Below are positions 1 through 30,373 of a stretch of DNA of 30,373 bases, piece by piece. The notes below the pieces were generated by a model, which saw nothing but the letters and a program-made list of their open reading frames with translations, had not been told where the DNA came from and ran no database searches. Where the stretch lies: positions 1 through 30,373 of the IMG/VR virus record IMGVR_UViG_3300005859_000005, one strand, 5' to 3'. Both the position numbers and the translations under genes were made by a program. Every line of letters starts with the position of its first letter. Positions within the stretch are counted from its first letter, which is position 1.

Positions 1-11
1 ATTGTAAATAC

Positions 12-38
12 AAAGATAAAGATGTCTTTAAATTTGTC
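12..38 (+). promoter_or_regulatory. Rudiviral promoter (purine-rich BRE, TTTAAA TATA box, GTC)
   Basis: AAAGATAAAGATGTCTTTAAATTTGTC, 32 nt before ATG 70; near-identical TATA+GTC copies at 1563-1574, 2103-2114, 2583-2594, 3711-3722. Confidence 0.75.
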
Positions 39-69
39 ATAAGATATATTAAATTTTAAGTGTTTAAAG

Positions 70-327
70 ATGGTCTTAACTAAAAAGATAGAAAAAGTTG
101 AGACATATTTTTGTGAAAAATGTGGTAAAAAATTGCTAGAAAAATTGTCAAACAAAAATAATATAATTTATGATGGATGTGACCATTACATTTGGTATAT
201 TCTTCCATATGATTATTACGAAAAACAACCGACTGTGGAAGGTAAAAAATATGTAGAATGGTTAAAGAAAAATAAAGAAGTCATGGTATATGCTGGAAAA
301 GAGATATATTTTCTAATGAAAAAGTAA
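70..327 (+). CDS. Small putative Zn-binding protein (CxxC...CDHYxW), rudiviral terminal-region family; candidate anti-defence protein
   Basis: CEKC and CDHYIW motifs shared with 1094..1435; own promoter; T-tract after stop. Confidence 0.75.
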   Translation: MVLTKKIEKVETYFCEKCGKKLLEKLSNKNNIIYDGCDHYIWYILPYDYYEKQPTVEGKKYVEWLKKNKEVMVYAGKEIYFLMKK

Positions 328-480
328 TTATAGTTTTTTTGTTTCTAATTTTCAAATTCAGAATTCACATATTTACAGTTTCCAATTTCCTAATTTTGGA
401 AAAATTGAAAGTAGTTTTTCTCAGTTTACAATTCAAAATACTAAGCAGGTCAAAAATATAAGATAACGTTAATGACGTTA

Positions 481-563
481 AAAATAACGAAAAATGCAAA
501 CGTAAAAAAATAGAGATAAATTTATAAAGGGAGAATTACATATGTTATATTGGGGATAAAAAG
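481..563 (+). promoter_or_regulatory. Strong early-type promoter and SD
   Basis: AAAATAACGA...AGAGATAAATTTATAAAGGGAG...TGGGGATAAAAAG-ATG; same layout at 1011-1093. Confidence 0.7.
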
Positions 564-731
564 ATGAAAGTTGTACAAGTCGGACAAACAAAATATTACA
601 TACAAACAAAAGATGATTTAATAAACTTAGCTCAACAGCTTACAAGACAAGGCTACAATATTTCACAGATAGCAGATTTATTAGGCGTGACAGAAAGAAC
701 TGTTAAAAGATATTTGTCCGATTGTTGGTAA
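564..731 (+). CDS. 55-aa HTH DNA-binding protein, SIRV1 ORF56a/SIRV2 gp1-like (absent from ORF track)
   Basis: Hand translation MKVVQVGQTKYYIQTKDDLINLAQQLTRQGYNISQIADLLGVTERTVKRYLSDCW; HTH pattern QIADLLGVTERTVKRYL; GGGGA SD. Confidence 0.9.
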   Translation: MKVVQVGQTKYYIQTKDDLINLAQQLTRQGYNISQIADLLGVTERTVKRYLSDCW

Positions 732-900
732 GTTAGTAAGTTTTTTATTTTCCAAATTTCAAGTTACCAATTTTTTATTTTCTCATTCTACTTTTTCTTT
801 GTTTTTAATTTACAATATAGCCCAGATTATGGTCAATTTTTCTCCTTTTTGGAATAGGAATACAGTAAAGTCAGAAATTCAAATGTTGCATGCAGATGTG

Positions 901-1050
901 GGTTGCAAGGTTGCGAAAAGTTCGCAAATTGTGAGAGAAATGAAAAATGCTAATTAGCAATATGAGCAATATGAGCAATGAGAAAATCAAAGTTGAAAAG
1001 TTGAAAGATGAAAATAACGAGAGATAGAAAGATAAAAAGATAAAGATAAA
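901..1050. repeat. Cluster of short tandem and inverted repeats
   Basis: GGTTGC x2; TTGCGAA-aag-TTCGCAA hairpin 911-927; GCAATATGA x~2.5; AAGTTGAA x2; several AGATA(A/G)A units. Confidence 0.55.
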
Positions 1051-1093
1051 TTTAAATAGGAGAAGAGGGATAAATAATAATGGGGATGGGAAA
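1011..1093 (+). promoter_or_regulatory. Strong early-type promoter and SD
   Basis: AAAATAACGAGAGATA...AAAGATAAATTTAAATAGGAG...TGGGGATGGGAAA-ATG. Confidence 0.7.
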
Positions 1094-1435
1094 ATGAGTA
1101 AAGGAGAAAATGACGAAATAATAATAAAGGAAAAAAGTATTGATAATTCTAGTTATAGATTCAGAAGAGAAATTTACTGTCCAAAATGCCATTGGAGGCT
1201 AATGTCGGCACGTGTTTATATTGATTTAGGAACGCTTGTGATTGATGAAAAATGGGATTGCGATCATTATTATTGGGATATATCGTGGTGTGACCCTAAT
1301 AATTTTGACCCTGATTATTGGAAGTGTAAGCTAATGAAACCGTTATTCGACGAATTAGGGGATAGGATTGTCCTTGTTGTTAGTGCATCAGACGGTTATT
1401 ATTTACTTGTTAAACAGAAGACAAAAAGGAAATAA
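1094..1435 (+). CDS. Cys/Trp-rich putative Zn-binding protein (CPKC...CDHYYW), paralog of 70..327; candidate anti-defence protein
   Basis: Shared motif pattern, C-terminal YYLLVK strand, own promoter and SD. Confidence 0.75.
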   Translation: MSKGENDEIIIKEKSIDNSSYRFRREIYCPKCHWRLMSARVYIDLGTLVIDEKWDCDHYYWDISWCDPNNFDPDYWKCKLMKPLFDELGDRIVLVVSASDGYYLLVKQKTKRK

Positions 1436-1607
1436 TATAGTTATAAGAAATAATATTTTTTATTTTCTTAATTTTTAGTTCTAATTCTATCAATAATTTT
1501 TCTCAATTTACAAATATTAATAAAAAGTTAAAGAAAATTGTAAATGTAAAGGTAAAGAAGGTTTTAAATTTGTCATAATTTCTATATTCTTTTAGGAGGA
1601 AAAGAAA

Positions 1608-2060
1608 ATGTTGGATTTATCAAAAATAAATGAAATAATTAATCAATTAGAAATACTAAAATGTGAAATTATGGAATTACAAGAACAGATAGAAAATCCA
1701 GAATATATAAAACTTAAACAATATTTATTCGAAAATTTGGCTCAAGTTACGAATGACAAGTATATTGGTTCTGTGATTTTTATCGATAATAATAATGTTA
1801 AATATATAACTTTAAATGACTTAGATTCAGGTGATTTTAATTACATTATCTATAATAATAAGGCATATGATTGGTATAAACGTGAATTTTATGATGGTAA
1901 ACTTGTTATATATTATACCGAAGAATATAACATTCCAGAGAATATTATCATGATACTAAAAACAATTCCAGAATCTATTATCAGTAATGCAAAATATTCA
2001 CATTTTAAATTATATTGCCTTTTGAAAAAAAATTATAAATTTGAATTTGTTAAGGTATAA
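1608..2060 (+). CDS. Hypothetical protein with N-terminal coiled coil
   Basis: 150-aa ORF, TATA+GTC promoter, AGGAGG SD. Confidence 0.75.
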   Translation: MLDLSKINEIINQLEILKCEIMELQEQIENPEYIKLKQYLFENLAQVTNDKYIGSVIFIDNNNVKYITLNDLDSGDFNYIIYNNKAYDWYKREFYDGKLVIYYTEEYNIPENIIMILKTIPESIISNAKYSHFKLYCLLKKNYKFEFVKV

Positions 2061-2154
2061 TGTCATTTTTTTGTAATTTTGAAATTTAATGTTAAAAATG
2101 TTTTTAAATTTGTCCTAAGGGATAAAAGGGTTTAAGAGGGGATTAGAGATAATT

Positions 2155-2550
2155 ATGGATGAAAAGTTTATAACATCATTAAAATTAAAACGGAAAACAT
2201 TAATACCAGATTCTGTTTATTCACAACAATTTATATCATCTTTCTTTTTCAATTTTATCGATAATGAGGATAATTATATTGTTCTAACATTTTTTATGAA
2301 AAATGTATTTAGAATATACTTAGATGTCTGGAGAAAACGGGATGAATTTATCGAATATCTGAGAAAGTTTAAGAATGAATTTGAGGATACATATAACTAT
2401 TATCAAAAGCTTCTATTTACTACAAAACAAAATATATTCGAGAAAACTGGAGCCATAGCATGTTTTTTTACTTTTGATGATGATTTAAGAGAAATTTTAA
2501 CAGTATATGTTAATGAATTATTTTGTAATTTTATTGAAAAGCTAAAATAA
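2155..2550 (+). CDS. Hypothetical helical protein
   Basis: 131-aa ORF, TATA+GTC promoter 2103-2114, GAGGGG upstream. Confidence 0.7.
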   Translation: MDEKFITSLKLKRKTLIPDSVYSQQFISSFFFNFIDNEDNYIVLTFFMKNVFRIYLDVWRKRDEFIEYLRKFKNEFEDTYNYYQKLLFTTKQNIFEKTGAIACFFTFDDDLREILTVYVNELFCNFIEKLK

Positions 2551-2627
2551 AGAAAAAATTATGGCAAAAAGATAAAGATGTTTTTAAATTTGTCCTAAAG
2601 AATATACATTTTTAGGTTGATAAAAAG

Positions 2628-3191
2628 ATGGGAAATTTAAGAGTTCAAGTTCAATATAAAGATGGGAAATACCCTTACTTTTTCGATAAGGAGTTAAATA
2701 TAACTGGAATAGGTTCTAGAAATAAAGGTAGAGTTATTTATACGAGCGGGAAATTGGTTAAAGAAGAAAATGGGAAAAGTTATATTGATTTTGAACAGAT
2801 TAGTCCAATAGTTGTTAAACTACAAAATGCTAAAATAACGGTTACACAGTTAGGAACTTTAGTAATAAAACCAGAAGAAGGTTCAACACTTTATGTTGTA
2901 GAAATTCCAGGCGGATATAGGGGAAGTCCTACTACTGAAATTTTATATGGAGATTGCCAGAAGACTAGTATATTAATGTCTCCTGCTGGAAGTTTAGGCG
3001 TTATAGAACATCTTTGGTGTAATGGGAATAGTGAATTTTTGTACAGTATTTCTGGTAGAACTAGGACTGCTGGATTTGGAAGTCTTGTCGATTTATTTGG
3101 AGAAAATTTGAATGGGCGGATAGTAATAAGAGATGGAAATGTTAAGATAACTTATGATAAGGAATTAGATAAATTGTTAGATGATTCTTAA
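2628..3191 (+). CDS. Beta-rich hypothetical protein (GGYRG and SPAGSLG motifs); candidate anti-defence protein
   Basis: 187-aa Gly-rich ORF with own promoter. Confidence 0.75.
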   Translation: MGNLRVQVQYKDGKYPYFFDKELNITGIGSRNKGRVIYTSGKLVKEENGKSYIDFEQISPIVVKLQNAKITVTQLGTLVIKPEEGSTLYVVEIPGGYRGSPTTEILYGDCQKTSILMSPAGSLGVIEHLWCNGNSEFLYSISGRTRTAGFGSLVDLFGENLNGRIVIRDGNVKITYDKELDKLLDDS

Positions 3192-3203
3192 AGAGGGATA
3201 AAA

Positions 3204-3338
3204 ATGGAAATAAAGATAATTTGTTGGGGAAAAGGTGGAGGATTAGTTTATTGGGCAGAAAATTACGAAGAAGAAAGAAAAATTACGGAATATTGTAAAA
3301 AGGAAGGTTTCGAAATTGAATACGAAATAAAACCGTAA
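3204..3338 (+). CDS. 44-aa small protein (absent from ORF track)
   Basis: MEIKIICWGKGGGLVYWAENYEEERKITEYCKKEGFEIEYEIKP; GAGGGA SD; T-tract follows. Confidence 0.65.
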   Translation: MEIKIICWGKGGGLVYWAENYEEERKITEYCKKEGFEIEYEIKP

Positions 3339-3431
3339 GTTAAATGTTCTTTTTTTCTATACCTATTTTTTATCTTCCTGAAAAGATATATATTTGTCAT
3401 AATTTTTCAATTAATTTGGGATGATGAGAAA

Positions 3432-3617
3432 ATGGTTCTGACCGAGGAACAAAAAGAAATTTTAGAAAGAATGTATAATAGAACAGATTACATTATCCGA
3501 AAATATAAAGAATATTTAGATGCATTATCTGAATTTGATAAAACTGGTATATTGAAAATTCATGGGAAAGTTCTTTATGTAAGAAAATACAATAATCAAG
3601 AAAATGAAAATATGTAA
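3432..3617 (+). CDS. 61-aa protein; possible antitoxin mimic (Phd/Doc-type neutralising helix)
   Basis: IIRKYKEYLDALSEFDKTG amphipathic helix; promoter 3387-3398 and GGGATGA SD; function inferred. Confidence 0.55.
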   Translation: MVLTEEQKEILERMYNRTDYIIRKYKEYLDALSEFDKTGILKIHGKVLYVRKYNNQENENM

Positions 3618-3757
3618 TTTTGTTTTCTTTTTTTATGTCAAATTTTTCTCTTGTTTGTTATAATATTACAAATGCTTAAAAAAATTTTGAATTCGAAAGA
3701 TAAAGAGGGTTTTATATTTGTCCTAAAAAATATGTAATTTTAGGGGCGAAAAAGCCC

Positions 3758-4486
3758 ATGACACAAGAAACCCAAGATAGGAAGTTTGAGATAAAGACAA
3801 TAAAAGAAGTAAAATATCTTCCTAATGTTTTCCAACTAAGACATCAAAATGGACAAATATCTACAATAACTACAAGTTATGGAGATTTTATAGATTGTAG
3901 ACCGAAAGAAGACAAGTTTTTTGGATGTCTTGAACTAAGAGATTATGAACTTAAGAGAACAAAAAATGTATATTATGTTCCTGGGATTCCGATATTCTAT
4001 ATAACATTTGAGAAAAGTTTATTCCAAAGTAAAAAACATGTAGAACCTATTGTTACAACAATTTTAACAAATTTTGGACTAATTGATAGAAATTTATTAA
4101 TTACATATACTGGACATGAAATACAAATGTATTCAAGATTCCATAAAGCACAATTACATGAATTTCCATTAATTCATGTCCATAAAAATTTAGAATTTTA
4201 CGAAGTTCCAAAAGCAGACCCTAAAGTTGAATATGACTTTGAGGACACAGACACAATAACAATCTATGATTATGAAATTAAATTTCCAGACATAGTTATG
4301 GTCTCGGAATTATATTCGGAGCCAGGGAAAGCATATCTAGTGTATCCAGAGAATAATATGGAAATAATTGTAACATCTTCCAAAAATGAAGGATTTACAA
4401 TTATGTTACATAAAGATAAATATTATCTTATAACTCATCCAGAAATAGAAGAAGAAAATGAAGGTGAAATGAATGGGAATTCTTGA
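3758..4486 (+). CDS. acrIIIB1: AcrIIIB1-like anti-CRISPR protein (SIRV2 gp48/ORF249 family)
   Basis: C-terminal YEVPKADPK...TITIYDYEIKFP...GKAYLVYPE...KDKYYLITHP matches my recollection of AcrIIIB1; size (242 aa) and position fit. Confidence 0.7.
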   Translation: MTQETQDRKFEIKTIKEVKYLPNVFQLRHQNGQISTITTSYGDFIDCRPKEDKFFGCLELRDYELKRTKNVYYVPGIPIFYITFEKSLFQSKKHVEPIVTTILTNFGLIDRNLLITYTGHEIQMYSRFHKAQLHEFPLIHVHKNLEFYEVPKADPKVEYDFEDTDTITIYDYEIKFPDIVMVSELYSEPGKAYLVYPENNMEIIVTSSKNEGFTIMLHKDKYYLITHPEIEEENEGEMNGNS

Positions 4487-4787
4487 TGGAGATGACGATT
4501 TACTTGGAGATATAACAATAAAAAAACACAAAAATTATTTCGAAATTATATTTACTAAGAGTTACAGATGTAGGATTTCAGATTATAAAGAAAATTATTG
4601 TTTAGTAGAACATATAAATAACGACAGCCTTTCTAATGTTTATTTTATTAATTATGAAGATTTAAAAGTAAAAAATCTTGAAGAATTATTTTGTTTATTA
4701 ATAAAAGAACCTAATAAAATGATAAAAGTATTAACAGAGAATGATTTATCAATAGACAAATTTATTATAAAATATTATAAAGATTAA
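4473..4787 (+). CDS. Hypothetical protein overlapping the acrIIIB1-like gene (SIRV2 gp47-like position)
   Basis: 104-aa ORF, GGTGA SD inside the upstream gene. Confidence 0.7.
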   Translation: MGILDGDDDLLGDITIKKHKNYFEIIFTKSYRCRISDYKENYCLVEHINNDSLSNVYFINYEDLKVKNLEELFCLLIKEPNKMIKVLTENDLSIDKFIIKYYKD

Positions 4788-4806
4788 TTCTTTTTTAGGT
4801 GAGATT

Positions 4807-5037
4807 ATGATAGAAAAAGATGAAAATGGTTATCATTTAATTTATGGTCACGGAAAGATAGATTTAGGAACTGATTTACAAAAAACTATTGATAATATAC
4901 TTGAATTATTGATTAAATTGAGAGAAACAGAGAAATTATTAAATGAACTTAAGATTAGTGATATAGATGTAATAGATATAAAACATATGATAGAATTTTA
5001 TAGCTTTGTTTTATTAGAAATTTATAAGAGTTTATAA
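4807..5037 (+). CDS. Hypothetical protein
   Basis: 76-aa ORF, AGGTGA SD, T-tract at ~5044-5055. Confidence 0.7.
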   Translation: MIEKDENGYHLIYGHGKIDLGTDLQKTIDNILELLIKLRETEKLLNELKISDIDVIDIKHMIEFYSFVLLEIYKSL

Positions 5038-5116
5038 ATCTAATTTTCTTTTTTTCTGAAATTTGGAAATTATATTATTAAGCAATTTTTTAATTGTCAT
5101 TTCCTAACTTTAGTTC

Positions 5117-5311
5117 ATGGAATGTGAAATATGGAAATATTTTATTAGTGGAAAAACTCATGACCTTTATGGACTAATAATTCTCTTTATCCTATCTTTT
5201 ATTCTTTATTTTTCAGTTCAAAATGAGTTTCTGAAATTGATTATAGTTTTTCAACTTATAATTATAACTGGAATTTTTGTAGATTTATGGTCTCATTGTT
5301 TTCATCATTAA
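5117..5311 (+). CDS. Small two-TM membrane protein
   Basis: Two hydrophobic segments; GTC 19 nt before ATG (leaderless pattern). Confidence 0.65.
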   Translation: MECEIWKYFISGKTHDLYGLIILFILSFILYFSVQNEFLKLIIVFQLIIITGIFVDLWSHCFHH

Positions 5312-5333
5312 AAAAACAAAAAAATAGATTAGT

Positions 5334-6044
5334 TTAAAATATCTTTTTTAATCTATCTACAATTTTTTCTATATCTTTTACGAACGATTTTACAGTACTT
5401 ACATCACTTTCTGGAAGTTCTAATATTAGTCTTTGCGTAACAATTTGTTCTAGATTATCAACTAAAAATTGATAGCTTTGGATAATGTAAGGGTCTGGAG
5501 GATAATTTACATAAATTCCAGTCTGATATTCATATTCAATAATTTCTGTAAAGTCATAAACTACAGTAAATAGATTCTGATTTAATGGAGTTACTTCCAA
5601 TAATTGTCCAGACAAACTTTGTAGACCAATAAAACCATATTCTGGAGCTATAATTACAGAGTTTGGCGGAATTTGAAAAACAAAAGCTATAGTTCTATTG
5701 TCCAATTTATTCCTTACAATTGCTAAAGAATAAAGTGGAATATTTTGCAAATTAGTTATAAAGTTTGACAAGTCATTGGCAAAATAAACTTCTGCAAAAG
5801 CATTTCCGAATAAATAGTTTGGAATTGTATAAGTCTGACCATTTAACGTTATTTCTGCCCCTCTGAGAAGTGATACAAGTATTGGGGAATTTGTTTTGTT
5901 TTGCATTATCCAATCTACTCTTCCTTGTGATTGATTGTATGTATAATATAGAGCCAATTTTTCATTTTGCCATAATAAGTTTGCATTTTGTGGTATAGAT
6001 GTATTTACTTTAATTTGTTTTATATCTGTATATGTCTTTCTCAT
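5334..6044 (-). CDS. Hypothetical beta-rich protein (possibly SIRV1 ORF241-like)
   Basis: 236-aa ORF; minus-strand TATA+GTC at 6071-6083. Confidence 0.7.
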   Translation of the reverse strand: MRKTYTDIKQIKVNTSIPQNANLLWQNEKLALYYTYNQSQGRVDWIMQNKTNSPILVSLLRGAEITLNGQTYTIPNYLFGNAFAEVYFANDLSNFITNLQNIPLYSLAIVRNKLDNRTIAFVFQIPPNSVIIAPEYGFIGLQSLSGQLLEVTPLNQNLFTVVYDFTEIIEYEYQTGIYVNYPPDPYIIQSYQFLVDNLEQIVTQRLILELPESDVSTVKSFVKDIEKIVDRLKKIF

Positions 6045-6146
6045 TTTAGTTCAAATTAAGATTAAATTATGACATTTAAAAAACTTGAAAGTAAGGTTAA
6101 AAATATTTTTAAATATGTCATATTTCTAAACAGAATATGATTAGAT

Positions 6147-6668
6147 ATGTATATAGTTTTACGGGAATTGGATAAAGAAAAGTTTAGAAAAAATGTTATT
6201 ACATGGTTAGATGCGGATAATGTTATTGAAAGTTGTTATACTGATTTTAAGTACATTTTAACAGAAACAATAATCCAAATGATTTCTGAAACTGTAGAAA
6301 AAGATGATTGGAATTTACAATATTTTAATGACAAAGAATTAGAAAAATTGTTTAAAGCGTTTATGGAAAATTCTAAAATTACAGTACAATTAGTTAAACA
6401 GATTAATGAGATAAATTATGCATTTGATGAAATTATTGTTGAATTTGATTTATCAGAATTTGAGAAGAAAGAAATTGCAGAAATATATCTTGATAATATA
6501 CTTAATGAATGTCAATATCTAGAAAGATGTATATTTGATAGTTTGGAGGAAAAAAATGTAGATTTAATAGCAGAACTTCTTAATGACCAGACTTATCAAA
6601 TTCTAAGTCCCGAAGAAATAAAGAACAAATTTAAGAGCAAAATAGAGAAAATTATAAATAACGAATAA
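6147..6668 (+). CDS. Acidic helical hypothetical protein, tandem paralog 1
   Basis: Shares ELDK, ESCYT, TIIQM, AFMENS, LSPEEI with the next ORF. Confidence 0.8.
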   Translation: MYIVLRELDKEKFRKNVITWLDADNVIESCYTDFKYILTETIIQMISETVEKDDWNLQYFNDKELEKLFKAFMENSKITVQLVKQINEINYAFDEIIVEFDLSEFEKKEIAEIYLDNILNECQYLERCIFDSLEEKNVDLIAELLNDQTYQILSPEEIKNKFKSKIEKIINNE

Positions 6669-6755
6669 TTTATATTTTAAAAAATCTCTAAATTAAAATT
6701 CAAAGGCATTTTTATATTTGTCATAATTTATAAATTGATTCGAGAGGATAAAAAA

Positions 6756-7304
6756 ATGATAAATCAAATCGAAAATATAGTTTTAAAAGAATTAGATAAA
6801 TATAAATTTAATGAGAATATAGAATCAGGATTAAAATGGGATAATATTAGTGAAAGTTGTTATACAAATTTCAAAGATATTATAGTCAAAACAATAATCC
6901 AAATGGTTCATGAAATTTTAGATGGAAATGATTGGAAAATTAAAGCTTTTGAAAAGAATAAGAAAGAAAAAATATTTAATGCATTTATGGAAAATTCTAG
7001 TTTTGAAGTTTTATTAAGTAAATCAGATAACACATTAAAAAAAGTTATTGTAGAACTTAATTTCACAGAAGACGAGAAAAAGAAAATAGCAAAAACATAC
7101 ATAGACTCATTGTTAGAAGGTTACTATTATTTAGATATATGTATTTTTATTGATTTAGACGAAATAAATGTAAATACAATTTCGAAAGTTTTAAGTGACG
7201 AAGTTTATAGATTGTTAAGTCCAGAAGAAATAATAGAGAAATTTAAAGATAAAATAGAAGAGGCTATTAATGTAATAGAAGGTTATAACGAAGATTTTGA
7301 ATAA
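6756..7304 (+). CDS. Acidic helical hypothetical protein, tandem paralog 2 (start moved to ATG 6756)
   Basis: GAGAGGA SD before ATG 6756; promoter 6711-6722; paralog of 6147..6668. Confidence 0.8.
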   Translation: MINQIENIVLKELDKYKFNENIESGLKWDNISESCYTNFKDIIVKTIIQMVHEILDGNDWKIKAFEKNKKEKIFNAFMENSSFEVLLSKSDNTLKKVIVELNFTEDEKKKIAKTYIDSLLEGYYYLDICIFIDLDEINVNTISKVLSDEVYRLLSPEEIIEKFKDKIEEAINVIEGYNEDFE

Positions 7305-8230
7305 ATGTTTTTTTCTTTTTCTTTCTTTTTCTTTATCATTTTTTCCTTTAATATATCGTTAGCAATTCTATAATTTCTAATTATTTCTAACGTTAATCTG
7401 TCTAGACCCATTTTCCTTAATTTGTTAGCATATCTTGTATATTTGTTATCTATATTCCATTTGTTGTAAAGTAACATGTAAGCGTTAATCATTTCTAGAA
7501 TTTTTCTATTTGTTAAATCATATTCAAATGGGAAGTGAATCTTGTCTAAAAATTCAAATAATTGTTCTTTTTCTTCTTCCGTAATCTTATACCTTTCCCT
7601 CTCTGTTCTTCTATTTCCTACATATTTTCTTCTTCCGTCGAACCAATAGATGTCTCTATATGCCATAGTCTTTGAATATGACGCTGTATCCATACTATCG
7701 GCAAAGTTAAAAGCTTGTAAAAAATATGGAGCTACCATACCAAGAACGTGAAGATAAGGAACTTTCCGTCTTACGTAATAAACCCATGGAAATGTATAGA
7801 TTAGAACTTTCAATTTTGAAGAAGCTACAAGACCTCCTATTGCAAAATAGTAAGTATATTGTTTATAAAAATCTATAGCTTCGTCTACATCTTGAATTGG
7901 ATAGATATGTATGACGGGAATAATTTTTTCTATCCATTCCATTTTTGTGTAAAGATATTCAAAATATTGAAAATTTCGTTTGTCTAGAGGAGAAAACATA
8001 CTGGCAATATCAAGAGAAAAAAAGGCATAAGCGTCCAATCGTTTATATTTTTCTAGAATATCCTTCACAGAAATATGTAGATTGTAAAGTACAATTTGAT
8101 AGCCCCCGCTATCTACCCATGTCTCATTTTTCCATGTTATTTTTTTGAAACGTAATTGGTTAATTAAAACTGGAAAATTTGTCTTTAAAATATAGGTCGA
8201 TGTTGAGCTTAAACCAAAGACAAGTTTCAT
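7283..8230 (-). CDS. TGT/DpdA-like guanine transglycosylase (SIRV2 ORF310-like)
   Basis: VDSGGYQ, SLD, IPVIH, AIGGLV, LHVLG and SMDTAS motifs of the TGT fold. Confidence 0.85.
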   Translation of the reverse strand: MKLVFGLSSTSTYILKTNFPVLINQLRFKKITWKNETWVDSGGYQIVLYNLHISVKDILEKYKRLDAYAFFSLDIASMFSPLDKRNFQYFEYLYTKMEWIEKIIPVIHIYPIQDVDEAIDFYKQYTYYFAIGGLVASSKLKVLIYTFPWVYYVRRKVPYLHVLGMVAPYFLQAFNFADSMDTASYSKTMAYRDIYWFDGRRKYVGNRRTERERYKITEEEKEQLFEFLDKIHFPFEYDLTNRKILEMINAYMLLYNKWNIDNKYTRYANKLRKMGLDRLTLEIIRNYRIANDILKEKMIKKKKEKEKNIYSKSSL

Positions 8231-9423
8231 TATTGTTCTCCATTAATCATCTTCTTTCTTAAGACGTATATAATTCCTCCAATTATAGGCAATAATAATA
8301 TTCTTAATATTGTATATATGAGATTTCCTTCTATTACAAAGTTATAGAATACTTGGTTTTGTAGTCCTAGATAAAAGAATATAAATATCTGTAGTGCTAA
8401 ACTTGTTAGTACTATTGTAAATATTAATTTATTATTTGTTAATTTTAAAAATGCAAAACTTACAATAAGGAAATTCCAGAAAATGAATAATATACCAGTA
8501 AATCCAAATGAGATTGTAAATCCTAAAACATTTTCTAAAACATTAGTAATTGTATCAACAATAAAGATTAATAATAAAATGTTAGGCGTTAATTTAGCAA
8601 ATTTTTCTGGGAGAATTCTATCAAATGCAAAGCTTTGAATTAAACGACTTTGAATTAATGAATTTACAAAAAGATAGCTTAGATACCAGATTGGAAATAA
8701 AATAAACAATATATTCAAATTAGAAAAACTATCTAATATTGATAATATTGTAACTACTAAATAACTTCCAAAATATCCAATTTTCATGGCTTTATTTACG
8801 TTTTTTGATTCTCCAGCTATATAACTAATTGCATTTATGAACAGAAACATAGACAAGTCAAATAGTAAGGCTGAAAGTAAAGTATTCGATATTATGAAAC
8901 TTTGAAATTCAAAATGAAAGCCTGAAATTGGAAGAAATATTGATACAAGTATCTGTAGAATAGCTAATCCATCTACTATATATCCATATATTGATTTTTT
9001 AACTATACTGACAAGAGTTATTACAAATAATAATTCTGAAATTAAGAATTTATCAATTAGTGAAATATTAAAATTCATAAGTACCAAATCTGTCAAGACT
9101 GGGGCTGAGAATATATACGTTAGCCATAACGAGATTCCGAAAATTGTATAGAATTTCGGAGAAAATGTATTTCTAATGTAAGCATAATCTCCACCGTTAA
9201 GAGGAATTTTCTTAGTTAGAATATAATACATTACGAGAAGTGGAATTTCAAAAATAGCTCCTAATATTATAGCTAATAATAGATTTACATTTTTCATCAT
9301 TTGAGAGACAAAAATTGGATAACTTATTCCGCTCAAAATTCCCATGTAAAGAAGATTGATAGAAAAAATATCTAATGAATTGAAACTTTTAATAATTCCC
9401 GAACTTTTTCTTTGGAATTCCAT
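8230..9423 (-). CDS. APC-superfamily (amino acid permease-like) transporter (SIRV2 ORF399-like)
   Basis: Many TM segments; PLNGGDYAYI, YIAGESKN and SRLIQSFAFDRILP motifs; TAATG overlap with the TGT-like gene. Confidence 0.85.
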   Translation of the reverse strand: MEFQRKSSGIIKSFNSLDIFSINLLYMGILSGISYPIFVSQMMKNVNLLLAIILGAIFEIPLLVMYYILTKKIPLNGGDYAYIRNTFSPKFYTIFGISLWLTYIFSAPVLTDLVLMNFNISLIDKFLISELLFVITLVSIVKKSIYGYIVDGLAILQILVSIFLPISGFHFEFQSFIISNTLLSALLFDLSMFLFINAISYIAGESKNVNKAMKIGYFGSYLVVTILSILDSFSNLNILFILFPIWYLSYLFVNSLIQSRLIQSFAFDRILPEKFAKLTPNILLLIFIVDTITNVLENVLGFTISFGFTGILFIFWNFLIVSFAFLKLTNNKLIFTIVLTSLALQIFIFFYLGLQNQVFYNFVIEGNLIYTILRILLLPIIGGIIYVLRKKMINGEQ

Positions 9424-9506
9424 ATTTCAACTCAAGTTTTATGACTAATTTAAGACTTTCTCAAAATTTAAAGAAATAAAAATGTCCTAAAATATATGTA
9501 ATACAT

Positions 9507-9875
9507 ATGATAAGAGAATATAAGTTAAGGGACAACGTAATTGTAAAGATAGATAAAAGTCAAGCTGAAGTAATTGTAAATGACAAATATAGACTTTTTT
9601 TAACGTTAATTACAGATGCAATTATTGTTAGTTATAATGATATGACTTTGTCTATCACTTTTGATAAATTTAATCCAGAAAAGTTGGCTAAAAAAATCCA
9701 TATTATTGTTAGGCAATCTCATAGATTCTCAATAACATTAATTAAGGAAGTTCTAGAATTAATTGTAATTGATAATTTATATAATGATATTATTGAAGAA
9801 ATTAAGAAATTAAAAGAGAAAAAAGATATTAATACATTAAGAAAAGTTTACGATTATTTATCTCGAATGGAGTGA
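9507..9875 (+). CDS. Rudiviral hypothetical protein
   Basis: 122-aa ORF; GTC 21 nt upstream. Confidence 0.75.
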   Translation: MIREYKLRDNVIVKIDKSQAEVIVNDKYRLFLTLITDAIIVSYNDMTLSITFDKFNPEKLAKKIHIIVRQSHRFSITLIKEVLELIVIDNLYNDIIEEIKKLKEKKDINTLRKVYDYLSRME

Positions 9876-9879
9876 GATT

Positions 9880-10077
9880 ATGGTAAGTTTTCAGGAACAA
9901 CATATGTTTAGAGTTGAAAAGGAAAAAGATAATGTAATTTTTGCAATCTGTATTAGACATAAACCATTAGAATTTGGTATTGGAATAAGAAAAAATGATT
10001 TAGTTGAAATGATTTATATTGGAAAAGATAAACAATATGCAGAAAAATTATACTCTGATTTAATTCAACAACATTAA
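9880..10077 (+). CDS. Hypothetical protein
   Basis: 65-aa ORF 4 nt after the previous stop; GGAGTGA SD. Confidence 0.65.
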   Translation: MVSFQEQHMFRVEKEKDNVIFAICIRHKPLEFGIGIRKNDLVEMIYIGKDKQYAEKLYSDLIQQH

Positions 10078-11138
10078 AGCCCGTCTAAACTATTAAAAAG
10101 TTGTTTTTTTACAATTTCATAACTAAAGTTTTCTATCCAAAAGTTATAATTTTCCTCAATTTTTGCTTTATAATCATCTAGATTGTCTAAAACGTTAAGT
10201 ATTTTGTCCACAGCTTTGTCTACACATATTTCTACACCTTTTCCAATATGGATGGAATTATCTGGGAAAATTGTTGGTTTTCCGCATGAATCCACAAGTA
10301 AATCTTCTAGTTGTGAAGGAAAATATTCTTGCCAAGCTCCGCCTTTTGTAGCTACAACTGGGATTTTTGACACAAAAGCTTCCAGACCATTTAACTCAAA
10401 ACTTCCGCCTCTACTAGTTAACAAATACAAGTCAGATATTCTATACATCTTTACAATATTGTCGAAATCTGTATTTCCAGTAACATTAAACATTTTCAAG
10501 TCTTGGAAATCTGTCCTAGTCCATCCTGACTTGACCAAGAAGTAGATGTCATTTCTTTCTTTCTGGAGTTGTTGAGCTATTCTATGGAATATATCAGCTC
10601 CTTTTCTAAAATCTGAATGCCATAACGATATGAAAATTAGTTTAATTTTCTTCTCATTTTTAATTTTTTCTATATAACGTATTTGTTCATCTACTTTTAA
10701 TTCCTCATCTTTTACTAAAAGTCTTTCTTTGAAATTATGTACAACTTTGAAAATTGGAATTTTTAGTCCAGAGTTTTTGAAAGTATTTACAGACCATTCT
10801 GAATTAACTATTAATCTATCCGCATAATTATTTGCATAATCTATAAATTTTTCAGATATTTTATCACTATCAGCTACTTCAACTCCTACAATTGCACTGG
10901 TTTTTGTTCTATATTGTTCAAAAAACGAAAATTCTACTTTTGTCCATCTCCACATAGAATAGAAAAAGGGATGAATTATTGAGATTGGATATCTAAATGG
11001 TGTAAATTGATAGAAAGATAACGCTGGAATTTCGTAAACTATGTATTTTTCTTTTAGCATTCTCACATGTTCTTTCGCTACAAATTTAAAAGAAACGTCC
11101 TGATGTTGTGGATAAACGTAATAAATTGGAACCGTCAA
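10074..11138 (-). CDS. GT-B (GT4) glycosyltransferase (SIRV2 ORF356-like)
   Basis: RKGAD and SRGGSFELNGLEA (EX7E-like) motifs; TTG start with GGTGAGG SD. Confidence 0.92.
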   Translation of the reverse strand: MTVPIYYVYPQHQDVSFKFVAKEHVRMLKEKYIVYEIPALSFYQFTPFRYPISIIHPFFYSMWRWTKVEFSFFEQYRTKTSAIVGVEVADSDKISEKFIDYANNYADRLIVNSEWSVNTFKNSGLKIPIFKVVHNFKERLLVKDEELKVDEQIRYIEKIKNEKKIKLIFISLWHSDFRKGADIFHRIAQQLQKERNDIYFLVKSGWTRTDFQDLKMFNVTGNTDFDNIVKMYRISDLYLLTSRGGSFELNGLEAFVSKIPVVATKGGAWQEYFPSQLEDLLVDSCGKPTIFPDNSIHIGKGVEICVDKAVDKILNVLDNLDDYKAKIEENYNFWIENFSYEIVKKQLFNSLDGL

Positions 11139-11145
11139 TTTGTCC

Positions 11146-11751
11146 TCACCAACTTATTAGAACAAATTCTGGAATATGTTTGAAAATTTGCGGAATATCT
11201 TCAAGTGTAAATTCCATTCTTTTTTCTCCACATGGAGTTTTCACATAATGTACAGTTCCTAATTTCAAGACATTTAAAGGTAGAATATGGTCATGAATAA
11301 AAATGTCTATTGGAATTTCTTTATAATACTCTTTATCAAGATATGTATTTAATACAATTTCTAATATTGGAATTTGATTTTTCCTGAATATGTAATTTGT
11401 TCCAGAACAAAATGGTCTTATTTCGTTAGCCCATGAATAATAAAGCCAATAACATAATGTCATTATTCTATTTCCGAGGTCTATATTACGCAGACCGGGG
11501 ACAATCAAATCACTATCTATAATTGCAAATGTTGTATCGTCTTGATTTTTAGCTACATCTAGAATTTTCAGTAATTGCTTAGCTATTCTAATCCAACGAA
11601 TGTCACTTTTTGTCTCATTCCAGATAATTTTATCTCTAATTTTCTCTTCAATTTCTGGAATTAAATCGTTAAACGTTCTATCAACAACTACATAATCAAA
11701 ATCTAACTCTGGTAAATGTTTTGTATATCCCACAAATGTAAAGACTTTCAT
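11146..11751 (-). CDS. GT-A-like glycosyltransferase (SIRV ORF176/209-like)
   Basis: YVVVD and IIDSD (DxD) motifs; synteny. Confidence 0.8.
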   Translation of the reverse strand: MKVFTFVGYTKHLPELDFDYVVVDRTFNDLIPEIEEKIRDKIIWNETKSDIRWIRIAKQLLKILDVAKNQDDTTFAIIDSDLIVPGLRNIDLGNRIMTLCYWLYYSWANEIRPFCSGTNYIFRKNQIPILEIVLNTYLDKEYYKEIPIDIFIHDHILPLNVLKLGTVHYVKTPCGEKRMEFTLEDIPQIFKHIPEFVLISW

Positions 11752-11811
11752 AATTATCTCTCAATTTCATGACAATTTTAAATATTTTCAAACAAACATG
11801 AAAATAACCCC

Positions 11812-11910
11812 AATATACCATATAAATAATATAAGGAATATTGTGTTGTTTACATGTTTTCATGGGAATTTAAGAACAATAAGGACAATTAATATACATA
11901 ATATGATATA
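11812..11910 (+). promoter_or_regulatory. Modular upstream element, copy A
   Basis: Ungapped match to the reverse complement of 17201-17299; first 32 bp identical to the reverse complement of 26155-26186. Confidence 0.75.
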
Positions 11911-11954
11911 TGAGATATATGGTTTTATTTATGTCATTTTAGAAATTTGAACTT

Positions 11955-12764
11955 ATGAGTGTAACATATACATCTATATCGGAATTATTAGCCTCACCAT
12001 TTCAACGATTAACTTCTAGTATGTGGAATACGGCAATACTTCTTCTAGTTCAACTTTACGAAACAGGGGGAAATACTGTGACATCTATTCTAAAAAATGG
12101 TAATTTAACAATTCCAGGTTCTATAACTGCTAGTTCTGGAAATTTTTACGAAGAAATTTATGTAAATGGTCAGCCAGTTCTTACGGAACAAGACCCGATA
12201 TATATAGCGGGGTTTATTGCCACAGCTAATCAACAGATAAATCAAATTCTATATTCAAATCAACAGTTATACTATTCAATTACCAAACTTCCAAAAGAAA
12301 TTAATAACATAATTACACAGAATTTATATAATCTTTCTGATTCATTATATTCCTCAATTAATTTAATTTCTAAAAAAATATCAATTCCAGTACAAGATAT
12401 AGTTTATTCTATTACCGATTCTTTATCTTATATGCTTACATATGTTTATTTGGCTACAGTTAATTTAGTTAATACATTTAACAAACTTTTTCTATATTTA
12501 TCCCCTCCTACTATAGAAGGTTTACAGTTAGATGTAGATACAATTCCTTCACCTTTATATTCTGGACAAATGTTAGAAACTGTAAGAATAATTTTACAAA
12601 ACTTGAGTAATTATATCATTTATATTGGAAATCAATTATATCATAATTTTCCACTTTTACCTAATGATAGTATAGAATTACACGTAAACAATCCAACTAA
12701 TGTTTATGCTTGGGCTACTGGAAAATGTAAAGTATATGCTTTATTTGAAGTAATACAGAGTTAG
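11955..12764 (+). CDS. Conserved rudiviral protein (SIRV ORF269-like), probable minor virion/fibre-associated protein
   Basis: 269 aa; synteny; N-terminus resembles 15375..17156. Confidence 0.8.
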   Translation: MSVTYTSISELLASPFQRLTSSMWNTAILLLVQLYETGGNTVTSILKNGNLTIPGSITASSGNFYEEIYVNGQPVLTEQDPIYIAGFIATANQQINQILYSNQQLYYSITKLPKEINNIITQNLYNLSDSLYSSINLISKKISIPVQDIVYSITDSLSYMLTYVYLATVNLVNTFNKLFLYLSPPTIEGLQLDVDTIPSPLYSGQMLETVRIILQNLSNYIIYIGNQLYHNFPLLPNDSIELHVNNPTNVYAWATGKCKVYALFEVIQS

Positions 12765-12772
12765 GTGATATT

Positions 12773-13255
12773 ATGTCTATAAATTTCAAAGACTATTTCT
12801 GTAAGTTAGAATGTTGTTATTGGCATGAATTTGAACAAGCTTATGGAAAATTAAATGTAAAAGATAGAACAGTTACAATAATTGGTAATGATTGTGGAAG
12901 TACGGCGTTATATTTCATTTTACGTAATGCTAAGAAAATCATTGGGTTTGAAAAAGAAGAAAAATTAAATCAATTGTTCAAAGAAAAAGTTTGTAAGGAT
13001 TTTCAGATTTGTGATAAAGTTGAGATACATGGGGGATGGACTGGAAATCAATATCCAAACACTGACATTTTCGTGATTGATTGTGAAGGATGCGAATCAA
13101 AACTTGATATTTCTCAATTACAGAAATATAAACAATTCTGTATAGCTATACATGATTGGACTGAAAATAGATTTGATTTAATGCGAAAATTATACGGAGC
13201 TATCCTAACTTTTATAAGTAAGGATAATAAAGAATTTGTATTTTGTAAATTATGA
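12773..13255 (+). CDS. SAM-dependent methyltransferase (FkbM-like; SIRV ORF158-like)
   Basis: IIGNDCGSTA motif I, IGFE, IDCEGCE. Confidence 0.85.
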   Translation: MSINFKDYFCKLECCYWHEFEQAYGKLNVKDRTVTIIGNDCGSTALYFILRNAKKIIGFEKEEKLNQLFKEKVCKDFQICDKVEIHGGWTGNQYPNTDIFVIDCEGCESKLDISQLQKYKQFCIAIHDWTENRFDLMRKLYGAILTFISKDNKEFVFCKL

Positions 13256-15244
13256 AATACATTGGTTATTTATAATTTTTGCATTTCCATAAATATATAT
13301 TGCACCAGTATTTTGTTTACAAATTAAATTTTCTATTACAGCATTATCATATAAATATATATCACCAACATTATTTTCTATATATAAAGTTTTTATATAT
13401 GCATTATTATATAATTGAATTTTACCATTATTAGTTTCTATATTTAATATGTTTACATATGTATTATTATTTAAATATACATAATTATTTTCTGTTCCTA
13501 TATCAATTGTATTAATAGAAACATTATCTTCTATATTTATTCCGTTATTGTCAATTTCTATATTAATTGAATTTACAGAAGAATAATTTTCTAAAAACAT
13601 TGTTTTATTATTAATCTGAACATTTATTGTATATATTTTAGAATAATCATTTAAATATATGCCTCCATTTTCTTGTTGTACATTAATTATAGTAATAGAA
13701 CTATTGTCATTTAAATCTATTCCGCCATTATCAATTTTTATATTAATTGTTCCGATTAACGTATTATCATTAAGTAATATTGTATTATAATTAACATTTA
13801 TGTTTAATGTATGTATAGAAGAATTGTCATATAATTCAATTAATTCATTATTTGTATTTATATTTAAAAAGTTTATATATGAATTGTTATATGGAAATAT
13901 AAATCCATTATTATAATTAATTATTAAATTTGCAATTGTACCATAAATAAAAATATCACTTGAATTACTATAAATTAAAAAGTTTTTAATATAAATATTT
14001 TGAGAAATTGTAGGACTAATTTGTAAATTTGTAATTAAGACATTCAAAAATGTAGATATCGAATTTAATAAATTATAAAATTCATAGCCATAACAACTAA
14101 ATAAAAAGTATTGATTATAATTAAAAGTTAAAAGTTGATTAACATTATAAACTATATCTACAAATTGTAAAGCTTTCACGATTTCATCAGACTGGACATG
14201 TGAAAGATTTTTTTGTAATTGTATATTAACAAAATTTGCTAATTCTATAATTGCATCAATTAAAGAGTTAAAATAGTCTGCAGTTAATGGAAGTCCTTTT
14301 TTAGCATGAATAAGTGGTTTGAACATGTAAGGTTGGAAATTTTTATAGAAATCATAAAAATCAAGAATTGCATAAGTTATATTTTGCGGATATGGAAATT
14401 GAGACAAATATTTTATGTATTTATAAATACTATAAGCTAGATATAAATCTTGTACAATTTCATTCCAAAGTTTTGAAGATATTATAGAATGTTTTTTTGG
14501 CGGGGTTAATAATTTTTTAATTTGATAGACCGATACACATGAATAATGTTTACAAGATAATGGTGAAACAATATTATATGGAATATTATTTGAATTTAAG
14601 AAATCTATAACTTGTTGGTCTGCAAAAAATACTATTTGTGTATAGGATATTATGCCTGGGTTTGCACATATACCTGATGTTGCAAATTTTACAGTTATAT
14701 TATCTACATATACAAACATTTGGCAAGCTGTTGTTACTAAATAATTATTTAAATTGTTTAGAAAAACTGCTACATAAAAAGTCGAATTATTACAATAATT
14801 TGTTACATTTATTGTTTGGACTTGACAGCCTGAACATGTTCCTACTGTTACCGAATATCCATAGTTACTTTCTATGTTCATATTTTGGATTAGAGAAATT
14901 GTCGTATTTTTAAAAGACATAGTTAAATTTTGTTCGATTTCACAAACATTGGTCTTATATAAATCAATTCCTTGTGGATAAATCATTATTAACATATAAT
15001 ATCCTTTATAATTTGACAAATTTATGTTAAAATCCGTTCCAACTTTAGCAAATCCAAAGGCATCATGATTTATACAAAAAGAACCGGCATTTCCATGACT
15101 AAATGGACATTTTGAGAATAGAAATATAACTAAAGAATTTACAGATAATGAAAATTGTAAAGATGTAAAATTTACAGGATATACTGTAAACATACCAATT
15201 ATTCCAAAATTTTGATTTAATTGTACACAATAATTTGAAGACAT
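13250..15244 (-). CDS. Extended fibre/receptor-binding-like protein (SIRV2 ORF309-like core, N-terminal extension, C-terminal beta-helix repeats)
   Basis: SCKHYSCVSVYQIKKLLTPPKK core begins near aa 230; 20-aa Asn/Ile repeats at the C-terminus. Confidence 0.75.
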   Translation of the reverse strand: MSSNYCVQLNQNFGIIGMFTVYPVNFTSLQFSLSVNSLVIFLFSKCPFSHGNAGSFCINHDAFGFAKVGTDFNINLSNYKGYYMLIMIYPQGIDLYKTNVCEIEQNLTMSFKNTTISLIQNMNIESNYGYSVTVGTCSGCQVQTINVTNYCNNSTFYVAVFLNNLNNYLVTTACQMFVYVDNITVKFATSGICANPGIISYTQIVFFADQQVIDFLNSNNIPYNIVSPLSCKHYSCVSVYQIKKLLTPPKKHSIISSKLWNEIVQDLYLAYSIYKYIKYLSQFPYPQNITYAILDFYDFYKNFQPYMFKPLIHAKKGLPLTADYFNSLIDAIIELANFVNIQLQKNLSHVQSDEIVKALQFVDIVYNVNQLLTFNYNQYFLFSCYGYEFYNLLNSISTFLNVLITNLQISPTISQNIYIKNFLIYSNSSDIFIYGTIANLIINYNNGFIFPYNNSYINFLNINTNNELIELYDNSSIHTLNINVNYNTILLNDNTLIGTINIKIDNGGIDLNDNSSITIINVQQENGGIYLNDYSKIYTINVQINNKTMFLENYSSVNSINIEIDNNGINIEDNVSINTIDIGTENNYVYLNNNTYVNILNIETNNGKIQLYNNAYIKTLYIENNVGDIYLYDNAVIENLICKQNTGAIYIYGNAKIINNQCIS
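13262..13921 (-). repeat. 11 degenerate 60-bp (20-aa) coding tandem repeats
   Basis: e.g. INTNNELIELYDNSSIHTLN / IKIDNGGIDLNDNSSITIIN / IETNNGKIQLYNNAYIKTLY; columns align across consecutive 60-nt lines. Confidence 0.9.
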
Positions 15245-15374
15245 TACTAAATCATTATATACTTATTTTCGAATAAATACTTTAAATCTATTTCAATATC
15301 TAATACATTATCAATTCCAAAATTAAAAATAGAATTAGGATAAAACAAATTAAGGAATTTTGTATTTAACGTTA

Positions 15375-17156
15375 TTACGCTAGAATTATTGTTTTTTGTG
15401 GTTGTGAATTTGAAGGCATTACATTATTTGGTGGCAATTTTCTAGCTCTAGTCCAATAGAAATATCCAATATATGTTACATTATATGAATTGTCAAACAT
15501 TATAATTCCTGAACCGTTTGGAGTTATTGTGGAACTCCAGCTTGTTGATAGTTGTAAATTTAATTGTGGTAATTCAATAATTGGTGTTGATATAGAACTA
15601 CCATAAAATTTAATTCCTGAACTTGTTACAATTGCTTGATAGAAATTATAGCCTGAATTTGTAAACATAGAAATTGTACCTGCAGATTCATAATTTCCAT
15701 TATAATAAATATATGAATCATTATAATATGGACATATGTATGTGAAATAATAGTTATAGTTATCAAAATTTCCTAGAAATCCAATACCTTGACATCCACC
15801 TTGTCCATTAAAATATTGTACATTTTCAAAAATTTCATTTACATTATTCGCATTTGAAAAATTTATATAAATCTGTGTGTATGAATTTTGTTGATTATTT
15901 AACATTAAAATATATCCTGGTATCGTTCCATTTTTTGGAATAAATTGAATTGTCGAATATATATCCGAATCAATTTGTAAATTATTAGCAATATATGAAG
16001 TTCCCATGGCATTTATATATGCGTCAAAAACATAATTACCATTATCATATTCTGTATTATAATATGCATTAATTCCAGTATAAGGATATTGAATAGAATT
16101 TCTAACAAACATATAGATTGTCATTGACCCGTTGGCAGGAATTGAATTTGGTAATAATACCCAAATTAAAACATTTGATAAATCTAAATTGTATTGAGAT
16201 ATCCAAGCATATAATGGGGTATTACACCGAACATCTAAACAGAATTGTAGATTTAGAAGTTGAGATGGACTGGATAAAATGTTAGATAAATCCAATTGAA
16301 GAAGTTGTTGAAATTGTAACGGAGTTGGGTCTGGTTCGTTATTTGTTATAGTAATTGTATAAATATTAATAGATGAAGTTGGAGTTGTTGTTTTAGTAAA
16401 AGATGTTATAGTTTCAATAAATTCAATTTCTAAGCCTAATAAAGTAGAAGTTTGTGCTGATAATTGAATTTGTGATAATGAATTTGTTGATAATTCTAAA
16501 CATTTTTTTGGAATTTTTGAAGTTTTAGATATTGATTTATTTCCAAAGAAAGAATTTGATGTTATTTTTAGACAATTTTTAGGCATTAGATAAATAGAAT
16601 TGTTTATTTGAATAGAAGAATTTCCTAGGTTTTTAATAATAATTTCATTCCAATTTTGTAAATATTGTGGATTTAAATAATTTTCAATTAATTGTTGAAC
16701 ATTTACAGTTCCAGAAAATGTAAATTGAGTTCCAGCAATTTGATTAGGAGCTACAATTTTTAGGGTCTTATTAGGAATTAGAAGTTCTATTTGTTTATAT
16801 AATTGTGGTAAATTTATTTCAAAATTTGGAAATTGTAATATAATATTTTCTAATTCTATAGAAGGTTTATTTGACATGTCTAGAAACGGTTGTTGTTTCC
16901 CTTGACCGAAAGTATAAGCTAACGGCTGTGACAGATTGTATAAAACATTATAACCATTTACTTTTAAAGCCGAAACATATAGATATTTTGCAATTACTTT
17001 GTTTAGATTTTGTAAATTCCCATTTTGATAATATTTGAGAAGTTTAGCTGAGCCATATTGGTTTAAAAACAAGAGATTTTTTACAAAGTTATTCCAGTCT
17101 TGTACTGTCAAGTATTCTAATGGAAGTTTAAACTTAACTGGATATGGAGTAGGCAT
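15375..17156 (-). CDS. Minor virion protein (SIRV2 ORF564-like) with a DUF2341-like domain
   Basis: YTITITNN...QQLLQL...PLYAWI...IWVLLPNSIPANGSMTIYM pattern; Thr/Ser linker; synteny. Confidence 0.85.
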   Translation of the reverse strand: MPTPYPVKFKLPLEYLTVQDWNNFVKNLLFLNQYGSAKLLKYYQNGNLQNLNKVIAKYLYVSALKVNGYNVLYNLSQPLAYTFGQGKQQPFLDMSNKPSIELENIILQFPNFEINLPQLYKQIELLIPNKTLKIVAPNQIAGTQFTFSGTVNVQQLIENYLNPQYLQNWNEIIIKNLGNSSIQINNSIYLMPKNCLKITSNSFFGNKSISKTSKIPKKCLELSTNSLSQIQLSAQTSTLLGLEIEFIETITSFTKTTTPTSSINIYTITITNNEPDPTPLQFQQLLQLDLSNILSSPSQLLNLQFCLDVRCNTPLYAWISQYNLDLSNVLIWVLLPNSIPANGSMTIYMFVRNSIQYPYTGINAYYNTEYDNGNYVFDAYINAMGTSYIANNLQIDSDIYSTIQFIPKNGTIPGYILMLNNQQNSYTQIYINFSNANNVNEIFENVQYFNGQGGCQGIGFLGNFDNYNYYFTYICPYYNDSYIYYNGNYESAGTISMFTNSGYNFYQAIVTSSGIKFYGSSISTPIIELPQLNLQLSTSWSSTITPNGSGIIMFDNSYNVTYIGYFYWTRARKLPPNNVMPSNSQPQKTIILA

Positions 17157-17200
17157 TAATTATAATTTAAAAATTGTTAAAAATAAAGTGACATAACTTA

Positions 17201-17299
17201 TATACAATATTATGTATATTATGTGATGTTATTGTTCTTAACTTTTTACGTTTAATCAAAAACAACACAATATACCTTATATTATATATATGGCATATG
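17201..17299 (-). promoter_or_regulatory. Modular upstream element, copy B
   Basis: Inverted copy of 11812-11910; same 143-nt distance to ATG 17156. Confidence 0.75.
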
Positions 17300-17306
17300 A
17301 GTTACG

Positions 17307-18125
17307 TTATGTTACTTTGAAATTTTTCATATATTCTATAACTTTCATAATATCAAGATGTGTATCTTTTTGGATTTGTAATATGTAATTTTGGTCTTGT
17401 AAAATCTGTAATATTTTATCTTTGTTTTGTACAAAGAAATTATAGAGTTCTGGATGATTTTGATACCAATCATTTTTTCCATTTTTCAAGTCATTATCAA
17501 TTTCTCCAAGAAGAAACGCTAATTGTTTAGTATCAATTTCTTTTCTAATTGGTTTAAATATTACACCAAGTACAGAGAAATAGGGTTTATATTTGAAAAG
17601 ACACATGTTAAAATTTCTTCCTTCTTTACAACTTATTTTCTTTGGATTGTAAATTTTAGCTACTAAGCCCTCAAGTCTTTCTTTAGTTATAACATTGATT
17701 AAATCATCTACATTAAGATAAATTTCTGGAAACCAATTCCAAATTCTACTGTCAATCCTTAAAGGGTGTACATATTTTCCAAGTTCTTTGTCAAAGACAT
17801 CATAGATGATAAATTGCGGAATTTCATTTTGATGGATTTGTAATGCTGACGTCTTTTTATGTACAAGTTCTCCATGAATAATATAGTTTTCATGGTCTTT
17901 TAAATAGTTAATAACTTCCTCAATTCCTGGAACTTTCATAAAGAGTTCTTGGAAAGATTTGTCATGTGGAATATCTTTTCTAGTGTGAATTTTTAATTCA
18001 TTTTCATATTTCAAACATATATGTGTTCCATCATATTTTATTTGATAATATGACTTTTCTTCTAGATTTTTTAAGTCTTGATAACTTATACTTTCCGCTT
18101 CGTAACGACATGGATTCAGTTCCAT
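17307..18125 (-). CDS. ATP-dependent polynucleotide ligase-family nucleotidyltransferase (RNA or DNA ligase)
   Basis: Motif I KYDG, Ia TRK, III HGELV, IIIa FIIYDV, IV EGLVAK, V FKYK; helical C-terminus. Confidence 0.85.
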   Translation of the reverse strand: MELNPCRYEAESISYQDLKNLEEKSYYQIKYDGTHICLKYENELKIHTRKDIPHDKSFQELFMKVPGIEEVINYLKDHENYIIHGELVHKKTSALQIHQNEIPQFIIYDVFDKELGKYVHPLRIDSRIWNWFPEIYLNVDDLINVITKERLEGLVAKIYNPKKISCKEGRNFNMCLFKYKPYFSVLGVIFKPIRKEIDTKQLAFLLGEIDNDLKNGKNDWYQNHPELYNFFVQNKDKILQILQDQNYILQIQKDTHLDIMKVIEYMKNFKVT

Positions 18126-18264
18126 GGATAAGAATAAAAAATTATGACAAATATATTTAATAATTTGTATGTAGTGAAGCCAAATTAGGAATTCTTTTTT
18201 TCTAAATTAAGGCTGAACTAGCGAAAGTTTGGAATTAAATATTTAAAGAAAAATTATTTTGAAT

Positions 18265-21200
18265 TCAGTAATTTGAGCGTAATTGCCAATTTAATAGAAT
18301 TAACTGTATTTCATCATCTGTTAATCCGTACTTTTTAAGTTGTTGTAATAAAGATTGTGCTGTATCTAATCCTATTTTATGTTTCTCAAACAACAAGTTA
18401 ATTGTTTCTATAATTTGACTTACATATCTACTTACTCTTCTATTTCTAGCATATTCCATGTAAGTATTCTGTAAATCTGGTGGAATTTGAAATTCTGAAA
18501 ATACTTTTTGTAGAAGTTGATTTGGATTTGATATATATTCCGAAATTTCAAGTGCTTTAGAAGGAGTAATGTAAAGTTCTGCATATCCTCTTATTATTTT
18601 CTTAATCTGAGCTGAAAGTTTTAGAACTCCTAAAAATGTGTCAGTAAATCCGTACTGTTTCATTAAATTTTCTAATTGTGTATTCTGGATTCCGTAAATT
18701 ATTGTATCTATATATTCCGTCTTTAAAGTATGTACATAAACGCCTATAAGTTCATGTTGATAAACATCTAGATATAGATTTATAAATTCTGAAGGAATAA
18801 ATGATAACTCTACAAGTTTCTGAATTGGATAATTATACTTAAATGCCTTTTCTATTTCTTCAATTTTCGGGATATATCTTTTCCAAAGTTCTAGACCAAA
18901 ACTAGTTACATATTGGTCTAACAAAATCTTTATTTGATTGTCTGGAATTCCTAATTTTTTCAATTCAGATTCTGCATTTCCTAAGTTTACGGGAATTTTT
19001 CCGACTTTGTAAAGTTGTCCTTCTATAATATTTCTAATAATTGTATGTATATCAAAGAATGTAGGAGTATAAGTTTGTACAAACAAATTAGCTATATTCT
19101 TTTCCATTCCTAACTTCTCTAACTCTTTGACAGCATTATCAGGTTTAATTTCTAGATGTTCTAATAATCTTTTTATGTATTCAAGTCCTATTTCAAGTTG
19201 ATAAATTTGTGTTTCTGGTATAATTTCAAATTCCACGATTTCCTTTGGTAATTTCTTGACATCTGTAACTATACCATGTCTAGCTAAAGTTTTATGATAT
19301 TCCACAATTTTTGGAAATACATATTCAAAGTAGAATTTTTGTGAATATAAATCAATAGCCGTTTTATCTTTTAAAATCTTGGATAATTCTGTCATAAGTT
19401 GTTTTTCGTCATAATATAAATTCCTAGCTAAAGTTTCTATATACGATAAATGTAATTTAGTAATTGGAATATTATAATCGTTTTGAATTATCTCATTTAT
19501 AAGATAATCGTTAATTTTCAACTTTCTTAATTCAGAATCTATAATTTTTGAATCTATTAGGAAATTTCTCAATTGTTCTTTTATAATTGATAATGTCGTA
19601 GATATTGAAATTTCTTGATTTACATAACTAGAAAATATATCTTCGAATTCTTTAATAACTCCGATTCCATGTAATTGTTTCCTAATCTCGTCAATTGACA
19701 AATATCCTTTCTTTCCAAGATTTTCTATTTGTGAAATCTGGTATTTTATTAAAGGAGCTATTTGATATTCAAAAATTACCTCAGAAATTATCGAAGAATT
19801 AAATCCAATAGACTTTAAATCCTTTTCTGCATTTCCAGGAGTAATAACAAAATTTTCTAGTTTAAATTGAAATTCCTTTAGAAGATATTGTAATCTAACA
19901 TATTCTAGCTCAAAGTTAAGAATTTCAAGAGCAACTTTTTCATTAAATTTATTATCTTTTAATGTTTCTTTTATCTTTTTTTCGTTAAATATTCCTAATC
20001 TAGTAATTTGTTGTAATTGTCTAAGTAAAAGTTCATTAGTATAAACTAGTTGTGATTGTTCTATCATTACATCAAAAACATCTTGGACTTCTTTAGGATA
20101 ATTTAACTCCTTAAATAATTTCTTGATTGTAGATTCTAAAAACTTTAAGTCTACATAAGGTCTTCCAAAATTCGATAAGGCACGTGATAATAAACTTCTA
20201 AGGAATTGTCTAACAATTCTCTGTACAGCATATTTATATTCAAGAGAGAAAACTTTTAGAAATAAATCTCTACCAGCTAAATTAACGTTCTGTATAATCT
20301 CATTATAAGCATCTTCTGGGCTTACTACGAATTGTCTAATTCCTTGTTCTACAGCTCTTTGTAGAAGTTTGGCGGTTTGATTTTGATACATTAGTTTGGC
20401 AGTTTTTGGAGTAATCAGATTGTTATATGCATATTGGGAAACAGCTCCAATATCTAAAATTCCATATTGAGAAGCTTGAATAACATCTCTAATTTTGACA
20501 GAAGTAAATAATGGATTTTTTGGTACAAAATCGTCTATTGGAGGCTCAAGATATGCATTAGTAAACCATGCGGGATAACCCGTGAGCAAAATTGTTTCTT
20601 TAAGATGGTCTTTAATTTCCTCGAAACTTCTTACAGCTACCCAGTTAGCAATTAAGCGAAAAGGCGGGTCTGCAAACGGGAAATCGCCAAGACCAATTTC
20701 GTTAAAAATTTCTCTAATTGAAATCTTGAAATCTGAAATAAATGGTTCTTTAATAAATTCTCTAAGTGTTTTTTGAGCTTCCTCTCTAACTTCATTTAAA
20801 AAGTCTACAGCAGAATCAGCAAATGCCTCTACAATTTCTCCGAATTTTATAGGTATTTTCCCGCCTAAACCTACTGGGGATAAGTCGATTTCAATTTCTG
20901 GAAGAATTTTCGATAATTTTTCCGTAATTTTTGGTAAAAACTTTCCAAGAACAATTGGTGTAGCAAAAGGGGTCAAAAATTGGGCAATTTGGGAAATTCC
21001 AGCTCCAATATGACTCATATTTTGTCCAAATCCAATCAAAAAATCTACAGTAATGTTAGCTAGTATTTGTGAAAATGAATTAGCTATACCAGAGAAAAAT
21101 CCATAAGCATTATTAACAAATTGAGATGCTATATTTGCTAGGTCTTGGAATATGCTTACAATTTGTTGTTCAAGCCATGTTAAAAATCCAGTTATTACGG

Positions 21201-21441
21201 GAATTGCGGTTTGTACAAAATTTTGTAAAATTTCTAAGAAATTGTTAGCAATTTTTTGCATAAATGTGGGAATATCTGAAATTGCTTGACCTAAGAAACT
21301 TACAATATTTTCAATATCTTTAACTACAGTATTAAAAAAGTTTATAAAGTCAGAAGCTAAAAAATTTGTAAAATTTTCAAGAGCTGACAATTCATCTGAA
21401 AAAAATGTTCCTAAATCTCCTAAATCCAATATGAAACTCAT
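18265..21441 (-). CDS. Large terminal-fibre virion protein (SIRV2 ORF1070/gp38-like)
   Basis: 1058 aa; amphipathic N-terminal repeats, repeated ELKKLG-type helical units; synteny. Confidence 0.9.
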   Translation of the reverse strand: MSFILDLGDLGTFFSDELSALENFTNFLASDFINFFNTVVKDIENIVSFLGQAISDIPTFMQKIANNFLEILQNFVQTAIPVITGFLTWLEQQIVSIFQDLANIASQFVNNAYGFFSGIANSFSQILANITVDFLIGFGQNMSHIGAGISQIAQFLTPFATPIVLGKFLPKITEKLSKILPEIEIDLSPVGLGGKIPIKFGEIVEAFADSAVDFLNEVREEAQKTLREFIKEPFISDFKISIREIFNEIGLGDFPFADPPFRLIANWVAVRSFEEIKDHLKETILLTGYPAWFTNAYLEPPIDDFVPKNPLFTSVKIRDVIQASQYGILDIGAVSQYAYNNLITPKTAKLMYQNQTAKLLQRAVEQGIRQFVVSPEDAYNEIIQNVNLAGRDLFLKVFSLEYKYAVQRIVRQFLRSLLSRALSNFGRPYVDLKFLESTIKKLFKELNYPKEVQDVFDVMIEQSQLVYTNELLLRQLQQITRLGIFNEKKIKETLKDNKFNEKVALEILNFELEYVRLQYLLKEFQFKLENFVITPGNAEKDLKSIGFNSSIISEVIFEYQIAPLIKYQISQIENLGKKGYLSIDEIRKQLHGIGVIKEFEDIFSSYVNQEISISTTLSIIKEQLRNFLIDSKIIDSELRKLKINDYLINEIIQNDYNIPITKLHLSYIETLARNLYYDEKQLMTELSKILKDKTAIDLYSQKFYFEYVFPKIVEYHKTLARHGIVTDVKKLPKEIVEFEIIPETQIYQLEIGLEYIKRLLEHLEIKPDNAVKELEKLGMEKNIANLFVQTYTPTFFDIHTIIRNIIEGQLYKVGKIPVNLGNAESELKKLGIPDNQIKILLDQYVTSFGLELWKRYIPKIEEIEKAFKYNYPIQKLVELSFIPSEFINLYLDVYQHELIGVYVHTLKTEYIDTIIYGIQNTQLENLMKQYGFTDTFLGVLKLSAQIKKIIRGYAELYITPSKALEISEYISNPNQLLQKVFSEFQIPPDLQNTYMEYARNRRVSRYVSQIIETINLLFEKHKIGLDTAQSLLQQLKKYGLTDDEIQLILLNWQLRSNY

Positions 21442-22124
21442 ACTGTTATTATACTTGTATTGTTAATATTAATTTTTTCACGTGAAAGTAAAGATTTGAA
21501 AATGTCAAAAAATACAAAATTGTCTTTTCTTTCAATTCTTCATATGATATTTTTTCTCAGATTGTGTGAAAAAAATTGTAATGGTAAATATATAAATCAC
21601 CTTTTAAACTTTTACCAAAATATTTTTAAACCCTTATCTCTCGTTATTTTTATTTTTACAAACGTTAATTTACGTAAAATAACGACGTAAAGACATTTAA
21701 ATATAAAAAAAATTTAACACAAATGGGTTATCCCGTGAGACAAATCTTTGAAATTTGAAATAAATCCAAAATATCTCACGGTGTGAGGCAAATTTACAAA
21801 CTTCTAATTTCAGAATTAAAGCCGAACGAACTGGAAACTTAATTCCAAACATAAAAATTTTGAATTTGTTTCCATCCCAAATTTGTTATCTCTTTAAACT
21901 GAAATTTTTCCAAAATGTCTCGTCATTTGAAAAATTAATTCTAAATTGGAAAAAATTGGAATTGTTTTTATTGTCAATTAAAAATTGTAAGAAATTAAAA
22001 CAAGTAAATTTTGTTGATTATACATATAATAAACATTATGAATATATCTTTTTGTCAAATATTTAATTTTAAAAATGTAATGTTAAAAAAATGAAAAAAA
22101 TTGAAATTTAGGATTTGTCTTTAA
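21442..22124. other. Long non-coding region with divergent promoter-like elements; candidate ncRNA locus
   Basis: No credible ORF; AAAATAACGA+TATA on both strands; CCGTGAGA/TCTCACGG inverted repeat. Confidence 0.45.
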
Positions 22125-22403
22125 TTAAGGCTTTTTTTTGTTATTATATAATTCTTTTAATATTTTTACGAAATCCTCTAGAAGACCGTCATTATCAATT
22201 ACGGCACTTAGTAAATAAGCCATATAAATAAGGAATGGAAACATTTCTATTTTTCCATCTGGATAACTTTTTAACATTTCCCGTATTTTATCATCTAAAT
22301 AATTTACTTGGCTTTCTATTTCTTTCATTCTTTTATTGTTAATGTTATATTTTAATTTTATTAAATTTAGATATGCCTTCAGACCTTCTTTAAATTTACC
22401 CAT
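22125..22403 (-). CDS. Helical hypothetical protein, paralog of 22994..23275
   Basis: EIxxQVNYLD...Y..G......IY..Y.L....D pattern shared. Confidence 0.75.
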   Translation of the reverse strand: MGKFKEGLKAYLNLIKLKYNINNKRMKEIESQVNYLDDKIREMLKSYPDGKIEMFPFLIYMAYLLSAVIDNDGLLEDFVKILKELYNNKKKP

Positions 22404-22605
22404 CTTTCTCTTCCTCCACTTTTACTTGCATTTTTCTCATTTCTTTTACAATTTTCACTACTTCTAAGGCTTTTTGAAAAACTTCACTTTTTCTAACATG
22501 TTCATCATCACATGTCGCTAAAGCCATAGTCAAATCGTCAAGAGCTAGATATAGCTTAGCTATTGTCTCTGTATTCGAATTTGACTTTCTTTTGTTTTCT
22601 GACAT
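22396..22605 (-). CDS. Conserved rudiviral 69-aa protein (SIRV2 ORF69-like)
   Basis: Overlaps the resolvase 3' end; LYLALDDLTMALATCD. Confidence 0.75.
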   Translation of the reverse strand: MSENKRKSNSNTETIAKLYLALDDLTMALATCDDEHVRKSEVFQKALEVVKIVKEMRKMQVKVEEEKDG

Positions 22606-22924
22606 CTTGACCTAATTTGTATATTCTGACACTTTTATGTCTTTTATAATGTACAATTACCAAAGGCTGACATGAACAAAAATTAAATATTTCACAAAAT
22701 TCAAACAGTTTTTCTATTTGAAAAATATCTACAATAACAAAATCTTTGGATGTAGATTTAACTTCTATTGGATAAATTGTATTGTCTTTCGTAGCTATAA
22801 TATCTGGAATTGCCTGTTTTCCAGTTCCAGATACTGGTATCCTAATAGCGTTATAACCATTTTTATCTAAAAACTCTAATGTTTTATATTCATAATATTT
22901 GCCAGATTGTCTAATATTCATCAA
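22556..22924 (-). CDS. hjc: Holliday junction resolvase (archaeal Hjc family)
   Basis: GKYYE, RIPVSG, PDIIA and IEVKST PD-(D/E)xK motifs. Confidence 0.95.
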   Translation of the reverse strand: MMNIRQSGKYYEYKTLEFLDKNGYNAIRIPVSGTGKQAIPDIIATKDNTIYPIEVKSTSKDFVIVDIFQIEKLFEFCEIFNFCSCQPLVIVHYKRHKSVRIYKLGQDVRKQKKVKFEYRDNS

Positions 22925-22938
22925 AACAAATTTAGAGA

Positions 22939-22970
22939 TTATGACATATTTATGTTTAAATATGTCATAA
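22939..22970. promoter_or_regulatory. Perfect 14-bp inverted repeat forming back-to-back TATA+GTC promoters
   Basis: TTATGACATATTTA-tgtt-TAAATATGTCATAA between the divergent hjc and 22994 genes. Confidence 0.8.
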
Positions 22971-22993
22971 AGAATTTTTTATAATGATTAGAT

Positions 22994-23275
22994 ATGAATA
23001 AGGATTTGGAAAAAATAATAGAAACTTTTAAAGAAACGTTTGGTTTTAATGAAAAAGATTTAGAAGAAATAAGGAAACAAGTTAATTATTTAGATTATTC
23101 ATTTTTTGATATATTGTCAAATTATAAAGAAGGACAAATGCGGTTATCTTCTATAATTATTTATTTTGGATATATTTTAGGTTCAATCTTAGATGACAAG
23201 AATTCACTTGAAATATTTCTATCAGTACTTGAGGCTGTATATATGGTTAAAAAATTTAGAGAAAAAATGAAATAA
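22994..23275 (+). CDS. Helical hypothetical protein, paralog of 22125..22403
   Basis: QVNYLD motif; own promoter. Confidence 0.75.
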   Translation: MNKDLEKIIETFKETFGFNEKDLEEIRKQVNYLDYSFFDILSNYKEGQMRLSSIIIYFGYILGSILDDKNSLEIFLSVLEAVYMVKKFREKMK

Positions 23276-23279
23276 TTTT

Positions 23280-23567
23280 TTATTCTTGTGTACAAAGCTT
23301 ATATTTTCCGTCTTTGTAAACAAATATATAAATTGCATTTTCCAGATATTTTTTAAAGTCTTCTTCATTTAAAGTTAATCTTTTTATATGTTTATCTTCT
23401 ATTTCTTCCCATGTTTTATCACTTATATTTATAGCAAATTCATCTACAATATCATCATCTGTTAAAACGCTTATAACATCCAAATATAAATCGTAATTTC
23501 CTTCCTTATAACATTCTAGATTTTCAAGTTCTTTATCTATAATTACAATAGATGTCACTTTAACCAC
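23280..23567 (-). CDS. Acidic hypothetical protein
   Basis: 95-aa ORF overlapping the GNAT gene end; GTG start, uncertain. Confidence 0.6.
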   Translation of the reverse strand: MVKVTSIVIIDKELENLECYKEGNYDLYLDVISVLTDDDIVDEFAINISDKTWEEIEDKHIKRLTLNEEDFKKYLENAIYIFVYKDGKYKLCTQE

Positions 23568-24016
23568 TTAACGAAAACTGGATGTCCAGTTCTGTTTGTC
23601 TTTCCTACTTCTTGAAATCCAGCTTTCTTATATAAAGCATTAGAATGACCTGGAAACCCAAGTGTCCAAATTACTTCAAATCCATCATTCTTTAGTTTGT
23701 TAGCTAAATCAATTAGAAAATTTACAGCATAATCGCCTGGAGCTGTTTTCGTAACTCTTCTAATGAAATATGACCTATCAGATGGAATATTATAATGTTG
23801 AGCTATATAACGGAAAGGAGTATTGTCATGAAGCCATGCAACTGCAACTACGAAATCTTGTTCTCCGTCGTTAGCTATATACATGAAATATCTAGAATTT
23901 TTTCCTGCCCCTCCTCCCATTGGCATTTTTTGAGAATGATAATAGTTTATTAACATTCTAACAAATTTTATTAACTCTTTACTTTCTGCCTCTACAATTC
24001 TAAACTTTAACTCCAT
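23555..24016 (-). CDS. GNAT-fold acetyltransferase (SIRV2 ORF154-like), Mom-like features
   Basis: YYHS, IRRV and GHSNALYKKAGFQEVGKT motifs. Confidence 0.75.
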   Translation of the reverse strand: MELKFRIVEAESKELIKFVRMLINYYHSQKMPMGGGAGKNSRYFMYIANDGEQDFVVAVAWLHDNTPFRYIAQHYNIPSDRSYFIRRVTKTAPGDYAVNFLIDLANKLKNDGFEVIWTLGFPGHSNALYKKAGFQEVGKTNRTGHPVFVKWLK

Positions 24017-24126
24017 TAATAATTAGTACAAATTATGACAAATATATACTTATTGTTATGAATATAATTAGGACAAATTATGTTTTCTCTTTAAAATTTA
24101 TGTAAGTTTTCAATAATATTTCAATT

Positions 24127-25539
24127 ATGGGAAGAAGAAAAGGTAATAGAAACATAGCATCTATGAAATATCATCTATATAACAAAGTGTTAAATAGAAA
24201 TAATTTCCCAGCTTTTTCTGTAATGTTTAACGCTGGAGTTGAATCTGTTCTTCCAACTCCGTTAGAGAATATTCAAGTCCCACTTGGTATAAATACTAAT
24301 TATGGAATTGCTTACACTACAATTATTTCATCTTTACTTTCTACATTAAACAATCTAGCAATTTCTACGTTTAACAAAAATACAAATGTGCAAAGTTTTC
24401 TACAATTAGGACAAAGTCCAATTTTTAGTTCAAATTTTGGTCAAACTTCTGGGCTTGATTTCGTTAATAAATTTACACAACTTTACGATTATTATGTAGA
24501 CCTTTGTAAAGTTTTATATCAGCCTGCTGTTTTTGATGAAACATATTTTGACCTCTCAGTTTTCCAGCCAGCCTTAACAATTGAAAATAGAAATGAGGCA
24601 TGTAAAAAACTGGAGAAATATTTTGATAGTTTAACAACTACAAACGTTTCTATAGACTTATCAAACTTAGGATTTGGATATACTAATATTCCAAATATAG
24701 ACAATTATTCACTTTCCAATATTCAGAATACTGGAATTTCAGATTTACTAAATACGTTAAATCTTAATTTTAATCAACTTCCAGATTTAGCTAAATTTAT
24801 AGTCTCATTTATTCCGAATCTAAATAAGATAATAGACAGTGGATTTGCTTTAGATGTCGGATGGTTAGACAGATGTGTCTTAGTTCCTGAAAATGAAAAT
24901 TCACAAGAATACAAAGTTAAGTTACAAAATGGTATGATTTTACAAAACTTTGCTAATGTTTTCGGTATGATTTTAGATTATACTCCTCTTGACTTAGCAA
25001 TTTTAATTCCAGAATTTAATCCAAATGATATAACTCTTGATAATTTGATAGCAATTTTATCAGCTGATAAAACTGTAATTTCTATTTTTGGAAATCTATT
25101 CAAACTACATTTATATGACCCATCTCCTGGCGGAGTAAATATAACATATAGTTCAGAAATCGAAAATTATGCTGTTACATATCAACAATATTTACAAGTA
25201 CAAAAAGTTGTAAATAGAAAATATTCGAATGTTTGGTATGCTAAAATGATAGCCTCAGCAATTATAGAAATTGCAAGATATCCATATCAACAAAATTACA
25301 GTTATCAAACTGGTAAAAGGACACTTCCATATCCCGAGTTTCTGAATTATTGGAAAACAAAATGGAAATTCTATGGTATTTCAGATGAGGATTTACAATT
25401 TGCTCAGCAATATGGTGAGATGTTACAAGGACAAGCTAAAATTGAGAATTCCTTAAAATTAGCTCAAAAAAGTGCAAAAACTAAAGAATATAAGCCAATC
25501 TTTTACTACAAAAACTTTAAAAATATAGCTCAGAGATAA
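24127..25539 (+). CDS. Minor virion protein (SIRV2 ORF488-like)
   Basis: 470 aa; MGRRKGNRNIASMKYHLY N-terminus, AVFDETYFDLSVF, YWKTKWKFYG; synteny. Confidence 0.85.
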   Translation: MGRRKGNRNIASMKYHLYNKVLNRNNFPAFSVMFNAGVESVLPTPLENIQVPLGINTNYGIAYTTIISSLLSTLNNLAISTFNKNTNVQSFLQLGQSPIFSSNFGQTSGLDFVNKFTQLYDYYVDLCKVLYQPAVFDETYFDLSVFQPALTIENRNEACKKLEKYFDSLTTTNVSIDLSNLGFGYTNIPNIDNYSLSNIQNTGISDLLNTLNLNFNQLPDLAKFIVSFIPNLNKIIDSGFALDVGWLDRCVLVPENENSQEYKVKLQNGMILQNFANVFGMILDYTPLDLAILIPEFNPNDITLDNLIAILSADKTVISIFGNLFKLHLYDPSPGGVNITYSSEIENYAVTYQQYLQVQKVVNRKYSNVWYAKMIASAIIEIARYPYQQNYSYQTGKRTLPYPEFLNYWKTKWKFYGISDEDLQFAQQYGEMLQGQAKIENSLKLAQKSAKTKEYKPIFYYKNFKNIAQR

Positions 25540-25543
25540 AGAG

Positions 25544-25813
25544 ATGATAGACATGATAATTAAGAAGAAAAAAGGTTGGAATTTTGACCCGAATACATGG
25601 AATTATAAATTTTATATTCCTTGTAAAATTGATAAAAAGAAAATTGAGGAAATTTTAACTAGCTAAATAGATAAGATGAGAGTCATGAGAATTATAAAAG
25701 ACGGAGAATATTATTTTTTGGAAATTGAAAATAAACAAGAATTGAAGAAACTAAAAGAAGATATATTAAAGAAGATAAAAGAAAAAAAAGATAAAGATAC
25801 AAATATTATTTAA
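25544..25813 (+). pseudogene. ~89-codon frame interrupted by one in-frame TAA (25664-25666), or two tiny genes
   Basis: MIDMIIKKKKGWNFDPNTW...EILTS*IDKMRVMRIIKDGEYYFLEIENK...NII in one frame. Confidence 0.45.
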
Positions 25814-25857
25814 AAGTTGAGAAAAATTAAACATAAAAAAATAAAATTAACTTAAAG

Positions 25858-26091
25858 TTATCTTTTCATATTTCTTAAATCGGTTACTACAGTTTTGTAA
25901 AAAAGAACTAAAAGTTTAAACTTGTTATGATTAAAAATTATTTTTTCGTTATAGGTAAGATTAGGAATTATATATTTTTCAAATTCAGTTGTCTTCATTT
26001 GTAACGCTTTTTCTCCATAACTTTGTACAAACATATGTGCAAGCTCAACAATTTTTTGTTCTATTTTTCCCATACTCATTTTTTTCCCCAT
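25858..26091 (-). CDS. Hypothetical basic protein
   Basis: 77-aa ORF with plausible composition. Confidence 0.6.
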   Translation of the reverse strand: MGKKMSMGKIEQKIVELAHMFVQSYGEKALQMKTTEFEKYIIPNLTYNEKIIFNHNKFKLLVLFYKTVVTDLRNMKR

Positions 26092-26154
26092 TATATATTT
26101 CGATATTCACATATAAAAATCTTTCGATTATCTTTTACATATTATTCCTCAAAG

Positions 26155-26186
26155 CAATATTCCTTATATTATTTATATGGTATATT
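26155..26186 (-). promoter_or_regulatory. 32-bp dyad, copy C of the modular upstream element
   Basis: Exact reverse complement of 11812-11843. Confidence 0.75.
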
Positions 26187-26228
26187 AGATTTGTCTCTTT
26201 TTATTACACATTTTGTAAAAAAATAATT

Positions 26229-26597
26229 ATGTCAGTTAAAGATGAATTTTTAAATATTTTCGGACCTGTAAGAATTGCAATAGATAAGATTAGAGAACTA
26301 GAAAATAGAGGACAGATTTACGGTCTATCTCGTTATTTACCACATTCAATTATTGTTTTAAAAAATGCAGAAATACCTATGGTAGTAGATTTATATATAC
26401 CAGGATTTACTTTCTATTTCCAGTTTCTTATAGCAAAAGATAAGAAAACTAACACAATTTTTATAGCAGATTTTCGAGTAGTTTATCCACAGCCTTACGC
26501 TAAACAAGTAGACTCAACATATCAGAAATTCAGTGAAACTGATGATACGAATTTAGATAATTTAAGAGATGAGATGGAGGGATTAGAAGATGAATGA
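26229..26597 (+). CDS. Conserved rudiviral protein (SIRV ORF110-like); start moved to ATG 26229 (122 aa)
   Basis: The upstream extension in the ORF track is antisense to 25858..26091 and intergenic; MSVKDEFLNIFG onward looks coding. Confidence 0.75.
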   Translation: MSVKDEFLNIFGPVRIAIDKIRELENRGQIYGLSRYLPHSIIVLKNAEIPMVVDLYIPGFTFYFQFLIAKDKKTNTIFIADFRVVYPQPYAKQVDSTYQKFSETDDTNLDNLRDEMEGLEDE

Positions 26598-26811
26598 GAT
26601 AACTCTTATTCTCACAATAATTTCTACATTTGTAACTACATTATTCGCAATTGTACAACTTTATATAAAAATAAAACAAGCTCTAAAAGATGCTGTAAAA
26701 GAAATAGTAAATTCTGAACTACAAAATCTAAAATCGGAAATTGAAGAATTAAAGATAAATCAAAATGAACTTAAACAACAAATTGAGGAATTAAAAAAGA
26801 AATTGGACTAA
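26590..26811 (+). CDS. N-terminal TM plus coiled-coil protein (SIRV ORF84/74-like)
   Basis: Hydrophobic residues ~4-25 followed by heptads LKSEIEELK...LKQQIEELKK. Confidence 0.8.
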   Translation: MNEITLILTIISTFVTTLFAIVQLYIKIKQALKDAVKEIVNSELQNLKSEIEELKINQNELKQQIEELKKKLD

Positions 26812-26866
26812 GATTTTATAATATTTTATATTTGTCCTATTTTATCCTTTTACATGGTTAAAAAAA

Positions 26867-27292
26867 ATGGAAGAAAAATGTCTTGTAGTTACAAGACATG
26901 AATTAATATCCAAACAAATTGAAGATATTAAGAAAGTTTGTAAATCCATAGATATAATACCAGCTCTTCCAACAGAATTTGAGAAATTAAAAGAACAATT
27001 AAAAGAATATAATACTGTAATTGCAAATTTGCCAATTCCAATAATTTTAACAATTCTACAATTAAAGAAAAATGTCTATACATTTAAAATTGAAAATCTC
27101 GAAACTGTAAAATATGAATCTGATTACGAACTTGAAAAACAAAAAATTCTCGAAAAATATAAAGATATTAAAGATTTATTAATTATACAAGACCCTGATT
27201 TAAAAACTAAAACATTTAGAATTTCAAAATATACAGGATTACAGAAAATTATTAAGATTGATATAATTACAAATGATATAACGAAATGGTGA
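26867..27292 (+). CDS. Alpha/beta protein with Csx16/Csx20-like motifs; candidate ring nuclease
   Basis: LVVTRH...QIEDIKK...VIANLP...FRISKYTG; function inferred. Confidence 0.5.
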   Translation: MEEKCLVVTRHELISKQIEDIKKVCKSIDIIPALPTEFEKLKEQLKEYNTVIANLPIPIILTILQLKKNVYTFKIENLETVKYESDYELEKQKILEKYKDIKDLLIIQDPDLKTKTFRISKYTGLQKIIKIDIITNDITKW

Positions 27293-27498
27293 AAAAAATG
27301 GTAAGAGAAATAGATTTGATAAAAATCGAAGTTCTTCTACAACTTCAATTAGGATTAATTGAGGAACTTTTTGATAATGAAAATTTTACAGAAGATGATA
27401 AATTAACAGTTCTGGAAATGATTAAAAATTTGTCTGAAGAAATTAGTAAAGATATAGCAGTTATATTAAAACAAAATAAAGAAAATAAACAAACATAA
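27286..27498 (+). CDS. Small helical hypothetical protein
   Basis: 70-aa ORF; start may be ATG 27298 (GGTGA SD). Confidence 0.6.
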   Translation: MVKKMVREIDLIKIEVLLQLQLGLIEELFDNENFTEDDKLTVLEMIKNLSEEISKDIAVILKQNKENKQT

Positions 27499-27514
27499 AA
27501 ACGGTGAAGTTATA

Positions 27515-27850
27515 ATGGAAATTATAAAAGATTATACTTTAGATGATTTAGATATGTTAATAATTTTAGCAATTGATAAAAAAGAAAATTCTAGTAAAAA
27601 AATTCATGAAACAGTTATAAAACTTTCAAAATTATTGAATATTAAACTTGATTGTATTGATAGTTATTGTGAAGATATTATTGAAAGATTAAATTCAAGG
27701 TCTAGAATACCATTTTGGATTAAGAGAAATTATAAATATAAATTAACAGAATTAGGAAGGAAAACGTATACCGAATTGATAGAAATATTAAAGAAAAAAG
27801 AAAGATGGGATATATTGAAAATATTAAATGGAAATAAAAATAAAAAATAA
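27515..27850 (+). CDS. Winged-helix DNA-binding protein
   Basis: YKLTELGRK wing signature (MarR/PadR-like); GGTGA SD. Confidence 0.7.
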   Translation: MEIIKDYTLDDLDMLIILAIDKKENSSKKIHETVIKLSKLLNIKLDCIDSYCEDIIERLNSRSRIPFWIKRNYKYKLTELGRKTYTELIEILKKKERWDILKILNGNKNKK

Positions 27851-27867
27851 ATAAGTAAAGAAAAAAG

Positions 27868-28185
27868 TTATAATTTTTTAACCAAATCCCTTATTAAACT
27901 TTTATCTGCAATTGTAAGTTTTAATTCTGGATTGTTAAGGATACTTGTACTTCCTGATTCCTTAACAAGTATAGCTAAATCCCTATGTAATAATCTTGAA
28001 CGATTAGGTCTAATATGATAAAACTCCAGATGAATAGATAGTCTACCAGTTTTCATTCCGCATATTGGACATCTGTAATTGTCAAAGTGTTTTTCCATAT
28101 GTCTCTTAAATTCTGTTTCGTTCTTTAATTCTATCTTACATAAATAACAATAGAATTTTTTCGGAACTCCTTTTATAGCTCCCAT
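27868..28185 (-). CDS. Double C2H2 zinc-finger protein, tandem paralog
   Basis: CYLC-x12-HMEKH and CPIC-x9-HLEFYH; RDLAILVKE tail. Confidence 0.85.
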   Translation of the reverse strand: MGAIKGVPKKFYCYLCKIELKNETEFKRHMEKHFDNYRCPICGMKTGRLSIHLEFYHIRPNRSRLLHRDLAILVKESGSTSILNNPELKLTIADKSLIRDLVKKL

Positions 28186-28203
28186 GGTTTATCACTTATA
28201 AAA

Positions 28204-28521
28204 TCATAATTTTTTCGAAAAATACCAAATTCTTTCTTTTTGTGAATGTGTTAATTCTATATTTAATTCCTTTAAGATTTTTGTAGTCCCGGCTTCCTTA
28301 ACAAGTATTGCTAAATCTCTGTATAACAGTCTAGAATGACTAGGTCTAATATGGAAAAGTGTGAGATGTTTCGATAAATCTCCAGTTGGAAATAGGCATA
28401 ATGGACATCTTAAATTGTCGTAATGGTTATATATATGTTTCTTAAATTCTTTTATAGACTTAACTTCTGTCTTACAAATTGGGCAATAATATATTTTTTT
28501 CATTCCCTTACCTATTCCCAT
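28204..28521 (-). CDS. Double C2H2 zinc-finger protein, tandem paralog (start moved to 28521, 105 aa)
   Basis: CPIC..HIYNH and CPLC..HLTLFH; GTC 20 nt before ATG 28521; N-terminus aligns with the paralog. Confidence 0.85.
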   Translation of the reverse strand: MGIGKGMKKIYYCPICKTEVKSIKEFKKHIYNHYDNLRCPLCLFPTGDLSKHLTLFHIRPSHSRLLYRDLAILVKEAGTTKILKELNIELTHSQKERIWYFSKKL

Positions 28522-28575
28522 AAAATATATTATTTTATATGACATTTATAAATGTTTTTTTACTTTTCGATTTTT

Positions 28576-29583
28576 TTATTCCAGAAATCTAACGTATAAA
28601 TTATTAATATCATATTTCTTGACTAATTCCCTTAGATTCTTACTTCTTTCTTCTCTATCTTGTAATTCTGTAGTTATTAATATTGCATTTATCATATCTT
28701 GAATGTCGAACTTATGAATTCTCCATTTTTGACCGTTATTCTTATCATAATATTCCTCAACTTCTGAAGATTTTATTAAGAGGTTCCACTGCCAACTTGT
28801 AAATTCGTCAAATGGAGGCATAAGTTGATGGATAACCGGAGTTCCCATAGCCATACTTTCCAAAACTGGCATTCCAAATCCTTCAGTTCCTGACGGCACA
28901 ATTGTATAGTCCATAACTCTATAAAATGCAAAAATATATTCTCTAGGATTTAGTCCAAATTCTGAAACAAAATGTACATTTCCAGGAACTTCCAAATCTT
29001 TGAATTGTTTATGAGAAATTACAAAAAAGTGGACTTTTTTAGCCAAATCTGGAACTTTTTTATTTAATTCTTGGAAAACTTTTACCATTAAATCCATATT
29101 CTTTCTCTTTGTCATCCCTGAAACTATTCCAAATTTCACAGTATTCGGAAAGTCTTTATCTAGTTTCTGTTTAAGTTGTGGAGCTAATTGTTCTGCTTTT
29201 TCTACAATTTCGAAATTAATACCATGAAAGACTGGTAAATCAACTTCCAAATTAACTTGTTGTAGATTTTGAGCTGAAAATTTAGAATTTGGAATAAATT
29301 TTATACCTTTTAATAGATATTGATTTACGATATTTATATTTGGAATTCCGTCACATGTTGTATAGAAATATTTCTTACCTTTGAATTGTTGATAAGCTAA
29401 AAGATATGGATTCAAAGATGGCGGATGAAATGGAATAAAAACAACAAGTTTTTCAGATTGTGGTAATATATACGGATTAGTTGAAATTGTTACATCTTCA
29501 CCATTTTTTCTAAGAACATATGCTATATCTTCTGTCACATTTCTTATAGATGAGTAATTCATAGTCAAAATTACAGTTTTCAT
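28576..29583 (-). CDS. GT-B (GT4) glycosyltransferase (SIRV ORF335-like)
   Basis: KRKNMD and PSGTEGFGMPVLESMAMGTPVI motifs. Confidence 0.93.
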   Translation of the reverse strand: MKTVILTMNYSSIRNVTEDIAYVLRKNGEDVTISTNPYILPQSEKLVVFIPFHPPSLNPYLLAYQQFKGKKYFYTTCDGIPNINIVNQYLLKGIKFIPNSKFSAQNLQQVNLEVDLPVFHGINFEIVEKAEQLAPQLKQKLDKDFPNTVKFGIVSGMTKRKNMDLMVKVFQELNKKVPDLAKKVHFFVISHKQFKDLEVPGNVHFVSEFGLNPREYIFAFYRVMDYTIVPSGTEGFGMPVLESMAMGTPVIHQLMPPFDEFTSWQWNLLIKSSEVEEYYDKNNGQKWRIHKFDIQDMINAILITTELQDREERSKNLRELVKKYDINNLYVRFLE

Positions 29584-29589
29584 AGAAGT

Positions 29590-29616
29590 TTTATAATTGT
29601 CATGACACTAATAAAT
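29590..29616. promoter_or_regulatory. Overlapping bidirectional TATA+GTC promoters centred on the TGTCATGACA palindrome
   Basis: TTTATAATTGTC-AT-GACACTAATAAA; ~20 nt to ATG 29583 (-) and ATG 29620 (+). Confidence 0.65.
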
Positions 29617-29619
29617 TTC

Positions 29620-29790
29620 ATGGGTTTGTTAATTTATGAATGCCCATATTGTAAGAAAGTTTACAAAACTGTAAACAGTATGAAAGCACATTTGAGAAAA
29701 TATCATGGAGTTTCCAGAATGGATAACGTAAAAAGAATTTCGACAAGAACATATAATTATGTAGAAACAAAAATTGAAGATAATGATTAA
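29620..29790 (+). CDS. Single C2H2 zinc-finger protein (SIRV ORF55-like position); start probably 29620
   Basis: YECPYCKKVYKTVNSMKAHLRKYH; promoter spacing. Confidence 0.85.
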   Translation: MGLLIYECPYCKKVYKTVNSMKAHLRKYHGVSRMDNVKRISTRTYNYVETKIEDND

Positions 29791-29854
29791 TTCTAAATTT
29801 GAAAATAGAAAAAACGAAAAAAGGAAAATAGCTTATAAGGAAATCTATAGTTTT

Positions 29855-30259
29855 TTAGCTTACGTATCCGTTAGGATTGCCTACAATTATATTAGTTACA
29901 GCATCAAGAATTTCTGGATTAGCGTTAAAAGCTGATATATAGTAAGCCTTTAATCCAGCTATCATATTCGTTAATGCTTGTCCGCCTCCAAGCCTATTTA
30001 AAGCTCTAGCAATTTTCATACCATAACCCTGATAAATTGCCCTACTAGGCCCAGTAACACCGTATTCAGAAAGTACGGCAGATACTTGTTCATTTACAGC
30101 TACGAATTTAGGAGCATTGGCTTGGAAGTTTTGCTGGGCTATTGGAGCTACATTAGTCAATATTGTGTTAGCTACAGTTGGATTGGAAAATGCTGTAAAT
30201 TTGGCTTGCCATTTCGCATATCTTTGTGCATAATCTCTTGGGGTATGACCTCTTGCCAT
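29855..30259 (-). CDS. Major capsid protein (SIRV ORF134 family)
   Basis: MARGHTPRDYAQRYAKWQAKFTAFSNPTVA...GLKAYYISAFNANP...GYVS, 134 aa. Confidence 0.97.
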   Translation of the reverse strand: MARGHTPRDYAQRYAKWQAKFTAFSNPTVANTILTNVAPIAQQNFQANAPKFVAVNEQVSAVLSEYGVTGPSRAIYQGYGMKIARALNRLGGGQALTNMIAGLKAYYISAFNANPEILDAVTNIIVGNPNGYVS

Positions 30260-30373
30260 GTCTGTTCAATTTACAATTTTTCTTCCTAAAATTTAAATTT
30301 TCACGTTCTATAACAAATATAATGTATATTATTTGTACAAATTGAGGAAAATTTAAAATTCGAAATTTTTACG

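What the first reader, a model, noticed from the sequence alone, without database searches (positions are those of the whole stretch)
1..5040. Putative anti-defence island of promoter-bearing small genes
Seen: eleven co-oriented small genes (two not in the ORF track); eight have their own near-identical promoter, and most have an SD and a T-tract after the stop. Known: rudiviral anti-CRISPRs (AcrID1, AcrIIIB1) sit in terminal variable regions under strong early promoters. Inference: the uncharacterised ORFs (70, 1094, 1608, 2155, 2628, 3204) are good candidates for new anti-CRISPR or anti-defence proteins.
Basis: partly seen in the sequence, partly recalled or inferred. Interest (0 to 1): 0.68.

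Follow-up and report, generated by a model that had tools for sequence, protein, structure and literature searches.

The report
Rudivirus early anti-defence gene arm
This is the variable end of a hot-spring archaeal rod-shaped virus genome, a row of small genes each driven by the same strong promoter, three of which are relatives of known host-defence blockers or their regulator; it is a further example of an arrangement already described in 2024, with a few uncatalogued candidate genes.

Summary
Window 1-5040 carries eleven co-oriented small genes in eight transcription units. Five promoters are near-identical: a purine-rich BRE, TTTAAATT and GTC. One is a degenerate copy, and two (Aca8, w1094) are a second variant. 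SD-like motifs and oligo-T tracts are strongly enriched.

The window is a partial Usarudivirus-like genome from a metagenome. Three genes have characterised relatives:
- 564-731 is Aca8, the HTH regulator.
- 3758-4486 is an AcrIIIB1 homologue.
- 3432-3617 is 72% identical to SMV1 gp44, a validated Phd-like antitoxin that blocks host Doc.

- 1608 belongs to the published predicted family ADG.18, and 2628 to ADG.06.
- 70 and 1094 are C3H zinc-ribbon paralogues distantly related to ADG.12.
- 2155 and 3204 are uncatalogued but real, conserved genes.

A matrix trained on this window picks almost only listed ADGs in SIRV4/7/8/9/11. So this is the "early anti-defence regulon" of Bhoobalan-Chitty et al. 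2024: a new member of a known kind.

Early timing and the function of every unnamed gene remain inferred. The island is cut at the contig's left end and runs on to 7304.

The parts
9..46 (+). Class-A promoter of gene 70: purine-rich BRE, TTTAAATT, then GTC
   Evidence: Leave-one-out matrix score 35.5 bits. Repeat families D1 and D3. TATA start to ATG is 43 nt.
70..327 (+). w70, 85 aa: small C3H zinc-ribbon protein (CxxC...CxH), a distant relative of ADG.12
   Evidence: Pairwise E 1e-6 to SIRV8 gp60, which is ADG.12. Paralogue of w1094 (E 0.003). C15, C18, C37 and H39 are invariant in alignment A3. Orthologues at 89-91% in L016 and L017. T7 tract at 334-340.
514..535 (+). Class-B promoter of aca8 (TTTATAAA, no GTC)
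   Evidence: The pattern occurs only here and at 1044-1065. Window 481-535 is 80% identical to 1011-1064.
564..731 (+). Aca8 homologue, a 55-aa HTH regulator and putative repressor of the regulon
   Evidence: Pfam HTH_7 at 3.6e-8. phrog_7067 at 1.7e-27. 53% identical to the 55-aa form of SIRV2 gp01, E 4e-24. PDB 2X48 at E 4e-14. SIRV7 gp50 is listed as Aca8.
1044..1065 (+). Class-B promoter of gene 1094
   Evidence: The whole Aca8-to-next-gene spacer is 79% conserved in L016 and L017.
1094..1435 (+). w1094, 113 aa: second C3H zinc-ribbon paralogue
   Evidence: Alignment A3. Two database hits: its own 99% cluster and one 69% relative among 5.8 billion clusters. No match in isolate genomes. L016 and L017 carry a different paralogue of the family at this position.
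1545..1582 (+). Class-A promoter of gene 1608
   Evidence: leave-one-out 25.5 bits.
1608..2060 (+). ADG.18-family protein, 150 aa, function unknown
   Evidence: phrog_12890 at 5.9e-48. 53-54% identical to SIRV8 gp57 and SIRV9 gp53, which are listed as ADG.18.
2085..2122 (+). Class-A promoter of gene 2155
   Evidence: leave-one-out 29.7 bits.
2155..2550 (+). w2155, 131 aa: uncatalogued conserved helical protein
   Evidence: 48 metagenomic clusters at 53-92% identity and no Pfam family. No match in the seven reference rudivirus records searched (six whole genomes and part of isolate V3). AF2 gives an all-alpha model, pLDDT 64.5, with no fold match. It lies next to AcrIIIB1-like, ADG.12-like and Aca8 genes in L015 and upstream of ADG.06 in L024.
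2565..2602 (+). Class-A promoter of the 2628-3204 operon
   Evidence: leave-one-out 37.6 bits. The homology block with L016 begins exactly here.
2628..3191 (+). ADG.06-family protein, 187 aa: beta-sandwich with no informative fold match
   Evidence: phrog_13554 at 3.4e-80. 60-62% identical to SIRV4 gp48, SIRV7 gp48 and SIRV11 gp44, listed as ADG.06. 58 clusters. AF2 pLDDT 92.9. Best PDB Z 4.5, generic Ig-like.
3204..3338 (+). w3204, 44 aa: small gene co-transcribed with ADG.06
   Evidence: SD motif GAGGGAT, 12 nt after the ADG.06 stop, followed by a T7 tract. Four protein variants on about 15 contigs, directly after the 187-aa gene in the four contigs examined. dN/dS about 0.11-0.16. No relative in isolate genomes.
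3369..3406 (+). Degenerate class-A promoter of gene 3432 (TATA/GTC half only)
   Evidence: Matrix score 20.3 bits when included in training. 39-61% identical to the five strong copies.
3432..3617 (+). ADG.17-family, Phd-like viral antitoxin homologue, 61 aa
   Evidence: 72% identical to SMV1 gp44 and 84% to an ATSV protein. SMV1 gp44 neutralises and binds host Doc SiL_0731 (PMC11065993). The invariant EFD...KIHGKV core is retained. phrog_12592 at 1e-32.
3693..3730 (+). Class-A promoter of the 3758-4473-4807 operon
   Evidence: leave-one-out 32.2 bits. The same motif precedes the AcrIIIB1 homologues of SIRV4, 7, 8, 9, 11 and V3.
3758..4486 (+). AcrIIIB1 homologue, 242 aa
   Evidence: BLASTP E 3e-14 to SIRV2 gp48 over residues 11-229. 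33-36% identical to SIRV7 gp49 and SIRV8 gp56, listed as AcrIIIB1. phrog_6092 at 1.9e-37.
4473..4787 (+). w4473, 104 aa, unknown; overlaps the AcrIIIB1 homologue's end by 14 nt
   Evidence: SD motif AGGTGA. 69% relative in L016 and 34% relative in isolate V3. No family hits.
4807..5037 (+). w4807, 76 aa, unknown; last gene of the operon
   Evidence: SD motif AGGTGA and a T7 tract after the stop. 80% relative next to Aca8 in L019. Only a sub-threshold HamA hit (E 0.006).
5117..5311 (+). 64-aa hydrophobic protein conserved across Usarudiviruses; marks the inner edge of the variable arm
   Evidence: 80-86% identical in SIRV4, 7, 8, 11 and V3. phrog_26913 at 4.7e-21.
5334..6044 (-). Conserved rudivirus/lipothrixvirus gene (SIRV7 gp46 homologue) that interrupts the island
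   Evidence: 77% identical to SIRV7 gp46. phrog_6678 at 5e-107. Matches in SIFV and SIFV2.
6090..6668 (+).
   Evidence: Matrix score 15.5 bits. phrog_12570 at 5e-74. 64-68% identical to SIRV11 gp49, SIRV4 gp53 and SIRV8 gp07, which sit in their terminal arms.
6693..7304 (+). Class-A-like promoter (6693-6730) plus a 182-aa paralogue (6756-7304)
   Evidence: Matrix score 24.3 bits. 49% identical to 6147-6668. Its relative SIRV4 gp45 has the same motif at 28.3 bits.

Best explanation
Window 1-5040, continuing to 7304, is the variable early-gene arm of a Usarudivirus-like rudivirus. It is a regulon of self-contained cassettes. Each cassette is a purine-rich BRE, a TATA box (TTTAAATT), the rudivirus-specific GTC, a 5' leader of roughly 20 nt with an SD-like motif, one to three small ORFs, and an oligo-T terminator.

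Inferred mechanism:
- Host TBP, TFB and RNA polymerase fire these strong promoters as soon as the DNA enters the cell.
- The AcrIIIB1 homologue blocks type III-B CRISPR-Cas and, by a preprint, type I-A as well.
- The Phd-like protein replaces the host antitoxin and keeps the Doc toxin silent.
- The remaining products (ADG.06 beta-sandwich with its 44-aa partner gene, ADG.18, two zinc-ribbon paralogues, helical w2155, w4473, w4807) most likely act on other host defence or takeover targets.
- The 55-aa HTH protein Aca8, made from its own variant promoter, then shuts the regulon down.

Shown here: the anatomy, the homologies, and the specificity of the motif. Inferred: the timing, repression by Aca8, and every activity.
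For: 1. Virus identity and position. The arm is collinear with the terminal arm of SIRV7. Core genes are 75-92% identical, while arm genes are 36-69% identical or absent.
2. The extended promoter motif is confined to the arm: 7 hits at 16 bits or more, none expected, all between 9 and 6730. Leave-one-out scores are 25-38 bits.
3. Cross-check on isolates. The matrix trained on the window finds, in SIRV4, 7, 8, 9, 11 and V3, almost only promoters of AcrIIIB1, ADG.18, ADG.17 and ADG.01 genes plus SIRV4 gp45. Those families are the published ADG lists.
4. Homologues: Aca8, AcrIIIB1, SMV1 gp44-like antitoxin at 72%, ADG.06 and ADG.18.
5. Published biology. In SIRV2, aca8, acrID1 and acrIIIB1 are expressed immediately after infection from such a shared promoter, and 25 accessory genes are dispensable in a CRISPR-free host (PMC11065993). 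The GTC element was already known (Kessler 2004, cited in PMC5569661).
6. The unnamed ORFs are real genes. The w2155 family has 48 clusters. w3204 has dN/dS of 0.11-0.16. The zinc-ribbon profile finds 61 representatives.
7. Terminators and SD-like motifs are enriched.
Against: - No expression data exist for this virus. The only sequencing run that holds it is DNA.
- The TATA+GTC core also precedes core genes across the genome, so part of the motif is a generic rudiviral promoter.
- No structural or family match gives a mechanism for ADG.06, ADG.18, w2155, w70, w1094, w3204, w4473 or w4807.
- Small zinc-ribbon and HTH proteins could be transcription regulators or host-takeover factors rather than defence inhibitors.
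- The authors of the ADG method admit that false positives are possible.
- The AcrIIIB1 homologue is only 21% identical to the tested SIRV2 protein.
Confidence: 0.75

Rival explanations
1. The arm is a generic accessory or host-takeover arm. The shared motif is simply the strong rudiviral promoter. Most unnamed genes would then be regulators, cell-cycle factors or other takeover factors, with anti-defence limited to the two or three recognisable genes.
For: TATA+GTC is genome-wide and known from most SIRV1/2 promoters. The zinc-ribbon proteins (w70, w1094) and the HTH protein are DNA-binding-type folds. Stray notes reading 'host cell cycle regulation?' sit beside ADG.06, ADG.17 and ADG.18 rows in the published table. 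There are no fold matches to any known inhibitor.
Against: The extended motif, with its BRE part, is restricted to the arm. In isolates it picks the listed ADG genes and only one core-region gene. The major capsid gene does not carry it. The recognisable genes are all of defence-related families.
Confidence: 0.17
2. The arm as written is partly an assembly mosaic. Co-occurring rudivirus strains in the metagenome share promoter and terminator modules, so the contig may join cassettes that do not lie on one molecule.
For: Summed contig depth along the arm is very uneven, from about 23 to 775. Alternative joints exist, for example 1521 to 2568, and many contigs match only partly. Related contigs carry the same cassettes in other combinations.
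Against: Independently assembled contigs with 0-2 differences bridge 1084-1592, 1563-2523, 2494-2648, 3035-3498 and 3716-4822. The sub-order w2155, ADG.06, w3204, ADG.17, AcrIIIB1-like recurs in L024 from another data set. The order w70, Aca8 and spacer recurs in L016 and L017. Exact repeats between promoters are shorter than typical assembly k-mers.
Confidence: 0.06
3. Some of the small ORFs are chance open frames in AT-rich DNA rather than genes.
For: The window is 75% A+T, so stop codons are frequent and short ORFs need support. w3204 is only 44 aa. w70 lacks an SD-like motif. w1094 has a single relative.
Against: Every one of the eleven has at least one relative with conserved length. w3204 is under purifying selection. 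C3H residues are invariant in the zinc-ribbon family. Promoter, SD and terminator punctuation fits the ORFs.
Confidence: 0.02

Closest known systems
Early anti-defence gene (ADG) regulon of rudiviruses (Bhoobalan-Chitty et al. 2024, Nat Commun, PMC11065993); type example: the SIRV2 termini with aca8, acrID1 and acrIIIB1
   Same: Small single genes near a genome end, each with a shared BRE/TATA regulatory sequence. An Aca8 HTH gene and an AcrIIIB1 homologue are present. The coding sequences are highly divergent and the regulatory sequences are conserved.
   Different: There is no AcrID1 homologue. The motif is the Usarudivirus version with GTC and scores nothing in SIRV2. Aca8 and its neighbour use a distinct promoter variant. 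Three genes ride in operons. The w2155, w3204, w4473 and w4807 families were not found among the published ADG members checked here; the supplement was searched by protein accession and family name, not by sequence.
Terminal arms of Usarudivirus SIRV4-SIRV11 and isolates V3/V60/V65 (Yellowstone)
   Same: The same families occur: Aca8, AcrIIIB1, ADG.06, ADG.17, ADG.18 and the phrog_12570 paralogues. They share the promoter motif and the same inner boundary at the gp46 homologue.
   Different: Gene order is shuffled. SIRV7 runs ADG.17, gp51, Aca8, AcrIIIB1, ADG.06, ADG.01. Here the order is Zn, Aca8, Zn, ADG.18, w2155, ADG.06, w3204, ADG.17, AcrIIIB1, w4473, w4807. Arm proteins are only 36-69% identical, and ADG.01 and ADG.04 are absent.
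SMV1 gp44 / ADG.17, a viral Phd-like antitoxin that inhibits the host Doc toxin
   Same: The 3432 product is 72% identical over 54 residues and keeps the invariant core.
   Different: Its promoter is the weakest copy in the arm. In L016 the orthologue has no promoter and follows ADG.06 directly. Binding to a Doc toxin was not tested here.
Bacteriophage acr-aca operons
   Same: Both have a strong early promoter, small fast-evolving inhibitor genes and an HTH repressor encoded in the locus.
   Different: Here most genes are monocistronic cassettes, each with its own copy of an archaeal BRE/TATA promoter, rather than one operon. Aca8 is unrelated to the bacterial Aca families, and its operator is unknown.

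Membership tests
ADG regulon (criteria of PMC11065993) | A predicted strong promoter (BRE plus TATA box) upstream of a single gene | tested here: met
   Genes 70, 1608, 2155, 2628 and 3758 have a purine-rich BRE plus TTTAAATT or TTTATATT 43-52 nt before the ATG. Gene 3432 has only a weak copy. Genes 3204, 4473 and 4807 are operon genes without a promoter.
ADG regulon (criteria of PMC11065993) | The regulatory sequence around the promoter is shared among genes of the same genome | tested here: met
   71-82% pairwise identity over 38 nt against 31% at random. Leave-one-out scores of 25-38 bits against a shuffled maximum of 15.
ADG regulon (criteria of PMC11065993) | Expression immediately after infection | not testable with these tools
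   No RNA run holds the sequence. The virus is known only from metagenomes.
Aca8 | Sequence homology to the 55-aa HTH protein SIRV2 gp01/gp54 | tested here: met
   53% identity, E 4e-24. PDB 2X48 (SIRV1 variant XX, 55-aa protein) at E 4e-14. HTH_7 at 3.6e-8.
Aca8 | Binds and represses the shared early promoters | not testable with these tools
   This is only proposed in the literature too. No operator could be recognised here.
AcrIIIB1 | Full-length homology to SIRV2 gp48 | tested here: met
   E 3e-14, 21% identity over residues 11-229 of 242. 36% identity to SIRV7 gp49, which is listed as AcrIIIB1. phrog_6092 at 1.9e-37.
AcrIIIB1 | Inhibits type III-B (Cmr) interference | not testable with these tools
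   This needs S. islandicus infection assays with acrIIIB1-deleted SIRV2.
ADG.17 (Phd-like viral antitoxin) | Homology to SMV1 gp44 | tested here: met
   72% identity, E 6e-20. 28 invariant columns shared with SMV1, SIRV7, SIRV8 and L016 members.
ADG.17 (Phd-like viral antitoxin) | The conserved Asp reported to contact the Fic motif of Doc (D39 in the paper's numbering) | tested here: inconclusive
   An invariant Asp (D36 here, in the EFD motif) is retained. The paper's numbering could not be mapped with certainty onto the annotated SMV1 ORF.
ADG.06 | Homology to listed members (SIRV4 gp48, SIRV7 gp48, SIRV11 gp44, SIRV9 gp51) | tested here: met
   56-62% identity over 182-184 residues. Family listing.
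ADG.18 | Homology to listed members (SIRV9 gp53 as reference, SIRV8 gp57, SIRV11 gp46) | tested here: met
   53-54% identity to SIRV8 gp57 and SIRV9 gp53; 41% to SIRV11 gp46.
ADG.12 | Homology to SIRV8 gp60 / SIRV9 gp56 | tested here: inconclusive
   w70 is 36% identical over 39 residues only, pairwise E 1e-6. w1094 links only through w70 and the profile. The CxxC...CxHY motif is shared, so this is better called a superfamily relation.
AcrID1 | Sequence or profile similarity to AcrID1-family proteins | tested here: not met
   No tblastn hit of any arm protein to the SIRV2 AcrID1 paralogues. No NCBIfam match.

The most novel reading that the evidence does not exclude
The conserved terminator-promoter modules may also be the recombination substrate that shuffles self-contained anti-defence cassettes between co-infecting rudiviruses, as a homology-driven, integron-like exchange. 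Within this pool, the C3H zinc-ribbon family (w70, w1094, ADG.12, with up to three copies per arm and members on a fusellovirus-like contig) would be a multi-copy inhibitor family playing in Usarudiviruses the role that the expanded AcrID1 family plays in Icerudiviruses.
Probability: 0.2. Interest if true: 0.6.

Novelty: new member of a known kind. Interest (0 to 1): 0.38.

Why it matters
It shows that the regulatory-sequence rule for finding archaeal anti-defence genes carries over to an uncultivated rudivirus. A promoter matrix from this one contig recovers the published gene sets in isolates.

It also adds concrete, cheaply testable candidates:
- a conserved helical family (w2155, 48 clusters);
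- a 44-aa gene tightly linked to ADG.06;
- a confident beta-sandwich model for ADG.06 that has no informative structural match;
- a zinc-ribbon superfamily that links ADG.12 to genes in other Sulfolobales viruses.

Few archaeal anti-defence proteins have been characterised, so such candidates are useful. The concept itself is not new.

Tried and rejected
- Fold search for w2155: the AF2 model was only moderate (pLDDT 64.5) and found nothing in BFVD or PDB.
- Fold search for ADG.06: the model was confident, but the best hits were generic Ig-like sandwiches (Z at most 4.5, TM at most 0.42). No function can be drawn from them.
- Complex prediction of ADG.06 with the 44-aa w3204 product returned no verdict. 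It is evidence neither for nor against binding.
- Atlas feature searches for w1094 and w1608 gave no usable lead.
- PDB sequence searches for ADG.06, ADG.18 and the AcrIIIB1 homologue returned only chance-level rows.
- NCBIfam found nothing for ten arm proteins.
- w2155 against SIRV2 ORF131a (ADG.13, the same length) showed no similarity.
- Viral-contig scans with the AcrIIIB1 homologue and with w4473 found no close relatives.
- L018 is a chance CxxC match in an unrelated, tailed-phage-like contig and was discarded.
- A possible small ORF in the 362-nt spacer after aca8 (about 829-957) was rejected as a gene because L016 deletes it. Rfam finds no RNA family in 1-7400.
- No RNA-seq run holds the arm, so early expression could not be tested.
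- The weak HamA hit of w4807 (E 0.006, below the cut-off) was not pursued.

Full report
WHAT THE WINDOW IS. The window is a single IMG/VR virus record of 30,373 bp with no end repeats and about 25% G+C. Its nearest named relatives are the Yellowstone Usarudiviruses SIRV4-11, at about 75% nucleotide identity over parts of the first 6 kb. A protein map against SIRV7 shows that the window is collinear, in inverted orientation, with SIRV7 positions 9136-33479. Core proteins are 75-92% identical. Homologues of SIRV7 gp01-gp17 are missing (one weak match to gp15 lies on the gp25 homologue), so the record is a partial genome despite a CheckV estimate of 97%. The region in question corresponds to the right terminal arm of SIRV7 (gp47-gp52).

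THE OBSERVATION. Eleven + strand ORFs fill 70-5037.

Eight have an upstream TATA element at a nearly fixed distance from the ATG: 43-47 nt, and 52 nt for gene 2155. Five of these promoters (genes 70, 1608, 2155, 2628, 3758) share 71-82% identity over 38 nt. Their consensus is close to AAAGATAAAGATGTTTTTAAATTTGTCMTAA. Random 38-mers of this genome share 31% (maximum 63%). Leave-one-out matrix scores are 25-38 bits, whereas the best of 50 shuffled genomes reaches 15. The promoter of 3432 keeps only the TATA/GTC half. The promoters of 564 and 1094 are a second variant without GTC that occurs nowhere else in the window.

Genes 3204, 4473 and 4807 lie 12, -14 and 19 nt behind the preceding gene and carry good SD motifs (GAGGGAT, AGGTGA, AGGTGA), so they are operon genes. 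A run of six or more T follows seven of the eight unit ends within 45 nt, against 8% of background windows.

The description is therefore correct, with three refinements. "Near-identical" applies to five promoters, not eight. The short TATA+GTC core is genome-wide (28 hits against 8 expected) and is the known rudiviral element of Kessler et al. 2004 (cited in PMC5569661), so only the extended motif marks the arm. The extended motif also precedes two more genes at 6147-6668 and 6756-7304.

WHAT THE GENES ARE.
- 564-731 is Aca8. It is 53% identical to the 55-aa form of SIRV2 gp01/gp54, matches the solved 55-aa SIRV1 protein 2X48 at E 4e-14, and is an HTH protein.
- 3758-4486 is an AcrIIIB1 homologue. 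It scores E 3e-14 to SIRV2 gp48 over nearly its whole length and is 33-36% identical to the proteins listed as AcrIIIB1 in SIRV7/8/9/11.
- 3432-3617 belongs to ADG.17. It is 72% identical to SMV1 gp44, which was shown to neutralise and bind the host Doc toxin (PMC11065993). The invariant core is retained.
- 2628-3191 is ADG.06, at 56-62% identity to the listed members. 1608-2060 is ADG.18, at 53-54%.
- 70-327 and 1094-1435 are paralogous small proteins with invariant CxxC...CxH residues. w70 is weakly related to ADG.12, that is SIRV8 gp60. A profile of nine such proteins finds 61 representatives at E 1e-3 or better in 1.84 billion proteins, mostly 75-130 aa. Related arms carry up to three copies, and one member lies on a fusellovirus-like contig.
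- 2155-2550 has 48 metagenomic relatives and none in the seven reference rudivirus records searched (six whole genomes and part of isolate V3). Its model is all-helical with moderate confidence and no fold match.
- 3204-3338 (44 aa) has four protein variants on about 15 contigs. In the four contigs examined it sits directly after the ADG.06 gene. Its dN/dS is 0.11-0.16, so it is a real gene.
- 4473-4787 and 4807-5037 have relatives only in other arms (L016, V3, L019).
- None of the arm proteins resembles AcrID1.
- ADG.06 gives a confident beta-sandwich model (pLDDT 92.9) whose best structural neighbours are generic Ig-like domains (Z at most 4.5).

IS THE MOTIF MEANINGFUL? I trained a matrix on the window's five strong promoters and scanned the isolate genomes. 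At 14 bits or more it hits 2-4 sites per Usarudivirus genome. Nearly all are the promoters of AcrIIIB1, ADG.18, ADG.17 and ADG.01 genes and of SIRV4 gp45, a relative of 6756. One weaker site lies in the core, and SIRV2 has none. Those genes are the ones Bhoobalan-Chitty et al. listed as anti-defence genes by their own per-genome motif analysis. This is an independent cross-check that the window's motif is the Usarudivirus early/ADG regulatory sequence.

MECHANISM. By analogy with SIRV2, the shared strong BRE/TATA promoters would give an immediate burst of the arm's products. In SIRV2, aca8, acrID1 and acrIIIB1 are transcribed immediately after infection from such promoters and fall after about 1 h, and Aca8 is proposed as the repressor (PMC11065993). 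The AcrIIIB1 homologue would then inhibit type III-B and, per a preprint, type I-A interference. The Phd-like protein would hold the host Doc toxin in check. Aca8 would then close the regulon. Aca8 and the zinc-ribbon gene behind it share a separate promoter variant and a spacer that is 79% conserved across otherwise divergent arms. That hints at a separately regulated sub-module. All of this is inference: no RNA data exist for this virus.

MODULARITY. Related contigs carry the same cassettes in other orders and combinations. Nucleotide homology blocks between arms begin and end at the promoter and terminator modules. Examples are 2567 at the start of the 2628 promoter and 3742 just past the 3758 promoter. 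Stretches of 80-130 nt of terminator plus promoter match upstream of unrelated genes in other genomes. The source-type metagenome shows very uneven summed depth along the arm and alternative joints, but contigs with 0-2 differences bridge most gene junctions of the window. This fits cassette exchange through the conserved intergenic modules. It does not prove it, and it leaves a small chance that the contig is partly a mosaic.

COMPARISON AND VERDICT. The arrangement is the early anti-defence regulon described for rudiviruses and other Sulfolobales viruses in 2024. It meets both computational criteria of that work and contains three of its named families plus three predicted ones. It differs in lacking AcrID1 and in gene order. 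It also has a second promoter class and holds four families I did not find among the published ADG members checked here (w2155, w3204, w4473, w4807). It is a new member of a known kind. Of the six listed ORFs, two belong to already-predicted families, two are distant kin of a third, and two are new candidates. None has a demonstrated or structurally inferable activity.

Noticed in passing
window 1-30373 (whole record): The record lacks homologues of SIRV7 gp01-gp17, about 9 kb. That arm includes the Cas4-like nuclease, ORF436, the ssDNA-binding protein, the pyramid protein, SvtR and the dUTPase. The record also lacks terminal inverted repeats. It is therefore a partial genome although CheckV rates it 97% complete.
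   Followed up: partly
window 6090-7304: Two tandem paralogues (173 and 182 aa, 49% identical, phrog_12570) each carry a class-A-like promoter. They lie between the gp46 homologue and the tRNA-ribosyltransferase gene. Their relatives sit in the terminal arms of SIRV4/8/9/11, and the five accessions checked are absent from the published ADG table.
   Followed up: partly
window 5117-5311: A 64-aa hydrophobic protein is 80-86% conserved in SIRV4, 7, 8, 11 and V3. No CDS is annotated at the matching coordinates in the SIRV4, 7 and 11 records. It matches only the C-terminal third of phrog_26913.
   Followed up: no
window 732-1093; L016:3232-3481; L017:2800-3145: The spacer between aca8 and the next gene (362 nt in the window) is 79% conserved across divergent arms. 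It includes a class-B promoter and an AACGAGAGATAG stretch. L016 has a deletion of about 110 nt in its middle.
   Followed up: partly
window 11812-11851 (+), 17260-17298 (-), 26150-26186 (-): A 37-39-nt element (ATATACCATATAAATAATATAAGGAATATTGTGTTG) occurs three times at 92-95% identity. Each copy lies upstream of a core gene (homologues of gp41, gp38 and gp28). It may be a second, non-early regulatory motif (pairs I2 and I3).
   Followed up: no
window 4807-5037: The w4807 product has a sub-threshold match to Pfam HamA, a Hachiman defence component (E 0.006, 16.9 bits against a cut-off of 25), over residues 3-50. This is probably chance.
   Followed up: no
L023:3573-3842 (JGI 3300005223 contig): A member of the C3H zinc-ribbon family lies on a fusellovirus-like contig, among small genes beside SSV1 D-63-like and VirArc_Nuclease genes. 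The family therefore crosses virus families.
   Followed up: partly
L016:1-2500 and L017:1-1990: Close relatives of the arm extend 2-2.5 kb further left than the window and hold at least two more small genes (81 and 117 aa). The window's island is therefore cut off by the contig end.
   Followed up: partly
window 1-5400 in run X1: The hot-spring metagenome holds many rudivirus variants. Summed contig depth ranges from about 23 (w1094) to about 775 (gp46 side), and there are alternative joints such as 1521 to 2568, which would drop the ADG.18 and w2155 cassettes.
   Followed up: partly

What the first reader, a model, noticed from the sequence alone, without database searches (positions are those of the whole stretch)
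11812..17299. ~100-bp modular element exactly 143 nt upstream of two virion-type genes
Seen: 11812-11910 (+) and 17201-17299 (-) align without gaps as CCATATAwATAATATAAGGwATATTGTGTTGTTT-N18-TTAAGAACAATAA-N7-TAATATACATAATAT. The spacers differ in sequence but keep their length, and both copies start 143 nt before the ATG (11955 and 17156). Inference: a multi-site, spacing-dependent cis element such as a late-gene activator platform or structured RNA. As inverted repeats they could also invert the 5.3-kb fibre cassette between them.
Basis: partly seen in the sequence, partly recalled or inferred. Interest (0 to 1): 0.72.

Follow-up and report, generated by a model that had tools for sequence, protein, structure and literature searches.

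The report
Two-box upstream promoter module of a rudivirus
The repeated ~100-bp element is the upstream control region of two facing gene clusters in an archaeal rod-shaped virus: a palindromic promoter box shared across the virus group plus a lineage-specific second box 73 bp further upstream, so it is real gene-control DNA of a largely known kind, not an RNA or an inversion switch.

Summary
A third copy of the first block (26155-26186, -) was missed.

The window is a Yellowstone-type rudivirus contig. The two genes are homologues of SIRV2 ORF269 and ORF564.

The last block is a 23-bp palindromic box found exactly 63 nt before the ATG of these two genes in about 20 rudivirus contigs. The same box precedes the capsid, ORF399, ORF488 and ORF110 genes. 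In SIRV1 promoter 134 it lies where the upstream footprint of the host activator Sta1 was reported.

The middle block is a recurrent AGAACA accessory motif. Only the first block is lineage-specific. It is a diverged second box 73 bp upstream, seen only in this virus and one sister contig.

Blocks and spacing are conserved far above synonymous sites, while the spacers differ between the two copies. This supports a spacing-constrained, multi-site protein-binding platform.

A structured RNA is not supported. Inversion of the cassette is not supported either: all junction-spanning contigs and all relatives show one orientation, and no invertase domain was found among the ORFs scanned.

Verdict: a new variant of a known kind, of moderate interest.

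The parts
11811..11851 (+). Distal module, copy 1. It holds block 1, which is box variant B: a 33-bp imperfect palindrome of the form CAATATnCC...GGnATATTG at 11811-11843. It also holds the tail TGTGTTGTTT. The box centre at 11830 lies 125 nt from the ORF269 ATG and 79 nt from the ATG of the divergent ORF201.
11852..11869 (+). N18 spacer of the ORF269 copy. It matches the other copy at only 5 of 18 positions, but matches the sister virus at 17 of 18.
11870..11882 (+). Block 2 (TTAAGAACAATAA). This is an AGAACA-type accessory motif that recurs 2-12 nt upstream of the box in several rudiviral promoters.
11892..11914 (+). Proximal box A, the family-wide 23-bp palindromic promoter box. It starts 63 nt before the ORF269 ATG.
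11923..11935 (+). Core promoter of ORF269: a T-rich TATA-like stretch followed by GTC, centred about 27 nt before the ATG at 11955. This spacing implies a leaderless mRNA (inferred).
   Evidence: the GTC rule for SIRV promoters is from my own knowledge of Kessler et al. 2004, which I could not read here
11771..11785 (-). Core promoter (TATA-like plus GTC) of the divergent ORF201, the SIRV2 ORF176 homologue (ATG at 11751).
17260..17299 (-). Distal module, copy 2 (block 1 / box variant B plus tail). It begins 14 nt after the ORF272 stop codon. The box centre at 17281 lies 125 nt from the ORF593 ATG.
17242..17259 (-). N18 spacer of the ORF593 copy. It matches the sister virus at 15 of 18 positions.
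17229..17241 (-). Block 2 of the ORF593 copy.
17197..17219 (-). Proximal box A of the ORF593 (ORF564 homologue) promoter. It starts 63 nt before the ATG at 17156.
17176..17188 (-). Core promoter (TATA-like) of ORF593.
26155..26186 (-). Third copy of block 1 (box variant B), in the divergent region between ORF122 (ORF110 homologue, ATG at 26229) and ORF77 (ATG at 26091). Its centre lies 61 nt from the first ATG and 77 nt from the second. It is positionally orthologous to a canonical box in SIRV9, which lies 62 nt from the ORF110-homologue ATG.
30302..30329 (-). Degenerate box upstream of the major capsid protein gene. It starts 70 nt before the ATG at 30259, as in SIRV1, SIRV2 and SIRV3. The contig ends 44 nt further upstream.

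Best explanation
The element is not an independent unit. It is the upstream regulatory region of two convergently transcribed gene clusters, ORF269 plus a methyltransferase on one side and the ORF564 and ORF309 homologues on the other. Both clusters use the same promoter architecture, which is why the regions appear as inverted repeats.

Reading towards the gene, each copy contains:
1. A distal box B. This is a diverged, wider palindromic copy of the rudiviral promoter box.
2. An 18-bp locus-specific spacer.
3. An AGAACA accessory motif.
4. The canonical 23-bp palindromic box A at -63 to -41.
5. A T-rich TATA-like element about 27 nt before the ATG, implying a leaderless mRNA.

Proposed mechanism (inferred): a dimeric DNA-binding activator occupies box A next to BRE/TATA and helps TBP and TFB load. 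The host winged-helix protein Sta1 is the only candidate with experimental support on the orthologous SIRV1 promoters. A viral C2H2 zinc-finger protein is not excluded. A second dimer on box B, 73 bp away (about 7 helical turns, so on the same face), would add cooperative occupancy.

At the ORF269 locus, box B also keeps the divergent ORF201 promoter supplied with a box at its ancestral distance. The two-box form probably arose as a 74-bp tandem duplication at the ORF564-type promoter and was later copied to the ORF269 promoter.
For: Shown directly:
- Box A starts exactly 63 nt before the ATG of the ORF269 and ORF564 homologues in about 20 rudivirus contigs. It starts 70 nt before the capsid gene in SIRV2 and SIRV3 and in SIRV1.
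- The same box precedes ORF399, ORF488, ORF110 and ORF335 homologues. Every strong hit is intergenic and upstream of a gene.
- In SIRV1 promoter 134 the box (11072-11094) lies 30 nt upstream of the published Reg2 oligonucleotide (11102). Its first 16 nt fit the published ATNT-N8-WNAT site. This matches the reported second Sta1 footprint '~30 nt upstream' of the core promoter. Promoters 134 and 399, both Sta1-activated, carry full boxes (PMC1635249).
- Block 1 matches the box consensus at 18-19 of 23 positions. Matches of at least 17 of 23 give 17 window hits against 2.6 expected.
- The third block-1 copy sits where SIRV9 has a canonical box: 61 versus 62 nt from the ORF110-homologue ATG.
- Box B of the + copy lies 79 nt from the ORF201 ATG. 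The single shared box of SIRV9 lies 80 nt from the orthologous ATG.
- Two-box promoters recur elsewhere: SIRV1/2 P564 (59 bp apart), SIRV9 capsid promoter (61 bp), and SIRV2/3 P399 (124 and 115 bp).
- Selection is visible. Against the sister contig, four-fold degenerate sites are 67% identical (n=313), whereas the element is 93% and 85% identical. Between the two copies in the window, block 1 matches at 32/34, block 2 at 13/13 and the 29-column box A segment at 25/29, while N18 matches at 5/18 and N7 at 2/7. There are no indels in any of the four copies.
- AGAACA lies within 22 nt upstream of the box in 11 of 56 unique contexts, against a 0.9% background.
- The duplication origin has moderate support: the local alignment of the two 74-nt units at the ORF564-type promoter has p of about 0.005.
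Against: - No binding or transcription data exist for this virus.
- The Sta1 link rests on geometry plus a very loose consensus that matches 11 times per kb in SIRV1. The figure showing the footprint could not be read.
- The better-defined Sta1 site on the host sso0777 promoter (TTATT, CANGNA, TTATT; PMC2175319) is not evident in the box on reading the sequences by eye; no scan was run.
- Box B has a wider half-site spacing than box A, so it may bind a different factor.
- The 73-bp spacing is not shared by other two-box promoters (59, 61, 115 and 124 bp).
- The distal module is known from only two related viruses, so spacing conservation rests on four sequences forming two orthologous pairs.
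- Retention of both flank distances is an automatic result of a tandem duplication and does not by itself show selection.
- Transcription start sites are inferred, not mapped.
Confidence: 0.6

Rival explanations
1. The distal module has no cooperative role at the ORF269 and ORF593 promoters. It is an evolutionary by-product: a 74-bp duplication followed by copying between the two similar promoters. Where it is used at all, it serves only the neighbouring promoter. Under this view each box acts alone, as a single bidirectional upstream site: ORF201 in the + copy, and ORF122/ORF77 in the third copy.
For: - Box B of the + copy lies 79 nt from the ORF201 ATG, as does the shared box of SIRV9 at 80 nt.
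- The third copy stands alone with no box A nearby.
- A tandem duplication preserves both flank distances automatically. The duplication signal has p of about 0.005.
- Most relatives manage with one box and a 75-131-bp intergenic region.
Against: - The - copy of box B has no divergent gene to serve. It follows the ORF272 stop codon, yet it is 34/34 identical in the sister virus while synonymous sites are 67% identical.
- Block 2 and the tail of block 1 are also conserved between the two copies.
- No indel has been accepted in four copies, even though the spacers between the two copies match no better than expected by chance.
Confidence: 0.2
2. Block 1 is itself a core promoter (an A/T-rich TATA-like sequence). 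It would drive an upstream transcript: either a long 5' leader for ORF269 and ORF593, or a short non-coding RNA.
For: - Block 1 contains TATA-like runs in both orientations.
- The - copy, as a single strand, folds into a long hairpin with z = -4.7. The sister copy gives z = -2.7 and the SIRV2 P564 region z = -2.7.
- Two substitutions in the sister copy keep pairs as G-U on the sense strand.
Against: - The + copy folds no better than shuffles (z = -0.4), as does its sister (+0.3).
- The consensus fold is weak: -8.6 kcal/mol, with one nominal compensatory pair.
- There is no Rfam match.
- Block 1 lacks the TATA-plus-GTC signature seen at the other promoters of this genome.
- The hairpin potential is expected from two related palindromic boxes.
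Confidence: 0.07
3. The two inverted copies are recombination sites that invert, or allow exchange of, the 5.5-kb segment between them.
For: - The copies are inverted repeats flanking 11810-17321.
- In another metagenome a contig, 100% identical to the window, begins and ends exactly at these repeats (11810-17321). This could reflect an assembly ambiguity there.
Against: - The gene order and orientation are the same in SIRV1, SIRV2, SIRV9, the sister contig and a 40.7-kb co-occurring relative.
- Every ORF269 promoter in about 12 loci abuts the ORF176-homologue start. No ORF564 promoter abuts it: most abut the ligase-like gene end, and two loci (L007, L012) have a different upstream sequence that was not examined.
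- Four junction-spanning contigs from three samples all carry the reference junctions, each with its own locus-specific spacer.
- The longest exact shared run is only about 15 nt.
- No invertase or integrase domain was found in the window ORFs scanned.
Confidence: 0.03

Closest known systems
Sta1-responsive promoters 134 and 399 of SIRV1 (Kessler et al. 2006, PMC1635249)
   Same: Box A of the window is orthologous in sequence and position to the palindrome in these SIRV1 promoters. That palindrome lies 30 nt upstream of the core-promoter footprint oligonucleotide in SIRV1 promoter 134, and 63 nt before the ORF399 ATG. The reported architecture is also the same: an upstream site plus a core-promoter site, with activation by helping TBP and TFB.
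   Different: The paper proposed only a loose 16-bp consensus. It did not, as far as I could read, describe a 23-bp box at a fixed distance across many genes and viruses. The window adds a second, diverged box 73 bp upstream together with an AGAACA motif. Sta1 binding to any of these sequences is untested here.
SvtR (SIRV1 gp08) operator upstream of the ORF1070 gene
   Same: It is a viral regulator site located far upstream of TATA (about 80 nt) at a structural-gene promoter, with proposed spreading or cooperative binding (PMC5569661).
   Different: The SvtR consensus is not present in the element beyond chance (66 hits against 46 expected across the window; none fall on the blocks). SvtR represses, and its main target is a different gene.
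Two-site upstream activating sequences of archaeal activators such as Ptr2 of Methanocaldococcus jannaschii
   Same: Two upstream palindromic sites next to BRE/TATA, from which a dimeric activator recruits TBP. This comes from my own knowledge and from the discussion in PMC1635249.
   Different: The organism, protein family and site sequences are different. Nothing here tests TBP recruitment.
Aca8-type early (anti-defence) regulatory sequence of rudiviruses (PMC11065993)
   Same: It is also a long conserved promoter-associated sequence repeated within one rudiviral genome. It is present in this window at seven places in the left arm.
   Different: The sequence is different, the genes are different (terminal early genes) and the position is different: it overlaps BRE/TATA and the leader rather than lying upstream of them.

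Membership tests
Rudiviral palindromic promoter box (ATATACATWATAT followed by a TrTATrAG-type right half) | Sequence match to the box | tested here: met
   Box A matches with 0 mismatches at 11892 and 17219. Block 1 matches only at 18-19 of 23 positions and has a wider palindrome.
Rudiviral palindromic promoter box (ATATACATWATAT followed by a TrTATrAG-type right half) | Fixed position: starts 63 nt before the ATG, just upstream of the TATA-like element | tested here: met
   The distance is 63 nt in both window copies, in both sister copies, and in all ORF269 and ORF564 homologue loci found. In the sister ORF564-type copy the start codon was re-read by eye from the sequence line.
Rudiviral palindromic promoter box (ATATACATWATAT followed by a TrTATrAG-type right half) | Found upstream of the same orthologous genes in related viruses | tested here: met
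   Found in SIRV1, 2, 3, 4, 5, 9, 10 and 11 and in several metagenomic contigs. Not detected in ARV2 with the same matrix.
Sta1-dependent viral promoter | 16-bp site ATNT-N8-WNAT | tested here: met
   The first 16 nt of the box fit. However, the consensus matches 11 times per kb in SIRV1, so this carries little weight.
Sta1-dependent viral promoter | Upstream protected region about 30 nt upstream of the core-promoter region | tested here: met
   The SIRV1 box is at 11072-11094 and the Reg2 oligonucleotide starts at 11102. This is a match of geometry only; the footprint figure is not held.
Sta1-dependent viral promoter | TTATT / CANGNA / TTATT motifs required on the host sso0777 promoter (PMC2175319) | tested here: not met
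   Read by eye from the printed sequences; no scan was run. The box does not show this arrangement. TTATT occurs only in the TATA-like element, in the reverse complement of block 2 and in box B.
Sta1-dependent viral promoter | Sta1 binds the promoter and stimulates transcription | not testable with these tools
   Needs EMSA or footprinting and in vitro transcription.
SvtR operator | Consensus ATnnTTCAAnAnnnnnAAAATG | tested here: not met
   No hit on any block. Window-wide hits with up to 3 mismatches number 66 against 46 expected.
aCcr1 / SIRV2 gp21 box | AGTATTA motif in the promoter | tested here: not met
   There are four matches in the window, none in or near the element.
Structured cis-RNA | Stable fold shared by all copies, with covariation, or an Rfam match | tested here: not met
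   z = -0.4 and +0.3 for the ORF269 copies. The consensus energy is -8.6 kcal/mol with one nominal compensatory pair among four sequences. There is no Rfam hit.
Invertible DNA segment | Inverted repeats flanking the segment | tested here: met
Invertible DNA segment | Both orientations present in populations or relatives | tested here: not met
   Only the reference orientation appears in relatives and in four junction-spanning contigs from three samples.
Invertible DNA segment | A site-specific recombinase encoded nearby | tested here: not met
   No recombinase domain was found in the ORFs inside or next to the segment, nor in the other window ORFs scanned. A Holliday-junction resolvase homologue (SIRV2 ORF121) lies at 22556-22921.

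The most novel reading that the evidence does not exclude
The 23-bp palindromic box, with its AGAACA partner and optional second box, may be the operator of a single dedicated regulator. That regulator could be a conserved viral C2H2 zinc-finger protein or host Sta1. It would define the whole non-early (structural and assembly) regulon of Icerudivirus and Usarudivirus. In this lineage the operator would have been doubled into a spacing-locked, looped two-operator switch. If so, this would be the first sequence-defined late-gene regulon and enhancer-like architecture for a crenarchaeal virus.
Probability: 0.15. Interest if true: 0.6.

Novelty: new variant of a known kind. Interest (0 to 1): 0.4.

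Why it matters
Regulation of archaeal virus genes is known from only a handful of factors and sites. This analysis turns a loose published Sta1 consensus into a sharply defined 23-bp palindrome. The palindrome sits at a fixed position and has a recognisable gene set: capsid, ORF564, ORF269, ORF399, ORF488, ORF110 and ORF335 homologues.

It also shows that two-box versions have arisen repeatedly. The window carries the clearest case, with blocks and spacing under visible constraint. That gives a compact 150-bp fragment for footprinting, in vitro transcription and spacing mutants in the Sulfolobus/SIRV system.

It does not reveal a new kind of element.

Tried and rejected
- A metagenome-wide scan for block 1 used a pattern that was too short (17 nt).
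- A scan of species-representative genomes for the exact 20-nt palindrome found no Sulfolobales hit. The one archaeal hit of possible interest (an Aeropyrum MAG) has 56% GC and showed no tblastx similarity to the window. No host regulon could therefore be proposed.
- I considered ORF77 as a lineage-specific autoregulator binding block 1. It belongs to a PHROG of unknown function, has no Pfam hit and has a partial homologue in SIRV9. The box beside it is positionally orthologous to a canonical SIRV9 box. The idea was dropped.
- A 50-codon ORF spans the + copy (11798-11950). The - copy has no counterpart, so I reject it as coding.
- I considered a terminator role for the T-run after block 1. The T-run is not conserved: T5 in one copy and T3-T4 in the others.
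- Homology of the flank upstream of block 1 between the two copies is not significant (p about 0.1).
- Kessler et al. 2004 and Guilliere et al. 2009 are not held in the library. No held paper contains the box sequence as text.
- PDB sequence searches for ORF269 and ORF593 gave nothing useful.
Full report
**Observation.** The two copies exist and align without a gap from block 1 to the start codon.
- The quoted string begins at 11818 (+) and 17293 (-), 137 nt before the ATGs at 11955 and 17156.
- Block 1 as a 26-nt pattern occurs three times in the window against 0.00 expected.
- The last block, extended by 10 nt, occurs four times with up to 3 mismatches against 0.07 expected.

**What the window is.** The window is IMG/VR contig 3300005859_000005. 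It is 25% GC and 75-79% identical at the nucleotide level to Yellowstone Sulfolobus islandicus rod-shaped viruses (Usarudivirus). It runs in the opposite orientation to the SIRV2 record.
- ORF269 (11955-12764, +) is 71% identical to SIRV2 ORF269. Its function is unknown.
- ORF593 (15375-17156, -) is the ORF564 homologue. Several rudivirus records call this protein a structural protein.
- The two genes head convergent clusters, so identical promoter architecture necessarily appears as an inverted repeat.

**The promoter-proximal part is a family-wide box.**
- The pattern ATATACATAATAT plus a TrTATrAG-type right half was found in 21 viral-contig stretches.
- In every case it starts exactly 63 nt before the ATG of an ORF269 or ORF564 homologue. 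In SIRV2 and SIRV3 it also occurs 70 nt before the major capsid gene.
- A position matrix built from these sites also finds it before the SIRV1 capsid gene (70 nt) and before ORF399, ORF488, ORF110 and ORF335 homologues in SIRV1, SIRV2 and SIRV9.
- It was not found in ARV2.
- Every strong hit is intergenic.
- In the window, the capsid gene has a degenerate copy at the expected 70 nt.
- The box ends 8 nt before a T-rich TATA-like element centred about 27 nt before the ATG. It therefore occupies roughly -63 to -41 of a probably leaderless transcript (inferred).

**Relation to known work.** In SIRV1 promoter 134, the published Reg2 oligonucleotide (core-promoter footprint of the host activator Sta1) maps to 11102. 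The box lies at 11072-11094.
- This is where the paper places its second footprint, '~30 nt upstream', and the box's first 16 nt fit the published consensus.
- Promoters 134 and 399, both Sta1-activated in vitro, carry full boxes.
- This is a match of geometry only. The consensus is loose (11 matches per kb). The better-defined Sta1 site of a host promoter is not evident in the box by eye.
- The SvtR and aCcr1 motifs are absent from the element.

**The middle block.** Block 2 contains AGAACA.
- That hexamer lies within 22 nt upstream of the box in 11 of 56 unique rudiviral contexts, against a background of 0.9%.
- It appears at several promoter classes: P269 in three genera-level groups, P399 in SIRV1/2, and P564 in the window and a co-occurring relative.
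- It is therefore an ancestral accessory motif, not something particular to this element.

**The distal block.** Block 1 is the only lineage-specific part.
- It is itself a 33-bp imperfect palindrome. It matches the box consensus at 18-19 of 23 positions, best in reverse orientation, but with more widely spaced half-sites.
- Its invariant core was found only in the window and in sister contig 3300005859_000008 among viral contigs.
- GenBank rudiviruses match the element only from block 2 onward.
- Three closer relatives of ORF593 have a single box and 75-81-bp intergenic regions.
- The third copy stands alone between ORF122 (ORF110 homologue) and ORF77. It lies 61 nt from the ORF122 ATG, where SIRV9 has a canonical box at 62 nt.
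- In the ORF269/ORF201 divergent region, box B lies 79 nt from the ORF201 ATG. The single shared box of SIRV9 lies 80 nt from the orthologous ATG.
- Two-box promoters also occur at SIRV1/2 P564 (59 bp), the SIRV9 capsid promoter (61 bp) and SIRV2/3 P399 (124 and 115 bp).

**Constraint.** The sister virus differs from the window at a third of four-fold degenerate sites (67% identity, n=313).
- Against that, the element is 93% (ORF269 copy) and 85% (ORF593 copy) identical between the two viruses.
- Between the two copies within a genome, block 1 matches at 32/34, block 2 at 13/13 and the 29-column box A segment at 25/29. N18 matches at 5/18 and N7 at 2/7.
- All four copies have the same length.
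- This supports selection on the blocks and on their spacing, although only two independent lineages are available.

**Origin.** At the ORF593 promoter, the 74 nt ending in box B and the 74 nt ending in box A align better than shuffles (p about 0.005). The alignment includes the 3' end of the ligase-like gene against the block 2 region. This suggests a tandem duplication. How the module reached the ORF269 promoter is unresolved.

**Rivals.**
- RNA: the ORF593 copies fold well as single strands (z = -4.7 and -2.7), because two related palindromes pair with each other. The ORF269 copies do not (z = -0.4 and +0.3). The consensus structure is weak and there is no Rfam match.
- Inversion: one contig from another sample spans exactly 11810-17321. 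However, overlapping contigs from that sample and a third sample carry the reference junctions with their locus-specific spacers. All relatives share the orientation, and no invertase domain was found.

**Conclusion.** The element is a two-box, spacing-constrained upstream promoter region. Its proximal parts are common to the virus group and probably correspond to a known activator site. Its distal box is a lineage-specific elaboration. Which protein binds the boxes, and whether the two boxes act cooperatively, remain inferences.

Noticed in passing
window 6-83, 1542-1619, 2082-2136, 2562-2639, 3382-3434, 3690-3767, 6696-6767: There is a family of 55-72-nt promoter-associated repeats of the form AAAGATAAAGATG..TTTAAATTTGTC..TTTTAGG in front of the left-arm genes. 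It matches the Aca8-type early / anti-defence regulatory sequence described for rudiviruses (PMC11065993). An Aca8-like HTH ORF lies at 564-731.
   Followed up: partly
window 17307-18125 (-): ORF272, immediately upstream of the - copy, matches the RNA ligase and ATP-dependent DNA ligase adenylation domains (Pfam). It is present in SIRV9-like viruses and absent from SIRV1/2.
   Followed up: partly
window 13427-13749, inside ORF664 (13250-15244, -): Direct repeats with a 60-nt period (20-residue units) lie in the extended C-terminal part of the ORF309 homologue. This protein is twice as long here as in SIRV2.
   Followed up: no
window 6147-6668 and 6756-7304: Two adjacent paralogous genes, about 70% identical over 248 nt. 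Each is preceded by an early-type promoter repeat.
   Followed up: no
window 8298-8320 (+): A box-like site (18 of 23 positions) lies inside the 3' end of the permease gene. Its centre is 79 nt upstream of the ATG of the queuine tRNA-ribosyltransferase-like gene (8230). It may be an internal promoter site or a chance match.
   Followed up: no
L261 (sample 3300001684), equal to window 11810-17321: A contig from a different metagenome is 100% identical to the window and starts and stops exactly at the two inverted copies. Neighbouring contigs of that sample overlap it in the reference arrangement.
   Followed up: yes
window 27868-28185 (-), 28204-28545 (-), 29602-29790 (+): There are three C2H2 zinc-finger proteins. 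Two are tandem paralogues. The third is the ORF55 homologue, next to the capsid gene. All are candidate viral DNA-binding regulators.
   Followed up: partly
L262 positions 1-99 (ENA ERZ27249342): The first 99 nt of this 98%-identical contig match window 10820-10722 in reverse orientation. This is probably an assembly artefact at a contig end.
   Followed up: no

What the first reader, a model, noticed from the sequence alone, without database searches (positions are those of the whole stretch)
26867..27292. Candidate Csx16/Csx20-like viral ring nuclease
Seen: beta1-TRH, QIEDIKK helix, VIANLP and C-terminal FR..Y.G, behind a leadered promoter. Known (recalled): Csx16 begins F(V/I)(S/T)RH with VIGTLP, Csx20 has SH.L...QIEDA, and both have been linked to cyclic oligoadenylate degradation. 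Inference: a second class of viral anti-type III ring nuclease that may stand in for the missing AcrIII-1. I recall similar uncharacterised ORFs in other crenarchaeal viruses.
Basis: inference. Interest (0 to 1): 0.7.

Follow-up and report, generated by a model that had tools for sequence, protein, structure and literature searches.

The report
Divergent Csx16-like gene in a rudivirus
A small, well-conserved gene of a Sulfolobus rod-shaped virus is a distant relative of the Csx16/Csx20 enzymes that destroy the cyclic-oligoadenylate alarm signal of type III CRISPR, so it probably helps the virus blunt that defence; no experiment has tested this.

Summary
The ORF at 26867-27292 (+, 141 aa) is real. 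The query alone matches no annotated family; it matches only PHROG 31280, of unknown function. At family level, Csx16 is the only known family that recurs. Pfam, NCBIfam and three PADLOC Csx16 models are hit below threshold (best E 4.7e-5). The Csx20 model hits the N-terminus of two relatives. Profile-profile comparison with 12-16 bona fide Csx16 proteins gives 89% probability (E 2e-6; reversed control E 0.55), with (S/T)RH and (I/V)(G/A)xLP in register. AlphaFold models of both proteins have the same order of strands and helices. Other invariant Csx16 residues (PGA, His31, RGxE) are not conserved, and the C-terminal half is elaborated. It is therefore a new divergent branch, not a Csx16 member by curated thresholds. 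The SMV3 homologue is already listed as predicted anti-defence gene ADG.68. The window lacks DUF1874/AcrIII-1, as do SMV3 and ATSV, but it carries an AcrIIIB1 homologue. The gene also lacks the upstream element of the terminal putative early genes. Ring-nuclease activity and anti-CRISPR function remain untested inference.

The parts
26825..26840 (+). Own promoter core: TATA-like box followed directly by the rudivirus-specific GTC (TTTTATATTTGTCCTA). The GTC lies 33 nt before the ATG, implying a short leader with a weak GGT(T) Shine-Dalgarno-like motif.
   Evidence: PWM core score is 19.1, as for the terminal genes, but the upstream element is absent (-20.5). Homologues L019 and L020 keep TATA+GTC with about 30 nt spacing and GTGA/GGTGA.
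26867..27292 (+). 141-aa protein, a divergent Csx16/Csx20-superfamily alpha/beta domain (PHROG 31280). Predicted ring nuclease or cOA-binding protein.
26888..26899 (+). V8-T9-R10-H11 at the end of strand 1. It aligns with the invariant (S/T)RH of Csx16 and is the predicted ligand-binding or catalytic loop.
   Evidence: R10 and H11 are kept in 45/46 family members. The motif aligns to Csx16 fVSRHP with high per-column confidence. Csx16 R10 and H11 are invariant.
27017..27034 (+). V51-I-A-N-L-P56 at the strand 3/helix 3 junction. It aligns with Csx16 VIGTLP.
   Evidence: This is the region matched by the Pfam and PADLOC Csx16 models in relatives and the core of the hhalign match. P56 is kept in 45/46.
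27215..27238 (+). F117-R118-x3-Y122-x-G124 in the long last strand. R118 and G124 are invariant. This is a family-specific motif with no secure Csx16 counterpart.
   Evidence: MAFFT places the YRGVQY of P0052 here, but hhalign does not confirm it.
27286..27498 (+). 70-aa ORF whose ATG overlaps the stop of the 141-aa gene by 7 nt (ATGGTGA). Probably co-transcribed. Function unknown (phrog_10862).
27515..27850 (+). 111-aa ORF preceded by a GGTGA Shine-Dalgarno motif. Probably the third gene of the same transcript. Function unknown (phrog_31811).

Best explanation
The gene encodes a small alpha/beta (Rossmann-like, CARF-related) protein. It belongs to a previously unannotated family of Sulfolobales viruses and plasmids that is a divergent branch of the Csx16/Csx20 ring-nuclease superfamily. 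By analogy with Csx16 and Csx20, which were shown to cleave cA4, it most likely forms a dimer. That dimer would bind the cyclic tetra-adenylate made by host type III CRISPR complexes in a pocket lined by the strand-1 R10-H11 loop, helix-1 Q17/D20, and R118/Y122. It would cleave the signal into linear products, which lowers activation of Csx1-type effectors. The gene carries its own promoter and moves as a cassette between rudiviruses and bicaudaviruses. Shown here: the gene is real and under purifying selection; remote homology to Csx16; matching secondary-structure order; viral-only contexts. Inferred: dimerisation, cA4 binding, cleavage, and benefit to the virus.
For: (1) Csx16 is the only recurrent annotated family. 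PF09652 hits 3/18 members, best E 3e-4. TIGR02620 hits 2/18. Three PADLOC Csx16 models, a CARF-HEPN-Csx16 fusion model, Csx20 and one hit to a CARF9 model are the only PADLOC hits, best E 4.7e-5.
(2) The family profile searched against 5.8 billion proteins returns only family members and then a PF09652 protein, P0052. hhalign against P0052 gives 95.9%.
(3) hhalign against 12-16 bona fide Csx16 proteins (PF09652, 76-131 bits) gives 89%, E 2.3e-6. A reversed control gives E 0.55. The RH and xLP motifs are in register.
(4) A home-built Csx16 HMM scores 18/46 family members above all 9,200 shuffled decoys.
(5) The AF2 models (pLDDT 94 and 96.7) share the element order b1-a1-b2-(a2)-b3-a3-b4-a4-b5.
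(6) Csx16 and Csx20 are experimentally confirmed cA4 ring nucleases, and both occur in a few phage genomes (PMC12409355).
(7) The SMV3 homologue YP_009226292 is listed as predicted anti-defence gene ADG.68 (PMC11065993 supplement).
(8) All contexts are viral or plasmid-like.
(9) The carriers (this contig, SMV3, ATSV) lack DUF1874.
Against: The query itself hits no Csx16 or Csx20 model (7.4 bits, within the decoy range). No family member reaches the Pfam cut-off. Csx16 invariants P12-G13-A14, H31 and R74-G75-x-E77 have no secure counterparts. Foldseek of the model against PDB gave no hit below E 1e-3 and no CARF or ring nuclease in the top 50. A bona fide Csx16 model, run as a control, did pick up Sis0455 and Sso2081 weakly. 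The gene lacks the upstream AAAGATAAAGATG element shared by the putative early genes at the left terminus, so early expression is not established. The virus already has an AcrIIIB1 homologue. A native-context study found that AcrIII-1 in SIRV2 does not act as an Acr. No biochemistry has been done.
Confidence: 0.5

Rival explanations
1. It has the same fold and ancestry but does not cleave. The protein would bind cOA or another nucleotide signal as a sponge or sensor, sequestering it.
For: Several Csx16 invariant polar residues (H31, R74, E77) are not conserved. Csx15, from the same set of predicted ring nucleases, first showed no cleavage and was discussed as a possible sponge.
Against: The R-H pair kept in 45/46 members and the invariant R118 and Q17 are typical of a catalytic or transition-state site rather than binding alone. 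Csx16 and Csx20 both cleave.
Confidence: 0.15
2. It is a homologue that has been redeployed. The protein would act on a host protein or a viral process, such as replication or transcription control, and any cOA activity would be incidental. This is what was reported for SIRV2 gp37 (DUF1874), which inhibits a host lysine methyltransferase.
For: The native-context study of AcrIII-1. The gene lacks the terminal early-gene upstream element. It sits in an internal variable island next to C2H2 zinc-finger genes. In ATSV and its relatives it is the first gene beside stem-loops, near an AAA+ ATPase. The C-terminal half is elaborated with family-specific invariant residues.
Against: The SMV3 copy carries the anti-defence regulatory motif. 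The residues shared with Csx16 are exactly the conserved motif residues.
Confidence: 0.2
3. It is an unrelated small Rossmann-like protein, and the Csx16 similarity is convergent or a chance match of two short motifs.
For: All HMM hits are below the curated thresholds and mostly cover about 35 residues. Foldseek finds only generic Rossmann hits. hhalign probability is 89%, not above 95%.
Against: Five independent Csx16 models, and almost no other family, recur. The reverse search lands on a PF09652 protein. The two motifs occur in the same order and spacing and on the same structural elements. Reversed and shuffled controls are clean.
Confidence: 0.12

Closest known systems
Csx16 (Pfam PF09652 Cas_VVA1548; TIGR02620), a type III CRISPR-associated cA4 ring nuclease
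   Same: Strand 1 is followed by (S/T)RH. An (I/V)(G/A)xLP motif sits at the strand 3/helix 3 junction. The core is a five-strand alpha/beta fold with the same element order. It is a small stand-alone protein. hhalign gives 89%.
   Different: It fails the curated thresholds. It lacks the PGA after RH, the HLD histidine and the RGxEL motif. It is about 40 residues longer, with long strands 4 and 5 and extra helices. It has its own invariant Q17, D20, E90, R118, Y122 and G124, plus a covarying Cys5/Cys25 pair. It is found only on archaeal virus or plasmid contigs, never beside cas genes.
Csx20, a type III CRISPR-associated cA4 (weakly cA3) ring nuclease related to Csx16
   Same: The N-terminal strand, RH and helix (about 45 residues) of two relatives, SMV3 gp69 and P0045, match the PADLOC Csx20 model at E about 0.01.
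   Different: The matches are partial and weak. No Csx20 sequences could be retrieved for a profile-profile test.
AcrIII-1 / Crn2 (DUF1874), the viral cA4 ring nuclease of SIRV1 gp29 type
   Same: The proposed function and host range (Sulfolobales viruses) are the same. Published work notes partial similarity between Csx16 and DUF1874. The distribution is complementary in the few genomes available: SMV4 has DUF1874, while SMV3 has this family.
   Different: There is no detectable sequence similarity. The genomic slot differs: gp29 sits after Hjc, while this gene sits in the variable island next to the glycosyltransferase.
ADG.68 of Bhoobalan-Chitty et al. 2024 (predicted anti-defence gene family, SMV3 gp69)
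   Same: SMV3 gp69 is a homologue, about 32% identical.
   Different: That paper assigns no function. In the present rudivirus the gene lacks the upstream element shared by the terminal genes.

Membership tests
Csx16 (PF09652 / TIGR02620) | Scores above the curated gathering threshold of the family model | tested here: not met
   The query has no hit. The best family member scores 21.4 bits against a cut-off of 25. Bona fide Csx16 proteins score 76-131 bits.
Csx16 (PF09652 / TIGR02620) | Invariant (S/T)-R-H directly after strand 1 | tested here: met
   T9-R10-H11 is present. R and H are kept in 45/46 family members and align to Csx16 SRH.
Csx16 (PF09652 / TIGR02620) | Invariant P-G-A following RH | tested here: not met
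   Csx16 alignment A6 has P12, G13 and A14 invariant. The query has E-L-I, and the family consensus is x-L-L. Note that the Csx16 set was fished with this motif, so its invariance there is by construction.
Csx16 (PF09652 / TIGR02620) | V-I-G-T-L-P motif at the strand 3/helix 3 junction | tested here: met
   The query has VIANLP. Most relatives have (V/I)IGxLP. P is kept in 45/46. This is the region matched by all the Csx16 models.
Csx16 (PF09652 / TIGR02620) | Invariant His31 (HLD) and R74-G75-x-E77 | tested here: not met
   His31 aligns to L/P of the family's ELP motif. RGxE aligns to a non-conserved stretch. The family's E90 or R118 may be functional substitutes, but this is not shown.
Csx16 (PF09652 / TIGR02620) | Five-stranded alpha/beta core shared with Csx20 | tested here: inconclusive
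The order of DSSP elements is the same in the two AF2 models.
Csx16 (PF09652 / TIGR02620) | Encoded in or beside type III CRISPR-cas loci | tested here: not met
   All 10 or more contexts examined are viral or plasmid-like and contain no cas genes.
Csx16 / Csx20 ring nucleases | Metal-independent cleavage of cA4 | not testable with these tools
   This needs biochemistry. Activity of Csx16 and Csx20 is taken from PMC12409355.
Csx20 | Match to the Csx20 profile | tested here: inconclusive
   PADLOC PDLC01659 gives E 0.008 for SMV3 gp69 (residues 22-63) and 0.014 for P0045 (residues 6-55). The query has no hit.
CARF superfamily (Crn1-type ring nucleases) | Structural match to solved CARF domains | tested here: not met
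   Foldseek of the query model against PDB finds no CARF in the top 50 and no E below 1e-3. The Csx16 control model finds Sis0455 (E 0.014) and Sso2081 (E 0.04) only weakly, so the test has low power.
AcrIII-1 / Crn2 (DUF1874) | Sequence match to DUF1874 | tested here: not met
   There is no Pfam hit. No similarity to SIRV1 gp29 was found by tblastn anywhere in the ORF.
Archaeal-virus anti-defence genes (regulatory-motif definition, PMC11065993) | Preceded by the virus-specific early or anti-defence regulatory sequence | tested here: inconclusive
   The SMV3 homologue is listed as ADG.68. In this window the core promoter and leader spacing resemble those of the terminal genes, but the upstream element is absent (PWM -20.5; total -13.7, against 27 to 49 for five of the six terminal genes).

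The most novel reading that the evidence does not exclude
This is a distinct viral family of ring nucleases that has diverged from Csx16/Csx20 and rebuilt its active site: R10-H11 plus Q17/D20 and an invariant R118/Y122 on an extended beta-arm. It might have a different substrate range from the cA4-specific cellular enzymes. It would spread as a self-promoted cassette between rudiviruses, bicaudaviruses and plasmids of Sulfolobales, and serve as the cOA-degrading counter-defence in lineages that lack DUF1874.
Probability: 0.3. Interest if true: 0.7.

Novelty: new variant of a known kind. Interest (0 to 1): 0.5.

Why it matters
Type III CRISPR is the main signalling defence of Sulfolobales, and the anti-CRISPR role of the one known viral ring nuclease there, AcrIII-1, has been questioned in native infections. 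A second, unrelated-looking family with its own promoter, already flagged in SMV3 as a predicted anti-defence gene, would give a concrete candidate to test. It would add archaeal-virus members to the Csx16/Csx20 superfamily. Its active-site variation would help define which residues matter for cOA cleavage. The test is simple: purify the protein and incubate it with cA3, cA4 and cA6.

Tried and rejected
- **Direct searches with the query alone.** Pfam gave only a spurious Lit match (E 0.048). NCBIfam and PADLOC gave nothing. PDB by sequence gave only a designed TIM barrel through a low-complexity helix.
- **PDB search with the family profile.** Nothing found.
- **Foldseek of the model against PDB.** Only generic Rossmann-like hits. 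The BFVD search with this model failed because the job and then the model were lost on the server.
- **Third word-index protein search.** Residues 1-70 of P0052 returned only P0052 itself, because candidates are limited by whole-protein length. This search was wasted.
- **tblastn against plasmids.** P0052 and P0020 found nothing. P0052 against phages gave one spurious hit.
- **The search for related loci in genome contigs with a mixed alignment.** No confirmed relative.
- **Sigma-70 promoter and terminator scan.** Not applicable to archaea. The one 'terminator' it reported is a 10+10 bp palindrome inside codons 4-11. It is not conserved in homologues and is no more frequent than chance (3 observed against 1.8 expected), so I rejected it as a feature.
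- **Supplement of the ring-nuclease survey.** It lists which phages carry Csx16 or Csx20, but the file is not held. I could not check whether ATSV or SMV3 were already counted there.
- **The 92-aa ORF in the gp29 slot as a DUF1874 remnant.** It shows only 7/20 identities (pairwise BLASTP E 0.001; tblastn against the window E 0.2) and has a different PHROG, so this is not supported.
- **AcrIIIB2 (SIRV3 gp40).** Excluded as a relative, because the family has no tblastn hit in SIRV3.

Full report
**1. The observation**

The window is the whole IMG/VR contig IMGVR_UViG_3300005859_000005. It is a rudivirus. It encodes the Sulfolobus virus coat protein, Hjc and two GT1 glycosyltransferases. Its core genes are about 78% identical at nucleotide level to the Yellowstone usarudiviruses SIRV4-11.

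The ORF at 26867-27292 (+) encodes 141 aa.

The gene is real. Two searches of very large protein sets found about 46 full-length relatives. dN/dS against two rudiviral homologues is 0.13-0.14.

Across the family:
- Q17, R118 and G124 are invariant.
- R10, H11, V8, L13 and P56 are kept in 45/46.
- C5 and C25 are both present in 40 members and both absent in the other 6. This suggests a disulfide or a paired structural role.

**2. Promoter and gene neighbourhood**

Twenty upstream regions in the window carry a TATA-like box followed at once by GTC; a further such site precedes only a 55-aa ORF. I recall from my own knowledge that this is the signature of rudiviral promoters.

The promoters fall into two classes by the distance from GTC to ATG:
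- Most core genes have 21-24 nt (three have 29-30 nt), which is effectively leaderless.
- The six left-terminal genes, one internal gene (ATG at 6756) and this gene have 33-43 nt, with a purine-rich or GGT motif before the ATG.

However, the gene lacks the AAAGATAAAGATG element that precedes the TATA box of most left-terminal genes. Its leave-one-out PWM score for the upstream part is -20.5, against +1.7 to +15.5 for five of the six terminal genes; the sixth, at 3396, scores -27.6. Those terminal genes include homologues of AcrIIIB1 (3758-4486) and Aca8 (564-731). Early expression is therefore not established here.

The stop codon overlaps the start of a 70-aa ORF by 7 nt. A 111-aa ORF with a GGTGA Shine-Dalgarno motif follows. 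Both belong to PHROGs of unknown function.

The gene lies in a variable island between a conserved 73-aa gene (the SIRV7 ORF25 equivalent) and the conserved glycosyltransferase. SIRV7 has other small ORFs there. In two other rudivirus-like IMG/VR contigs (L019 at 77% and L020 at 67% amino-acid identity) the gene sits in the same island but in the opposite orientation. It keeps its own TATA+GTC promoter, and in L020 a C2H2 zinc-finger gene follows directly. It behaves as a self-promoted cassette.

**3. Relatives and their contexts**

In annotated phage and archaeal-virus records, the only relatives are hypothetical proteins of the bicaudaviruses ATSV (A144) and SMV3 (gp69), at about 32% identity. 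All longer metagenomic contigs carrying family members look viral or plasmid-like. They carry ORFans, an AAA+ ATPase, Prim-Pol or ParA, and none carries cas genes.

The SMV3 homologue YP_009226292 is listed as predicted anti-defence gene ADG.68, without a function, in the regulatory-motif study PMC11065993.

**4. Relationship to Csx16/Csx20**

The query alone hits nothing annotated. At family level one signal recurs:
- PF09652 (Csx16) is the top recurrent Pfam family: 3/18 members, best E 3e-4 at 21.4 bits, against a cut-off of 25.
- TIGR02620 (Csx16) is hit by 2/18.
- In PADLOC the only families hit are three Csx16 models, a CARF-HEPN-Csx16 fusion model, a CARF9 model and Csx20. The best E is 4.7e-5. 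The Csx20 hits cover the N-terminal strand-RH-helix of SMV3 gp69 and P0045.
- In the reverse direction, the family profile returned 41 family members from 5.8 billion proteins and then one PF09652 protein, P0052. hhalign of the family against P0052 gives 95.9% over 63 columns that include both motifs.

To obtain bona fide Csx16 proteins I used a degenerate DNA pattern for RHPGA...GTLP. This motif was recalled from memory and then validated. It retrieved two Csx16 genes from IMG/VR and about sixteen from bacterial genomes. Ten of ten tested score 76-131 bits on PF09652.

Results with these sequences:
- Profile-profile comparison gives 89% probability, E 2.3e-6. A reversed-sequence control gives E 0.55.
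- With a permissive alignment, the family's CLvVsRH aligns to Csx16 fVSRHP and VIGxLP aligns to VIGTLP.
- An HMM built from these Csx16 sequences scores 18 of 46 family members above every one of 9,200 composition-matched shuffles. The query itself scores 7.4 bits, inside the decoy range.

**5. Structure**

The AlphaFold2 model of the query (18-sequence alignment) has pLDDT 94. Its elements in order are b1(2-8), a1(15-24), b2(25-31), a2(38-44), b3(50-52), a3(57-65), b4(69-82), a4(87-104), a short strand, and b5(116-128).

A model of a bona fide Csx16 has pLDDT 96.7. Its elements are b1(5-8), a1(14-20), b2(27-29), b3(42-45), a3(49-57), b4(61-66), a4(80-85) and b5(89-93). The order is the same. 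RH follows b1 and xLP follows b3 in both. The viral protein has an extra helix and much longer b4 and b5.

Foldseek of the query model against PDB found only generic Rossmann-like proteins. As a control, the Csx16 model also found nothing below E 1e-3, but it did list the CARF ring nucleases Sis0455 and Sso2081 weakly. The negative result therefore has low power, though it counts slightly against the claim.

The Csx16 model searched against BFVD gave, among its top four hits, an unnamed 144-aa viral protein (A0A120L048, probability 0.84). Its length equals that of ATSV A144. I could not verify its identity.

**6. What is not shared with Csx16**

Csx16's PGA, His31 and R74-G75-x-E77 are invariant in my Csx16 set. 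They have no secure counterparts in the viral family. The viral family has its own invariant Q17, R118 and G124, and near-invariant D20, E90 and Y122.

The protein therefore fails membership by curated thresholds and by several defining residues. The evidence that it is a homologue remains good.

**7. AcrIII-1**

No DUF1874 is detectable in the window. tblastn with SIRV1 gp29 finds DUF1874 in SIRV1, SIRV2 and SIRV3, STIV1 and STIV2, SMV4, some SSVs, AFV1 and the lipothrixviruses. It does not find it in SMV3, ATSV or SIRV4-11.

The three genomes that carry the new family thus lack DUF1874, and SMV3 and SMV4 form a complementary pair. However, n is tiny, and SIRV4-11 lack both families. The slot that gp29 occupies in SIRV1 holds an unrelated 92-aa ORF here.

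A preprint reports that SIRV2 gp37 (AcrIII-1) is a middle/late gene with no Acr activity in native infection. It instead inhibits a host lysine methyltransferase. This cautions against equating ring-nuclease homology with anti-CRISPR function.

**8. Verdict**

The gene belongs to a previously unannotated family of Sulfolobales mobile elements that is a divergent branch of the Csx16/Csx20 ring-nuclease superfamily. Degradation of cA4 to damp type III CRISPR signalling is the most likely function (about 0.5). A non-catalytic binder, a redeployed function, or chance similarity are the alternatives.

I found no paper describing this family as a ring nuclease. A published survey did find Csx16 and Csx20 in a few phage genomes whose identity I could not check.

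Noticed in passing
window 3758-4486 (+) and 564-731 (+): A divergent homologue of AcrIIIB1 (SIRV2 gp48; 21% identity, E 5e-12) and an Aca8 homologue (54% identity to SIRV2 gp01). Both lie in the left-terminal gene cluster.
   Followed up: partly
window 1-3760, upstream of the ORFs starting at 70, 1094, 1608, 2155, 2628 and 3758: The left-terminal genes share an extended promoter: AAAGATAAAGATG-like element, then TTTAAATTTGTC(A/C)TAA, then a 34-43 nt leader. This is probably the virus-specific early or anti-defence regulatory sequence described for Aca8-encoding rudiviruses.
   Followed up: partly
window-wide, e.g. GTC at 5096, 9484, 11773, 18148, 24039 and 29606: Promoters fall into two spacing classes. 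GTC-to-ATG is 21-24 nt (three genes at 29-30 nt; leaderless) for most core genes, and 33-43 nt (leadered, with a Shine-Dalgarno-like motif) for the terminal genes, the gene at 6756 and the gene studied here.
   Followed up: partly
window 22125-22403 (-): A 92-aa ORF (phrog_12149) occupies the slot after Hjc and a 69-aa ORF, where SIRV1 and SIRV2 encode DUF1874/AcrIII-1. It shows only a 20-residue weak similarity to the gp29 C-terminus (pairwise BLASTP E 0.001; tblastn against the window E 0.2; PHROG).
   Followed up: partly
window 27868-28185 (-) and 28204-28545 (-); L020 about 5420-5720 (+): Two tandem paralogous C2H2 zinc-finger genes (phrog_12334) lie next to the operon. In contig L020 a homologous zinc-finger gene directly follows the Csx16-like gene on the same strand. 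This may be a recurrent linkage and the zinc-finger protein may be a regulator.
   Followed up: no
L019:9991-10423 and L020:4933-5414, compared with window 26809-27292: In two related rudivirus contigs the gene lies in the same variable island but inverted relative to the conserved flanks. It keeps its own promoter and lacks the 70-aa and 111-aa ORFs.
   Followed up: yes
window 26879-26881 and 26939-26941 (codons C5 and C25): The two cysteines covary perfectly across 46 family members: 40 have both and 6 have neither. The same 6 also lack D20. This is a possible disulfide in a hyperthermophile viral protein.
   Followed up: partly
window 26878-26899: A perfect 10+10 bp palindrome lies across codons 4-11 (M-S... 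reading CLVVTRH). It is not conserved in homologues and is no more frequent than in shuffles, so it is probably chance.
   Followed up: yes
window 22942-22967: A palindrome (TGACATATTT...AAATATGTCA) is formed by two back-to-back TATA+GTC promoters that drive Hjc (-) and the 93-aa gene at 22994 (+).
   Followed up: no
L032:2680-3015 (-) and L034:566-865 (-): Canonical Csx16 genes (PF09652, 76-80 bits) sit on two IMG/VR viral contigs of 52 kb and 43 kb. This shows that classical Csx16 also occurs on predicted bacterial viruses or proviruses.
   Followed up: no
window, one ORF among the 42 scanned (not located): Pfam reports RNA_ligase (E 3e-7) and DNA_ligase_A_M (E 2e-6) for one ORF, AA_permease_2 for another, and a weak NERD hit. 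I did not work out which ORFs these are.
   Followed up: no
BFVD entry A0A120L048 (144 aa): This is the fourth-best BFVD hit of the bona fide Csx16 model (probability 0.84, TM 0.48). Its length equals that of ATSV A144, but its identity could not be verified with the tables at hand.
   Followed up: partly
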